A stretch of 64,000 bases of DNA, from the NCBI GenBank assembly GCA_038209585.1, contig JBBQXN010000006.1, positions 2,171 to 66,170 of the forward strand, in the 5' to 3' direction. Shown here piece after piece: positions 1-64,000 of the stretch (positions are counted from its first letter, which is position 1; each line of letters opens with the position of its first letter). Position numbers and translations under genes: made by a program. The notes below the pieces were generated by a model. It did no database searches, was not told the DNA's origin, and worked only from the letters and a program-made list of their open reading frames with translations. The stretch comes from Burkholderiales bacterium. GTDB lineage: Bacteria; Pseudomonadota; Gammaproteobacteria; Burkholderiales; Burkholderiaceae_C.

Positions 1-1004
1 GCCACGGCATGCGCCAGAGCAGGCGCCGTGCAGTCTTCCTGGATCAGTTCTGGCACGACGAAATCTCGGCACAGGATGTTGGGTAAACCTACCCAGGGCT
101 GGTAGCGCATGCGCTTCATCAGTTGCCAGCTCAGCGGCTGCATGCGGTAGCCGATGACCATCGGGCGCTTGAACAGCGCGGCTTCCAGGGTGGCCGTACC
201 GCTGGCGATCAAGGTGGCGTCGCAGGCTGCAAGGGCGGCGTGGCTTTGGCCGTCCAGCCATTGCAATGGCACGCCAGGCGCATGCGCATCGGCCAGCGGC
301 TGCAGCGTTTGTCTCAAACCAGGGACCACGGGCAGGATGAAATGCAAGCCAGGCCGTTCACGCGCCAGCCGGGCAACGGCCTGCATGAACACCGGGGCAA
401 TGTACTGAATCTCGCTGCGGCGGCTGCCGGGCAGCACAGCCAGCACGGAGTCATCTTCGCCCAGGCCCAGCGCGTGTCGCGCCGCTGCGCGCGGCGGGTT
501 CAGCGGAATGGCATCGGCCAGCGGGTGGCCGACGAAAGTGGCGGCGACGCCATGGCGATGCAGCAGTTCTGGCTCGAAGGGGAACAAGCACAGCACATGG
601 TCGCAACTGGCGGCCATCTTCTTTGCGCGGCCGCCGCGCCAGGCCCAGATGGACGGGCAGACGAAATGGATGGTCTTGATACCCGCCCGCTTCAAGCGTG
701 TTTCCAAACCCAAATTGAAGTCCGGCGCATCCACGCCCACAAAAGCCTGGGGCGGCGACTGCAGCAAACGTCGGGCCAACGCATCGCGGATACCTGAGAT
801 TTCGCGGTAATGCCGCAGCACCTCGACATAGCCGCGCACGGCCAGCTTCTCATGCGGCCACCAGGCTTCGAAACCTTGTTCGGCCATGCGCGGGCCGCCA
901 ATGCCGGTGGTTTGCAGCTCAGGCCAGCGCTGGCGCATCCCCTGGAGCAGCATGCCGGCGAGCAGGTCGCCCGACGCCTCGCCTGCGACCAAAGCCAGTT
1001 GCAT
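1..1004 (-). CDS. lpxB: Lipid-A-disaccharide synthase (3' end runs off window)
   Basis: Manual translation of the minus strand from the ATG at 1004: MQLALVAGEASGDLLAG...VDAPDFN...HFVCPSIWAWR...GLPNILCRDFVVPELIQ. Directly downstream of lpxA. Not in the ORF track because it has no stop in the window. Confidence 0.95.
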   Translation of the reverse strand, partial: MQLALVAGEASGDLLAGMLLQGMRQRWPELQTTGIGGPRMAEQGFEAWWPHEKLAVRGYVEVLRHYREISGIRDALARRLLQSPPQAFVGVDAPDFNLGLETRLKRAGIKTIHFVCPSIWAWRGGRAKKMAASCDHVLCLFPFEPELLHRHGVAATFVGHPLADAIPLNPPRAAARHALGLGEDDSVLAVLPGSRRSEIQYIAPVFMQAVARLARERPGLHFILPVVPGLRQTLQPLADAHAPGVPLQWLDGQSHAALAACDATLIASGTATLEAALFKRPMVIGYRMQPLSWQLMKRMRYQPWVGLPNILCRDFVVPELIQEDCTAPALAHAV

Positions 1005-1017
1005 CCGCCAGGCCCGG

Positions 1018-1812
1018 TTAACGCGCAATGCCGCGCTTTGACGCGGCGACGAAGTCCAGCAGCGCCTGTATGTCGGAAACTGCGTCCGCATCAGCTGAAG
1101 CGCCCTTCAGCGCCGAAATGGCTTCAACAGCTGCGGCCAGCGTCAAGCCATCGCGATAAAGCAGCTTGTGCATCTGCTTTACCTGAGCGATCCGCTCTTG
1201 CGAGAACCCGCGTCGCCGCAGGCCTTCGATGTTGAAGCCATGCACGCCCAGCGGGTTGCCCGAAACCATCATGAAAGGCGGCACGTCTTGCGACACATGA
1301 CTTTGAAAACCCGTCATCGCATGCGCGCCGATCTTGCAGAACTGGTGCACGCCTGTCAGGCCGCCCACGATGACCCAATCACCCACCTGCACATGCCCGG
1401 CCAGCGTGGCGTTGTTGGCCAGGATGGTGTGGTGGCCCAGCTGCACGTCGTGCGCCAGATGCACGTACGCCATGATCCAGTTGTCGTTGCCCACGCGCGT
1501 GATGCCCACGTCTTGCGCCGTGCCCCGGTTGAAGGTGCAGAACTCGCGGATGGTGTTGCGGTCGCCGATGTGCAGCGCCGTGGGCTCGCCGCGGTACTTC
1601 ATGTCCTGCGGCGCACCGCCCAGCGCAGCGTGGTTGTGGATGCGGTTGTCGCAGCCAACGAGGGTCGGGCCCTCGATCGTGCAGTGCGAGCCTACGGTGG
1701 TGCCGCTGCCGATGCGAACACCTGCACCGATGACGCTGTAGGGGCCAATGCTGACGTCGTCGTGCAGCTCGGCCGTGCTGTCCACCAGTGCGCTGGCGTG
1801 AATGCGCAGCAT
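1018..1812 (-). CDS. lpxA: UDP-N-acetylglucosamine O-acyltransferase
   Basis: Hexapeptide repeats; [29 protein letters not shown]. Start trimmed to MLRIHASA. Confidence 0.96.
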
Positions 1813-1817
1813 GGGCC

Positions 1818-2264
1818 TCAGGCCACTCGGCGCACGGTGCACATCATGTCGGCTTCGACAGTCAGCAAGCCGTCCACCGTGGCGCGCGTCTTGTACTTGT
1901 AGATACCGGCCTTCACGCGGTCGATACTGGCTTCCAGGATGAGCTGGTCGCCCGGGCCCACGGGGCGCTTGAACCGCGCGCCGTCGATGCCGGCGAAATA
2001 CACCACCGTGTTCTCATCGGGCTGCGCATCGGCCGACTCGAAAGACAGCAAAGCGGCAGCCTGCGCCAAGGCTTCCAGCATCAGCACGCCCGGCATGACG
2101 GGCCGCGCCGGGAAGTGGCCGCTGAAGAACGGCTCGTTGTAGGTGACGTTCTTCAAAGCCTTGATGCGCACGCCCTTTTCGATCTCCAGCACGCGGTCTA
2201 CGAGCAGGAAAGGGTAGCGGTGCGGCAGCTTTTGCAGGATGCGTTGGATGTCCATCGAGTTCAC
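1818..2264 (-). CDS. fabZ: 3-hydroxyacyl-ACP dehydratase
   Basis: [35 protein letters not shown]. Confidence 0.97.
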
Positions 2265-2270
2265 GGCGTA

Positions 2271-3293
2271 TCAGCTCTTCTTTTCCAGCGCACGCAGTCT
2301 GTCGCGCATGGCATGCAGGTTGCGCAGCGTGGCCGCGTTCTTTTCCCAGGAGGCATTGTCATCGAAGGGAAATAGGCCGCTGTACTGGCCTGCCTTCAAG
2401 ATCGAACGCGTGATGACGGTGGCTGCGCTGATGTGCACATGGTCGGCAATCTGCAGATGCCCCAGGATGATGGCGCCGCCCCCAGCCGTGCAATGCCGGC
2501 CGATACGCGCGCTGCCCGCCACGCCCACGCAGCCGGCGAAAGCGGTGTGCGCACCGATGTGCACGTTGTGGCCGATCTGCACCAGGTTGTCCAGCTTCAC
2601 GCCGTCTTCGATGACGGTGTCGTCCAGCGCGCCGCGGTCGATACAGGTGTTGGCGCCGATCTCGACATCGTCGCCAATGCGAACCGCACCAAGCTGCTCG
2701 ATCTTCTCCCAGCGCCCCTCCGCAGGCGCGAATCCGAAGCCATCGGCACCGATGACCACACCCCCGTGCACGATGCCAAGCTGCCCTATGCGACAAGCCT
2801 CCCCCAGGCTTGCGCGCGCTGACAGCCGGGTTCCAGCGCCCACCACGGCACCGGCACCCACGAAAGCCTGCGCGCCGATGACGGCGTCTGCCGCCACACG
2901 TGCACCCGCACCCACGAATGCCATCGCGCCAACGCTAGCGCTGGCATGTACCTGGGCACCGGGCTCGACCACGGCTGTGGGATGTACACCGGGCGCTGGC
3001 AGCGGCCGTATCTGTGCTGCCCACCACTGGGTCAGCCGGGCAAATGCCAGATAGGGGTCGGAGCAAACGATGCAGGCGCCCCGCCCTGCTGCCAGTTCGC
3101 GCTGGGCCGGACCGACAATGACACAGCCGGCTTGCGTGGAAGCCAGCTGCGCCTGATAGCGTGGGTTAGACAAAAAGCTGATGCTTTGCGCGTCAGCAGT
3201 CTCTAGCGGCGCTATGCGCGTCATCAGAAGCTGACCATCACCTACCAGTTCACCGGCAAGCAGGCGGGCCAGGTCGGCGATGGTCGCCTGCAC
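2271..3293 (-). CDS. lpxD: UDP-3-O-acyl-glucosamine N-acyltransferase
   Basis: [32 protein letters not shown]. Confidence 0.96.
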
Positions 3294-3299
3294 GGCGGC

Positions 3300-3824
3300 T
3301 TATTTGGCGCCAGCTGCGGCAGGCGAGTTCAAGCCCTTGATGACCTTGTCGGTGATGTCGACCTTGCTGCTGGCGAAAACGGCTTCCTGCAGGATCAGGT
3401 CGTACTTCTCGCCATCAAAAATCTGCTTGATGACGCGATTGGCGCGTTCGACCACGGCCGCCAGCTCTTCGTTGCGACGCTGGTTCAAGTCTTCCTGAAA
3501 CTCGCGGCGCTTGCGCTGGATGTCCCGGTCTTGCTCGACCAGCTCACGCTGTCGACGTTGCTGCTCGGCAGGCGCCAGCGTGGGACCGTCTTTCTCCAGC
3601 TTGTCGGCGGATGCCTTCAGGCGCTGGGCCAGATCGGACAACTCTTTCTCGCGCTTGCCGAATTCGGCTTCGAGCTTGGTTTGAGCCGCTTTCGCAGGCA
3701 CAGCTTCGCGCAGAACGCGTTCGCTGTTCACATAGCCGATTTTCAGTTCCTGCGCAACGGCGGGTGCCGAAGAACTCAGCAACAGGGCCGCAGCGGCAAG
3801 CCAATGGATGGCAAAAGTCTTCAT
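3300..3824 (-). CDS. skp: OmpH/Skp periplasmic chaperone
   Basis: Signal peptide, KIGYVN, coiled coil, DITDKVI; lies between bamA and lpxD. Confidence 0.93.
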   Translation of the reverse strand: MKTFAIHWLAAAALLLSSSAPAVAQELKIGYVNSERVLREAVPAKAAQTKLEAEFGKREKELSDLAQRLKASADKLEKDGPTLAPAEQQRRQRELVEQDRDIQRKRREFQEDLNQRRNEELAAVVERANRVIKQIFDGEKYDLILQEAVFASSKVDITDKVIKGLNSPAAAGAK

Positions 3825-6127
3825 CAGAACGCAGTCCCGATCTGGAATTGGAAACGTTGGATTCTATCGTTGCGCAAGAACTGCACCGGCTTGCCGTAAC
3901 TAAGTTGCAAGGGCCCGACCGGAGAAATCCAGCTCAGCCCCAAGCCGACCGACGTGCGCAGCGAATTGCCGGTGACTTTTTCGTCTTCACGCCAGACGTT
4001 GCCGGTGTCGACGAAGGCAAACACGCGCAGCGACTTGTCGTTGCCGGTGCCCGGCACCGGGAAGTAGAGCGAGGTGTTCAGGTTGAAGCGCTTGGCGCCA
4101 CCGATGTAGGCGCCCGTGGGATCGACGACGCCCAGCGAGCCCTGTTCAAAACCGCGGACCGTACCCAGGCCGCCGCCATAGAAATTCTTGAATACCGGGA
4201 AAGGCTTGCCGCCCAGGCCCTGTCCCAAGCCGATCTCGGCATTCACGCCCAAGGACAGCCTGTAGGGCAAAGGCCAGAACTCCTGGTACTGCAAATTGGT
4301 ACGCGTGTAGCGCACATCGCCGAACAGGCTGGCTTCAATGTTGATGCGCTGGTAGCGACCCGTCGACGGTGTCAGCACGCTGTCGCGGGCATCGCGCGCC
4401 CAGCCCAGCGTCAAGGGGAAAGCGTTGGCATTGTTCCCGAAGAGGGCCCGGTAATTGAGGTAGCTCAAGGGAATGCCGGCGCTGGTGCCGATCTCGGTGC
4501 GCTCAAAACCGATGCCCATGAACACCGTGTCGTACTCGGAGAAAGGCACACCAAATCGGATGGCTGCGCCCGGAGTCGTCAGGTCATACGCGTCGCCCAG
4601 GCTGTTGAATGGGCGGCTGACGCGGTAGTAAACGTCGATGGCGCGCGAGATGCCGTCGACGGTGAAGTAAGGGTCCACCGTGGTCAGCACCAGGGCACGG
4701 TTGTTGCGGCTGGTGTTGACCTCGATGCCCAGGTAGTTGCCTGAGCCGAAGGCGTTGTCTTGCTTGATGGACGCCGTAAAGGTCAGCTTCTCGGCGTTGG
4801 AATAGCCCGCGCCCACGATCAGGTTGCCGGTGGGCTTCTCGGTCACGTTGACGATCAGGTCCACCTGGTCGGGCGCGCCAGGGACTTCGTTGTTCTCGAC
4901 CTCGACGTCCTTGAAGTAGCCCAGACGCTCGACGCGCTCTTTCGACAGCTTGATCAAGCCGCCGTCGTACCAGGCCGATTCGAGCTGGCGGAATTCGCGC
5001 CGGATGACTTCATCGCGCGTGCGCGTGTTGCCGGCCACGTCGATGCGGCGCACGTACACGCGGCGCTGCGGGTCGGCCGTCAGCACCACGGCCACCTGCC
5101 CGGTTTCGCGGTCGATGATGGGGCGCTGGTCGATGCGCGCGAAGGCGTAGCCGTACAGGCCAAACAGATCGGTGAAGCGGCGCGTGGTTTCAGCCACCGC
5201 GTCACCGCGGTACGGCTGGCCAGGGCGCAGGGCCACAAAAGCGCGGAACTCGTCTTCCTTGCCCAGGTAGTCGCCTTCCAGGCGCACGGAAGTGACGGTG
5301 TAGGGCTGGCCTTCACGCACCGAGATGGCAACGGAAATGGTTTGTTTGTCGGGCGAAATCGTCACCTGCGTCGATTCGACGGCGAATTCCAGATAGCCGC
5401 GGTTGACGTAGTAGGCGCGCAGCTTTTCAAGGTCGGCGTTGAGTTTGCTGCGCGAGTAGCGGTCGGTCTTGCTGTACCAGGTGAACCAGCCAGAACGCGT
5501 CAACTCGAACAAGCCCAGCAGGGTCGAACTGTCGAAAACCTTGTTGCCACTGATGCGGATGTCGGCGATGCGTGCGGCGTCGCCTTCGGTCATCGTGAAA
5601 GTGACGTTGACGCGGTTGCGTTCCAGCGGTGTGATGGTCGTCACCACCTCGGCGCCATACAGGCTGCGGCCCAGGTATTGGCGCTTGATTTCCTGTTCGG
5701 CACGGTCGATGAGCGCGCGGTCGAAAGGCAGGCCCTCGCCAATGCCTGCATCCCGCAGCGACTTGCCCAGCGGGTCTTTGTCGAACTCTTTCAGGCCGAC
5801 GAAAGTGACGCTGGCGATGATGGAGCGTTCATCGACGATGAGCACCGCCACGTCGCCTTCGATCTCGATACGCACGTCCTTGAACAAGCCCGTGGCAAAC
5901 AAAGAACGCAGGGCCGCCGAACCCTTGTCGTCGGTGTAGGTGTCGCCGATGCGGAATGGCAAAGCCGCGAAGACGGTACCGGGGTCGGTGCGCTGGAGAC
6001 CTTCAATACGGATGTCCTTCAGCACGAAGGGCTCCACGGCCAGCGCCGGGGTGCTGTGAATGGCCGCCACAGCGACGATCAGGGCCGCAAGCTGGCGCGA
6101 CGGCCCGAACAGGGAAACAGGGAGCAT
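3824..6127 (-). CDS. bamA: Outer membrane protein assembly factor BamA
   Basis: IRIEGLQRT POTRA start, GNTRTRDEVIRRE, VRGF, C-terminal FQFQIGTAF. Start trimmed to MLPVSLF because the ORF-track start overlaps rseP. Confidence 0.97.
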   Translation of the reverse strand: MLPVSLFGPSRQLAALIVAVAAIHSTPALAVEPFVLKDIRIEGLQRTDPGTVFAALPFRIGDTYTDDKGSAALRSLFATGLFKDVRIEIEGDVAVLIVDERSIIASVTFVGLKEFDKDPLGKSLRDAGIGEGLPFDRALIDRAEQEIKRQYLGRSLYGAEVVTTITPLERNRVNVTFTMTEGDAARIADIRISGNKVFDSSTLLGLFELTRSGWFTWYSKTDRYSRSKLNADLEKLRAYYVNRGYLEFAVESTQVTISPDKQTISVAISVREGQPYTVTSVRLEGDYLGKEDEFRAFVALRPGQPYRGDAVAETTRRFTDLFGLYGYAFARIDQRPIIDRETGQVAVVLTADPQRRVYVRRIDVAGNTRTRDEVIRREFRQLESAWYDGGLIKLSKERVERLGYFKDVEVENNEVPGAPDQVDLIVNVTEKPTGNLIVGAGYSNAEKLTFTASIKQDNAFGSGNYLGIEVNTSRNNRALVLTTVDPYFTVDGISRAIDVYYRVSRPFNSLGDAYDLTTPGAAIRFGVPFSEYDTVFMGIGFERTEIGTSAGIPLSYLNYRALFGNNANAFPLTLGWARDARDSVLTPSTGRYQRINIEASLFGDVRYTRTNLQYQEFWPLPYRLSLGVNAEIGLGQGLGGKPFPVFKNFYGGGLGTVRGFEQGSLGVVDPTGAYIGGAKRFNLNTSLYFPVPGTGNDKSLRVFAFVDTGNVWREDEKVTGNSLRTSVGLGLSWISPVGPLQLSYGKPVQFLRNDRIQRFQFQIGTAF

Positions 6128-6132
6128 GGGAT

Positions 6133-7533
6133 TCAGTTGGCGCCCAGCAAGCGGGCCACGTCGTTGTAGAGGGCGACCGACATCATCAGCATCAGGACGG
6201 CAATGCCGCCGTGCTGCAGTCTGGCCAGCCAGAGATCGGACGGCGCGCGCCCGGTGACAGCCTCGAAAATGTAATACATCAGGTGGCCGCCATCGAGCAT
6301 GGGCAGTGGCAACAGGTTCAACACGCCCAGGCTGACACTGACCAGGGCCAGAAATCCCAGATAGAAGGCCAGCCCCTGGTTGACTGACTGGCCAGCGTAT
6401 TCGGCAATCGTCAACGGCCCGCTCAGATTCTTCAGCGAGGCTTCGCCCACGACCATGCGCCCGAGCATCGTCACCGTCAGCGCAGAAACCTCCCACGTGC
6501 GCTCGGCACCCAGCACCAGGCCGTCGATGGGCCCGCGACGCACAGTCACCATTTCAGGCGGCTGGCCAACAAAAGCATCGATGCGGCCCACAGCGGCGCC
6601 CCGGCCTTCGTTGGCAGCGGGGTCTGTCACCACACGCGGTGTGACCGCCAGACTCAGGGTCTGACCGCTGCGCTCAACCTGCCACTGCTGTGCCTGCGGC
6701 TGCTGGCTCGCTGTGCCGGCCTGCACGGCAGCCCGGATGCGTTCGCGCAGCGACTGCGCGTCTGCCACCGGTGCGCCGTCAACACTGATCACACGGTCGC
6801 CGGCCAGCAGGCCAGCCAGTGCTGCCGGCCCACCGGCCCTGACTTCGCCCAGCACCGGTTCGCTGTACGGGCTGCCCAGGCCGATCTTGCGCATCAACTC
6901 GGCATTGACTTCGCGCGTGGGCAGCTTGGCCAGGTCCAGCGAAATCGTGCGCGAACCCGTGCCGTCGCGCCGGCTGACCTGCAAGTCCATCCGGCCTTGG
7001 CGCAGTGCCGCCTGAGTCACTTCCCAGCGCAGGTCGGTCATCGACGAAACGTCTTGCCAGTCACCGCCGTCTTGCGCCAGCGCGCGTACCCAGTCACCGG
7101 CTTGCAGCCCAGCGCGTTCAGCCACGCTTTGCGCGACCGGCGGCCCGAGAACGGCCTTGGGCTCTTGCAAACCGATCCAGTTGGCTGCAGCGTAAAGCAG
7201 CACGGCCAGGCCGAGATTGGCGATGGGGCCCGCCGCGACGATGGCAGCACGCTGACGCAAAGGCTGGCGGTTGAAGGCCTGTGCCGCCAGCTCGGGCGCC
7301 ACCGCGCCCTCTCGCTCGTCGAGCATGCGCACGTAGCCGCCCAGGGGCAGCGCGCACAACACGAACTCCGTCGAGTCGGGGCTTTTCTGATGACGCCAGA
7401 TCACTTTGCCGAAGCCCACCGAGAAACGCAGCACCTTGACGCCACAGGCCACGGCCACACGGTAGTGACCGTATTCGTGAATGACGATGAGCACGCCCAG
7501 CGTGAACAGAAAAGCCAGAACGGTCGTGATCAA
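6133..7533 (-). CDS. rseP: RIP metalloprotease RseP
   Basis: HEYGH zinc motif, two PDZ-like regions, NLLPLPMLDGG. Confidence 0.96.
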   Translation of the reverse strand: MITTVLAFLFTLGVLIVIHEYGHYRVAVACGVKVLRFSVGFGKVIWRHQKSPDSTEFVLCALPLGGYVRMLDEREGAVAPELAAQAFNRQPLRQRAAIVAAGPIANLGLAVLLYAAANWIGLQEPKAVLGPPVAQSVAERAGLQAGDWVRALAQDGGDWQDVSSMTDLRWEVTQAALRQGRMDLQVSRRDGTGSRTISLDLAKLPTREVNAELMRKIGLGSPYSEPVLGEVRAGGPAALAGLLAGDRVISVDGAPVADAQSLRERIRAAVQAGTASQQPQAQQWQVERSGQTLSLAVTPRVVTDPAANEGRGAAVGRIDAFVGQPPEMVTVRRGPIDGLVLGAERTWEVSALTVTMLGRMVVGEASLKNLSGPLTIAEYAGQSVNQGLAFYLGFLALVSVSLGVLNLLPLPMLDGGHLMYYIFEAVTGRAPSDLWLARLQHGGIAVLMLMMSVALYNDVARLLGAN

Positions 7534-8786
7534 GCGGCAAACTCCCCAATCAATTGGCGGGCATGGCTGCGCGCTCGGCGGTCGATCTCCAAAACGTCGT
7601 CCAGGTTCCGCGCGGGGCCCAGGCGCGATGTAAAGGAATCCACCGTCTGTGCGTTCACGCGGTGGATGGCAGTAAAAGCGATGCGTCCGGCCAAAAACGC
7701 CGCTACCGCTTCTTCATTGGCAGCATTGAGCACCGCTGTACTGCCGGCCGGCGCTGCCAGGGCGTCATAAGCCAGCTGCAGGCCCGGGAAGCGCAAGGGG
7801 TCGGGCGGCTCGAAGCTCAGAGCCTGCAGCTTCAGAAAGTCCAGGTGCTCGGCCCCGGATTCAACGCGTTCCGGGAATGACAGCCCGTAAGCGATGGGCA
7901 CCTTCATGTCCGGCGTGCCCATCTGCGCCAGCACCGAAGCGTCGCGGCACACCACCATCGAATGGATGATGCTCTGCGGATGAAGTACCACGCGAATGCG
8001 CGCGGGCTCCAGATCGAACAGCCAGCGCGCCTCGATGACCTCGAGCGCCTTGTTCATCATCGTCGCCGAATCGACCGAAATCTTCTGCCCCATGACCCAG
8101 TTCGGGTGCGCCACGGCTTCAGCCGGCGTGATGCTGGCGAAGGTGGCGGGGTCGCGGCGGCGGAAGGGCCCGCCGCTGGCAGTGAGCACGATGTGGTCTA
8201 TGCGCTGGGCCCAGGTGCTGCGGTCTTCGGGCAAGCACTGGAAGATGGCGGAGTGCTCGCTGTCGATGGGCAGCAACGTGGCGCCGCCGTCCTGCACAGC
8301 TTGCATGAACAAATCTGCACCGACCACCAGCGCTTCCTTGTTGGCCAGCAGCAAGCGCTTGCCAGCCCGTGCCGCAGCCATGCAAGGCGGCAGGCCAGCG
8401 GCGCCAACGATGGCGGCCATGACGCTGTCCACGTCCGAGCTGGCGGCCAGGTCGCACAGCGCCTGCTGGCCAACTTGGACCTCGATGGTCACGCCATGTT
8501 CAGCCAGAGCCTGGCGCAAGGCAGCCGCGCGCTCTTCTGTAGGCAGCACTGCCACGCGCGGGCGAAAGCGCAGACATTGCTGCAGCAGCAAGTCAACGCG
8601 CGCATGCGCAGTCAGGCCGATGATCTGGAAGCGTTCAGGGTGGCGCGCTACTACGTCCAGCGTGCTGGTGCCCACCGAGCCTGTGGAGCCCAGTACGGCC
8701 AGGCGGAGGCGCCGCTCAGACCTGGGTGCGGATGCAGATGCGGGTCCAGGTGCGGGTGCGGAAGAAGTGCTTCGGGTGTCCGTCAT
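7530..8786 (-). CDS. dxr: 1-deoxy-D-xylulose 5-phosphate reductoisomerase
   Basis: LGSTGSVG, LANKE, LPIDSEH, HPNWVMGQKISVDSATMMNK. Start trimmed to MTDTRST. Confidence 0.96.
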   Translation of the reverse strand: MTDTRSTSSAPAPGPASASAPRSERRLRLAVLGSTGSVGTSTLDVVARHPERFQIIGLTAHARVDLLLQQCLRFRPRVAVLPTEERAAALRQALAEHGVTIEVQVGQQALCDLAASSDVDSVMAAIVGAAGLPPCMAAARAGKRLLLANKEALVVGADLFMQAVQDGGATLLPIDSEHSAIFQCLPEDRSTWAQRIDHIVLTASGGPFRRRDPATFASITPAEAVAHPNWVMGQKISVDSATMMNKALEVIEARWLFDLEPARIRVVLHPQSIIHSMVVCRDASVLAQMGTPDMKVPIAYGLSFPERVESGAEHLDFLKLQALSFEPPDPLRFPGLQLAYDALAAPAGSTAVLNAANEEAVAAFLAGRIAFTAIHRVNAQTVDSFTSRLGPARNLDDVLEIDRRARSHARQLIGEFAA

Positions 8787-9628
8787 GACGGGCTCATTGA
8801 ATTCAACGCCAGTGCCAGCGGCAAGACCGGCAGCAAGGCATCCACCCTGTCCAGCACCCCGCCGTGGCCTGGCAAAAGGCGACTGCTGTCCTTGGCCCCT
8901 GCAGAACGCTTGACCAGCGATTCCACCAAGTCGCCCATCACGCTGAACGCGGACAATGAAGCTAGAGCCAGTGCCGCACCTGGCCAGCCCAGTCCCTGCT
9001 GCAGCCGAGTGTAGAGGCTGGGGGTATCCACGCCGAAACGGCGGTCGATCAGCCACCATAGTCCGGCCAGCAGGAATACCCCCGCCAAACCTGACCACAC
9101 GCCTTCCCAGCTTTTGCCCGGGCTGATGGAAGGTGCCAACTTACGCTTGCCGAAGCGGCGGCCGCCAAAGTAGGCCGCCACGTCTGCCATCCAGACCAGG
9201 CACAAAACCGACAGCAGGAAGTTGATGCCGATGGCGCGCGCATGAGTGAGCGCCAGCCAAGCCGCCCACAGGCCGATCAAGCCCAGCAGCCAACGCCCCG
9301 CACGAGGTAACCGCGGCCATGCTGCGGGCCCCGTTCGCAAAGCCAAACCGCCACCCAGCGCCCACAGCAGCACCGCACTCCACCACAGCGCCGCAGGCGC
9401 CGAAGCAGCCCAAGGTCCGATCAGGGCCACGACACCGGCCGCACCCACGGCCAGGCCGAACGACACTGAACGCCAGCTGCCGGCCTGGTTCAGCCGACCC
9501 CACTCCCAGCCTGCTGCTGCCATGAGCACCAGCGTGACACCGGCGAAAGGCCACAAGCTGTCTTGCGCCAGCGCCAGCAAAAGAAGACCGACGAGGACCA
9601 GGGCCGTGACGACGCGCTGCAGCAGCAT
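8783..9628 (-). CDS. cdsA: Phosphatidate cytidylyltransferase
   Basis: Multiple TM segments; SPGKSWEG, KDSSRLLPGHGGVLDRVD. Confidence 0.95.
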   Translation of the reverse strand: MLLQRVVTALVLVGLLLLALAQDSLWPFAGVTLVLMAAAGWEWGRLNQAGSWRSVSFGLAVGAAGVVALIGPWAASAPAALWWSAVLLWALGGGLALRTGPAAWPRLPRAGRWLLGLIGLWAAWLALTHARAIGINFLLSVLCLVWMADVAAYFGGRRFGKRKLAPSISPGKSWEGVWSGLAGVFLLAGLWWLIDRRFGVDTPSLYTRLQQGLGWPGAALALASLSAFSVMGDLVESLVKRSAGAKDSSRLLPGHGGVLDRVDALLPVLPLALALNSMSPS

Positions 9629-9663
9629 CGGGTCAGTGCAGCGCTTTCAGGTGCCAGCGCATG

Positions 9664-10434
9664 TCAGGTGCGGACGGCCACAGGTTGCGCCGCCGCAATA
9701 CCGCCGAAGCGGCGGTCTCGTTGGCCATACGCGCGCAAAGCCGCGTCTATTTCGGCTTCACCGAAATCGGGCCACAGGCATTCAGTGAAGAACAGTTCGG
9801 AATAGGCGGCCTGCCAGAGCAGGAAGTTGCTCATGCGCATCTCACCCCCTGTGCGGATGAACAGATCCGGGTCGGGCGCGAAATTCAAGGCCAACTGCTG
9901 CGAAAGAAACTTCTCGTCGAAGTCCTCGACTTTCACGCCGTCGGCCAGCGCACGGCGGCAGGCTTGAACGACGTCCCAGCGGCCACCGTAATTGAAAGCC
10001 ACCGACAGCGTGATGCGGGTGTTCTTCTCCGTCAGCTTTTCAGCCTGTTCCCAGGCAGCACGCAACTTGTCGGAAACCGCGGAACGGTCGCCGATGATGC
10101 GGATGCGCACGCCGTCACCGGCCATCTTGGCCAGGTATTTCGACACAGCCACCAGCACCAGACTCATCAGGCCCGTCACTTCTTCAGCCGGACGCTTCCA
10201 GTTTTCTGAAGAAAAGGCAAAGACGGTCAGGTACTCGACACCGCGATCTGCAAAAGCATTGACCGCACGCACCAAGGCATCCACACCCTGCTTGTGCCCG
10301 AAGAAGCGCGGCATGTAGCGCTGGCGTGCCCAGCGACCGTTGCCGTCCATCACCACGGCGACATGGCGGGGCACGACAGGGCGCTGGATGGCAGCTTGGG
10401 CTGCTGTGTCGGCGATGAACGAGTTGGTGTGCAT
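9664..10434 (-). CDS. uppS: Undecaprenyl diphosphate synthase
   Basis: HVAVVMDGNGRWA, AFSSENWKR, IRTGGEMRMSNFLLWQ; exact start uncertain. Confidence 0.95.
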   Translation of the reverse strand: MHTNSFIADTAAQAAIQRPVVPRHVAVVMDGNGRWARQRYMPRFFGHKQGVDALVRAVNAFADRGVEYLTVFAFSSENWKRPAEEVTGLMSLVLVAVSKYLAKMAGDGVRIRIIGDRSAVSDKLRAAWEQAEKLTEKNTRITLSVAFNYGGRWDVVQACRRALADGVKVEDFDEKFLSQQLALNFAPDPDLFIRTGGEMRMSNFLLWQAAYSELFFTECLWPDFGEAEIDAALRAYGQRDRRFGGIAAAQPVAVRT

Positions 10435-10448
10435 GGAGAGCGGCACGC

Positions 10449-11009
10449 TCAGACGGCCATCACTTCGGCTTCCTTGCCCTGCACCAGCTTGTCAATTTCG
10501 CCGATGGTGCGGTCGGTCAGGCGCTGAACTTCGTCCTGCGACCTGCGTTCATCGTCTTCGGCAACGAGTTTTTCCTTCAGCAACTTTTTCAGATGCTCGT
10601 TGGCGTCGCGCCGTACCCCACGGGCCGCTATCTTGGCGTCTTCGCCTGCGTTACGCACCACCTTGGTCAGCTCGCGGCGGCGTTCTTCGGTGAGCGCGGG
10701 CATGGGCACGCGCATCAGCTCACCTTGAGATGATGGGTTCAAGCCCAGGTCAGACTCTCGGATGGCCTTCTCGATCTTGGCGCCCATGCCCTTTTCCCAA
10801 GGTTGCACGGTGATCGTGCGGGCGTCGAGCAAGCTCACGTTGGCCACCTGGCTGATCGGCACCATGGAACCGTAGTAATCCACCAGCACCTGGTCGAGCA
10901 AACCCGGGTGGGCTCGCCCGGTGCGGATCTTGTGCAACTCGTTCTTGAACGCCTCGATGGTTTTGCCCATCTTCTCTTCGGCGGTCTTCTTGATTTCAGG
11001 GATGCTCAT
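10449..11009 (-). CDS. frr: Ribosome recycling factor
   Basis: [19 protein letters not shown]. Confidence 0.97.
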
Positions 11010-11026
11010 GGCTGCGGCAGTCTCCT

Positions 11027-11737
11027 TCAAACATGCACCAAAGTGCCTTCGTCCTCACCCATCACCACGCGTTTCAAAGCACCTGACTTGAAGATGCTGA
11101 ACACCTTGATGGGCAAGCGCTGGTCGCGACACAGCGCGAAAGCCGCTGCATCCATCACCTGCAGGTTGCGTGAAATCGCCTCGTCAAAGGTGATCGAGGT
11201 GTAACGCGTGGCATGCGGGTCTTTCTTGGGGTCAGCGCTATAGACACCGTCTACCTTGGTCGCCTTCAGCACGATCTGCGCGCCAATTTCTGCACCCCGC
11301 AACGCGGCGGCCGTGTCGGTAGTGAAAAACGGGTTGCCCGTGCCTGCGGCAAAAATGACAACCTTGCCTTCTTCCAGGTACTGCAGCGCTTTCGGCCGCA
11401 CATAGGGCTCGACCACCTGCTCGATGCTGATGGCCGACATCACGCGTGCCGTCAGGCCTTCCTGGCGCATAGTGTCCGCAAGTGCCAGCGAATTCATCAC
11501 CGTGGCCAGCATGCCCATGTAGTCGGCCGTGGCGCGGTCCATGCCCACCGCACCCCCGGCCACGCCGCGAAAGATGTTGCCGCCGCCGATGACCACGGCC
11601 ACCTCGCAGCCCAGTTGCGTCACGCCTTGCACTTCCTGCACCATGCGCACGATGGTCGCGCGATTGATGCCGTAGGTGTCGTCCCCCATCAGGGCTTCGC
11701 CTGAAAGCTTGAGCAAGATGCGCTTGTATGCGGGCAT
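11027..11737 (-). CDS. pyrH: UMP kinase
   Basis: [35 protein letters not shown]. Confidence 0.97.
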
Positions 11738-11789
11738 CGGTAGCGGCCTCTCTTGGGTTAAACAGCTTCGCAGTGTAAGGCGCCGACTC

Positions 11790-12680
11790 TTACTGGGCCT
11801 TGGCTGCAGCGACCTGAGCAGCTACTTCTGCTGCAAAGTCGTCCACCTTTTTCTCGATGCCCTCACCCACCACGTAGAGCGTGAAGCCGGCCACTTTCGT
11901 GCCCTTCTCTTTGAGCATCTGTTCGACGGTCTGCTTGTCGTTCTTCACGAAAGTCTGGTTCAACAGCGACACCTCTTTCAAGAACTTCTGTACCGAGCCC
12001 TCGACCATCTTGGCCACGATCTCGGGGGGCTTGCCGCTCTCGGCCGCTTTCTCAGCGGCTACACGGCGCTCGACCTCGATCAGTTCAGCCGCCACGTCAG
12101 CCGTAGACAATGCCTTGGGCTTCATGGCCGCCACGTGCATGGCCACATCTTTGGCAGCGACCTCGTCGCCAGTGAATTCCACCACCACGCCGATGCGTGT
12201 TCCGTGCAGGTAGCTGGCCAGCTGGCCACCACCGGCGTAGCGCTTAAAGCGGCGGATGGCCATGTTCTCGCCGATCTTGCCGATCAAGCCCTTGCGCACG
12301 TCTTCGACCGTGGGGCCGAAACCATCCTGGTCCAGCGGCAAGGCGGACAGCGCGGCCACGTCTGCCGGGCTGTGGCTGGCAACGAGCTGCGCGCAAGACT
12401 TGGCGAAAGCCAGAAAGGAATCGTTCTTGGTGACGAAGTCGGTTTCGCAATTGACTTCTACGACGGCGCCTGTGCTGCCTTCGACAGCAGCGGTGATGAC
12501 GCCTTCGGCCGTGATGCGGGTAGCGGCCTTGCCGGCTTTGTTGCCGAGTTTGACGCGCAGGATCTCTTCTGCACGGGTCATGTCGCCTTCGGCTTCAGTG
12601 AGCGCCTTTTTGCACTCCATCATCGGGGCGTCGGTCTTGGCGCGCAATTCGGCCACCAGGCTTGCGGTGATAGCGGGCAT
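11790..12680 (-). CDS. tsf: Elongation factor Ts
   Basis: [17 protein letters not shown]. Confidence 0.98.
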
Positions 12681-12696
12681 GCTGAGTAGTCTCCGT

Positions 12697-12727
12697 ACAA
12701 AGACAAGCGGCCAGGAGAGGCCGCTTG
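12697..12727 (-). terminator. Hairpin with U-rich tail between rpsB and tsf (attenuator-like)
   Basis: Minus strand reads CAAGCGGCC-tctcct-GGCCGCTTG followed by TCTTTGT. Confidence 0.6.
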
Positions 12728-12815
12728 AGTTGGGTTTTTCTAAGAGGCGCGGGTCAAATCTGCGCGCTGGCGTGAATGCACGACAAGATAGGCGACAGAG
12801 CGACCCGCTACCAGA

Positions 12816-13556
12816 TCAGGCTTCGCTGACTTCGACGAATTCGTCATTGCCGGCGGCGGCCTGCACAACCTCGTTGGTGGCCTTGGCCTTGCCTTCGAGC
12901 ACGGCGTCTGCCACCGAACGGGCATACAGCGCTACGGCCTTGGCCGAGTCGTCGTTGCCAGGGATGACGTAGTCGATGCCGATAGGCGAATGGTTGGTAT
13001 CGACGATACCGATGACCGGAATGCCCAGCTTCTTGGCTTCGGCAACGGCGATCTTGTGATATCCGACATCGATGACAAACATGGCGTCAGGCAAAGCGCT
13101 CATGTCTTGAATACCGCCGATGTCTTTTTCCAGCTTGATCAGGTCGCGCTCGAACATCAGCGCTTCTTTCTTGATCAACGACTCGCCGCCGGTTTCCTTG
13201 GTGGCCTGCATGTCCTTGAGCTTCTTCAAAGAGCCCTTGACAGTCTTGAAGTTGGTCATCATGCCGCCCAGCCATCGCTGGTCGACATACGGCATGCCAC
13301 AGCGCTGTGCTTCCAGCGCGATGACCTCGCGCGCTTGGCGCTTGGTGCCGATCATCAGGATGGTGCCGCGGCGAGCTGCCAGCTGGCGAACGAACTTCAT
13401 CGCGTCGTTGAAGAGCGGCTGCGTCTTCTCGAGATTGATGATGTGGATCTTGTTGCGATGGCCGTAGATATACGGTGCCATCTTGGGGTTCCAGAAGCGC
13501 GTTTGGTGCCCGAAATGGACACCGGCTTCCAGCATTTCACGCATGGAGACAGACAT
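12816..13556 (-). CDS. rpsB: 30S ribosomal protein S2
   Basis: [33 protein letters not shown]. Confidence 0.99.
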
Positions 13557-13753
13557 GGGTAACTCCGAAGGTTGAGTCTAGAATCCCGCCGCTTCATCGC
13601 CTCTGTCTACAGATTCTCATCAACGCGATCTTTCGCTTGAGCAAGAACTTGCTACACAGAAGACGACACCTTAGGTTCGGTCGGGTTCGCTGATTTGTTC
13701 GCCCCGAAGAGAACGAATTCGCTTTGCTTCGGGAAAACCCAATGAGTTTAGCA
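13557..13753 (-). promoter_or_regulatory. rpsB promoter and structured 5' leader (putative S2 autoregulation element)
   Basis: Extended -10-like TGCTAAACT at 13753-13745; about 180-nt leader with a long stem and a GGAG before the ATG. S2 autoregulation is known from other proteobacteria. Confidence 0.55.
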
Positions 13754-13770
13754 CGCGCGAAAGCGCGCTC

Positions 13771-15027
13771 GTGAAGGTCGCCGTGATCGGCGCCGGTATC
13801 GTCGGTATCGCGACTGCTTGCGAGCTGGCCAGCCAGCAGCATGAAGTCACCGTGTTCGAGCGGCGAGGCAGCGTGGCCACTGAGGGCAGTTTCGCTCAAA
13901 CGGGCTTGCTGGCAGCCTGCGCGCCCTTACCCTGGGGCGTGCCCGGGCTGCAGCGCAGCCGCCTCATGCACTGGCTGGGACGGGAAGGCAGCGTGCGCGG
14001 CAGCAGCCTGTCCGTGCTGAGCCATGCGCCCTGGCTGTGGCGGCAGTGGCTCGGCGAACGGCCTGCGGCACGCACACCGCGCATGCAAGCGCTACTGGCG
14101 CTGGCGCATGCCAGCCGCCAGCGCGTGGGCGAGCTGACGCAGCAGCTGAATCTGGCTTACGAGCAGCAGGGCGGTGGGATGGTGTTGCTGTCGAGCACAC
14201 AGCAGGTGGCGCGGGTCCAGCGGGCACTCGCAGCAGAACAAGCCTTGGCGCCAGGCATGGCTCTCCTGAGCGCAGATGCAGCGCGCGCACTCGAACCCGC
14301 CTTGGCCGCGCGCTGGCCGCTGAAGGGCGCTGTGCAACTGCCGGCCAGCATGGTCGGCAATGGGCGGCAACTGGCCCACCTGCTCAAGGCACAGGCGCAG
14401 AAATTGGGGGCGCGCTTCGAGTTCGATACGCAGGTGCGGTCCATGCGGTCGGGCACGCCTGCTGGACTGGTCAGGGCCGATGGTTCATCGGCCACGTTCG
14501 ATGCCATCGTGGTCTGCGCTGGAACCGGCAGTCGCGACTTGCTGGCCAGCGCCGGACTGAAGTTGCCTTTGCTGCAAACACAAACCCACGCCGTCACAGC
14601 ACCGCTGAGCCGCCACGAAGGCGAAGCCGCGCACGGGCCCCGTGCGGCAGTGATCGACGCCCGTTCGGGGATCGTCGTCACACGGCTGGGCCAACGCGTG
14701 CGCGCCAGCGGCGTCACGCAGCTGGGGCCCGCTACAGCGGCCATCGCGCCTGCGGTATTGCGGCAGCTCTATGGCGCCATAGAAGCCAGCTTTCCGGGCT
14801 GCGCCGTCACACGCGAGGCCAGCCACTGGCAGGGCCCGCGCATGCGCGTTCCAGACGGCGCCCCTGTCATCGGCAACAGCGGCCAACCTGGCCTGTGGCT
14901 GAACCTGGCACATGGCGCTTTCGGCTGGGGCCTGGCTTTCGGAGCGGCGCAGCTGCTGGCGCGCCAGTTGGCCGGCCAGCCCCTGCCCTTCGACGCTGCC
15001 GCGTTCGCAGCGCAACGTCTGCGCTGA
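13771..15027 (+). CDS. FAD-dependent oxidoreductase, DadA/D-amino-acid dehydrogenase-like (divergent)
   Basis: N-terminal VAVIGAGIVG, VFERR, PDGAPVIG, WLNLAHG..GW. Confidence 0.85.
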   Translation: MKVAVIGAGIVGIATACELASQQHEVTVFERRGSVATEGSFAQTGLLAACAPLPWGVPGLQRSRLMHWLGREGSVRGSSLSVLSHAPWLWRQWLGERPAARTPRMQALLALAHASRQRVGELTQQLNLAYEQQGGGMVLLSSTQQVARVQRALAAEQALAPGMALLSADAARALEPALAARWPLKGAVQLPASMVGNGRQLAHLLKAQAQKLGARFEFDTQVRSMRSGTPAGLVRADGSSATFDAIVVCAGTGSRDLLASAGLKLPLLQTQTHAVTAPLSRHEGEAAHGPRAAVIDARSGIVVTRLGQRVRASGVTQLGPATAAIAPAVLRQLYGAIEASFPGCAVTREASHWQGPRMRVPDGAPVIGNSGQPGLWLNLAHGAFGWGLAFGAAQLLARQLAGQPLPFDAAAFAAQRLR

Positions 15028-15032
15028 AGGGC

Positions 15033-16586
15033 ATGATCAGCGCGATGCACGCCCTGCCCCCCATGAAGACGACACATGGCAAGACCTTGCAGGTCCTGCC
15101 CGCCGCGGCGAGCACGGCCTGGCCTTTGCACGACGCAGCCAGCACGAAAACACTTGAACGGGCCCACCGCGACCAGCCCCTGATGGCGCGGGCTGGCATC
15201 GCTTTGGCACGTCTGGGCCGCGCGCTTGCGCCGCATGCCGGCCGCACCCTGATTCTCATCGGCCCAGGCAACAACGGCGGCGACGGTCTGGCGGCAGCGC
15301 GCTGGCTGCATAGCCAGCAACACCCCGTCCATGCGCGGTTGGTAGGTGACCCTGCGCAGCTGCCGGCAGATGCCGCACAGGCCTTGCGTCTTGCCGCCAG
15401 CGCAGGGGTCGATATTCAGCATTTCGATGCCGGTGAGTGCCTGCCTCTGGATACGCATGATCTGGTCATCGACGCGCTGTTGGGTCTGGGTAGCCGGCGC
15501 GCGCCTGAAGGAAACCTGGCCGCTGCCGTTGCGTACCAGCAGCGCCTGCCTGCGCTGACTTTGTCCGTGGACCTGCCAAGCGGCCTGCACCCCGACACCG
15601 GTGCGCTGCTGGGCCAACAGGCCGTTCGTGCGCACGCCACCCTGGCGCTGCTGACGATCAAGCCAGGCTGCTGGACGGCGCAGGGGCGGGACCATGCTGG
15701 TGAGGTTTGGTGGAACGACTTGGGCATGGCCAGTGCCTTGCCCTTGCCCACCGCTTGGCTGCCGGGGCGCATTGCGCGCCCTTGGCGGTCCCACGCGTCG
15801 CATAAAGGCCGCTTCGGCGACGTCTGGGTATTCGGCGGTGCCGCAGGCATGGAGGGTGCGTTGGCCTTGGCCTCAGCTGCAGCGCTGGCCGCCGGGGCTG
15901 GGCGCGTGTACGCGTGCCCGGCAGCACAAACCAGCAGCGCATGTCTGGCACCACACCCTGAACTGATGCAACGCGACCGTGCCGAAGGCCTGCGCACAGG
16001 GGTGTTGTCGCAGGCCACCGTGCTGGCTGGCTGCGGCGGCGGCAACGCGATGGCAGACAGCTTGCCGCGTCTCCTGCAGCATGCCGCCCGACTGGTGCTG
16101 GACGCAGACGCGCTCAATGCCATTGCCGCCCAGCCCGACCTTCAACCTGCGCTTGCGCTTCGTGCGCACCTGGGCCTGCCCACCGTGCTCACGCCCCATC
16201 CGCTGGAAGCGGCCAGGCTGCTGGGCTGGCGTACGGAAGCCGTTCAGGCCGACAGGCCTGCTGCTGCCCGGGCCCTGGCCACGCGCTTTCAGGTCGTGGT
16301 GGTGTTGAAGGGTTCTGGCACCGTCATCTGCAGCCCGGACCAGACGCCGGCCATCAACCCCACAGGCAACGCTGCGCTGGCCACGGCGGGCACAGGCGAC
16401 GTGCTGGCCGGCTGGCTGGCTGGGCTGTGGGCGCAAGAAACCTCAGCCGACCCTGTCTCGGCTGCACTGCAGGCTGTCTGGTGGCACGGCCTGGCGGCAA
16501 ACCGCCATGGCGGCACTGGCCCGCTGCGAGCCAGTGACCTCATCGAAGCCATGACCCTGGTGGACGCTGGCGCCGCGTCACCCTAA
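15033..16586 (+). CDS. nnr: Bifunctional NAD(P)H-hydrate epimerase/dehydratase
   Basis: GPGNNGGDG, VDLPSG, HKGRFG, VLDADAL, LTPHPLEAARL, ATAGTGDVLAG. The real start follows the DadA-like stop; the ORF-track start at 14037 is spurious. Confidence 0.93.
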   Translation: MISAMHALPPMKTTHGKTLQVLPAAASTAWPLHDAASTKTLERAHRDQPLMARAGIALARLGRALAPHAGRTLILIGPGNNGGDGLAAARWLHSQQHPVHARLVGDPAQLPADAAQALRLAASAGVDIQHFDAGECLPLDTHDLVIDALLGLGSRRAPEGNLAAAVAYQQRLPALTLSVDLPSGLHPDTGALLGQQAVRAHATLALLTIKPGCWTAQGRDHAGEVWWNDLGMASALPLPTAWLPGRIARPWRSHASHKGRFGDVWVFGGAAGMEGALALASAAALAAGAGRVYACPAAQTSSACLAPHPELMQRDRAEGLRTGVLSQATVLAGCGGGNAMADSLPRLLQHAARLVLDADALNAIAAQPDLQPALALRAHLGLPTVLTPHPLEAARLLGWRTEAVQADRPAAARALATRFQVVVVLKGSGTVICSPDQTPAINPTGNAALATAGTGDVLAGWLAGLWAQETSADPVSAALQAVWWHGLAANRHGGTGPLRASDLIEAMTLVDAGAASP

Positions 16587-18820
16587 CGCTTCGTACGCGG
16601 GCGCGGTGCCGGCCTGCGCGCAGCGGGTTTGCGCGAGCGCTTGGTTGCATCGCCTGCAGCCTGAGACTTCAAGTCGCGCGCATGTGCCTTCACGCTGCGA
16701 TCTGCTTCGCGAACTGCCGTCAGTTCTTCAACAGCACTGGCGGGTTTCGCGCGCTCGGCACGTTCAGAACGATCTGCACGGCCCTTTTCGACCAGCCGTT
16801 CGGACCCGTCTTCACGCACCAGGCGGAAGTCGATCTTGCGGCCGTCCAGGTCCACACGGCTGACCTGTACGCGCACCCGCGTACCAACGGCATAGCGCAC
16901 ACCCGTGCGCTCGCCGCGCAGTTCTTGCCGTACTTCATCGAAGCGGTAGTACTCGCCGCCCAGTTCGGTGATGTGCACCAGGCCATCGACATACAGCGCG
17001 TCCAGCGTCACGAACAAGCCGAAACCTGCCACGGCGCTGACCGTGCCTGAGAACTCTTCGCCCAGATGCTCGCGCATGAAGCGGCACTTCAACCAGGCTT
17101 CGACGTCGCGCGAGGCTTCGTCGGCGCGGCGCTCGTTGGCGCTGCAATGTGCGCCTACGCCCTCCCAAACGGCCATCTCCTGCGACAGCGGCTTGGCCGG
17201 CTTCGCTGCAGGCCGGGCGTTCTTGCGGATCTCAGGTATGCGCGTCGCTGCGTGGGGCGCGAGGTGAAAGCGCTTGGATGAGAGCAAGGCCTTGATCACG
17301 CGATGCACCAGCAGGTCGGGGTAGCGACGTATGGGGCTCGTGAAGTGGGTATAGGCGTCGTAGGACAGGCCGAAGTGGCCATTGTTGGTGGCGGTGTACA
17401 CGGCTTGCTGCATCGAACGCAGCAGCATGGTGCTGATCTGCGCCGCATCTGGCCGGCCTTGCGTGGCCTGGCTGATGGCTTGTATCTCGCCCGGCGTGGG
17501 TTCGTCACTGATGCTCAAACCCAGACCCAGCGCCCGCAGGTAGGCCTGCAATGCCACGCGCTTTTCAGGCGTCGGGCCTTCGTGCACGCGGTACAGGCTG
17601 GGGTGTTCGGCCTGCGCGATGAACTGGGCGGCGCAGACGTTGGCCGCCAGCATCGATTCTTCGATCAAGCGGTGCGCATCGGTGCGCACGCGCGGCACGA
17701 TCTTCTCGATACGGCCGTTGTCGTCGCAGACGATTTGAGTTTCCGTGGTTTCGAAGTCGATCGCGCCGCGCTTGCTGCGCTGCTTGAGCAATGCGCGGTA
17801 CACCTCGTGCAAGTGCAGCAGATGTGGCAGCACCTGTGCATGCTTGTGCGCTTCTGGCCCGCGCGTATTAGCCAGCGCTGCTGCCACTTCGGTGTAGGTC
17901 AGGCGCGCATGGGAATTGATGACAGCGGGAAAGAACTGGTAGGCGTCAATGCGGCCTTCCTCATCCACCAGCATGTCGCAGACCAGGGCCAGCCGCTCGA
18001 CCTGCGGGTTCAGTGAACACAGGCCGTTTGACAGCTTCTCAGGCAGCATCGGTATGACGCGGCGCGGGAAGTAAACGGAAGTGGCGCGTTCATAGGCGTC
18101 GTCGTCCAGGGCCTCGCCCGGCTTGACGTAGTGGCTGACGTCGGCAATGGCCACCAGCAATCGCCAGCCGTTGAAAGCGGTCTTGCCGCGGCCACGGCTG
18201 AAGGGCTCGCAATACACGGCGTCGTCGAAGTCGCGGGCGTCTTCGCCGTCGATGGTGACCAAGGAGACATCGCTCAGGTCGACACGGTTCTTGCGGTCGG
18301 CGGCGCGAAGTTTTTCAGGCAGCGCCGCAGCGGCGGCCAACGTCTCGGGCGAGAACTGGTGCGGAACTTCGTACTTGCGCACCGCAATTTCGATCTCCAT
18401 GCCGGCGTCGTCGATCTCGCCCAGCACCTCGACCACGCGCCCCACGGGCTGAGAATGCAGCGAAGGCGCCTCGGTGAGTTCAACCGACACCACCTGCCCC
18501 ACCTGTGCGTTGGCGGTGGCGTTCTTGGGGATCAGGATGTCCTGCCCATAACGGCGATCTTCAGGGGCCACGATCCACTGCCCGCTTTCATGCAGCAAGC
18601 GCCCGATGATGGGCGCGTTGCGTCGCTCGATGATGTCCAGCACGCGGCCTTCGGGCCGGCCTTTGCGGTCCATGCGTTGAACGCGTACCCGTACACGGTC
18701 TTTGTGCAACACCGACCGCATTTCCTGCGGCGCCAGGTAGATCGCAGCGTCGCCGTTGTCGGGGACGACAAAACCATGGCCGTCGCGATGACCTTCAATG
18801 CGTCCATCGAACTCACCCAT
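16583..18820 (-). CDS. rnr: Ribonuclease R
   Basis: GHRDGHGF cold-shock domain, TIDGEDARDFDDA catalytic motif, HFTSPIRRYPD, S1 domain, basic tail. Confidence 0.96.
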   Translation of the reverse strand: MGEFDGRIEGHRDGHGFVVPDNGDAAIYLAPQEMRSVLHKDRVRVRVQRMDRKGRPEGRVLDIIERRNAPIIGRLLHESGQWIVAPEDRRYGQDILIPKNATANAQVGQVVSVELTEAPSLHSQPVGRVVEVLGEIDDAGMEIEIAVRKYEVPHQFSPETLAAAAALPEKLRAADRKNRVDLSDVSLVTIDGEDARDFDDAVYCEPFSRGRGKTAFNGWRLLVAIADVSHYVKPGEALDDDAYERATSVYFPRRVIPMLPEKLSNGLCSLNPQVERLALVCDMLVDEEGRIDAYQFFPAVINSHARLTYTEVAAALANTRGPEAHKHAQVLPHLLHLHEVYRALLKQRSKRGAIDFETTETQIVCDDNGRIEKIVPRVRTDAHRLIEESMLAANVCAAQFIAQAEHPSLYRVHEGPTPEKRVALQAYLRALGLGLSISDEPTPGEIQAISQATQGRPDAAQISTMLLRSMQQAVYTATNNGHFGLSYDAYTHFTSPIRRYPDLLVHRVIKALLSSKRFHLAPHAATRIPEIRKNARPAAKPAKPLSQEMAVWEGVGAHCSANERRADEASRDVEAWLKCRFMREHLGEEFSGTVSAVAGFGLFVTLDALYVDGLVHITELGGEYYRFDEVRQELRGERTGVRYAVGTRVRVQVSRVDLDGRKIDFRLVREDGSERLVEKGRADRSERAERAKPASAVEELTAVREADRSVKAHARDLKSQAAGDATKRSRKPAARRPAPRPRTKR

Positions 18821-18894
18821 CAGTGCAGGGCCTGTGTTTGTAGACGCGCTTGCGTTGTCGTTGTGTTTGATAGTATGATCCTTTGTTCCTGAAA

Positions 18895-18979
<85 letters not shown>

Positions 18980-18989
18980 AGATTGTTCG

Positions 18990-19025
18990 ACAGCCGATTG
19001 CTCTGCAATCGGCTGTTTGCGTTTT
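18990..19025. terminator. Intrinsic terminator after the tRNA (possibly shared with the convergent PRTase gene)
   Basis: ACAGCCGATTGC-tct-GCAATCGGCTGT 12-bp perfect stem, then a T-rich tail on the + strand. Confidence 0.8.
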
Positions 19026-19049
19026 GAGGCAGCTAATTGCAAGACGCGT

Positions 19050-19571
19050 TCAGACCGCAAACTTCTTCGCCAGGCCGTCGGGGCGCAGGTTGTCGTAATC
19101 TTCGAATGGCTGATGAATCCACGGGCTTGAGGGTAGCTGCTCGACGAAGTAATCCGGGGTGTAGCTGGAGACGCCCTTGACCCAGATGACCGCGGCGCGC
19201 AGTTCAGTGATCGAAGGCATGCCGCGCAAACGGTCCACCACGGCGCGCAGAGTCACTCCTGTATCTGCCAGGTCGTCGACCAGCAACACACGCCCTGCCA
19301 GGTCACCCTTGGGCATGGTGATGAACTTGGCCATGTCCAGACGGCCCTGGATGGTTCCGGCGTCGGCGCGGTAGCTGCTGGTGGACATGATCGCCAGCGG
19401 TTTGTCGAACACACGCGACAACACATCACCAGGGCGCATGCCACCGCGTGCCAGGCAAAGAATCTGGTCGAATTCCCAACCGGAGTTGTGTACCTTCAAA
19501 GCCAGGCGCTCAGTGAGCATGTGGTACTCGTCCCAAGATACGTAAAGGTGCCTGCCGTCGTCGGTGAGCAT
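19050..19571 (-). CDS. Purine phosphoribosyltransferase family protein
   Basis: LARGG, PRPP-binding VLLVDDLADTGVTL; downstream of purA. Confidence 0.9.
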   Translation of the reverse strand: MLTDDGRHLYVSWDEYHMLTERLALKVHNSGWEFDQILCLARGGMRPGDVLSRVFDKPLAIMSTSSYRADAGTIQGRLDMAKFITMPKGDLAGRVLLVDDLADTGVTLRAVVDRLRGMPSITELRAAVIWVKGVSSYTPDYFVEQLPSSPWIHQPFEDYDNLRPDGLAKKFAV

Positions 19572-19610
19572 GGAGTTTTCTCCTCAATCAGTAAGTTCAG
19601 TCGCGTGGAT

Positions 19611-20963
<1,353 letters not shown>

Positions 20964-20967
20964 CTAT

Positions 20968-22161
20968 TCAAATGTTCAATGGAAGTTCGAGTGCCTGCAG
21001 GGCCCATTGGCCATCATGCTGGACAAGCTCGCGATCGGGTTGCCAGGCGGCGGCTTCTGAAACGTTGGCCACCGGCCCATCGGCCAGCGTGCGCACAACA
21101 ATCTCGCCTTGGGCTCGCAATCGACGCACCGCCGCGCGCAAGGACGCGTCTTCGCCCCAGGGAGCCAGGACAGCTCGCCGCACCGGCGCTGGTGCCGCCA
21201 CTTCAGACAACGACTTCAAGTCCAGGCTGAAACCCACGGCGGGTCGGTTGCGTCCAAAGACAGCGCCGACTTCGTCATAGCGCCCGCCACGGGCCAGCGT
21301 GTCGCTGCATCCGTTGGCGTAAAGCGCAAATCGGGGCCCGCTGTAATAAGCGTAGCCGCTCATGTCAGACAGGTCGAAGGCCACATGCAAGCCTGTGTCT
21401 GCAGCCTGCAGATGGCTGCCCAGCCAGGCCAGATCGGCGAGCGCTTTTCGAATCAAGGGTCGGTCAGGCAAAGCCTCTCGCGCTGCGGCCAGCACTTCGC
21501 TGTTGCCGTACAAGCGCAGCAATGTCTGCAAAGCGGCCGGCGTTTCGCCTGGCAGGCCCTGGCAAAGCTCGGCCAACGCGGGTGCGTCTTTGCTGGCCAG
21601 TGCATGCGCCAAGGCTTGCAGGCCTTCGGCATCCAACGGCACGCCGGCCAAAACGCCCCGCAACACCCGCGCATCTGCGAGATCAATGACCAGCGGGCCT
21701 GCTTGCGCTGCACGCAGGCAGTCCAGCGCCAGCTCAGCAATTTCGAGATCCGCTTCCAGACCCATGTGGCCGAAGACCTCGCAGCCGAACTGCAAGGGCT
21801 CGCGGGTCGCAGCGAGCCCCGCGGGCCGCGTGTGCAGCACCGGGCCGCAGTAGCAAAGTCGAGTCACGCCCTGGCGGTTCAGCAGATGCGCATCGATGCG
21901 TGCTGCCTGCGGCGTGGTGTCTGCCCGCAAGCCCAGCATGCGTCCGCTGAGTTGGTCGACAAGCTTGAAGGTGCTCAGGTCCAGCTCACGCCCAGTGCCG
22001 CTGAGCAAGGCATCCAGATGCTCGATGATCGGCGGTATCACCAGCTCATAGCCATACGCCAGAGCTTGATCGAGCAGGCTCCGACGCAGGGCTTCAATGC
22101 GCTGCGCCTGGGCAGGCAGTACATCAGCAATGTGCTCGGGCAGCAGCCACGCAGAGCGCAT
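20968..22161 (-). CDS. hisZ: ATP phosphoribosyltransferase regulatory subunit
   Basis: WLLPEHIADVLP, LRADTTPQAARIDAH, ARGGRYD; upstream of purA. Confidence 0.94.
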   Translation of the reverse strand: MRSAWLLPEHIADVLPAQAQRIEALRRSLLDQALAYGYELVIPPIIEHLDALLSGTGRELDLSTFKLVDQLSGRMLGLRADTTPQAARIDAHLLNRQGVTRLCYCGPVLHTRPAGLAATREPLQFGCEVFGHMGLEADLEIAELALDCLRAAQAGPLVIDLADARVLRGVLAGVPLDAEGLQALAHALASKDAPALAELCQGLPGETPAALQTLLRLYGNSEVLAAAREALPDRPLIRKALADLAWLGSHLQAADTGLHVAFDLSDMSGYAYYSGPRFALYANGCSDTLARGGRYDEVGAVFGRNRPAVGFSLDLKSLSEVAAPAPVRRAVLAPWGEDASLRAAVRRLRAQGEIVVRTLADGPVANVSEAAAWQPDRELVQHDGQWALQALELPLNI

Positions 22162-22264
22162 GAAATTCACCGGCTTCAAAAAGCAGAATTGTACCGGTGG
22201 GGTGAATCGCCACCGTCATCCCTGCCGCCCGAGCTGTTGAACGAGCTGGTGAAATGAAGCAGGA

Positions 22265-23152
22265 CTACGGCCGTGATCCCGAAGGCGCGGCGTCGCCGCG
22301 CATGCCGCGGAAGAACTCACTGCTGGGGTCCAGCACCATCACGTCGCTCTTGCTGCGAAAGGTGGAGCGGTAGGCTTCCAGGCTGCGGTAGAACTGCGCG
22401 AACTTCGGGTCCCGTCCAAAAGCGTCGGAATACAAAGCCGAGGCCTTTGCGTCACCTTCACCCTTGATCTTCTGCGAATCGCGGTATGCCTCAGCGATGA
22501 TGACTTCGCGCTGACGATCAGCATCAGCACGAATTTTCTCGCCTTCAGCCGAGCCCTGTGAGCGGAGTTCGTTGGCGACCTGCTTGCGCTCTGATTCCAT
22601 GCGCAGATAGACGGCCTGTGTGATGTCGGCAACAAAGTCCACGCGCTTGATACGTACGTCGATGATCTCGATACCAAAGGCCTTGCTTTCTTCCTGCAGC
22701 CGGGTGCGCACGTCGGCCATCACTTGCTCACGTTCTGTGGCCAGAACAGCCTTGACGTCACGCCGCGTGATCACTTCGTTGAAGGTGGCTTGCACGACGG
22801 GTGCCAGTCGGCTCTCGAGGTTGCGGAAATCCGCGCCGTTGTTGCGGATGAATTCGCGCGGATCGGAAATGCGCCACTTCACCAGCCAATCGATGACCAG
22901 GCTTTTCTTCTCTGCGGTGAAGATCGGCCGCACTTCTGGACTGTCCAGCGTCTGTACCCGCTTGTCCAGGAAGACAACGTTCTGGAAAGGTGGCGGCAGC
23001 TTGAACTGCAAGCCCGGTTCAGTGATGACTTCCTTGATCTCGCCCAGCGCGTAGACCACGCCGACCTGGCGCTGATCAACTACGAAGAGGGTGCTGGACA
23101 ACAGCATCAAGGCCAGCAGCGCGCCGCCAACAATAATTGCAATCTTGTTCAT
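22265..23152 (-). CDS. hflC: FtsH modulator HflC
   Basis: N-terminal TM plus SPFH domain; FYRSLEAY. Confidence 0.96.
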   Translation of the reverse strand: MNKIAIIVGGALLALMLLSSTLFVVDQRQVGVVYALGEIKEVITEPGLQFKLPPPFQNVVFLDKRVQTLDSPEVRPIFTAEKKSLVIDWLVKWRISDPREFIRNNGADFRNLESRLAPVVQATFNEVITRRDVKAVLATEREQVMADVRTRLQEESKAFGIEIIDVRIKRVDFVADITQAVYLRMESERKQVANELRSQGSAEGEKIRADADRQREVIIAEAYRDSQKIKGEGDAKASALYSDAFGRDPKFAQFYRSLEAYRSTFRSKSDVMVLDPSSEFFRGMRGDAAPSGSRP

Positions 23153-23200
23153 TTGTTTTTGACCGTGGTGTATGCCAAGGTGGTGGGTGCCAAGGTGTTG

Positions 23201-24511
23201 CTATCGGCCGTCGCGGGCACGCGAGCGCAAGTCGTCCCGCGAACGGATGTCGCTGCTGCTCGGGCTGGCGAGTTGTTCCGTGCTGGCCGGTGACGGCACG
23301 CCGACAGGTGGGGTACCCGGTGTCGTCCCTGGTGCGTTGGCCTGCATCAGCTTGTCCAGCGGGAGATAAAGCAGATTCGATCCGCTGCGGCTGTCCACCA
23401 TCAGTTTGGTCACATTGGAATAAACCTGCTGCATGGTTTCGATGTACAGCCGGTCGCGCGTGACTGCGGGTGCTTTTTGGTATTCCGTCAGTACTAACCG
23501 AAAGCGTTCCGCATCACCTTCAGCTTGCGCTTCCACACGCGAGCGGTAACCCTGAGCCTCTTCAAGCAAACGCGAAGCCGTGCCGCGCGCTTTGGGAATG
23601 ACATCGCTGGCGTAGGCCTGACCTTCGTTGCGGAAGCGGTCGCGGTCGGCCGTGGCCTTCACGGCGTCGTTGAAGGCCCCCTGCACCTGGTCGGGCACCT
23701 GCACGTTTTGCACGTTGACGTTGCTGATGACGATGCCCGCCTTGAGCTTGTCGAGTTGCGCCTGGATGCTTTTGACCAAGTCGGCGGCAATCGCGTCACG
23801 CTGCTCATACAGCACCTGGTCTACCCGGCTGCGGCCAACGATCTCGCGCACGGCTGTTTCTGCCGCTTGAACCACGGCATCGTCAGGGCTGCGGTTTTCG
23901 AACAGATAGGCGCGCGCATCCGTTCGTCGGTACTGCACCGTAAAGCGGATGTCGACGATATTTTCGTCTTGTGTGAGCATCGAAGAATCACGCAAGCCAG
24001 TGGCCTGATTGACTGCGTTGCCGCCCACTTCCACCGACTGCAATTGCGTCACGGAAACGACTTCATGCGCTTGGATGGGGTACGGCATACGCCATTTGAA
24101 ACCGGCGTCTGTGGTCTGGGTGTACTTGCCGAAGGTAGTGACCACTGCCCGCTGCCCTTCCTGAACGATGTAAAAGCCGCTGCCCAGCCACACCAATACG
24201 GCCACGACGGCGATCAAGCCCACGCCGATACCCGCGCTCTTCATGTCGGGCTGGAAAGACGGGCCGCCGCCGTTGCCGCCACCGTCGCCGCCGTCTCCGC
24301 CTCGACGAACAGCGCCTCCCTGTTTGCCACCGAACAAACCGCTCAGCTTGCGATTGAAGTCGCGCCAAAGCTCGTCCAGGTCAGGCGGGCCGTCGTTGCG
24401 GTTGTTGAAAATGAGCCCTCGCGCCAACGTGCGAGCGGCAGCCGCGACAACGCGGATGCGCGAGGTCAGGCCAGCGGAACCTGAGGAAGTGGAAGGATGG
24501 GTATCAAACAT
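23201..24511 (-). CDS. hflK: FtsH modulator HflK
   Basis: GPPDLDELWR, TM, SPFH, RLYIETM, LLYLPLDKL. Confidence 0.95.
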   Translation of the reverse strand: MFDTHPSTSSGSAGLTSRIRVVAAAARTLARGLIFNNRNDGPPDLDELWRDFNRKLSGLFGGKQGGAVRRGGDGGDGGGNGGGPSFQPDMKSAGIGVGLIAVVAVLVWLGSGFYIVQEGQRAVVTTFGKYTQTTDAGFKWRMPYPIQAHEVVSVTQLQSVEVGGNAVNQATGLRDSSMLTQDENIVDIRFTVQYRRTDARAYLFENRSPDDAVVQAAETAVREIVGRSRVDQVLYEQRDAIAADLVKSIQAQLDKLKAGIVISNVNVQNVQVPDQVQGAFNDAVKATADRDRFRNEGQAYASDVIPKARGTASRLLEEAQGYRSRVEAQAEGDAERFRLVLTEYQKAPAVTRDRLYIETMQQVYSNVTKLMVDSRSGSNLLYLPLDKLMQANAPGTTPGTPPVGVPSPASTEQLASPSSSDIRSRDDLRSRARDGR

Positions 24512-25754
24512 GCTCTGGCCAAGGTGAAACAGGGGAGTCGTGCTCGGCAGCAGCGCCGCCGAAACGCACATCTTCATTTGGGGACGGTCGTGCTGCATTC
24601 AAACGCGCTTCTATGGCAGCCTGTGCAATAGCTTCGCGCAATGCCTCCAGGCCAGTACCGGCACGCGCACTAACAAACACGCGCCTGCGCCGCACGCCAG
24701 CATGCCCTTCGATCCAGTCGGCAGACTCACGCGGCTGCAACGATTCTTCGAGCAGGTCGCACTTGTTGTAAACCAACAATTGCGGCACAGCGGCTGCGCC
24801 GATTTCTTCCAGCACCCGATCCACTTCGGCCTGCTGCTCTGCGCGCAACGGGTTGGCTGCATCGACGACATGCAACAACAGGTCGGCGTCTGCGGCTTCC
24901 TGCAGCGTAGCCTCGAAAGCATCAACCAGCTTGTGCGGCAGGTCGCGAATGAAGCCAACGGTGTCGGACAAGGAAACTGCGCAACCTGCCTGTTCCAGCC
25001 ACAACGCGCGTGTCGTCGTGTCCAGCGTCGCAAACAATTGGTCGGCTGTATAAGCGCGTGCCTTGACCAGGGTGTTGAATAACGTGGACTTGCCGGCATT
25101 GGTGTAGCCCACCAGTGAAACGCGAAAGGTGCCGCGCCGCTCTCTCGCCTTGCGCTGCGTGCCGCGCTGACGTTTGACCTTTTCCAGTCGGGCTTTGACC
25201 GACTTGATGCGGTCGCCAATCATGCGACGGTCGAGTTCGATCTGGGCTTCGCCGGGTCCACCCCGGTTGCCGATACCGCCCCGCTGGCGTTCCAGGTGCG
25301 ACCAACGCTTGACCAAACGAGTGGACACGTACTGCAAGCGCGCCAATTCCACCTGCAGCTTGCCTTCATGGCTTTGCGCGCGGTCGGCAAAGATATCCAG
25401 AATCAGCGATGTGCGGTCGGCCACGGGAACGCCCAAATGCCGTTCCAGATTGCGTTGCTGCGCCGGGCTCAGAGCTTGATCGAAAATGACGCCATGCGCT
25501 GCGGTCTCAGCCACCAGGGCCTTGATTTCGTCGGCCTTGCCCGAGCCGACGAACAAGGCCGGATCGGGCGAACGGCGCTTGGCCGTTACACGCGCCACCG
25601 CCAAATCTCCTGCGGAAGCTGCCAGCAAAGCCAGCTCCTCCAATTCGCGGTCGAAGTGGGCGTCATTGCCAAAGTCCACGCCGACCAATACGGCGCGCGT
25701 TAGTTCGGCGTTGGGGTCGGATTTGGAATTGGCACGTGCGGGCTCAGTGGCCAT
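24504..25754 (-). CDS. hflX: GTPase HflX
   Basis: GYTNAGKST, LFATLD, DTVGF, NKCD. Confidence 0.96.
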   Translation of the reverse strand: MATEPARANSKSDPNAELTRAVLVGVDFGNDAHFDRELEELALLAASAGDLAVARVTAKRRSPDPALFVGSGKADEIKALVAETAAHGVIFDQALSPAQQRNLERHLGVPVADRTSLILDIFADRAQSHEGKLQVELARLQYVSTRLVKRWSHLERQRGGIGNRGGPGEAQIELDRRMIGDRIKSVKARLEKVKRQRGTQRKARERRGTFRVSLVGYTNAGKSTLFNTLVKARAYTADQLFATLDTTTRALWLEQAGCAVSLSDTVGFIRDLPHKLVDAFEATLQEAADADLLLHVVDAANPLRAEQQAEVDRVLEEIGAAAVPQLLVYNKCDLLEESLQPRESADWIEGHAGVRRRRVFVSARAGTGLEALREAIAQAAIEARLNAARPSPNEDVRFGGAAAEHDSPVSPWPEHV

Positions 25755-25833
25755 GGCGTTTGCAGCAATCAAGTGGCATCAAGCCTTGGGAGATACTAAA
25801 GCGATGTAAAAGGTCAAAGGGAGTCAAACGGAG

Positions 25834-26076
25834 TCAAACGACGTCTGTAGGTTCGCTGGCTTGGAAATTCACCGCGCGGCTGGGTACGACGGTGGATATA
25901 GCGTGTTTGTAGACCATTTGCGTCACGGTATTGCGCAAAAGAACCACATATTGATCGAACGACTCAATGTGGCCTTGAAGCTTGATGCCGTTGACCAAAT
26001 AGATCGACACAGGCACATGCTCTTTGCGCAGCAGGTTAAGAAATGGATCCTGCAAAAGTTGGCCTTTATTACTCAC
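25834..26076 (-). CDS. hfq: RNA chaperone Hfq
   Basis: [25 protein letters not shown]; GTG start with GGAG Shine-Dalgarno. Confidence 0.98.
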
Positions 26077-26123
26077 GATATTCTCCGTGTTGGGTGATTA
26101 CCCGATTAGCAGCACCTTATCAC

Positions 26124-26154
26124 AGGGGCCCTGTCCATCGGGCAGGGGGGCCTT
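26124..26154 (-). terminator. GC-rich hairpin between der and hfq
   Basis: CCCTGTCC-atc-GGGCAGGG core with extendable arms; no clear U-tail. Confidence 0.4.
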
Positions 26155-26158
26155 TGCG

Positions 26159-27496
26159 TCAACGCGACTTGTCGTCGAAAGGATTGGGGGCGGATTTCAT
26201 CTCGATGCGCATGGGTGTACCCACGAGCTTGAAGTGCTCGCGGAAGCGGCTTTCAAGGTAGCGCTTGTAGCTGTCGGTGACGTGTTCCAGCGAATTGCCG
26301 TGCACCACCACGATAGGCGGATTCATGCCGCCCTGGTGGGCATAGCGCATCTTCGGCCGAAAACGGCCCTCTCGCCGCGGCGCCTGGTGTTCCACGGCGT
26401 CCAGCAGCAAGCGAGTCAGCACTGGCGTAGGCATCTTGATGGTGGCAGAGGCATGCGCCTGCAGCAGCGCTTTCCAAACCGCTGAGAGACCCGTGCGCTT
26501 GATGGCCGAGATGTGCAGCACCGGGGCGTAGCGGAGAAAAGCCAGGCGCGTCTCGATGGAGCGCTGAACGCTCTGGCGTTGGTAGTCGTCGGTGGCGTCC
26601 CACTTGTTGATGGCCACCACCACCGCACGACCCGATTCGAGTACGTATCCAGCGATATGGGCGTCTTGTTCGCTCACGCCTTGCGTGGCGTCGATGAGCA
26701 GCAACACCACGTTGGCATCGGAAATCGCCTGCAGCGTTTTCACTACCGAGAATTTCTCGATCGCCTCAAAGACCTTGCCGCGCCTGCGCAGGCCTGCCGT
26801 GTCGATCAGCTCGAAACGTCGGCCGTCGCGCTCAAAGGGCACATGGATGGCGTCGCGCGTGGTGCCGGGTTGATCGAAAGCGACGAGGCGCTCTTCACCC
26901 AGCCAGGCATTGATGAGCGTACTTTTGCCGACGTTCGGCCGCCCGGCCACAGCCAGTCGCACAGGCGCTTTCTCAGCGTCCTCCTCCATGCCTTCCTCAG
27001 GCTCTGGGAAGTCCTCCAGCGCGGCCTCCAGCAGGCTGCGGATGCCCTGCCCGTGCGCTGAAGAAATCGGGTGCGGGTCGCCAATGCCCAGCTCGAAGAA
27101 CTCACCCAGCAAAGGCGATTCGCTCATGCCTTCGGCCTTGTTGGCCGCCAGCAGCACTTTTTTCTGCGCCGTGCGCAAGTAGCGGGCGATGTCGTGGTCT
27201 TGCGCCGAGAGGCCACCGCGAACGTCGACGACGAAGATCACGGCGTCGGCCTCGGCCACGGCCTGGCGTGTCTGCTTGGCCATTTCGGCCACCACGCCAC
27301 TGGGCTTGTCGGGCTCGAAGCCGCCAGTGTCGACGACGATGAACTCCCGCGTACCCAAGCGCGCGTCGCCGTAATGTCGGTCGCGCGTGAGGCCAGCATA
27401 GTCGGCCACGATGGCGTCGCGGCTCTTGGTAATGCGGTTAAACAGCGTCGACTTGCCGACGTTGGCCCGCCCGACCAGTGCGATGACGGGCTTCAC
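26159..27496 (-). CDS. der: Ribosome biogenesis GTPase Der
   Basis: Two G domains ([18 protein letters not shown]). Confidence 0.97.
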
Positions 27497-28608
27497 GGCC
27501 TGAAGGCGAAGAGCCCGCCCTTGCGCGTGGTGACGAGCAAGGTGCTGCCGCTGAGAGCTGGCGTACCGATGACGGCCGAGCCGTCGGTGGGCAGACGCAT
27601 TTGCGCTTCGCCGCTGGTGGCGGCCAGAAAGTGGACCAGGCCTTCGACATCACCGAAAACCACGCTGGTGCCAACAGCCAAGGCGCCGCTGAAGCCGCGA
27701 TAAAGGTACTTCTCGCTCGTCCACACGACATCGCCATTGCTGGCGCGCCAAGCCGTGACGCGGTCAGTGGCGTCGGCACCGAAGACATGGTCAGCGTCAC
27801 TGGCCACGGCATTGAGACCGCCGATGTTGCGCGACCACAGCACGCTGCCGGTGGTGGCGTTCACGCAAGCCACGGCCGACTGAAAAGCACGCGCACAAAC
27901 GCGGTCGGCCACACGCGCCAAGGGGCCCACCAAGTCGGCCAGTCTTTCGACTTCGTTGGTACCGCGGGGAGATGCCATGGGCACTTCCCATTGCACGGTT
28001 CCCAGCAACGGGTCTACCGCAGCCAGTTTCGGGCCCTGGCCCAGAAGCAAGGTGTTGCCGAAAGGCGCCAGCACGCTGGCTTGCGACAGGGTCAACGGAT
28101 CGCCTGGGCGCTGCAGGGTCCACAACCGACGGCCGTCGAGCACGTCGAAGGCATGCACCGCGCGGTCAACGCCTTTGACGAACACCCGTTCACCCGCCAC
28201 CAACGGTGGTGTGACGACGGCCGAAGGCACGCGCTTGCGCCAAATCTCGCGGCCGGCGTCCAGCACCACCACTTCATTGCCGCGCGTGACCACGCTGACA
28301 TGGCGGCCGTCGCTGCCCACACCCGCAGACAACCGTTCACCGAGTTGTGCGCGCCAGCGTTCGGCGCCAGTTTCTGCATCCAGCGCTAGTACGGTGCCGC
28401 TGTCGCTTGCAACGAAAAAGCTGCCTTCGCGCACTGCGGGCAGCATCGGGAAACTGATGGCGCCTACATTTGCAGTCCACGCTTGACGTGCTGAAATTTT
28501 GGGCTGGAGACTTTCCAGCGCAGTGGGTTTGGGGCGGTCGCTGCTACAGGCCGTCACAACCAGAACCAAAGAGACTGCCCACAAGCTGCGTGTAGACAAG
28601 ACCCTCAC
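27493..28608 (-). CDS. bamB: BamB lipoprotein
   Basis: Lipobox VTAC, PQQ-like propeller repeats, synteny with yfgM and der. Confidence 0.93.
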
Positions 28609-29297
28609 TGGCCTGCCCCCGAAGCCGCTGCACTGGCCGCCAGTGCGGGGGTCGGCGCAGGCGGCGCACCCAGGGCGGTGAGCTTGGCATCGAGCACGCG
28701 GCGGTAGTCGACCTTTTCGTCCATGCCGGCCCAGGCAGCCTGATAGGCAGCCAGCGCTTGCTCTGGCTTTCCCTGCGCCAGCAGCACATCGCCGCGGCGG
28801 TCGGCCACCAGCGGCTCGAAATGGGCGGCAGTCGCCGCATCCAAGGTCTTCAGAGCCTCGTCATATTGCTTATCAGTCGTTTGCAAGGCAGCCAGGCGCA
28901 ATCGAGCGATGGTGCGGGCTTCGTCCTGCTTGCCGTTGTCGGCCAGCCAGGTCAAGCTGGCGCGCGCAGCGTCGTTCAGCCCCTTGTCGAATTGCAGCTT
29001 GGCAGCCAGCAAAGCACCTTGTTCGGCAAAGCTGGTCTTGGGAAACTTGCTTTGCAGGTCAGACAAGACACGCTGGGCTTTTTCGGTGTCGCCGGCAACG
29101 GCGGCGCGGTCAAGCTCCTCGAACAGGGCGCCAGCCTTGAAGCCTTGCTCGCGCTGCCAGTAGTTCCAGCCGTTCCAGCCTGCGTAGGCCGTCAGTGCGG
29201 CGATGACCAGCCAGGTCAGCGGGTTGCCGTACTGCTTCCAGAACGCCTTCAGCGTGTCGAGCTGTTCCTGCTCTTGCAGGTCGAGTTGTGTGGCCAT
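28605..29297 (-). CDS. yfgM: YfgM family TPR membrane chaperone
   Basis: DLQEQEQLDTLKAFWKQYG plus TM plus TPR-like helices. Confidence 0.9.
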   Translation of the reverse strand: MATQLDLQEQEQLDTLKAFWKQYGNPLTWLVIAALTAYAGWNGWNYWQREQGFKAGALFEELDRAAVAGDTEKAQRVLSDLQSKFPKTSFAEQGALLAAKLQFDKGLNDAARASLTWLADNGKQDEARTIARLRLAALQTTDKQYDEALKTLDAATAAHFEPLVADRRGDVLLAQGKPEQALAAYQAAWAGMDEKVDYRRVLDAKLTALGAPPAPTPALAASAAASGAGQ

Positions 29298-29345
29298 GTT
29301 GACTGGTTTTCGGCGCCTGGGCGCCTGGTCGGCAAAAGAGTCGGA

Positions 29346-30653
29346 TTATGGCCTGCGCAGCAAACTCGCCCACGCTTCAGGCTGGTCCAGCGGCTGCAGA
29401 GTCTGCGCAGCACCTTCATCGCGCAGAGGCTTGACTGCCACTTGACCGGCCGCCAACTCATCAACGCCAAAAACCAGGGCAAAGCGAGCGCCGCTGGCAT
29501 CGGCGCGCTTGAACTGTGCCTTCATGCTGCCCTGGCCGTCCTTGCCCGCTGCGTGCATCAAGACAGTCACGCCCTGCGCGCGCAGCGCTTCCAGCACAGG
29601 CATGATTTGCGGCAGGCAAGACGCGTCGGGCACCACGGCATAGGCGTCAGGCACTGATTCAGGCGCCTGTTTGCCCACTGCTTCCAGCAGCAGCAACAGC
29701 CTCTCGATGCCCAGGCCAAAGCCCACGCCTGGCGCGGGCTTGCCTCCCAGTTCTTCGATCAGCCTGTCGTAGCGCCCACCACCACAAACCGTGGCCTGCG
29801 CCCCCAGGTGGGGCGTGACCCACTCGAAAACGGTGAGGTTGTAGTAATCCATGCCGCGTACCAGGCGCGGGTTGATGGCGTAGGGCAGACCAGCGGCGTC
29901 CAGCACCGCGCGCACAGCATTGAGGTGGGCCAGCGACGCTGAACCCAGAAAGTCCATCAGCCGCGGCGCTGCGTTTACCAGTGCCTGCATGGCCGGGTTC
30001 TTGGTGTCCAGAATGCGCAGCGGGTTCGTATGCAGCCGGCGGCGGGCCTCTTCATCCAGCGCGTCGGCATGCGCTTCAAAGTAGGCAATGAGCGCAGCGC
30101 GGTGCGCCTGGCGCTCTGCCGGCTCGCCCAGGCTGTTGATTTCCAGCGTGACGTCCCTGCCCTCCTGCAGGCCCAGGTCGCGCCACAGGGCGCGCGCCAT
30201 CAGGATCAGCTCTGCATCGACATCGGGCCCGGCGTGTCCCAGCGCCTCCACATCCAGCTGGTGAAACTGGCGGTAACGGCCCTTCTGCGGCCTCTCGTGG
30301 CGAAACATCGGGCCCATCAGCCAGATACGCAAAGGGCCGTTATACAGCGCGTTGTGCTCGTTGATGGCGCGCACGATGCCAGCCGTGGCTTCAGGGCGAA
30401 GCGTCAGGCGGTCGCCGTTCATCGTGTCTTCAAAGGAATACATCTCCCTCTCGACGATGTCGGTGACCTCACCAAGACCGCGTACGAACAAGGCCGTGGG
30501 CTCGACGATGGGCGTACGCAGGCTGCGGTAGCCATAGCGCGCCATCAGCTTGCGCACAATATGTTCGACCCATTCCCAGCGCGCTGAATCTGGCGGCAGG
30601 ATGTCGTTCATGCCCTTGACTGCACGCAAGGGGGTTGATTTATCTGTGGCCAT
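29346..30653 (-). CDS. hisS: Histidine--tRNA ligase
   Basis: [37 protein letters not shown]. Confidence 0.98.
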
Positions 30654-30716
30654 GGCGAGATCGGCGCAAGTTGCGCCGCAGAAGTTGGACGGATCTGATA
30701 GCGAGCGACTGCCGCG

Positions 30717-31994
30717 TCAATGTGCGGCAGTGACCGATCCGTAACGGCGTTCGATGTAGCTCTCGACCAACTTGTGGAACTCGCCGGCAATGCCTTCGCC
30801 GCGCAGCGTCAGCGCTTTCTCACCGTCGATGAACACGGGTGCAGCGGGCGCTTCGCCCGTGCCGGGCAGGCTGATGCCAATGTCTGCATGCTTGCTTTCG
30901 CCCGGGCCATTGACGATGCAGCCCATCACCGCCACTTTCAGGTTTTCCACGCCGGGATACTTGGCCTTCCATACCGGCATCTGAGCACGCAGGAAATCGT
31001 CAATCTGCTTGGCCAGTTCCTGGAAGGTGATGCTGGTGGTGCGCCCGCAACCGGGGCAAGCCGTGACGCTGGGGTTGAAGCTGCGCAGGCCCAGGCTTTG
31101 CAGGATTTCCGTGGCCACCACCACCTCCTGCGTGCGCGATTCGCCAGGCTGGGGTGTCAGGCTGACCCGGATGGTGTCGCCTATGCCCTCTTGCAGCAGG
31201 ATGGACAGCGCCGTGGCACTGGCCACGGTGCCCTTGGTGCCCATGCCCGCTTCGGTCAGGCCCAAGTGCAAGGCGTAGTCGCAGCGGCGCGCCAGAGCCC
31301 GGTAGACGCTGATCAGGTCTTGCACACCACTGACCTTGCAGCTGATGACGATGTTGTCAGGGTTCAGACCGAGTTCGCGCGCCACCGTGGCCGACGTCAA
31401 CGCGCTTTGAATCAGCGCGCGGTACATCACCTGCTTGGCGTCAGCCGGTTGCGGGAGCCTGGCATTGGCGTCCATCAGCTCGGCCAGCAATTCCTGATCC
31501 AGGCTGCCCCAGTTCACGCCAATGCGCACGACCTTGTCGTACTTCACAGCCGAATCGATGATCATGGCGAACTGGCGGTCGCGCTTCTCGCCCTTGCCCA
31601 CGTTGCCAGGGTTGATGCGGTACTTGCTCAGCGCCTGCGCCATCGCCGGATAGTCGGTGAGCAGTCGGTGACCGTTGAAGTGAAAGTCGCCGACCAGGGG
31701 CACGACTACACCCATGCGGTCGAGCTGCTCGCGGATGTAGGGCACGGCTTGTGCAGCTTCTGGCGTGTTGACAGTAATGCGCACCATCTCGCTGCCGGCC
31801 TGGGCCAGCTCCTTGACCTGGATCGCCGTGCCCACAGCGTCCACCGTATCGGTGTTCGTCATCGACTGCACGCGCACAGGTGCGTCACCGCCCACGGTGA
31901 CGACATGGCTGCCCCAGGCCACGCGGGCCTGGCGCGAGCGGCGCGGTGCCGGTGCGGCGGCTTCGATGATGTCTTGAAGATCGGGTGCGTTCAT
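30717..31994 (-). CDS. ispG: HMB-PP synthase
   Basis: [33 protein letters not shown]. Confidence 0.97.
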
Positions 31995-32041
31995 GCGGAA
32001 ATCCTGATTTGCAGGCGGTGCTTAAAGGCGCCTCGTGTGGC

Positions 32042-32929
32042 TCAAGGCGGCAGCTGCAGACGAGCCACATTGTTGCTGGTCAGCGTCTGGAGGTCGACAC
32101 GCTTCTGCTTGAACCGCAACTCCACGCCGGCCGCGTTGCCGATCACCAGGCTGATCGGCGGCTCGCCTTCGATCGCCAGCTGCTCCCCCGTTTCAACCAG
32201 GCGCGAGACGATGAGGCGGCCGGTGGTGTCACGTGCTTCGATCCAGCTGGACTGATTGATCACCAACTGAATGCCATGCCCCGACACCATGCCGCCGCGG
32301 GACGCGGCAAGCGTGGGAGCGGAAACCACCCCAGTCGCAGCTGCAGGGCTGGCCGCAGACGCCGCGACCACAGACGCCGCACTTGCATAGGACAGAGGGT
32401 CGGCAACCAAAGGGGAGGCTGTGAGCAACGCCTCGGAAGCAGCACCTGCCAGTGCGGGTAGTTGCACTGACTCGGCCCCCGCGTTGCCATCGACCTGGCC
32501 GCCCGCAAATCGTTCCCACCAGGGCGCCGGCATGAAATAGACGATGAGTGCGGCCAACAGCAACGCCAACCCGCCCCAAACCAGAGGGCGCAGCCCTCCG
32601 CCGGCCAAGCCGGCGCCAGGGCTACCGCGTTCGCTGAACGGCGTGTTGAGCGAGCCTGCCACGTTTTCGAGTTTGCTGACATTGGACGCTGGCAGCAGTT
32701 CCAGCACGGGCTTGGCATCCATCTTCAGCGTACGGCAGACCGTCAGCGCAAGCGCGCGCGCAAACGTCGCATCGGGCAACTCGTCCCAACGGTTGTTTTC
32801 CAGCGCTTCCAGCTTGCGCTGCGACACCTTGATCGATGCGGCCAACGCAGCGATGTGCAGGCCCTGCTTTTCGCGCGCTGCCCGCAACAGTCCGCCGGCG
32901 GTGTCGGGGCCACGGCCTGGCTCAGTCAT
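32042..32929 (-). CDS. rodZ: RodZ-like HTH/TM/DUF4115 protein
   Basis: LRAAREKQG HTH, TM segment, C-terminal IGNAAGV...VARL. Confidence 0.88.
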   Translation of the reverse strand: MTEPGRGPDTAGGLLRAAREKQGLHIAALAASIKVSQRKLEALENNRWDELPDATFARALALTVCRTLKMDAKPVLELLPASNVSKLENVAGSLNTPFSERGSPGAGLAGGGLRPLVWGGLALLLAALIVYFMPAPWWERFAGGQVDGNAGAESVQLPALAGAASEALLTASPLVADPLSYASAASVVAASAASPAAATGVVSAPTLAASRGGMVSGHGIQLVINQSSWIEARDTTGRLIVSRLVETGEQLAIEGEPPISLVIGNAAGVELRFKQKRVDLQTLTSNNVARLQLPP

Positions 32930-33740
32930 CGAATCGTCCGTTCTCGAATCGCAGTGCCTCGGCCGACTGCGGGAAGCGATCACGCAACTGGCGACCGAAA
33001 GCCTGCATGTTGTCCGGACTGCCCAGCCGACGCTCGATACGGGCAGCCAACCACAGGGTTTGCGCACTCGAGAAGTCGCGCTGCGCGTTGATGCGCGCCA
33101 CGTAGAAACGGGCGCGCTCCAGTTCGCCGCGCTGCAGCAGCACTTCGCTCAGGTTGTAGGCCGTGACAGGGTTGGTGGGGTCCAGCTCATACGAACGCGA
33201 CAGCGTGACTTCGGCGTCAGCCCAGCGCTTGTTGCGCGCCTGGCAAACCCCACGCGCCAGCAAACTGCGCACCTGGTCGCGGTACTGCGGTTGCGCCAAC
33301 GCGCGGCCGAACAAGGCATCCGCCTCGTCGAAGCGCTGTTGCTGGCACAACACCCAGCCGAAGTTGTGCATGGCATCGGCGTCGCGCGGGTTCAATTCCA
33401 GCGCACGGCGAAAGCTTTGCTCACTGCGCCCTGTGTCGCCCAGGCTGGCAAAGATCAAGCCGCGCAGGCTGTGGGCCTCGGGCATGTCGGGCCGCGCTTC
33501 GAGTGCCTGGCGCAGTTCATCCAGTGCGGTTTCAGACTGGCCTCGGGCAAAGTAAAGGCCGGCCAGTTCCAAGCGCACCTGAGCCCGCCGTGCCGGGTCC
33601 GCTGTGTCCACCGGCTGGCGCACTTCGCGGCCCGGGTTGTTGGGGTCGGGCTGCGGCACGCTGACGCAGCCCGAGAGCAGCATGAACAAGGCAGCCAGGC
33701 TAATGGTCACAGCCCAGGGGAAGCAGCGGCGCAAATTCAC
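32922..33740 (-). CDS. pilW: Type IV pilus pilotin PilW/PilF
   Basis: Lipobox LSGC, TPR repeats, position between rlmN and rodZ. Confidence 0.9.
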
Positions 33741-34879
33741 ACCGGGGCCGCCGAGTTGGACGCAGGAACGATGGCGATGGTCTGGCGCAAACGGGTCATG
33801 CGCTGGCCGACTTGGGTGCGGTCCTGCACTTCACCAGCCAACTGTCCACAGGCTGCGTCGATGTCGTCGCCCCGCGTCTTGCGCACCGTGGTCACCAGGC
33901 CGGCGTCTTGCAGCACGCGGGCAAAAGCCTGCACGCGGTCGCGCGGCGAGCATTTCAGGCCCGAAGCTGGAAACGGGTTGAAAGGAATCAGATTCAGCTT
34001 GCAATGGATACGACCGCGCAGCAGATCGACCAGGGCCTGGGCGTGTTCCACCGTGTCGTTCACGCCGTCGAGCATGCAGTATTCGAAGGTGATGAAGTCG
34101 CGGGGCGCGTTGTCCAGATAGCGCTGACAGGCGGCCAGCAATTCCGAGATGGGGTACTTGCGATTCAGCGGCACCAGCGAGTCACGCAAGGCATTGCCTG
34201 GTGCATGCAGGGAGACCGCCAGCGCGACTGGGCAATCGTCGCGCAGGCGGTCGATCATGGGCACGACGCCCGACGTAGAAACCGTGACACGACGGCGCGA
34301 CAAACCGTAGCCGTGGTCGTCCAGCATCGTGCGCAGCGCGGGCACCAGCGCAGCATAGTTTTGCAGTGGCTCGCCCATGCCCATCATCACGACGTTGTCG
34401 ATGACGCGCTCACCCGCAGGTCGGCCACCCTGACCGCGCAAGCGGTGTTCTGCATGCCAAAGCTGCGCGATGATTTCGCCCGTTGTCAGGTTGCGGCTGA
34501 AGCCTTGGTGACCTGTAGAGCAGAAGCGGCAACCCACCGCACAGCCGGCTTGCGAAGATACGCACAGCGTGCCCCGGTCGGTCTCGGGGATGTAGACGGT
34601 CTCGATCGCGTTCCCCTGGCCCACGTCGAACAGCCACTTGATGGTGCCGTCGGCCGAGACATGTTCGCTCAGCAGTGGCAGGCCGCGCACTTCGGCTACG
34701 CCAGCCAATTTGCTGCGCAATGACTTGGCCAGGTCGGACATGGCCTCGAAGTCGGCTTGCCCGCGCTGATGTAGCCAGCGAAAAAGCTGCACGGCGCGAA
34801 ATGGCTTCTCGCCAAGCGTGGCGCAAAACGCCGTCAAGCCGCTGAGGTCGAAGTCGAGCAGGTTGACGGCCATGGCCAT
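33737..34879 (-). CDS. rlmN: 23S rRNA m2A2503 radical-SAM methyltransferase
   Basis: [27 protein letters not shown]. Confidence 0.97.
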
Positions 34880-34907
34880 GCCAGCCGGGGGTTGGTGCTG
34901 CAGCGTC

Positions 34908-35333
34908 TTAACGCGCGTAGACGTTCATGCCGGGGAAGAAGAAGGCCACTTCCGCCGCTGCCGTCTCGGGCGCATCGCTGCCGTGCACGGCGTTGGCGTC
35001 GATGCTGTCGGCGAAATCTGCACGGATGGTGCCCTTGTCGGCCTTCTTCGGGTCGGTGGCGCCCATCAGGTCACGGTTCTTGCCGATCGCCCCTTCGCCT
35101 TCGAGCGCCTGGATCATCACCGGCCCGCTGATCATGAACGTGACCAGATCGTTGAAGAAAGGGCGGGCCTTGTGGACGGCGTAGAACGCCTCGGCTTCGC
35201 CGCGCGACAGATGCGCCATGCGGGCAGCCACGACCTTCAGGCCGGCGCCTTCAAAGCGGGCATAGATCTGGCCAATGACGTTCTTGGCCACGGCGTCGGG
35301 CTTGATGATGGACAGGGTGCGTTCGATGGCCAT
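34908..35333 (-). CDS. ndk: Nucleoside-diphosphate kinase
   Basis: [22 protein letters not shown]. Confidence 0.98.
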
Positions 35334-35458
35334 GGGTGTCTTTCTCGGTCTTTCTGCGCAGCAGGCTGCGTCTGGGGTGATGTAGTTGGAGATTGCCGCC
35401 TGGGTGCACGACAAAGCCTTGGATTCTAGCCCGCAGCCAACGTCTGCATGGCTTAGCC

Positions 35459-37750
35459 CTACCTGGACCGACCGCCGCCGCCGCCGCCGCGCGGGCCGCT
35501 GTTACCGCCGCTGCTACCGCCGCTGTTTCCGCCGCTGTTTCCGCCAGTGTTACCGCCACTGTTCCTGCCGCCCTTGCCGCCTCCAGAACCGCCCCGACCG
35601 CCCCGACCGCCACTGCCTTTGCGCAAGAAAGCGTCACCGCCAATGAATCCCACCGACGTCTGCATCGGATCCGGCTCGCGGGGGGCACCGCTGGTTTTCT
35701 TGGCTGGGCCAACTCTAGCCTTCTGACGACCAGGCACAGGTGGCCCACTGCGCGGACCGCGCTTGGCGCCAGGCTTGCCGTTGCCGGGCTTGCCACCGCC
35801 CAGGCTGTTGCCGCCCCGTCCGCCACCGCCGCTCTTGGCTACGCCGCCCTGGTTGCCAGAGAAGCGTTTGTCGTAGGTCTGCTGGAGCGGATTGGGGATG
35901 GGCCCATCAGTGTCGTCTTCAGAAACTTCGCGCTGTGGCATGCGGTCGCGCATCAGTGCGCGCTTGTCGTAAGTCTGCTGCAGCGGGTTGGGAATCGGCG
36001 CGTCTTCCGACAATTCGCGGCGTTGCGCCCGCTCTTGCTGAATCGCCCGCTTGTCGAAAGTTTGCTGCAACGGGCTGGGAATGGGCCCGTTCTCACCGGC
36101 ATCGGCGCGCGGACTGCGGTCAGGGCGCGGGCCGCGATCAGCGCGGTCGCTGCGTCCGGAGCGTTGCCGCTTGGAAGTCAGGCTCGACAATGAGGTCTGC
36201 AGCGGGTCGGGTATCGCGCCACGCGGCATGTCGTCATCAAATTCCCGGTTGACTGTGGCCGCGGCCGGACCCGCGTCACCTTCGGCCCGCCCACCACGAC
36301 CGCCACGCCGATTGCGCGCGCCACGGCCGCTGCGGCCATCCTCACTGGCGACATCCGCTTCTCGCGGCGCCCGCTCTGGGCGAGGGCCGGGGGTGGCCAG
36401 ACCACGCAGCGTGCGCAGATCGCTTTCGTCCAGGTCGACCCAAACCCCGCGCTTCAGCCCGCGCGGCAGCACCACCGAGCCATAGCGGATGCGGATCAGG
36501 CGGCTGACCGCATGACCCACCGTCTCGAAAAGCTTGCGCACTTCGCGGTTGCGGCCTTCAGTGATGACGCAGCGGTACCAGTGATTGACACCTTCGCCAC
36601 CGCCGTCTTCGATGCTCTTGAATGCGCAGGCCTGGCCGTCGATGTCTACGCCTGCCAGCAGCCTGGCCTTGGCCTCGTTGTCCAGCGTGCCCAGCGAACG
36701 AACGGCGTACTCGCGCTCGATGCCGAAGCGCGGGTGCATCAGCTGGTTGGCAAGTTCGCCGGAATTGGTGAACAGCAACAAACCTTCGGTATTGATGTCC
36801 AGCCGCCCCACCGACTGCCACTTGCCCTGCTGCAAACGCGGCAAGCGCCTGAAAACCGTGGGCCGCTGCTGCGGGTCGTCGTGCGTTACTACTTCACCTG
36901 CAGGCTTGTGATAGGCCAGAACCCGCGCAGGCGGCGGCGCGATGCGCACACGCACGGGCTTGCCATCGATGGCAATACGGTCGCCGTAACTGATGCGCTG
37001 GCCGATATGCGCGACCTCGCCGTTGACGCTGACGCGCCCTTCGTTGATCTTGGTTTCCAGATCACGGCGCGAGCCTGCGCCCGACTGGGCCAGCACTTTG
37101 TGCAGCTTGGGCGCGTCTGGCTCGGCAGCCAGCACGCGCTTGGGTGCAGCTTGCAAGGCCTGTTCTGATTCTGGTCCTGAGCCGTCGCTCTCGACGGCCA
37201 GCTCTGGCTCAAGCGCAACGTCGAAGCGGCCGTCCAGCAGTTCTGCAAATACCTCACCCGCTTGTGGAATCACGGCCACGGGCAAGGCCGCGGCTTCGGC
37301 GGTTTCGCTGACAACAGTGGCATCGCCTTCATGGACGCCGCCGTCGCCCCCGCGCTTGTCTGCACCGCGGCGGCCACGCCTGCGGTTGCGATTGCGCCGG
37401 GCACTGCGGCTGGGCGCTGCTTCGGCTTCCGCCGCTGGGGTACCGGAGCTTTCGCCTGAGCTCTGGCCATCGCTATCGCCATCGCCATCGCTATCGCCAT
37501 CGCCATCGCCATCGCTTGAACCCTGTTCAGCGCTGGCCGACGCAGGCTCATCTCTCCGGGGCGGCGCTTGCTCAGCCACCAACTCGGGCGCGACTGAAGC
37601 TGGCACGGTTACGTCTGCCACGGATGTCGCAGCGGCTGCAGGCTTGCGCGGCGCACGCTTGCGTTTGGGCGCTGCTGGCGCGTCATCGCCTGCAGGCGGC
37701 TTCTCGGCTGCGGGTTCGGGTGGCAAGGGGTCGGCGTCGTGAACGTTCAT
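35459..37750 (-). CDS. rluB: RluB-like pseudouridine synthase with long disordered N- and C-terminal extensions
   Basis: S4 domain [44 protein letters not shown]; start overlaps the scpB stop. Confidence 0.92.
35864..36088 (-). repeat. Three coding repeats of PIP(S/N)PLQQT(F/Y)DKR
   Basis: Copies are spaced 87 and 96 nt apart. Confidence 0.95.
37467..37515. repeat. 6-bp tandem repeat (CCATCG/CTATCG, about 8 units) encoding [16 protein letters not shown]
   Basis: Read directly from the sequence. Confidence 0.9.
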
Positions 37751-38439
37751 GCTGTGCGGTCTGTGGGAAGTTCGGGGGGGCGTTGTGGAAGCGTTTCGAG
37801 TGATGCTTCGCAGAACGCCCGGGAAGGCTGGGTCTCTTCGTCCTGCAGCAACGTGGGCTGCGGACCTTCCAACAGCGGGTTGGCTGCCTGCAGTGCATCC
37901 AGTGCCAGCAACGCGGCCTGGCCGTCGGCGGCACTGTCGATGGCGGGCAACTGGTCCAGGCTGGCCAGGCTCAGATCGTCCAGAAATTGGCGCGTGGTGG
38001 CGTACAGCGCAGGCCTGCCGGGTGCTTCACGGTAGCCGATGGCGTCGATCCAGCCCCGGTCTTCAAGCTGCTTGACGATCTGGCTGCTGACGCTGACGCC
38101 GCGAATGTCTTCGATGTCACCGCGGGTCACGGGTTGGCGATAAGCCACGATGGCCAGCGTTTCCATCGCCGCGCGGGAATAACGCGGCGGTTTTTCAGGA
38201 TGCAGACGATCCAGGTACGGGCGCATTTCGGGCCGGCTCTGGAAGCGCCAGCCCGAGGCCAGTGCCACCAACTCCACACCGCGGTCCTGCCAGTCCTGGC
38301 GCAGGTCATCTAGCAACTGGCGTAGCGTGTCAGCACCGATCTCGTCTTCAAACAACGCACGCATCTCTGCCAACGGCAGCGGTGCCGGGGCACAGATGAG
38401 GGCGGTCTCCAAGACTCGCTTGGCCTGCGATGTATTCAT
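37747..38439 (-). CDS. scpB: SMC-Scp complex subunit ScpB
   Basis: [37 protein letters not shown]. Confidence 0.96.
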
Positions 38440-38600
38440 GGCCTGGTTTTCAGGGTCTGCCGGCAGCTAGCGCGACAGCGGGGGCAGTAGTGAGCATGAG
38501 GCGTGCGCTGACAAGAGTCAGGGCGCGGGGAGCTCGTCGGGGCTCGGCACCAGGCGCGGCAGGATGTGCCGTCTGCGCTGTGTTGGGCGAGTGTAGCGGT

Positions 38601-39554
38601 TTAACCCCGCATGCTGTTGGACGTGATCAGCGCCCAGGCGGCAGCGAAGTCTCCGGGCGGCGGGCAGTCCAGGCGCATTGGCTCGCGCGTGATCGGATGA
38701 GCCAGCCCGAGCTCGGTCGCGTGCAAGGCCTGTCGCACCATGCCCAGCGCAGGCCGGCCGCCGTACACACTGTCTGCCACCAATGGCAAACCGCGCCAAG
38801 CCAGGTGCACGCGGATCTGGTGCGTACGCCCAGTGTGCAGCCGGCACGACAGCGCGCAGAAATCTTCGCTACGCGCCATCACCTTGAAGTCGGTTCGCGC
38901 CGGCTTGCCACCTGCCACCACGGCCATGCGTACCCGCACCTGCGGGTCACGGCCGATGGGCGCGTCGATGCTGAAACTGTCCGCATCCGGTCGGCCAGGG
39001 GCCACGTGCGCCAAAGCCAGGTAGCGCCGCTTCACTTCTCGCGCGGCGATATCGCGCACCAGGGCGGTGACAGCAGGCAGGGTCTTGCCGACCATCATCA
39101 GGCCGGAGGTGTCCTTGTCCAGCCTGTGCACGATGCCCGCACGCGGCAAGGTCGCTGCGCCTGCATGGCGCGCCAGCAAGCCGTTGAGCAGCGTGCCCGA
39201 CCAGTTGCCAGGCGCTGGGTGCACCACCAGGCCAGCGGGCTTGTCCAGCACCAACAGGTGGTCGTCTTCGAAAATCACCACCAGGGCCATGGGCTGCGGG
39301 CGAAACGCCAGGCTTTCCTCGGTGGGCACCAGTTCCAGCTGCACCTGCTGACCCAGCCGCGCCCGTCGTGACGCGCTGCCGGCAACCTGGCCGTCGAGCC
39401 TGACATGGCCTTGCGCCAGCAGGTTTTGCAGGTGGCTGCGCGAGAACTCAGGCGCCATCACCACCAGCACCTTGTCCAGCCGCTCGCCATGCAACGCGGC
39501 ATCAACGGCGCAAAAGCGCACCTCGTTTCCGGCTTCCTCACTGCGCTCGTCCAC
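38601..39554 (-). CDS. rluD: RluD/RluA-family pseudouridine synthase
   Basis: GERLDKVL, KPAGLVVHP, VHRLDKDTSG, TGRTHQIRVH; divergent from bamD; start approximate (GTG). Confidence 0.92.
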   Translation of the reverse strand: MDERSEEAGNEVRFCAVDAALHGERLDKVLVVMAPEFSRSHLQNLLAQGHVRLDGQVAGSASRRARLGQQVQLELVPTEESLAFRPQPMALVVIFEDDHLLVLDKPAGLVVHPAPGNWSGTLLNGLLARHAGAATLPRAGIVHRLDKDTSGLMMVGKTLPAVTALVRDIAAREVKRRYLALAHVAPGRPDADSFSIDAPIGRDPQVRVRMAVVAGGKPARTDFKVMARSEDFCALSCRLHTGRTHQIRVHLAWRGLPLVADSVYGGRPALGMVRQALHATELGLAHPITREPMRLDCPPPGDFAAAWALITSNSMRG

Positions 39555-39642
39555 GCTCTCGGGCAGGACTTCGTCAGGCGCCGCTGGGGTTCCCCTATAA
39601 ACTGCCGGGCTTGACTTCGAGGCCCTGGTGCCGGTGGATGTA

Positions 39643-40467
39643 ATGAGCGGATTCCTTTGGCGGCGCCTGGCGCTCGCAGCTTCGGTGGGTGCCTTGGTGG
39701 TTCTGGGCGGCTGCAGCACGCCTGCCAAGGTGGAAAGCCCGAATGCTACTGCGGAGCGCCTGTACCGCGAGGCCAAGGAGGACGCCGCCGCCGGCACCTT
39801 CGAGCGTGCCATCAAGTTGCTGGAGCGCGTTGAAGGCCTGGCCGCAGGCAGCCTGCTGGCGCAGCAGGCGCAGCTGGAGATGGCTTATCTGCAGTGGCGC
39901 ACGGGGGAACGGGAAGCCGCGCTCACCGCCATCGACCGCTTCATCAAGCTCAACCCTTCGAGCCCCGCCTTCGACTACGCGCTGTACCTGCGCGGCGTGA
40001 TCAATTTCAACGATAACCTGGGCTTTCTGGCCAGCCTGGCCGGGCAGGACCTGTCTGAACGCGATCAGCGCGCTTCACGAGATGCCTACCAGTCGTTCAA
40101 ACGCCTGACAGACCAGTTTCCTGAATCGATCTACGCACCTGACGCGCGCTTGCGCATGGACTACATCGCCAATACGTTGGCCGCGTACGAAGTACACGTT
40201 TCACGCTACTACCTGCGGCGTGGCGCGTACGTGGCTGCAGCCAACCGCGCACAACAGATGGTGGGCGAATTTCCGCAGTCACCTTCCACTGAAGAAGCGC
40301 TGGCCATCATGATCGAAAGCTACCAGCGCCTGGAACTGCCGCAACTGCGCGAAGCTGCAGAGCGTGTGCTCCAGCTGAACTTTCCCAACAGCCCCTACCT
40401 GGCCGGCAACACGGCTGCAGCGCGGGCTAACGCGCAAAGCTGGTGGCAGCGGCTGAAGTTCTGGTAG
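39643..40467 (+). CDS. bamD: BamD lipoprotein
   Basis: Lipobox LGGC, TPRs, YALYLRG, AYVAAANRA. Confidence 0.95.
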   Translation: MSGFLWRRLALAASVGALVVLGGCSTPAKVESPNATAERLYREAKEDAAAGTFERAIKLLERVEGLAAGSLLAQQAQLEMAYLQWRTGEREAALTAIDRFIKLNPSSPAFDYALYLRGVINFNDNLGFLASLAGQDLSERDQRASRDAYQSFKRLTDQFPESIYAPDARLRMDYIANTLAAYEVHVSRYYLRRGAYVAAANRAQQMVGEFPQSPSTEEALAIMIESYQRLELPQLREAAERVLQLNFPNSPYLAGNTAAARANAQSWWQRLKFW

Positions 40468-40477
40468 GCCAGCGCTT

Positions 40478-42451
40478 TCAATGATGTGAAGCCGCCAGGT
40501 CGGCCAACCAGGCCATCGCTTCAGCTTCATCAGCCACCCAGCCCATGGGCGGCAACGCGGCACGCAAGCGCCGCCCGTAGCCCATCTGCCGCATGCGCGG
40601 ATCGCACACCACGAGCAGGCCACGATCGGTTTCGGTGCGGATCAGACGACCTGCGCCTTGCTTCAATGACACAGCGGCTTCGGCGAGGAAATAGTCGTCG
40701 AAGGGTTCCCTGCCCTGCGCCTTGATCTGCCGCACCCGCGCCTGCACCAGCGGGTCGCCAGGCGGCGGGAACGGCAGCTTGTCGATGACCACGCACTGCA
40801 GCGCGTCTCCCGGCACATCGATGCCTTCCCAAAAGCTGGCTGAGCCTATGAGCACGGCCCCGCGGCCGTCGCCAAAGCGCTGCAGCAGGCTGCGCCGCGG
40901 CTCGCTGCCTTGCACCAGCAAGGTCAGTGGCCGACCGTCGCGCGCGGCCTGTTCACGCAAGGCTTCGGCCACCAGAGGCAGTACGCGCAACGTGGTGGTG
41001 AGCACGAAAGTGCGCCCACCCAAGGCCCGTGCGCAGCGAGCCGCGAGTTGCCCCACGGCGCGCGGGTGAGCCGCGTCCATGGGCTTGGGCGCGTCTTGCG
41101 GCACCCACAGCCGGGCATGGGCGGCGTAGTCGAAGGGGCTGCCCACGCGCAGCTTGGCTGCATCCTCCAGACCCGTCGTGGCGGTGAACCAGGACAACTC
41201 TTCGTCGTCGCCCAGCGTGGCCGACGTGAAGATCCAGGCCTTGGGCGACAGCTGCCGCTGTTCGCTGAGCATTTCGCGAATGTCCAGCGGCGACTGCACC
41301 AGGCGTACCTGCTGCGGCGACAGGTCAATCCAACGCACCTGCCCGGGGGGCGTTTCCTCGGCAAATCCGGGCGCCAGGCGTGACAGATCCAGAGCCCGTT
41401 GCTGCAGTTTGGGGAAATCGGGTGCGACTTCGCTGACGCCGGAGATTGCTTCGGCCGCCGCACGAGCGGCATCCGTCAAGGCTTGCAGCGGTTCGAGCAA
41501 GGCTTCGCCTTCAGCACGCTCTTCCCAGCGCAGCTTGACGATGCCGCGTACTTCGCGCATTTCGCCGGCGCAGACCAGCCGTAATTCGCGCGCTGCCTGT
41601 TCCAGCCCCGCCGCCAGGTCGTGCCAGGGCTTGAGCCCGCGGGCATGCTGCAGGCCCAATGCCAGCAGGTCGCGCGACAGCTCGATGACCTGCCCCGTGG
41701 ACAAGGTGGAGCCCAGAAACTGCACGCCGGCTTCAACCAGCTGATGTGCTTCGTCGAACACGGCTGCGTCCACGGTGGGCAGCAGCTCGGCCACGCCGCT
41801 GTCGCGCAGCGCCATGTCGGCGAAGAACAGGTGGTGGTTGACGACCACCAGATCGGCGGCCATGGCCTCGCGACGCGCCTGCATCACATGGCAGGCGCGG
41901 TGCTCCGGGCATTCGGTGCCCAGACAGTTGTCGCGCGTGCTGGTGACCAGTGGAATGACGGGCGAGCGGTCGTCCAGACCGTCGATCTCGGCCAGGTCGC
42001 CCGTACGCGTGCCGGGCGCCCAGGCCGCCACGCGCGCCAAGGCGCGCTGTGCGAAGCGGTCGCCGCTGGGCAGGTCGACCTGCGCCTGGGTCAGCCTCCA
42101 ACGGCACAGGTAGCTGGCACGGCCCTTCAGCAAGGCCATGCGTACGGGCACGCCCAGGGCTTCGCGCAGGCGAGGCAAGTCGCGCAGGAACAACTGGTCC
42201 TGGAGACTCTTGGTGGCCGTGCTGACCAGCGCGCGCTGGCCAGACAAAAGCAGCGGCACCAGATAGGCGAACGTCTTGCCCACGCCCGTGCCCGCTTCAA
42301 CTACCAGCGCTTCGCGCCCTGCCAGCGCCTGTGCGATGCGCGCTGCCATTTCGTCTTGCGCGGCGCGCGGCATGAAGCCGCGGTCGCTGCGTGCAAGCGG
42401 GCCGACGGGGGAAAACGCCTGGGCAACGGCTTGCGCCAGCGAGCGGCTCAC
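40478..42451 (-). CDS. DinG/YoaA-family Fe-S DNA helicase
   Basis: EAGTGVGKT, KGRASYLC, C..C...C, DEAH, FWEGIDVPG, QGAGRLIR. Confidence 0.93.
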   Translation of the reverse strand: MSRSLAQAVAQAFSPVGPLARSDRGFMPRAAQDEMAARIAQALAGREALVVEAGTGVGKTFAYLVPLLLSGQRALVSTATKSLQDQLFLRDLPRLREALGVPVRMALLKGRASYLCRWRLTQAQVDLPSGDRFAQRALARVAAWAPGTRTGDLAEIDGLDDRSPVIPLVTSTRDNCLGTECPEHRACHVMQARREAMAADLVVVNHHLFFADMALRDSGVAELLPTVDAAVFDEAHQLVEAGVQFLGSTLSTGQVIELSRDLLALGLQHARGLKPWHDLAAGLEQAARELRLVCAGEMREVRGIVKLRWEERAEGEALLEPLQALTDAARAAAEAISGVSEVAPDFPKLQQRALDLSRLAPGFAEETPPGQVRWIDLSPQQVRLVQSPLDIREMLSEQRQLSPKAWIFTSATLGDDEELSWFTATTGLEDAAKLRVGSPFDYAAHARLWVPQDAPKPMDAAHPRAVGQLAARCARALGGRTFVLTTTLRVLPLVAEALREQAARDGRPLTLLVQGSEPRRSLLQRFGDGRGAVLIGSASFWEGIDVPGDALQCVVIDKLPFPPPGDPLVQARVRQIKAQGREPFDDYFLAEAAVSLKQGAGRLIRTETDRGLLVVCDPRMRQMGYGRRLRAALPPMGWVADEAEAMAWLADLAASHH

Positions 42452-42684
42452 GCGGGCTCGGGCGGCTGCAAGGCCACTTCCAACTGTGCGATCTGATCGC
42501 GCAGCAGCAAACGGCGCTTTTTCAGGCGGCGCAAGCTCAAATCATCGGGTTGGGGGGAAGGCAGACCAACGGGCAGGCCAGCCGGCAAGCTCGGATTGAA
42601 GCGGTCGATCACGTCATCCAGGTCGGCGTGCTCCATGCGCAATTCGATCAGCCGGCGCTGCGGGGAATGCAGGTTGTCGTCCAT
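42448..42684 (-). CDS. DUF465/YdcH family small protein
   Basis: ELRMEHADLDDVI...LRRLKKRRLLLRDQI. Confidence 0.88.
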   Translation of the reverse strand: MDDNLHSPQRRLIELRMEHADLDDVIDRFNPSLPAGLPVGLPSPQPDDLSLRRLKKRRLLLRDQIAQLEVALQPPEPA

Positions 42685-42728
42685 TGCTGCACGGTTGCGG
42701 AAGAGGTCGCGAGTTTATATTCACCGCC

Positions 42729-43496
42729 ATGGTCAACGCTGCGCAAACCTACCGCCTCAGTGCATCCACCGGTCTGCATCGCGGCGACCGCGCCTACCAG
42801 CAGGACCAAGTGGAGATCATCGTCCACCCCAAGGCCAGTGGTGCTCTGCTAGGGGTCTTGGCAGACGGCATGGGCGGCAAGAGCGGCGGCCGCAAAGCTG
42901 CCGATCAGGTTTTGCTGACAGCGCGTCAGATTTTCGAGGGCTTCGTACCCAACGAGGACGACGCTGCCGAGATGCTGCGGCAGATGGTCCTGGAAGCGCA
43001 CCTGATGATCAAGCTCACGGCCATCACCGCAGAGGAAGAGCCGCACAGCACGGTGGCCGCCTTTGCCATCGGCCCGGGGCTGCAATGCGATGTGGCGCAC
43101 GCCGGCGATTCGCGTGTCTACCACTTCCGTGGCGCAGAAATGATGCAGCGCACCACCGACCATTCCTTCGTGCAGCGCCTCATCGACGAAGGCAAGCTCA
43201 CCGAAGAAGCTGCCAACTCGCACCCGCAAAGCAATCTTCTGACCGGCTGCCTGGGCACCCAGGCCGAACCGCCGGTGGCGCTGTGGCACATCGACAAGCT
43301 CGCCTTCGGCGACAGCCTGCTGGCCTGCAGCGATGGTCTATGGCACTACTTTGCACCCAAGGAAATCGGCGCCATCCTGCACGCATTGCCGCCACGCGAG
43401 GCGAGCGAAATGCTGATCAGCAAGGCCCGCCAGCGCGCCCGTGGGGGTGGTGACAATTTGTCGTTGGCGCTGGCGCGGGTCGACCCGCTGCGCTGA
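42729..43496 (+). CDS. PP2C-family Ser/Thr protein phosphatase
   Basis: LADGMGG, AHAGDSRVY, TDHS, ACSDGLW, GDNLS. Confidence 0.93.
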   Translation: MVNAAQTYRLSASTGLHRGDRAYQQDQVEIIVHPKASGALLGVLADGMGGKSGGRKAADQVLLTARQIFEGFVPNEDDAAEMLRQMVLEAHLMIKLTAITAEEEPHSTVAAFAIGPGLQCDVAHAGDSRVYHFRGAEMMQRTTDHSFVQRLIDEGKLTEEAANSHPQSNLLTGCLGTQAEPPVALWHIDKLAFGDSLLACSDGLWHYFAPKEIGAILHALPPREASEMLISKARQRARGGGDNLSLALARVDPLR

Positions 43497-43505
43497 TTCA
43501 GCCTT

Positions 43506-44105
43506 TCAAGGCGGCGGCAGGCCCGCTGGCGCCTTCTGCCGGGCTTGGCGTTCAGCCAGCCGCTTGGCCACCTGTTTTTGCCGTTCTGTCACCTGTGCTT
43601 GCCGTTCCTGCGCTTGGCTGGCGCGCGCTGCTGCGGCGTCAGCGCGGCTGGCCGCTTTGGCAGACGAGGCGGGTTTGGCTGTCTCAGGAGGCTGCGGCCC
43701 AGGCCCTGGCAACAAGCGCTGGCGCTGGCCTGAACGTGGCGCGCTGGCTGCGCTGACTGAATCTTCGGCTGGAGCAGAAGCCTGTCGCTGAACCCGAACT
43801 GCATTCTTGACAGCCAGCACGCCTTGCCGTTCTGCGGCGCGGCGCAGGCGCTCGGCAGCGTCGATCTGCAGCAAGCGCTCGGTCAATGGCGCCAGAGAGA
43901 CGCGTCGTTGTCGCTGCACCTCTTCTACACAATCGGTGACGAAGAAGCGGCTGCTGCAGGCTTGCAGTTGAACGTCGAAGCGCACTTTCATTTCCCGCTG
44001 CTGCTGCAGCAGCATCTGCTGTTCACTGTCAGCCGCCATGGCCTGCACAACGGCCAGACTGGCGAGCAGCAGGGCACCCAGCCTAAGTAAGCGACGTGTC
44101 GACAT
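43506..44105 (-). CDS. Exported coiled-coil hypothetical protein
   Basis: Signal peptide MSTRRLLRLGALLLASLAVVQAMA; Cys pair CSSRFFVTDC; A/Q/R-rich helices; overlaps the zapE end. Confidence 0.7.
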   Translation of the reverse strand: MSTRRLLRLGALLLASLAVVQAMAADSEQQMLLQQQREMKVRFDVQLQACSSRFFVTDCVEEVQRQRRVSLAPLTERLLQIDAAERLRRAAERQGVLAVKNAVRVQRQASAPAEDSVSAASAPRSGQRQRLLPGPGPQPPETAKPASSAKAASRADAAAARASQAQERQAQVTERQKQVAKRLAERQARQKAPAGLPPP

Positions 44106-45189
44106 CGCGTCGGGCCAGGACCAGGAATTCTGCAGACTGCATTTCGTGCAGGCGCGACACCGTGCGCGGAAACTCATGCGCCAGCGGTCCTTCGGTATAC
44201 AACTGATCAGGCGGTACGGCGGCGGAAAGAACCAGGTTCACGCGCCGGTCGTACAGCACATCGACCAGCCAGGTGAAGCGCCGCGCCTCGCTGGCCAGGC
44301 GGGGTGGCATCTGCGGCACATTGCTGAGCAGCACGGTGTGAAAACGCGCGGCGATTTCCAGGTAATCGTTCTGCGAGCGCGGACCGCCGCAAAGGGTACG
44401 GAAGTCGAACCACACCACGCCACCGGCTCGCCGCACGGCACGCAGGCTGCGGTGTTCGATCTGCATCACTGCGTCTTCATCGCGCGCTTCGGCCAGGCGC
44501 TCGAAGTCGGCTTCCATCTCTGCTTCAGCCGCTGCGCCCAGCGGGCAGTGGTACATCGTCATCAATTGCAGGGTCTGCTGCCGGTAGTCGGTGCCGGCAT
44601 CGACATTGACCACCTGCAAGCGCGCATTCAGCAGCGCGATGGCCGGAAGAATACGGTCGCGATGCAGCCCGTTCGGGTACAGCGCGTCGGGGTGGAAGTT
44701 GCTGGTGGCGACGATGCTCACGCGGTTGTCGAACAAGGCTTGCAGCAAGCGGTGCAGGATCATCGCATCGGTGACGTCGGCAACATGAAATTCGTCGAAG
44801 CAGATGAGGCGAAAGCGCCTTGAAATGCGCCGCCCCAGTTCGTCCAGCGGATCGACCGTGCCTTTCAGGTCCTGCAGCTCACGGTGCACTTCACGCATGA
44901 ATTCGTGGAAGTGCAAACGCGTCTTGCGCTGCAGAGGCACGGCCTGGAAGAAGCAGTCCATGAGGAAGCTCTTGCCACGACCGACGCCGCCGTACATGTA
45001 GACGCCACGCGGTATGCGCGGGCGGCGCAGCAGCTTGGTCAGCGGGTTGCTGCGTCTGGCCTTGTAGTCGGCCCATTCAGCTTCGCAGCGCTCCAGCGCG
45101 TCTACAGCGTGCAGCTGTGCAGCGTCGGTGTGAAAGCCGCGTTCGGCCAGCTGCGACAGATACAGGGCGCGGACACCCACGGCTTTCAA
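44083..45189 (-). CDS. zapE: Cell division ATPase ZapE (AFG1 family)
   Basis: YMYGGVGRGKS, HFHEFM, CFDEF, RTVSRLHEM. Confidence 0.95.
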   Translation of the reverse strand: MKAVGVRALYLSQLAERGFHTDAAQLHAVDALERCEAEWADYKARRSNPLTKLLRRPRIPRGVYMYGGVGRGKSFLMDCFFQAVPLQRKTRLHFHEFMREVHRELQDLKGTVDPLDELGRRISRRFRLICFDEFHVADVTDAMILHRLLQALFDNRVSIVATSNFHPDALYPNGLHRDRILPAIALLNARLQVVNVDAGTDYRQQTLQLMTMYHCPLGAAAEAEMEADFERLAEARDEDAVMQIEHRSLRAVRRAGGVVWFDFRTLCGGPRSQNDYLEIAARFHTVLLSNVPQMPPRLASEARRFTWLVDVLYDRRVNLVLSAAVPPDQLYTEGPLAHEFPRTVSRLHEMQSAEFLVLARRDVDTSLT

Positions 45190-46604
45190 AAATTCAGCGT
45201 GCGCTTGTCCACCGCCAGGGCGGCTTCCTTGGTCGCTTCGGACAGCGAAGGGTGGGCATGGCAGATGCGCGCGATGTCTTCGCTGCTGGCCTTGAATTCC
45301 ATCGCCATCACGGCCTCAGCGATCAGCTCGCTGGCCTGCGGCCCGACGATGTGCACGCCCAGAATTTCGTCGCTGGTTGCGTCAGCCAGGATCTTGACCA
45401 TGCCGGTGGTGTCGCCGATCGCGCGCGCGCGGCCGTTGGCCATGAAGGGGAAGCTGCCGGCCTTGTAAGCACGGCCTTCGGCTTTCAGCTGTTGTTCGTT
45501 CTGGCCCACCCAGGCGATCTCCGGGTGGGTATAGATGACCCAGGGCACAGTGTTGAAATTCACATGGCCATGCTGGCCGGCGATGCGCTCGGCTACCGCC
45601 ACGCCTTCTTCTTCGGCCTTGTGCGCCAGCATCGGCCCGCGCACCACGTCGCCCACGGCCCACACGCCATCGAGGTTCGTGCGGCATTCGTCGTCGACCA
45701 CGATCGCACCGCGCTCGTCGAGCTTCAGCCCCACGCTTTCAGCGTTCAGCCCGGTGGTGTTGGGCACGCGGCCGATGCTGATGATGAGCTTGTCGACCTC
45801 CAGGGTGTGCTCGGCGCCTTTGGCGTCGGTGTAAGCCACCGACACGCCTGTCTTCAGCGGCTTGATCTCGCCGACCTTCACGCCGAGTTCGATCTTCAGA
45901 CCCTGCTTGACGAACGCCTTGTGCGCTTCCTTGGCGATCTGCTGGTCTACCGCGCCCAAAAAAGTGGGCAAGCCTTCGAGAACGGTGACTTCCGCGCCCA
46001 GGCGGCGCCAGACCGAGCCCATCTCCAGGCCGATGACGCCTGCGCCGATCAGGCCCATCTTCTTAGGCACGGCCGGAATACGCAGCGCGCCGTCGTTGCT
46101 GAGGATCTTGTCTTCGTCGAAAGGCACATCCGCCATGGCGCGCGGGCTGGAACCGGTGGCCACGACGATCTGCTTGCCGATGAGGCGCTCTTCACCGACG
46201 GAGATCTCGTAGCCGCCCTCTGCCGCCGCCACGAAAGCACCGCGACCGTGGAAGAAGCTGACCTTGTTCTTCTTGAACAAGTACAGGATGCCGTCGTTGT
46301 TCTGCTTCACGACCTCGTCCTTGCGGCCCAGCATCTTCGTGACGTCGATGCTCAGGTTGTCCAGCGCGATGCCATGGTCGGCGAAGGCATGGCCGGCTTG
46401 CTCGAAATGCTCGCTGCTCTGCAGCAGCGCCTTGCTGGGGATGCAGCCGACGTTGGTGCAGGTACCGCCCGGTGCCGGGCCGCCGTCGGCGTTCTTCCAC
46501 TCGTCGATGCAGGCCACGTTGAAGCCGAGCTGTGCCGCGCGGATGGCGGCGATGTAGCCACCGGGACCGCCGCCGATGACGACGACGTCGAAGTTCTTTG
46601 CCAT
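45186..46604 (-). CDS. lpdA: Dihydrolipoyl dehydrogenase
   Basis: GGGPGGY, GGTCTNVGCIPSK, HAHPSLSE. Confidence 0.97.
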   Translation of the reverse strand: MAKNFDVVVIGGGPGGYIAAIRAAQLGFNVACIDEWKNADGGPAPGGTCTNVGCIPSKALLQSSEHFEQAGHAFADHGIALDNLSIDVTKMLGRKDEVVKQNNDGILYLFKKNKVSFFHGRGAFVAAAEGGYEISVGEERLIGKQIVVATGSSPRAMADVPFDEDKILSNDGALRIPAVPKKMGLIGAGVIGLEMGSVWRRLGAEVTVLEGLPTFLGAVDQQIAKEAHKAFVKQGLKIELGVKVGEIKPLKTGVSVAYTDAKGAEHTLEVDKLIISIGRVPNTTGLNAESVGLKLDERGAIVVDDECRTNLDGVWAVGDVVRGPMLAHKAEEEGVAVAERIAGQHGHVNFNTVPWVIYTHPEIAWVGQNEQQLKAEGRAYKAGSFPFMANGRARAIGDTTGMVKILADATSDEILGVHIVGPQASELIAEAVMAMEFKASSEDIARICHAHPSLSEATKEAALAVDKRTLNF

Positions 46605-46617
46605 GATGTTCCAGGCC

Positions 46618-47931
46618 TCAAATATCAAATAGAAGGCGCGAAGGATCTTCCAGCGCGTCCTTCATCGTCACCAGGCCCAGCACGGCTTCGCGGCCGTCGA
46701 TGATGCGGTGGTCGTAGCTCATGGCCAGGTAGTTCATCGGCCGCACCACGATCTGCCCGTTTTCCACCACAGCCCGGTCTTTGGTCGCATGCACACCCAG
46801 GATGGCGCTTTGCGGCGGGTTGATGATGGGCGTGGAAAGCATGCTGCCGAAAGTGCCGCCATTGCTGATGCTGAAGGTGCCGCCCGTCAGGTCGTCCATG
46901 CTCAGCTTGCCGTCGCGCGCCTTGGCGCCGAATTCAGCGATCTTCTTTTCGATGTCGGCAAAGCTCATCTGGTCGGCATTGCGAATGATGGGCACCACCA
47001 GGCCGCGCGGGCTGCCCACGGCGATGCCGATGTCGAAATAGCCGTGGTAGACGATGTCGTTGCCGTCGACGCTGGCGTTCATGACGGGGTACTTCTTCAA
47101 CGCGGCCACCGCCGCCTTGACGAAGAAGCTCATGAAGCCCAGCTTGACACTGTGTTCCTTTTCGAACTTCTCCTGAAAACGCTTGCGCATCTCCATCACC
47201 GGGGCCATGTTGACCTCGTTGAAGGTGGTGAGGATGGCGTTCTGGCTCTGGCTTTGCAGCAGGCGCTCGGCCACACGCGCACGCAGGCGCGACATGGGCA
47301 CGCGCTGCTCCGGGCGGTCGCCCAGGGCGGCCAGGCCGGGCATAGGCGGCGCAGCCACGGGGGGCAGTGTGCGGGCTGCGGTTGCAGTTGCAGTTGCGGT
47401 TGCAGCCGCGGCTGCCGGGGCAGGTGCCGGCGCTGCCTTGGGCGTGGCCGACACACCCAGCACATCACCCTTGGTCACGCGGCCATCCTTGCCGGTGCCA
47501 GGCACGCTGCCCGGGGCCAGGCCCTTGTCGGCCATCAGCTTGGCTGCGGCTGGCATGGCTACGCCGCTGCTGGCAGCAGCCGAAGCGGGCACGGGCGCAG
47601 GCGCAGGTGCGGGACCGGCCGTGGCTGCAGGGGTGGCAGCCGCTGGCTTGGCTGAGGCGGGTGCAGCAGGGGCAGGGGCGGCGGCCGTGGCTGCGGTGTC
47701 GATCTGCGCGATCAGCTCTTCAGCCACGCAAGTGGCGCCGTCCTCCTTGATGATGCGCACCAGCACGCCAGCTGCAGGTGCGGGTACTTCCAGCACCACC
47801 TTGTCGGTTTCGACCTCTATCAGGATCTCGTCGATGGCCACGGCATCGCCGGGTTTCTTCTTCCACTGCAGCAAGGTCGCTTCAGCCACGGATTCCGACA
47901 GTTGCGGAACCTTCACTTCAACTATTGACAT
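46618..47931 (-). CDS. sucB: 2-oxoglutarate dehydrogenase E2
   Basis: Lipoyl [22 protein letters not shown]; start MSIVEVKVP. Confidence 0.97.
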
Positions 47932-47954
47932 GGTTGGACTCGATTTCTTGTTTT

Positions 47955-50813
47955 TTACTTGGCGAGCACAAAGCCCTTGAGCTTGCCGAACGCTTGGTCG
48001 AGCAAAGCCTTGAGTTGTTCCTGGTGCAGGTGCGAATACCCCACCGCTGGTGAAGCAGAAGCGGCGCGGCCGGCATAACCCAGGCGCTGGCCTTCGGTCA
48101 TGTTTTCGTGGATGTAGTGCTGAATAAAGAACCAGGCACCCTGGTTCTGCGGTTCGTCCTGGCACCACACCACTTCAGTCGCGTTCGGGTACTTCTTCAT
48201 TTCGGCCGCGAAAGCCTTGTGAGGGAACGGGTACAGCTGCGCCACGCGCAGGATGGCGACATCGTCGGCGCCCTTGTCAGTGCGCTTGCGCACGATGTCG
48301 TAATACACGCGGCCGGAACAGCAGATCACGCGCTTGACCTTGGCCGGGTTGATCTCGGCGTTCGACTCGGGCGCGATGGTCTTGAATTCGCCCTTGGTGA
48401 ACTCGCTCAGCGGCGAACTCGCGTCCTTGGCACGCAACAGGCTCTTGGGCGTGAAGATGATCAGCGGCTTGCGGAACTGGCGCACCATCTGCCGGCGCAG
48501 CAGGTGAAAGATCTGGCTGGCTGAAGCCGGCTGACAGATCTGCATGTTGTTGTCGGCCGCCAGCTGCATGAAGCGCTCCAGACGGGCGCTGCTGTGCTCC
48601 GGGCCCTGCCCTTCGTAGCCGTGCGGCAGCATCAGGGTCAGGCCGTTGGCGCGGCCCCACTTGACTTCACCGCTGGCAATGAACTGGTCGATGACGACCT
48701 GCGCGCCGTTGACGAAGTCGCCGAACTGCGCTTCCCAGATGGTCAGCGTATTGGGCTCGGCACTGGCATAGCCGTACTCGAAACCCAGCACCGCTTCTTC
48801 GGACAGGATCGAGTCGATGACGGTGAAGGGCGCCTGCCCTTCCGAGATGTTCTGCAGCGGCACATAGGTGCCCACGTCCCATTTTTCGCGGTCCTGGTCG
48901 TGCAGCACGGCATGCCGGTGCACGAAGGTGCCGCGGCCGCTGTCTTCACCCGACAGGCGCACGGCAAAGCCGCTGGCCACCAGGGATGCATAGGCCATGG
49001 ACTCGCCCATGCCCCAGTCGACATTGATTTCGCCACGGCCCATGGCGGCGCGGTCGGCCAGCACCTTTTCCACCAGCGGATGCACCTTGAAGTTGGGCGG
49101 CACCGTGGTCAGGCGTTCTGCCAGACGTTTGACTTCGGCCAGTGGCAAGGCGGTATCGGCCGCATCCGTCCACTTCTTGCCCAGGAAAGGCGCCCAATCG
49201 ACCGAATACTTGCTCTTGAAGTTGGTCAGCACCGGGTCCACGGTGTGGCGGCCAGCGTCCATCGCGGCGCGGAAAGCCTTGGACATCTCGTCCGGCCCTT
49301 CGGCTGCCAGTACACCTTGGGCCACCAGCTTCTCGCCATAGATGCGGCGCGTGCCCGGGTGCTGGGCGATGCGCTTGTACATCAGCGGCTGGGTCAGCGA
49401 AGGCGTGTCCTGCTCGTTGTGGCCCAGCTTGCGAAAGCAGACGATGTCCACCACCACGTCCTTGCGGAAATGCTGGCGGTAGTCCATGGCGAGCTGGGTG
49501 CACAGGGTCACGGCTTCTGGGTCGTCGGCGTTCACATGCAACACCGGCGCTTCGATCATCTTCACCACATCGCTGCAATACAGCGTGGAGCGTGAATCGC
49601 GCGGGTCGCTGGTGGTGAAGCCGATCTGGTTGTTGATCACCAGGTGCAGCGTGCCGCCCGTGAAATAGCCGCGCGTTTGCGCCAGCGCCAGCGTTTCCAT
49701 CACCACGCCCTGGCCGGCGAAAGCCGCGTCGCCGTGCACCAGCACCGGCAGCACCTGGCTGCCGGTCTTGTCGCCACGGCGGTCCATGCGCGCTTTCACG
49801 CTGCCTTCGACCACCGGGTTGACGATTTCCAGGTGGCTGGGGTTGAAAGCCAGGCTCAGGTGCACCGGGCCGCCGCGTGTGCTGACGTCGCTGGAAAAGC
49901 CCTGGTGGTACTTCACGTCGCCTGAAGGCAGGGCCTCGGGCGCGGTGTGGTCAAACTCGGCGAACAGGTCTGCCGGCATCTTGCCCAGCGTATTCACCAG
50001 CACGTTCAGCCGGCCCCGGTGGGCCATACCGATGACGATTTCCTGCACGCCGCGTTCACCAGCGCGCTGCACCACTTCGTCCATGCTGACGATGAAGCTC
50101 TCGCCGCCCTCCAGGCTGAAACGCTTCTGGCCCACGTACTTGGTGTGCAGGTAGCGTTCCAGGCCTTCGGCTGCCGTCAGGCGCTCGAGGATGTGCTTCT
50201 TTTCTTCGGTGCTGAAACTGGGCTTGCTGCGGCTGGATTCCAGACGCTCTTGCCACCAGCGCTTTTCCACCGGGTCGGTGCAGTGCATGAACTCGGCGCC
50301 GATGGTGCCGCTGTAAGTCTGCCGCAAAGCCTGAACGATGTCGCGCAGGCTCATGTGCTCGGCGGTCGTGAAATAGGTGTTGACCGCCGAGAAGGTCATG
50401 TCCATGTCGGACTCGGTCAGGTCGTAGAACGCCGGCTCCAGTTCAGGAATCTTCGGGCGCTCGGTACGCTTGAGCGGGTCCAGATCGGCCCAGCGCGAGC
50501 CCAGGAAGCGGTAGGCGGCAATCAAGCTTTGGACATGCACCTGCTTGCGCGCCACAGCCAGGTCGGCTTCACTGGCCTTCAGCGCAAAGGCATTGGCCTT
50601 GGCACGCTGGGCAAAGCTTTCGACGACGGGCGCATGCGCCACATCGGGCGTGTCGCTGCCATCGGTGGCAGGAACGTGGCTCAGGTTGTCGAAGTACACG
50701 CGCCAGTTTTCCGGCACGCTGCCCGGGTTGAGCAAATACGATTCGTACAAGTCTTCGACATAGGGCGCATTGCCCCCGAACAGGTACGAGTTCGACCTGG
50801 ACTGCTGCATCAT
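47955..50813 (-). CDS. sucA: 2-oxoglutarate dehydrogenase E1
   Basis: [33 protein letters not shown]. Confidence 0.98.
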
Positions 50814-50817
50814 CTGG

Positions 50818-50898
50818 CGCTCACCTTCTGCCTGCGGTTTCCGCGGCTTCGATGGGTTGATCAACCTTCCGCGGCCCCGGCTGCACCGGTTCGCGGAC
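50818..50898 (-). ncRNA. sucA RNA motif (cis-regulatory leader)
   Basis: Minus strand: TCCGCG-aa-CCGG tgcag CCGG-ggc-CGCGGA, then GGTT gatc AACC, then GCCGCGG aaa CCGCAGGC, then AAGGTGAG Shine-Dalgarno. Matches my recollection of the betaproteobacterial sucA motif. Confidence 0.85.
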
Positions 50899-51070
50899 TA
50901 GCGACCCGCCTTGCTGTTGAAGAGCTGCTCCAGCAAGGGGACGGGAAGGAACGTATTTACTTTCGCCCATGACTGTAGCACCAGCCCCTGAGCCAGCCAC
51001 CTGCGAACAGCACGCAAAACTGCCTCTTGTTGTGCGTCATCCAGCAGATCACGTCCCCCAGACTGCCGGC

Positions 51071-51388
51071 ATGGCAGCCCGCCGAACGATCCTGATCCAC
51101 GCCCTGGCTCCAGCCAAGCCGGCCTTGGGCGCAGCGTGCAACGGCTGTGGCCAGTGCTGCGCCTACGAGCCCTGCCCCTTGGGCATGCTGCTGTCGCGCA
51201 GCCGCAGCGGGGCGTGCCAGGCGCTGACCTGGGACGACACACAGAACCGCTATCTGTGCGGCGCACTGGCCCAGCCCGAACGCTGGTTGCCCCTGCTGCC
51301 GGCCCCGTGGGCGCGTGCGCTGACGCGCCGTTGGATCGCCGCAGCCCAGGGTTGCGACGCCGCACTGGAAGCTGCCCCACTGAACTAG
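51071..51388 (+). CDS. Small Cys-cluster protein (CxxCxxCC, YkgJ-like; putative Fe-S/Zn binding)
   Basis: CNGCGQCC..EPC..GAC..YLCG..GCD; start may be 50969. Confidence 0.75.
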   Translation: MAARRTILIHALAPAKPALGAACNGCGQCCAYEPCPLGMLLSRSRSGACQALTWDDTQNRYLCGALAQPERWLPLLPAPWARALTRRWIAAAQGCDAALEAAPLN

Positions 51389-51424
51389 CATCACGGCTTC
51401 CCAACCTATTCAGAGGAGCTCTTC

Positions 51425-53008
51425 ATGGCGTTGAAAGCTTGTGTGGCAGCCTGCCTGGCGGCCACAGCAATGTGGATGGCCCCGGTAGCCAGCGTGCAGG
51501 CGCAAACCTTGCGCTGGGCGGCGCAGAACGACATCCTGACGATGGACCCGCATTCGCAGAACCACGCCACCACCAACACGGTGCTGGCGCATGCCTATGA
51601 AGGCCTGACGCGCTATGCCGTGAACTACGACATCGAGCCCGCGCTGGCCACCAAGTGGACCTTCATCAGCCCCACGCAAGTGCGATTCGAACTGCGCAAG
51701 GGCGTGAAATTCCACGACGGCACACCCTTCACGGCCGACGACGTGATCTTCTCCTTCGACCGCATCCGCCAGCCCCAGGGCACGATGGCCATCTACGTGG
51801 CGGGCGTCGCCGAGATGAAGAAGATCGACAGCCACACGGTGGACCTGGTCATGACCGCGCCCAACCCGGTGCTGCTGCGCAACCTCACCAGCTTCTTCGT
51901 CATGAGCAAGGCCTGGGCAGAGAAGAACAACACCGTCAAGACGCAGGATTACAAGGCCAAGGAAGAGAACTTCGCTTCGCGCAATGCCATGGGCACGGGC
52001 AGCTACAAGATCGTCGGCTGGCAGCCCGAACAGAAGATCACCATGGCGCTGAACACCGACTGGTGGGACAAGCCGATGGGCAATGTCAAAGAGATGATCT
52101 ACACGCCCATCAAGAGCGACCCCACGCGCGTGGCGGCCCTGCTCTCAGGCGACGTGGACCTGCTGACCGACATCCCCACACAAGACGTGGCCCGGCTGCG
52201 CAGCGACCCGAAGCTGAAGATTCTGGACGGCCCCGAAGTGCGCACCATGTTCCTGGTGCTCGACAGCGGCAGTCCGGAACTGAAGTACAGCAACGTCAAG
52301 GGCAAGAACCCGTTTGCCGACAAAAGAGTGCGCCAGGCACTGTCGATCGCCATCGACCGCGAAGCCATCAAGCGCAGCACCATGCGCGGCCTGTCGATTC
52401 CGGCCGGCATCCTGGTCGCACCCGGCGTCAACGGCTGGTCGGCGGAGCTGGACGTGCCCGCGAAAGTGGATGTGGACGCCGCAAAGAAGCTGTTGGCTGA
52501 AGCCGGCTACCCCGAAGGCTTCGAGGTGCGCCTGAACTGCCCCAACAACCGCTATGTCAACGACGAAGAGGTGTGCCAGGCGGTTGCCGCCATGTGGGCG
52601 CGGATTGGGGTGAAGGCGCCGCTGATCGCCGAGAACTTCGCCACCTTCAGCCAGAAGTTCCAGAACTTCGACGTCAGCGCCTACCTGCTGGGCTGGGGTG
52701 TGGCCACGTACGACGCGCAGTACACCATCCAGAGCATCGTGCGCACACGCACCAGCGGGGCAGATGGCAACTTCAACTTCGGCCGCATTAGCGACCCGGT
52801 GGTCGACAGGCTGTCCGACGCGATGAAGATCGAGCCCGATGTGGCCAAGCGCAATGCCATGCTGCGCGAGGCTTTGGTACGCATCAAGGACGAGGTGCTG
52901 GTGATTCCGCTGCACCACCAGATGCGACCCTGGGCGATGAAGGCCAACGTGACGACGCTGCACCGGTCGAACGACAACCCGCAAACCCGGTTTGCGACGG
53001 TGAAGTGA
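51425..53008 (+). CDS. ABC transporter substrate-binding protein, family 5 (peptide/nickel)
   Basis: Signal peptide, TMDPH, LRKGVKFHDGTPFTADDV, RVRQALSIAIDR; GGAG Shine-Dalgarno. Confidence 0.94.
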   Translation: MALKACVAACLAATAMWMAPVASVQAQTLRWAAQNDILTMDPHSQNHATTNTVLAHAYEGLTRYAVNYDIEPALATKWTFISPTQVRFELRKGVKFHDGTPFTADDVIFSFDRIRQPQGTMAIYVAGVAEMKKIDSHTVDLVMTAPNPVLLRNLTSFFVMSKAWAEKNNTVKTQDYKAKEENFASRNAMGTGSYKIVGWQPEQKITMALNTDWWDKPMGNVKEMIYTPIKSDPTRVAALLSGDVDLLTDIPTQDVARLRSDPKLKILDGPEVRTMFLVLDSGSPELKYSNVKGKNPFADKRVRQALSIAIDREAIKRSTMRGLSIPAGILVAPGVNGWSAELDVPAKVDVDAAKKLLAEAGYPEGFEVRLNCPNNRYVNDEEVCQAVAAMWARIGVKAPLIAENFATFSQKFQNFDVSAYLLGWGVATYDAQYTIQSIVRTRTSGADGNFNFGRISDPVVDRLSDAMKIEPDVAKRNAMLREALVRIKDEVLVIPLHHQMRPWAMKANVTTLHRSNDNPQTRFATVK

Positions 53009-53115
53009 GGGTCGGCTCAGCCGCGACGAATGCCCTGGGCATGGATTGCGGCTGGGTGGTGACGGCTGTGGGAGGTTGGGCAGAGTCCTGATGTCCGCCC
53101 GGTGCCGATGAACAT

Positions 53116-53394
53116 CTACGCTCGACCTGCATCTTTCAAAAGCAAGGCCTTTGTTGCCGTTGGCACGTCATCCCAGTGTCGGCCGGTCAGTGCGCCCTCG
53201 ACTGAATACAGGTAACAGCACACAGGCAGCCTGGCGGTCGTTTACGCCTGCATCTTCAAGAAGGCCTTTGCCGGCCCGATCCTGCGAACGTCCTCGCGGG
53301 TGTAGATGCCAACCGTATTCAGGCGCAGCTCGATGCGGTGGCCGATGTTGCTCAACGCGGCGTGTTCTGACTTGGCGGGTCTTGCTGGCTTCAT
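53116..53394 (-). pseudogene. TfoX/Sxy C-terminal-domain family pseudogene
   Basis: LSNIGHRIELRLNTVGIYTREDVRRIGPAKAFLKMQA*TTARLPVCCYLYSVEGALTGRHWDDVP; in-frame TAA at 53244-53242. Confidence 0.8.
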
Positions 53395-53765
53395 GACGTC
53401 TGCGGCGGCGTGTGCCGCACGAAGTCCAGGGCGATGCCGTTCGGGTCCAGCACAGCGAAATGGCGATCGCCCCACGGCTCATCCAAGGGTTCGAACTCGA
53501 TCGCGATGCCGTTGGCCCGGGCCTCCTCGAAGGCCGCGTCCAGATCGTCCAATTCGAACGTTAGCCACAAGCCGTGGCCGGCATACTCACGTTGAAAAAC
53601 GGACTTCTGGAAGGCGAGATCGGGCTGCATGAAGGCGAGCTCCTGGCCGTCCAGCTGCAACAACACATACCAATCGTTTTCGACGACCACCTCGAAGCCA
53701 AGCCGTTGGTAGAAGGCCTTGGACTCGGCCAGATGTCGTGTGACGATGCCCGGATTCCATTCCAT
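53391..53765 (-). CDS. VOC/glyoxalase family protein
   Basis: SKAFYQRLGF, DEPWGDRHFAVLDPNG. Confidence 0.9.
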   Translation of the reverse strand: MEWNPGIVTRHLAESKAFYQRLGFEVVVENDWYVLLQLDGQELAFMQPDLAFQKSVFQREYAGHGLWLTFELDDLDAAFEEARANGIAIEFEPLDEPWGDRHFAVLDPNGIALDFVRHTPPQTS

Positions 53766-53846
53766 GGATTCACCTCACTGGTGATGACTCTATGAGCCGG
53801 CGCAGCTGGCGCCTGGTAAAAATGCGACATCGTCGCGTCCCTCGGC

Positions 53847-54520
53847 TCAGAAGGCGCGGTTAGTCATCGCCATGAAGTCGCGTCGCAAGTGCGATTGGTC
53901 GGTGAAACCGAGTTCGGCAGCCAGGGCCGCGCGATGGAGCTGGCCGTTGCGCAGCTTCGCAAGCACATGCTGGAATCGAACGACGCGACAGACTTGCTTG
54001 GGTGTGATACCGACAGCGTCTCGAAACTGCCGCTCAAGTTGCCGCCGGCTGAGCGAGGCGATCTCGACCAACTGCGCCACACGAAAGTCACCCGCACGGC
54101 GTTGAATGGCCGCCACCGCTCGATCCAGCCCGGCACGCTGAGACTGTGGGCGCCATGCCTGGAGCACATGCTGTTCCAGCACAGCCACTTTCGCCTTCAC
54201 CGAAACAACCTCGACCAACTGCGCCAACAGGTCATCGGCGCGAACTGCACCCAGGCGATCCAGCGCATCGTTTCGATCGGTCAGGTTATCGGCTTTGGCG
54301 TCAATCAGGCCGCACAAACGAGCCGGCAGCAGGCGCATGCCCAAATAGACGGTGCCCGGCTAAGTCGGAAACAACCTGCCTTGCGTCGCCGTGCCGAAAG
54401 TCAGCATCTGACCCCGCGCCTCGCCCAGGGCGAACACGACTTCTATGCAGCCGTTTCCCGAAACACGTATGACTCCCCTGCTGCTCGGTACTGCGCTCTG
54501 GCACTCGTTGAAAGAAGCAA
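53847..54520 (-). pseudogene. AraC-family regulator (DUF6597-type N-terminus) pseudogene
   Basis: RVSGNGCIEVVF...GRLFPT*PGTVYLGMRL...SRRQLERQFRDAVGITPK...GFTDQSHLRRDF; in-frame TAG at 54362-54360; no start codon at the expected position. Confidence 0.75.
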
Positions 54521-54723
54521 CTCAACTTCTACTGCAAGGTGTCCGATTCGCCAGTCGGTGGTCGGATGTCAGCAAATCAAAAACAGGCAGGTCATCGGTG
54601 GCGTCGAGCCACGACGATGCGCCCGCCAACCAGAGCGTGGCTGACGATCGCGAACTTCGTAAGCCGGTTCACTTCGCGAGCGTGAGTTGGACGAATCCGT
54701 AGTCAGGCCTGGGCCAATAAGTG

Positions 54724-55710
54724 TCAAACCCCACCGGCCACCGCCAGCCCCAAGCGCTGTCGCGCAGCGGCGTACTCACGTTTCAGCCGCCCCACCAGAT
54801 CGGCTGTGGACAACACGGACTTCACCGCGCCTACGCCCTGCCCCGCGCCCCAGATGTCTTTCCAGGCTTTCTTGGCGCTGTCGCCCCCGCCGAAGTTCAT
54901 CTTCGTCGGGTCGCTCTCGGGCAGATTCGCCGGATCCATGCCGGCGTTGACGATCGAGCCCCGAAGGTAGTTGCCGTGCACACCCGTGAACAGGTTCGAG
55001 TACACGATGTCGTCGCTGTTGCTGTCGACCACGCACTGCTTGTAGGCGTCAGAGGCGCGGGCCTCGGTGGTGGCGATGAAGGCCGAGCCGATGTAGGCGA
55101 AGTCGGCGCCCATGGCTTGGCAGGCCAGCACGGCTTCGCCTGTGCTGATCGAGCCGCTCAATGCGATCGGGCCGTCGAACCATTCGCGAATTTCCTGGAT
55201 CAGCGCGAACGGGCTCTTGACGCCGGCATGCCCGCCAGCGCCAGCCGCCACGGCGATCAGGCCGTCGGCGCCCTTCTCGATGGCCTTCTTGGCAAACGTG
55301 TTGTTGATGATGTCGTGCAGCACCACGCCGCCCCAGCTGTGCACGGCATCGTTGATGTCGGTGCGTGCGCCCAGGCTGGTGATGACGATGGGCACCTTGT
55401 ACTTGGCGCAAACCTGCATATCGTGCTCGAGCCGGTCGTTGGTCTTGTGCACGATCTGGTTGATGGCATAGGGCGCTGCCTTTTGCTCAGGATGGTCACG
55501 GTCCCAGGCGGCCAGGGTCTCGGTGATCTCGGCCAGCCATTCGTCCAGCTGCGCCGCAGGCCGCGCGTTCAATGAAGGCATCGAACCGACCACGCCCGCC
55601 TTGCACTGCTCGATCACGGTTCGGGGGTTGCTGATGATGAACAGCGGCGAGCCGATGATGGGCAGCGGCAGGTTCTGCAGAACGGGTGGTAGGACAGACG
55701 GCATGGCCAT
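54724..55710 (-). CDS. Nitronate monooxygenase family flavin oxidoreductase
   Basis: PIIGSPLFIIS, AGAGGHAG, GADFAYIGSAF, WGAGQG. Confidence 0.9.
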   Translation of the reverse strand: MAMPSVLPPVLQNLPLPIIGSPLFIISNPRTVIEQCKAGVVGSMPSLNARPAAQLDEWLAEITETLAAWDRDHPEQKAAPYAINQIVHKTNDRLEHDMQVCAKYKVPIVITSLGARTDINDAVHSWGGVVLHDIINNTFAKKAIEKGADGLIAVAAGAGGHAGVKSPFALIQEIREWFDGPIALSGSISTGEAVLACQAMGADFAYIGSAFIATTEARASDAYKQCVVDSNSDDIVYSNLFTGVHGNYLRGSIVNAGMDPANLPESDPTKMNFGGGDSAKKAWKDIWGAGQGVGAVKSVLSTADLVGRLKREYAAARQRLGLAVAGGV

Positions 55711-57486
55711 TCAGAAAGACTCCAGGGAAAGTGCGGTGACCGCGTCTGCGCCTTCGACGATGCTGTCGCGCAAGCCCGTGGCCTTGTTGAGGATGTGGTC
55801 GCCGTAGAAGCGTGCGGTCGCGATCTTGGCGTTCATGAATTCAATTTCTTCGCCAGTTGCCAGCGCGTCTTCTGCGGCCATCAAGGCGCGCGCCATCTGC
55901 CAGCCCGCCAGCACCGTGCCGGCCAGCATCAAGTACGGCACGCTGCCGGCGTAAACGGCGTTCGGCTGGCTCTTGCTTTGCGTGGCCATGAAGTCCACCG
56001 CATCAAGAAATGCGCGCCGGCCGGCGGCCAATCGCTTGGCCATGGTCTGGCAAGCCTCGCTGGGGCGAGCACGCAAGGCGCCTTCGGTGGTCTCGATCTG
56101 GCCAGCGATGGCGCGCGCCGTGGCGCCGCCATCGCGCGCCGTCTTGCGGCCCACCAGGTCGTTGGCCTGAATGGCCGTCGTGCCTTCGTAGATGGTCAGG
56201 ATCTTGGCGTCGCGCAGGTACTGCGCTGCACCCGTTTCTTCGATGAAGCCCATGCCGCCGTGCACCTGCACGCCCAGGCTGGCCACGTCCAGGCTCATCT
56301 CGGTAGACAAACCTTTCACCAGGGGCACCATGAATTCGTAGGCGGCCTGGTTCTGTTTGCGTGCCTCGGCGTCGGGGTGCGCGTGCGCAGCGTCGAATGC
56401 CGCCGCAGCCACCATGGCCAGCGCACGGCAGCCTTCGGTGTGGGCGCGCATCGTCATCAGCATGCGGCGCACGTCGGGGTGGTGGATGATGGCGCCGGCT
56501 GCTGGCAACGAGCCATCGACGGGCCGGCTCTGCACACGGTCACGGGCATACTGCACGGCCTTCTGGTAAGCACGCTCGGCCAGCGCGATGCCCTGCACAC
56601 CCACGGCGAATCGGGCCGCATTCATCATGATGAACATGGCTTCCAGGCCGCGGTTTTCCTGGCCGATCAACTGCGCTACGGCACCGCCATGGTCGCCATA
56701 CTGCAGCACCGCAGTGGGGCTGGCCTTGATCCCCAGCTTGTGCTCGATGCTCACGCAATGCACGTCGTTGCGTGTGCCGTCTTCCAGGAACTTGGGGCAG
56801 ATGAACAGTGAAATACCCTTGACGCCTTCGGGTGCGCCCGCCACGCGCGCCAGCACCAGGTGGACGATGTTGTCCGCCATGTCGTGCTCGCCGTAGGTGA
56901 TGTAGATCTTGGTGCCGAAGAGTTTGAATGTGCCGTCGGGCTGCGGCTCTGCGCGCGTTCGCACCAGGCTCAGGTCGCTGCCGGCCTGGGGCTCGGTCAG
57001 GTTCATCGTGCCCGTCCAGGCGCCTTCGATCATTTTCGGAATGAAGGCTTGTTGCTGCGCCTCGGATCCAGCCGTCAGCAATGCCTCGATGGCGCCGTCG
57101 GTGAGCAGCGGGCACAGTGCAAAACTCATGTTGGCGCTGTTGACCATCTCGATACAGGCCGCACCAATCAGCTTGGGCAGGCCTTGGCCACCGAAGCTGG
57201 GCGGGTGCTGCAGGCCTTGCCAGCCACCGGCTGCAAACTGCTTGAACGCGTCTTTGAAGCCTGGCGTGGTGGTGACCTCACCGTCTTTGAAAGTGGACGG
57301 ATTCTTGTCGCCTTCCCAGTTCAGCGGCGACAGCACGCCTTCATTGAAGCGCGCGCATTCCTCCAGCACGGCTGCGGCGGTGTCAAAGCCAGCGTCTTCA
57401 AAACCGGGCAGCTGCGCAATGGCGTCGATGCCGGCCAGTTCTTTCATCACGAACAGCATGTCGCGCACGGGGGCTCGATAGCTCAT
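55711..57486 (-). CDS. Acyl-CoA dehydrogenase
   Basis: MNLTEPQAGSDL, GTKIYIT, EHKLGIKASPT, QVHGGMGF, IYEGTT. Confidence 0.95.
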   Translation of the reverse strand: MSYRAPVRDMLFVMKELAGIDAIAQLPGFEDAGFDTAAAVLEECARFNEGVLSPLNWEGDKNPSTFKDGEVTTTPGFKDAFKQFAAGGWQGLQHPPSFGGQGLPKLIGAACIEMVNSANMSFALCPLLTDGAIEALLTAGSEAQQQAFIPKMIEGAWTGTMNLTEPQAGSDLSLVRTRAEPQPDGTFKLFGTKIYITYGEHDMADNIVHLVLARVAGAPEGVKGISLFICPKFLEDGTRNDVHCVSIEHKLGIKASPTAVLQYGDHGGAVAQLIGQENRGLEAMFIMMNAARFAVGVQGIALAERAYQKAVQYARDRVQSRPVDGSLPAAGAIIHHPDVRRMLMTMRAHTEGCRALAMVAAAAFDAAHAHPDAEARKQNQAAYEFMVPLVKGLSTEMSLDVASLGVQVHGGMGFIEETGAAQYLRDAKILTIYEGTTAIQANDLVGRKTARDGGATARAIAGQIETTEGALRARPSEACQTMAKRLAAGRRAFLDAVDFMATQSKSQPNAVYAGSVPYLMLAGTVLAGWQMARALMAAEDALATGEEIEFMNAKIATARFYGDHILNKATGLRDSIVEGADAVTALSLESF

Positions 57487-57523
57487 GGTGGGTCTCCTGA
57501 AACTGTTCCTGGGGTCTGGATGG

Positions 57524-57555
57524 AAAAGGGCGCCCTGCTTCTGCCAGGGCGCCCC
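57524..57555 (-). terminator. Intrinsic terminator between etfA and the acyl-CoA dehydrogenase gene
   Basis: Minus strand: AGGGCGCCCTG-7 nt-CAGGGCGCCCT followed by TTT. Confidence 0.65.
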
Positions 57556-57572
57556 TGCAGGGCGGCTGCCGT

Positions 57573-58505
57573 TTACAGGCTCTTCACGAGCTCGGGTACC
57601 GCCGTGAACAAATCGGCTTCCAGGCCGTAGTCGGCCACACTGAAAATCGGCGCTTCCGCGTCCTTGTTGATGGCCACGATGACCTTGCTGTCCTTCATGC
57701 CGGCCAGGTGCTGGATGGCGCCGCTGATGCCGGCTGCGATGTACAGGCTGGGTGCGACGATCTTGCCTGTCTGCCCCACCTGCCAGTCGTTGGGCGCATA
57801 GCCCGCATCCACCGCAGCGCGGCTGGCGCCCAGGGCTGCGCCCAGCTTGTCGGCCAAGGGCGTCAACACTTCGTCGAACTTCTCGCTGCTGCCCAGGGCG
57901 CGGCCGCCACTGACGATGACCTTGGCCGCCGTGAGTTCTGGGCGGTCGTTCTTGGCGATCTCGCTGCCTTCGAAATGGCTCAAGCCGCTGTCTGCCACCG
58001 CGGTGAGACTTTCCACCGCAGCGCTGCCGCCCGTGGCCGCTGCGGCGTCGAAGCCGGTGCCACGCACGGTGATGACCTTGATGGTGTCCGTGCTCTGCAC
58101 GGTGGCTACGGCATTGCCGGCGTAGATGGGCCGCTCGAAGGTGTCGGCAGAGATGACTTTGCTGCAGTCGCTGATTTGCGCCACGTCCAGCAGGGCCGCC
58201 ACGCGCGGGGCCACGTTCTTGCCTGCAGCGGTGGCCGGAAACAGGATGTGCGAGTAGTTCTTCGCCACTTCCAGCACCTGTGCGGCGATGTTCTCGGCCA
58301 GCCCGTGGTCCAGGCCTGCCGCGTCGGCGTGCAGTACTTTGGTCACGCCAGCAATCTTGGCCGCCGCTTCGGCGGCCGGGCCAGCGCTGTGACCGGCTAC
58401 CAGCACATGCACGTCGCCACCGCAGGCCAGGGCCGCAGTCACGGCGTTGAGCGTGGCGCCCTTGATGGACGCGTTGTCGTGTTCGGCAATTACCAGTGCA
58501 GCCAT
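57573..58505 (-). CDS. etfA: Electron transfer flavoprotein alpha
   Basis: [28 protein letters not shown]. Confidence 0.97.
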
Positions 58506-58506
58506 G

Positions 58507-59256
58507 TCAGATCACCTTCGCTTCGTTTTTGAGCTTGTCCACCAGGGTCGCCACATCGGGCACCTTGATACCGGCACCGCGCTTGGGCGGCTCGGCCACT
58601 TTCAGCGTCTTGATGCGCGGCGCCGTGTCCACGCCCAGGTCAGACGGCTTCATCACGTCCAGCGTCTTCTTCTTCGCTTTCATGATGTTGGGCAGGGTGA
58701 CGTAGCGCGGCTCGTTCAAGCGCAGGTCAGAGGTGATGACGGCCGGCAGCTTCAGCTTCAGCGTTTCCAGCCCGCCATCCACCTCGCGCGTGACGATGAC
58801 ATGGCCGTCTGCCACTTCCACCTTGCTGGCGAACGTGGCTTGCGGCATGCCGGTCAGCGCGGCCAGCATCTGCCCGGTCTGGTTGCAGTCGTCGTCGATG
58901 GCCTGCTTGCCCAGGATCACCAGTTGCGGCTGCTCCTTGTCCACCAGCGCCTTCAACAACTTGGCCACGGCCAGGGGCTGCAGTTCGTCTGTGGTCTCCA
59001 CCAGGATGGCACGGTCGGCGCCGATGGCCATGGCCGTGCGCAGCGTTTCCTGGCACTTGGTGTCGCCGCAGGAAATGGCGACGATCTCGGTGACCACGCC
59101 CTTCTCTTTCAAACGCACCGCTTCTTCGACAGCGATCTCGTCGAAGGGGTTCATGCTCATCTTGACGTTGGCGATGTCCACGCCGCTGCCGTCGCTTTTG
59201 ACGCGGACCTTGACGTTGTAGTCAACCACCCGCTTGACGGGGACCAGTACCTTCAT
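58507..59256 (-). CDS. etfB: Electron transfer flavoprotein beta
   Basis: [31 protein letters not shown]. Confidence 0.97.
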
Positions 59257-59311
59257 GTGCATAGCTCCTGCTCGTGATGTGGCTCAGCTGAGCCGCACTG
59301 ACTAGTAGATA

Positions 59312-59366
59312 AATGATCCACGAATGATCGACGAACCATCAACCACCGATGGACAAATGATTCCAG
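59312..59366. repeat. Degenerate 11-bp tandem array (5 units) in the etfB upstream region
   Basis: AATGATCCACG AATGATCGACG AACCATCAACC ACCGATGGACA AATGATTCCAG. Confidence 0.65.
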
Positions 59367-59401
59367 GTTTCGAACCGCAGCGTAGTCGCCTGGGCGGCAC
59401 A

Positions 59402-59425
59402 AAAATAGAACGACCGTTCTATTTT
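59402..59425. promoter_or_regulatory. Palindromic operator, FadP-like (TetR family)
   Basis: AAAATAGAACG-ac-CGTTCTATTTT with perfect 11-bp arms upstream of etfBA; resembles the recalled betaproteobacterial FadP box. Confidence 0.75.
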
Positions 59426-59441
59426 GCCTGAACTGCGGCTT

Positions 59442-59972
59442 TCAGGGCGGGCACAACAGAACGCTGCCCTGCACGCTGCACACACCTTTCGGCCCTACCA
59501 GATCGGGCCCCAGGCGCTGCAGCCGGCTGCCGTCGCTGGCCCAACAGCCGGCGGCGTCGCACTGGGTGATGGACGTCAGGGACCTTCGAGTTGCCGTTGG
59601 CCCGACTTCAGTCAATGGCGATGGCGGCGGCAGGCCGGAACGCGACAGGGCTGGCAGCACCCGCTCAGGTGGCAAGGGCATGGGCGTGCGCCGTTCAGCA
59701 GCAGCGGGTCGGTCCAGTCGCTCGCGCAGGCATTGGCGAGCGGCATGCGAACGCGCTGCCGACAAGTCGTCCGGCGCCGGCGCACGTGCCACCTCGGCAG
59801 CTTCCAGTCGCGCCAGGGCCTGCAGGCAGGCTGGCGAATTCAGCGGATCGTCAGCGGATCGGGCAGCCTGGGCCGACCAGGCCATGGCCATGCTCATGCC
59901 CATGCCCATGCCCATGCCCCACGCGAAAAGCCAGTTGCGCGCGGCACCCATGAAGGACGTCTGAGTGCGCAA
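59442..59972 (-). CDS. Exported Cys-rich hypothetical protein
   Basis: Signal-like N-terminus, 6 Cys, Pro-rich linker; starts 3 bp after the upstream gene's stop. Confidence 0.7.
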   Translation of the reverse strand: MRTQTSFMGAARNWLFAWGMGMGMGMSMAMAWSAQAARSADDPLNSPACLQALARLEAAEVARAPAPDDLSAARSHAARQCLRERLDRPAAAERRTPMPLPPERVLPALSRSGLPPPSPLTEVGPTATRRSLTSITQCDAAGCWASDGSRLQRLGPDLVGPKGVCSVQGSVLLCPP

Positions 59973-59975
59973 GTC

Positions 59976-60974
59976 TTAAAAGCGCAACTGCGCCCCGACA
60001 CCTAACGCCCAAACACCGGTACGCGGGCTGCTGTCTTGCGGCAGTGGCCAGAAATGGCCTACCACCACCTGGCCCAGCAACCATTCCTTGTACACGGGTT
60101 GCTCCCAGCGCAGTTGCAAGCCGTAGTCGGTGACGCCGTCGCCTTCACGGCCGCTGGCGGGGAGCTCGAAGGACAACAGGCGGTCGCGCCCGAAGGACCG
60201 GTGCAAGCCCGGGGTGGTTTCCCATTCGATACGGCGCCGGTCCTGAGAGATCGTGGCTGCTGCCAGCCAGCGCGCCACCAGCACAGGGGAAAAAGCATGA
60301 TCCAAAGACAGCGCCGTCGTGGTGCCAAAACGTTCATCGCTGGCCCAGAACAGCGTCTGGCGAAATTCAGCGCGCGTTTGCGGCTGCAGCTGCCACGCCT
60401 GGCGGTAACGCGCCTGGGCGTACAGGTTCAAGCCACCGCGAAAACCGACACGCAGATCCACCGCGTCGTTGATGTTGCGCCCCAGGCCAGCAAAGAAGCT
60501 GCGCTCGGCCGATGCGCTTTCCAGTTGACGGTCTCGCGCCGTCAGGGCGCCCGGCCGGTCGGTCACCACGTCACGCGGGTTGTCGCGGCCAATGAACAGA
60601 TAGCCCCAACGCTCGGCATTGGGCAAGCGAAAGCGGGCGTTGAAGCGCAGGTCGGCGTCGATGCTCTCACCTTGACGCTTCAGGAAGGTCAGGCTCAGCC
60701 GGCCGTCGCGCACCTCGCCGCCGCGCGAAAACGGTCGGTCGCCGAACCAGCTGTCGACGCCGCGCGCCAGCCATTCAGCGGTCTCGCGCACGGTCACGCG
60801 CGCCGACTCGATGACTGCTACATCTCCTGGCGCAGGTTCGCTCGAAGGAGTCGGCGAGTTGGCTGCGCGAGATGCGGCTGCGTCCTGCGCCATCGCCGCC
60901 GATCCCAGAAAGCCGAAGCAGCAAAGAGCGGTGGAAGCAGCGCGGCGAGCTGAAAGCCAAGCAGTGAAGGTCAT
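59976..60974 (-). CDS. Hypothetical protein, probable outer-membrane beta-barrel
   Basis: Signal peptide, alternating amphipathic strands, C-terminal WALGVGAQLRF. Confidence 0.75.
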   Translation of the reverse strand: MTFTAWLSARRAASTALCCFGFLGSAAMAQDAAASRAANSPTPSSEPAPGDVAVIESARVTVRETAEWLARGVDSWFGDRPFSRGGEVRDGRLSLTFLKRQGESIDADLRFNARFRLPNAERWGYLFIGRDNPRDVVTDRPGALTARDRQLESASAERSFFAGLGRNINDAVDLRVGFRGGLNLYAQARYRQAWQLQPQTRAEFRQTLFWASDERFGTTTALSLDHAFSPVLVARWLAAATISQDRRRIEWETTPGLHRSFGRDRLLSFELPASGREGDGVTDYGLQLRWEQPVYKEWLLGQVVVGHFWPLPQDSSPRTGVWALGVGAQLRF

Positions 60975-61179
60975 GCTGATCTATCCGTTGGGTGACGAAA
61001 CTGCGTGCAAACATGCCGGTGTGACTGGGCTGGAGTCTGACGGCAGCAGGATGAGTCGTTGCAGTTTTCATCACAGATCGCGGCCTTCGCCTACAAGCCA
61101 GAGCCCATACACGGTGCTCCACTTCGGGCCATCGACGGCATGCTGAAATCCAACCTGAACGCCAGCTGCAGCGCCGGCG

Positions 61180-62343
61180 ATGTCTGAACACGTGCCCTCA
61201 GCACCCAGCTTCACGCTGGACACCAAGCCCACCGGCGAAGCTGGCGCAGTGACGCTGCGGCTGCAGGGCGCTTGGCGACTGCAATATCTGGCTGATATCG
61301 AACGCAGCCTGGCCACCACCGACTGGCTGAACTTGACCGAGGTGGACGCCAGCGGACTGACACAACTGGATTCCGCTGCCGCGCTGATGCTCCTGCGCGC
61401 CTTGCCCGCTGCGGGCTCCGGGTCCATTTCCGCATCCGCCAGCGAAATCGCGCCAAGGTGGACAGGGCTGGACGCCAGCAGCGCACGCATCCTGGCTCAA
61501 GTTCAAGCCCATCTGGCCGCGCCGCCAGCACCAGCGGCGGCGCCCTCGCCGGGCTGGCTGGCGGTCATCGGCCAACAGGCCCACGCCCTGTTCGAACTGG
61601 TGCTGGGCCATGTGAATTTTCTCGGCCAGACGCTGTTTGCCCTGGGTGAACTGCTGACCGGCAAACGCCGGCTTCGCGTGCGCGAACTGAGCGCGCAAAT
61701 CCAGCAGACCGGCCTGGACGCCGTGCCCGTCGTCGCCCTGGTGACCATGCTCATCGGCGTCGTCTTCACCTACCTGCTGGGCCTGCAGTCCAGCCGCTAT
61801 GGCGCCAACATCTTCGTCGTCGACGGCGTGGCCATCGGCACCACGCGCGAGTTCTCGCCCATCATCGTGGCCATCGTCGTGGCCGGGCGATCTGGCGCGG
61901 CATTCACCGCGCAACTGGGCTCGATGCGGCTGACAGAAGAGATCGATGCCATCCAGACCCTGGGGCTGTCACCGCAACAAGTGCTGGTGCTGCCACGCGT
62001 TCTGGCACTGATGATCACCCTGCCCTTGCTCGTCTTCGTCGGCGACGTGGCGGCCATCTTCGGCTCGATGGCCATCGCCGGCCCCATGCTCGACATCAAT
62101 CCTTCTGCCTATGCCGACAGGCTGCGCGGTGCGCTGGAACTGAAGCACCTGCTCATCGGCCTGGCCAAGGCGCCGGTGTTCGCGCTGGTGGTGGCCATCA
62201 TCGGCACACGCATGGGCATGACCGTGGGGCGCGACACGCGGGCCGTGGGCGCGGCCACCACGTCTACCGTGGTGCAAAGCATCGTCGCCGTGATCCTGCT
62301 GGATGCATTGTTCGCCGTGCTGCTGCAGGCGCTGGACCTCTAG
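61180..62343 (+). CDS. STAS-MlaE fusion ABC permease
   Basis: STAS-like VDASGLTQLDSAAA; REFSP, GRSGAAFTAQLGSMRLTEEIDA. Confidence 0.92.
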   Translation: MSEHVPSAPSFTLDTKPTGEAGAVTLRLQGAWRLQYLADIERSLATTDWLNLTEVDASGLTQLDSAAALMLLRALPAAGSGSISASASEIAPRWTGLDASSARILAQVQAHLAAPPAPAAAPSPGWLAVIGQQAHALFELVLGHVNFLGQTLFALGELLTGKRRLRVRELSAQIQQTGLDAVPVVALVTMLIGVVFTYLLGLQSSRYGANIFVVDGVAIGTTREFSPIIVAIVVAGRSGAAFTAQLGSMRLTEEIDAIQTLGLSPQQVLVLPRVLALMITLPLLVFVGDVAAIFGSMAIAGPMLDINPSAYADRLRGALELKHLLIGLAKAPVFALVVAIIGTRMGMTVGRDTRAVGAATTSTVVQSIVAVILLDALFAVLLQALDL

Positions 62344-63125
62344 TGTCCGTGAGCAACCAAGTGGTGATCGACGTCGAAGACATCTGCACGGCATTCGGCG
62401 AACAGCAGGTGCACCAGGGCGTCAGCTTTCAGGTGCAGCGCGGCACGCTGGTGGCCCTGATCGGTGGCAGCGGCACCGGCAAGAGCGTGCTGCTGCGCGA
62501 GATGATCGGACTGCACCGCCCTACTTCGGGCTGCGTGCGGCTGCTCGGTACCGACATGTGGGCCGCCACGCCAGCAGAACGCGACGCCGTGCGCAAACGC
62601 TTCGGCATGATGTTTCAGGACGGCGCGCTGTTCTCGTCGCTCACCGTGACGCAGAACGTCGCCGCACCGCTGCGCGAACACACGAAGCTCACCCCCGCCA
62701 CCATCGAAGCGCTGGTGGCCCTGCGGCTGCGCCAGGCCGGGCTGCCCGCTGATGCCGGGCCCAAACTGCCCAGTGAACTGTCAGGCGGCATGCGCAAACG
62801 CGCAGCCATCGCGCGCGCCATCGCGCTGGAACCTGAAATCCTGTTCCTGGACGAACCGACTTCCGGCCTGGACCCGATCACAGCGCGCGGTTTCGACCGG
62901 CTGGTACGCTCACTCGTCGACGACCTGGGCATCACCGTGTTCCTGGTCACACACGACCTCGATACCCTGCTCACCGTGGTGGACCGCCTGATCGTGCTGG
63001 CCCGCGGCAAGGTGCTGGCCGACGGCCCGCTGGCCCAGGTGCTGGCGGTGGACGACGAATGGCTGCACGAGTATTTCTCGGTCCGCAACCTGCTGAACAA
63101 GGAGAACCCCGCCCATGGAAGCTGA
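62343..63125 (+). CDS. MlaF-like ABC ATPase
   Basis: GGSGTGKS, LSGGMRKR, LDEPTSGLDP. Confidence 0.94.
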   Translation: MSVSNQVVIDVEDICTAFGEQQVHQGVSFQVQRGTLVALIGGSGTGKSVLLREMIGLHRPTSGCVRLLGTDMWAATPAERDAVRKRFGMMFQDGALFSSLTVTQNVAAPLREHTKLTPATIEALVALRLRQAGLPADAGPKLPSELSGGMRKRAAIARAIALEPEILFLDEPTSGLDPITARGFDRLVRSLVDDLGITVFLVTHDLDTLLTVVDRLIVLARGKVLADGPLAQVLAVDDEWLHEYFSVRNLLNKENPAHGS

Positions 63126-64000
63126 GTCCCGATATACCTTCGTCGGCGCCGCCCTCATCGCCCTGATCGTGGCCGTGGTGGCTTCGATTCTTTGGCTGAA
63201 GAACATCGGCGGCCGCGACTATGCGCACTACGCCATCGTCTTCGAGCGCGAGCCGCTGGACGGGCTGGACGTAGGCGCTGCCGTCAGCTTGCGCGGCATC
63301 CAGGTGGGTCGCGTCGAGGACTATGCCCTGGTGGGCCGCAACGGCAATGCCGTACGCGTGCAGATCCGCGTGGACGAGCGCGTTCCCGTGCGCACCGATA
63401 CCGAAGCCGTGGTGACGCGCAACTTCGTCACCGGCATCGCCGCCATCACCCTGGTCAACAGCGACAAGGCCGGCGAGCCCCTGGTGCAACCCGGCGCTGG
63501 CGATCCACTGCCGGTGATTGCCGAAGGGCGGTCTGGCCTGGACGAGATCGCCGGCCGCGTGGACCAGATCGGCCAGGTCGCCGCAGACACCCTGGGCCGC
63601 CTGAACGAGCTGCTGAACGAGAAAAATCAGCAAACGCTGGTTGGTGCCGTGGCCAGCGTGCGCGACTTGGCCAACGGCCTGAACCAGCGACTGGACGGCA
63701 TGCAGAAAGCCCTGGACCAGGTCGCAGCGGCCGCCGCCAAGGCCGGCACGGCTGCGGAGTCGGCCGGCGTAGCGGCCAGCAGCCTGGGCGACGCGGGCCA
63801 GCGCATCGCAGGCATGGTGGAAAACACAGGCGAGAAGCTGGACCGCTCGCTGGTGCAGTCAGAGCAAGTGTTGATCGAAGCGCGCCAGGCGCTGGCGCAG
63901 GTGACCGTGTCCGTGGCCGAAGTACAGCGCCAGGCCGTGACCACCGCGCAGCGCCTGGAAAACACGGCCGTGGGCGTGGACGACCAACTGCGTGGCGCTG
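63115..64000 (+). CDS. MCE/MlaD family protein with long helical tail (partial)
   Basis: MEAESRYTFVG plus TM, GLDVGAAVSLRGIQVGRV, then heptad-like helices; frame open to the window end. Confidence 0.9.
   Translation, partial: MEAESRYTFVGAALIALIVAVVASILWLKNIGGRDYAHYAIVFEREPLDGLDVGAAVSLRGIQVGRVEDYALVGRNGNAVRVQIRVDERVPVRTDTEAVVTRNFVTGIAAITLVNSDKAGEPLVQPGAGDPLPVIAEGRSGLDEIAGRVDQIGQVAADTLGRLNELLNEKNQQTLVGAVASVRDLANGLNQRLDGMQKALDQVAAAAAKAGTAAESAGVAASSLGDAGQRIAGMVENTGEKLDRSLVQSEQVLIEARQALAQVTVSVAEVQRQAVTTAQRLENTAVGVDDQLRGA

Follow-up and report, generated by a model that had tools for sequence, protein, structure and literature searches.

A putative family of short linear docking motifs in the disordered C-terminal tail of RluB from a Burkholderiales bacterium

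RluB of Escherichia coli has 291 residues, and its 40-residue C-terminal tail is disordered and poorly conserved among species; the tail was removed for crystallography on account of this poor conservation, and the structures cover residues 1-251 (PMC3919597). Asp110 and Tyr140 have been described as the catalytic residues (PMC3919597). The tails of bacterial rRNA-modifying enzymes are commonly written off as non-specific RNA-binding filler. For RhlE2 of Pseudomonas aeruginosa, excerpts of two papers report that the disordered C-terminal extension is necessary and sufficient for interaction with RNase E (PMC11260450) and that it binds the N-terminal domain of RNase E (PMC11964227). In RNase E itself, according to the excerpted text of PMC4435900 and PMC11964227, scaffold motifs mediate the assembly of RNA-processing complexes.

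The window analyzed here is a stretch of 64,000 nucleotides from a Burkholderiales bacterium (contig JBBQXN010000006.1), and the features of its rluB region are listed in Table 1. Pfam placed the S4 domain ahead of PseudoU_synth_2 in the rluB product, which is the layout of the RluB/RsuA family, and GRLD of motif II (G315, R316, L317 and D318), which carries the catalytic Asp, and Y348 of EREY were invariant in 106 homologs. The NCBIfam RluB equivalog model scored 286.6 bits over residues 214-452, under its cut-off of 290, with only profile positions 3-244 of 291 aligned because the tail differs; the RluF model was far behind at 89 bits. Judged on its sequence, the protein is an RluB-type 23S rRNA pseudouridine synthase for which modification of U2605 is predicted. 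Ortholog alignments start at residue 1-13, within the N-terminal extension, where F168, V171, G174 and D177 were at least 90% conserved among the 106 homologs; AF2 predicted a helix at residues 164-172 in a block with pLDDT of about 74, the rest of the extension being below 50. The RGG/GGNS end of rluB showed a 12-nt tandem DNA periodicity (repeat families D1, D2 and D5). The stop of the upstream gene scpB overlaps the start of rluB by 4 nt. The preliminary description of this DNA had named ScpB as a possible partner of the RluB tail, but nothing beyond this overlap, which has no tie to the motif, points to it, and ScpB was set aside.

Table 1. Features of the rluB region, in positions of the window
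Feature	Residues	Position	Strand	Evidence or remarks
scpB, directly upstream of rluB		37747..38439	-	ORF; named from translation reading alone
rluB CDS, 23S rRNA pseudouridine synthase	763 + stop	35459..37750	-	ORF and translation
N-terminal disordered extension	1-205	37136..37750	-	acidic DGDGDS repeats, Arg-rich patch, one conserved short helix
Conserved short helix in N-terminal extension	165-177	37220..37258	-	homolog conservation and AF2
S4 RNA-binding domain	216-259	36974..37105	-	Pfam PF01479; AF2 pLDDT 87-95
Pseudouridine synthase catalytic domain	277-452	36395..36922	-	Pfam PF00849 (PseudoU_synth_2), residues 277-409; NCBIfam RluB alignment to residue 452
Arg/Gly/acidic disordered linker	453-512	36215..36394	-	AF2 pLDDT <50; variable among orthologs
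B-type upstream copy, IPDPLQTS	513-520	36191..36214	-	degenerate, lineage-specific
A-type repeat 1 (13 residues)	556-568	36047..36085	-	repeat finder, homologs, AF2
A-type repeat 2 (13 residues)	585-597	35960..35998	-	repeat finder, homologs, codons, AF2
A-type repeat 3 (13 residues)	617-629	35864..35902	-	next residue F, then a Gly-rich spacer
B-type terminal box, EPDPMQTS(VGFIGGDAF)	692-708	35627..35677	-	homolog alignments
RGG/GGNS low-complexity C-terminal end	709-763	35462..35626	-	sequence; AF2 pLDDT <50

The five related motifs that the preliminary description had reported in the C-terminal arm were all located in the 763-residue translation where it had put them, and each copy was preceded by acidic or Gly-rich residues, which it had noted for most of them. 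They do not form the one family P(D/S/N)P(L/M)Q(Q/T) that it had proposed; instead they fall into two related classes of different ages, with lengths of 8-17 residues. Three are A-type (consensus PIP[SN]PLQQT[FY]DKR) and two are B-type (consensus PDP[LM]QTS), the latter comprising one conserved terminal box (B-box) and one degenerate upstream copy. The classes are taken as related because intermediate forms occur in genome L012, where one of 14 residues adjoins KIPDPMQTAVGYIG. Each A-type copy is led in by acidic residues and has a Pro-rich cap, at which a predicted short helix starts (residues 560-583, running past the motif, 589-603 and 621-630 in the AF2 model), and the repeat period is regular at 29-32 residues with one predicted helix per unit. 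In the DNA the A-type copies are spaced by 96 and 87 nt and are 73-82% identical. Among the 106 homologs I557, P558, P560, L561, Q563, D566, R568 and A569 were invariant in repeat 1, and P585-T593, D595 and R597 in repeat 2; repeat 3 has a position-specific ending, KRF, present in each of the 24 sampled genomes of the genus. In the terminal box P693 was invariant, and D694, P695, T698, V700, G701, I703, G704, D706 and A707 were at least 90% conserved in the same homologs. The upstream B-type copy was seen, among the 24 same-genus genomes, in the window genome (L001) and its closest sampled relative (L002) alone, reading in L002 as 12 residues similar to the terminal box. Scanned in all six frames for [IVLP]P.P[LM]Q[QT], the whole assembly showed the pattern in a plausible coding frame in rluB alone, and the repeat profile matched a single ORF of its own genome, again rluB (E of 1e-18, 7.5e-18 and 2.6e-10), which excludes a chance origin of the pattern. 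The beta-clamp motif has the consensus QL[SD]LF and the SSB C-terminal tip is DDDIPF; compared by these consensus sequences, both misfit the RluB motifs in sequence and position and were rejected as their identity.

The proposal that the peptide is conserved, not the DNA, was borne out at the codon level. Between the two identical 13-residue copies there are six synonymous changes and no non-synonymous one, at exactly the six codons listed in the preliminary description. The comparison of motif and spacer variation that it had called for was read off an alignment of 16 same-genus orthologs: in A-type repeat 2, 14 of 39 motif columns varied and 12 of these 14 were synonymous, whereas in the 13 spacer codons 34 of 39 columns varied. 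Motif residues were also invariant in the 106 homologs, whose overall identity is only 55-74%. The tail motifs are thus conserved islands amid fast-evolving flanks, as in short linear motifs (SLiMs), and the alignments argue that strong purifying selection keeps them at the peptide level. Antisense ORFs were rejected as the conserved element because the variation sits on third positions of the RluB frame.

The RluB tail matched no domain of Pfam or NCBIfam, and the AF2 pLDDT was below 50 in the surroundings of the motifs, 59-79 over the three helices that they initiate and 50-57 over the B-type box. The full-length model was poor, with a pTM of 0.32 and values below 50 over part of the catalytic domain. 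In this model the tail motifs are no part of the catalytic fold but belong to a predicted disordered region of low confidence; they are short (under about 20 residues) and stand in a region lacking a stable fold, as is usual for SLiMs. As a caveat for docking, a model of this low quality also leaves room for the tail to dock on RluB itself. Searches of the PDB sequences with the A-type and B-type profiles gave nothing meaningful, a feature search of the ESM Atlas with the tail gave unnamed short clusters alone, and no Rfam family was found on either strand of 34800-38600.

Conservation in orthologs had been set as a test of the motif, and copies were counted by profile as had been suggested. 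Exactly three A-type copies were present in all 24 same-genus genomes, and 110 of 301 family genomes carried the A-type repeat in 1-5 copies, always within one RluB-sized reading frame; since the compared genomes are kin, such counts overstate the number of independent events. Copy number differs between genera, from 1 to 5, and this fits independently acting modules. Amplified A-type repeats (PIPNPLQQT[YF]DKR) upstream of the B-box are found in the Rubrivivax/Leptothrix/Aquabacterium group. The B-box was more widespread: it was found in 270 of 301 genomes of the family and in 77 of 100 genomes of a second Burkholderiales family, and in none outside Burkholderiales in a class-wide sample. Burkholderiales includes Burkholderia, Ralstonia, Cupriavidus, Acidovorax and Comamonas, a range that would apply here if the second family is Burkholderiaceae sensu stricto. 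The box stands near the RluB C-terminus as QPDP[ML]xTS.GYIG.D in at least two large families of Burkholderiales, and it is the older, ancestral element, the A-type being a later, related version. A search of 1.84 billion proteins matched 62 cluster representatives. The full-length matches were positioned in the tail, typical of RluB, and of the 14 inspected as shortest or oddest, two were assembly chimeras and two unrelated low-complexity proteins, the others being RluB or fragments of its tail. In the family genomes and the protein clusters inspected the A-type repeat was carried by RluB alone, with no second carrier protein.

The B-box, on the other hand, recurs in an otherwise unrelated protein. 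A profile built from RluB only gave a second match in the tail of a DEAD-box helicase in five of five complete genomes, four further genomes agreed, and the helicase was the second carrier in all nine cases inspected. In these sister genera the box reads QPDPMRTS and lies in the RGG tail of an RhlE-like helicase whose best family matches are RhlE2 and RhlE. A second B-box locus was present in about 66 of 201 high-quality family genomes, about a third, and the inspected genomes with box-bearing RluB and helicase gave no other match, even at E up to 5. Among the proteins examined, the motifs appear from these searches to be limited to two RNA-remodelling enzymes, RluB and the helicase. The presence of the box in the tail of a second enzyme favors a trans-acting docking motif over filler. 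In the window genome RluB was the sole match for the motif profiles; the RhlE-like helicase of its genus is without the box, and the argument from two clients is therefore borrowed from the sister clade.

We consider it fairly likely that the disordered, Arg/Gly-rich RNA-binding arm of RluB contains a set of short linear motifs for docking, the docking being putative, and the motif probably serves as an undescribed handle for a candidate partner shared with the helicase. The motifs would bind a folded surface on a partner common to both enzymes, and multiple copies would supply avidity that keeps RluB at an RNA-processing site, as it would the helicase in the sister group, with the RGG stretches holding RNA non-specifically. 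The likeliest class of partner would be a component of 50S assembly or RNA processing, either a protein of the pre-50S particle or the RNase E catalytic domain; RNase E is a candidate because of the precedent of the Pseudomonas RhlE2 tail. The multivalent docking motif first proposed was supported in part, and the box on the helicase strengthens the case for docking beyond the original evidence, but the five motifs are not one class. A new scaffold role for a pseudouridine synthase, also put forward there, found no support and is speculation. More tentatively, and rather doubtfully at present, the PxP[LM]QxT box may be the handle of a Burkholderiales-specific RNA-remodelling hub, at which the pseudouridine synthase and the DEAD-box helicase would be co-recruited by a single folded partner such as a pre-50S protein or the catalytic domain of RNase E. 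Valency would then be set per lineage, either by repeat amplification on RluB, as in the Rubrivivax group, or by a box on two enzymes, as in the sister group. As a further caveat for docking, the abundance of Arg, Lys and Gln in the predicted helices could allow direct contact with RNA.

That composition is also the basis of an unlikely alternative, in which the motif-initiated helices are modules binding 23S or pre-ribosomal RNA with no protein partner and repeat number tunes affinity. RluB and the helicase both act in RNA remodelling and both have RGG tails, and the tails of RluB and RluF flank the RNA-binding core (PMC3919597). However, invariance falls on Pro, Leu, Gln, Thr, Asp and Ala, not on Arg or Lys, the basic portion of each helix is its variable portion, and the B-box has no conserved basic residue. 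Arg-rich RNA-binding tails usually keep their composition, not their exact sequence, which likewise counts against this explanation. Less likely still is docking of the motifs in cis on the S4 or catalytic domain of RluB as an auto-regulatory lid, or in trans between RluB and the helicase, with the folded core of RluB as the partner. The motif helices do stand above their surroundings in confidence in the single-chain model, and a helicase-borne box could recruit the helicase to RluB; but confidence over the B-box is low, the genus of the window keeps up to five RluB motifs with a helicase that lacks the box, and a single site on RluB would not account for the selection of 3-5 copies. That the repeats fold jointly as one small, fixed helical domain would fit their regular period and single helix per unit, but is very improbable: in such a structural tandem-repeat domain the copy number is fixed and the fold is one packed unit, whereas here copy number varies among genera, the linkers are acidic, Gly/Pro-rich and variable, the confidence of the helices is moderate and no solved structure was matched by sequence. 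Finally, a functionless by-product of recent DNA repeat expansion, for which the GC-rich low-complexity tail and the recent 12-nt repeats of the GGNS end might speak, is hardly credible and appears already contradicted by the alignments, as the copies are old (diverged DNA with identical peptides), orthologous and position-specific across the genus, invariant in the homologs, almost wholly synonymous in their codon variation, and common in motif to RluB and the helicase.

The enzyme is thus a known one, RluB, whereas the tail motif appears undescribed in the sources searched: no entry in Pfam, NCBIfam or the PDB describes it, and full-text searches of the literature on RluB tails, on SLiMs in pseudouridine synthases and on the motif itself yielded nothing about it. 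The conserved islands of this tail match the active site in conservation, and one is common to an RhlE-like helicase. The putative docking motif would provide a concrete, mutable peptide handle on how RNA turnover or the late maturation of the 50S subunit is physically organised in Burkholderiales, and its 1-5 copies form a natural valency series for bacterial models of avidity or condensates. If the hub exists, it would represent a new client-borne motif system for assembling bacterial RNA-processing machines.

Compared with described systems, the window RluB resembles that of E. coli in its S4 domain, its RsuA-type catalytic domain with Asp in GRLD and Tyr in EREY, and a basic, disordered tail at the C-terminus (PMC3919597). 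It differs in having 763 residues, with a 205-residue N-terminal extension and a tail of about 310 residues with invariant motifs. With RhlE2 (excerpts of PMC8266600, PMC11260450 and PMC11964227) it has in common that an enzyme of RNA remodelling bears a disordered tail rich in Arg and Gly. In RhlE2 this tail confers partner binding and function, which are putative for the RluB tail, and the box-bearing helicase itself scores best on RhlE2 and RhlE models. In contrast to the RluB motifs, no discrete motif is defined for RhlE2 in those excerpts, and the RluB box is limited to Burkholderiales in the class-wide sample and is also borne by a pseudouridine synthase. The microdomains of the RNase E C-terminal scaffold, as described in the excerpted text of PMC4435900 and PMC11964227, are likewise short, conserved, lineage-specific islands in a long disordered region; the RNase E motifs, however, belong to the hub, which binds folded clients through them, whereas those of RluB and the helicase are borne by the presumed clients.

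The 763-residue rluB reading frame encodes RluB, a predicted 23S rRNA pseudouridine synthase that is itself an ordinary enzyme. The RluB equivalog was the top NCBIfam model (286.6 bits, below its cut-off of 290, residues 214-452 aligned), followed by RluF with 89 bits, and D318 (GRLD) and Y348 (EREY), the counterparts of the catalytic Asp110 and Tyr140 of Escherichia coli RluB (PMC3919597), are invariant in an alignment of 106 homologs with overall identity of 55-74%. No Pfam or NCBIfam domain matched the approximately 205 residues ahead of this core or the 310 behind it, and both extensions showed AlphaFold2 pLDDT below 50. The rluB start codon overlaps the stop of an upstream scpB-like frame by 4 nt (ATGA, 37747-37750), which suggests translational coupling; ndk-like and rlmN-like frames come after rluB, and no Rfam family matched either strand of 34800-38600.

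The preliminary description had read five motifs in the C-terminal tail as a single multivalent docking motif. All five are present in the translation at the positions claimed, and the two identical 13-mers differ at six codons, every one synonymous and as described. The single family did not hold, since ortholog tails show two classes, A-type (PIP[SN]PLQQT[FY]DKR) and B-type (PDP[LM]QTS). These tails have one common layout: a variable Arg/Pro/acidic linker, n A-type units ([E/D][D/G], a 10-residue stretch, [Y/F]DKR and a charged stretch), a Gly-rich spacer, a single B-type box (QPDP[M/L]xT[S/A].GYIG.DAF) and an RGG end. The extra IPDPLQTS copy is a degenerating B-type, seen only in the window's genome and its closest sampled relative. 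Because a P-x-P-[L/M]-Q-x-T core is common to both classes and intermediate forms occur, such as a 14-residue form adjoining KIPDPMQTAVGYIG in ortholog locus L012, the two classes probably either go back to a duplication or occupy one and the same pocket.

Features of RluB and of RhlE-like helicases
Feature	Residues	Position	Strand	Source
rluB reading frame	763 aa	35459-37750	minus	translation
N-terminal conserved island	165-177	37220-37258	minus	
S4 domain	216-259	within 35459-37750	minus	Pfam
PseudoU_synth_2 domain	277-409	within 35459-37750	minus	Pfam
IPDPLQTS, extra B-type copy	513-520	36191-36214	minus	translation
A-type repeat 1, 13 aa	556-568	36047-36085	minus	translation
A-type repeat 2, 13 aa	585-597	35960-35998	minus	translation
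A-type repeat 3, 13 aa	617-629	35864-35902	minus	translation
B-type terminal box, 17 aa	692-708	35627-35677	minus	translation
12-nt tandem repeat, extreme C-terminus		35462-35626	minus	
RhlE-like helicase of the window's genome		L152 (contig C10), 1078..2712	plus	
Helicase tail with both islands, sister genera		L143, 4..1647	plus	
Helicase tail with both islands, sister genera		L145, 1411..2970	minus	
Helicase tails with both islands, sister genera		L146, L165, L166, L168		

The peptide rather than the DNA is conserved, as had been proposed. Among the 106 homologs the invariant motif columns include I557, P558, P560, L561, Q563, D566, R568 and A569 in repeat 1, the run P585-T593, D595 and R597 in repeat 2, and further P621, D627, R629 and P693, a conservation on par with that of the catalytic core. 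An alignment of the repeat 2 DNA from 16 genomes of the genus had 14 variable columns out of 39 in the motif, 12 synonymous (eleven third positions and one CTG/TTG) and two with replacements (Y/F and one K/Q), and 34 of 39 columns varied in the 13 codons that follow. DNA identity among the three A-type copies of the window is just 73-82%, with spacing of 87 and 96 nt. Exactly three copies were found in 24/24 same-genus genomes sampled, each with its position-specific ending (KRAIQQ-like, KRALQR-like and KRF); they are therefore old orthologous units, and a recent origin by slippage was rejected. The extreme C-terminus contains a 12-nt tandem DNA repeat (copy identity 68-81%) that seems to be of later origin than the motif repeats and more liable to slippage.

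The AlphaFold2 model obtained with the 106-sequence alignment was poor overall (mean pLDDT 52.8, pTM 0.32, catalytic domain partly below 50). It places tail helices at 560-583, 589-603 and 621-630 (block pLDDT 59-79 against 35-45 in the surroundings), each beginning at the P-L of PxPNPLQQ, and predicts the terminal B-type box as non-helical (pLDDT 50-57). By this model the A-type unit resembles a helix capped by Pro, on which L, Y/F, A and I/L form a short hydrophobic stripe and conserved polar residues occupy the opposite face. A conserved island in the N-terminal extension, with F168, V171, G174 and D177 at least 90% conserved among the 106 homologs, is also predicted to be helical (block pLDDT about 74, surroundings otherwise disordered) and may serve as another docking element, unrelated to the tail motifs.

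Within the window's genome the motif is confined to rluB, both among credible coding frames in a six-frame regular-expression scan of the 3.6-Mb assembly and in a search with the repeat profile A1 (40 units from 20 same-genus genomes), where the rluB frame was the sole match (E 1e-18, 7.5e-18 and 2.6e-10). The A-type repeat occurred in 110/301 genomes and 72/201 genera of the family (E up to 0.01; about 25 of the 110 rest on weak single copies), including Rubrivivax, Azohydromonas, Leptothrix, Aquabacterium, Pseudaquabacterium and Aquincola. Each genome had 1-5 contiguous matches, always in one RluB-sized frame, and nine ortholog tails read through had 2-5 copies apiece. Other families of the order gave 3 marginal matches in 300 genomes. 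Of 1.84 billion cluster representatives searched, no more than 62 proteins matched at E up to 0.001, the full-length ones at the RluB-typical tail position. Inspection of 14, picked for being the shortest and most unusual, showed RluB or pieces of its tail, two unrelated low-complexity proteins and two metagenomic proteins (P0167 and P0180) in which the A-type motif is joined to foreign N-terminal sequence (sigma-factor-like and solute-binding-like); the latter two have the appearance of assembly chimeras and not of genuine second carriers. The B-type box is far wider, being found in 270/301 family genomes (a tally that takes in one unpublished genome, G467, to which no single claim is pinned) and 184/201 genera, in 77/100 genomes from another Burkholderiales family (a single match each, in RluB-sized frames) and as traces in a third, with no credible match in 347 genomes from other families of the class.

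A search with profile A3, built from the RluB B-type box only, revealed a second, weaker match in some family genomes. Five complete genomes, each from a different genus, place it at the same site, with about 22 bits and an E value of 5e-4 to 9e-4 apiece: the RGG tail of a DEAD-box helicase, close to the C-terminus, where the sequence reads GGQPDPMRTSVD[S/M]M. Four additional genomes agree, RhlE-like helicases accounting for 9/9 inspected second loci; the best family scores were RhlE2 (522 bits) and RhlE (514 bits), both under the cut-off with an N-terminally cut query. The L144 helicase tail (genome G426) has two copies, GGQPDPLRTS and GGQPDPMRTSVDSM, and box duplication therefore occurs on the helicase too. 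In the helicase-box genomes nothing beyond RluB and helicase scored with the joint profile A5 at E up to 5. Genome G524, with two B-box matches, was discarded as a two-locus case, its RluB tail being split across two contig ends. A second locus was matched in about 66/201 high-quality family genomes (E up to 1e-5), with zero overlap with the 110 A-type genomes; this may reflect just two clades, the genomes being kin, or may represent two alternative ways of supplying valency. In the window genus the orthologous RhlE-like helicase lacks the box, its tail being plain Gly/Arg. In the window's genome, which has at least five DEAD-box helicase loci, this tail is pure Gly/Arg over ~90 residues. The box-bearing tails of sister genera have a second conserved island ~25-35 residues upstream of QPDPMRTS (roughly DDSQPR.ENAHLGTQ.GH) that is absent from RluB.

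Judged by sequence, the RluB tail motifs show the features by which functional short linear motifs are usually recognised, because they combine strong peptide constraint, disorder and variable copy number, and because they are confined to two RNA-remodelling enzymes, with an identical core in the tail of an unrelated protein. The motifs could recognise RNA directly, but Pro, Leu/Met, Gln, Thr, Asp and Ala, the residues found invariant, are unlike those of an Arg-rich RNA-binding peptide, and this favours a protein partner. The suggestion that ScpB might be this partner found no support, the 4-nt overlap having no tie to the tail motifs. The closest parallel comes from Pseudomonas aeruginosa RhlE2, whose disordered tail is described in two reports as necessary and sufficient for RNase E interaction (PMC11260450) and as binding the RNase E N-terminal domain (PMC11964227). 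Since, in addition, aberrant 50S and 40S particles of E. coli show enrichment of RluB alongside degradosome proteins and SrmB (PMC9848016), our best guess, and only a guess, is that the protein partner would belong to the machinery of 50S assembly or RNA decay. No record of the motif was found in Pfam, NCBIfam, PDB or the literature, and the finding opens a clear experimental path. What is new is the presence of two discrete invariant motifs, one of them common to RluB and an RhlE-like helicase; the E. coli RluB tail has been described as disordered and poorly conserved (PMC3919597).
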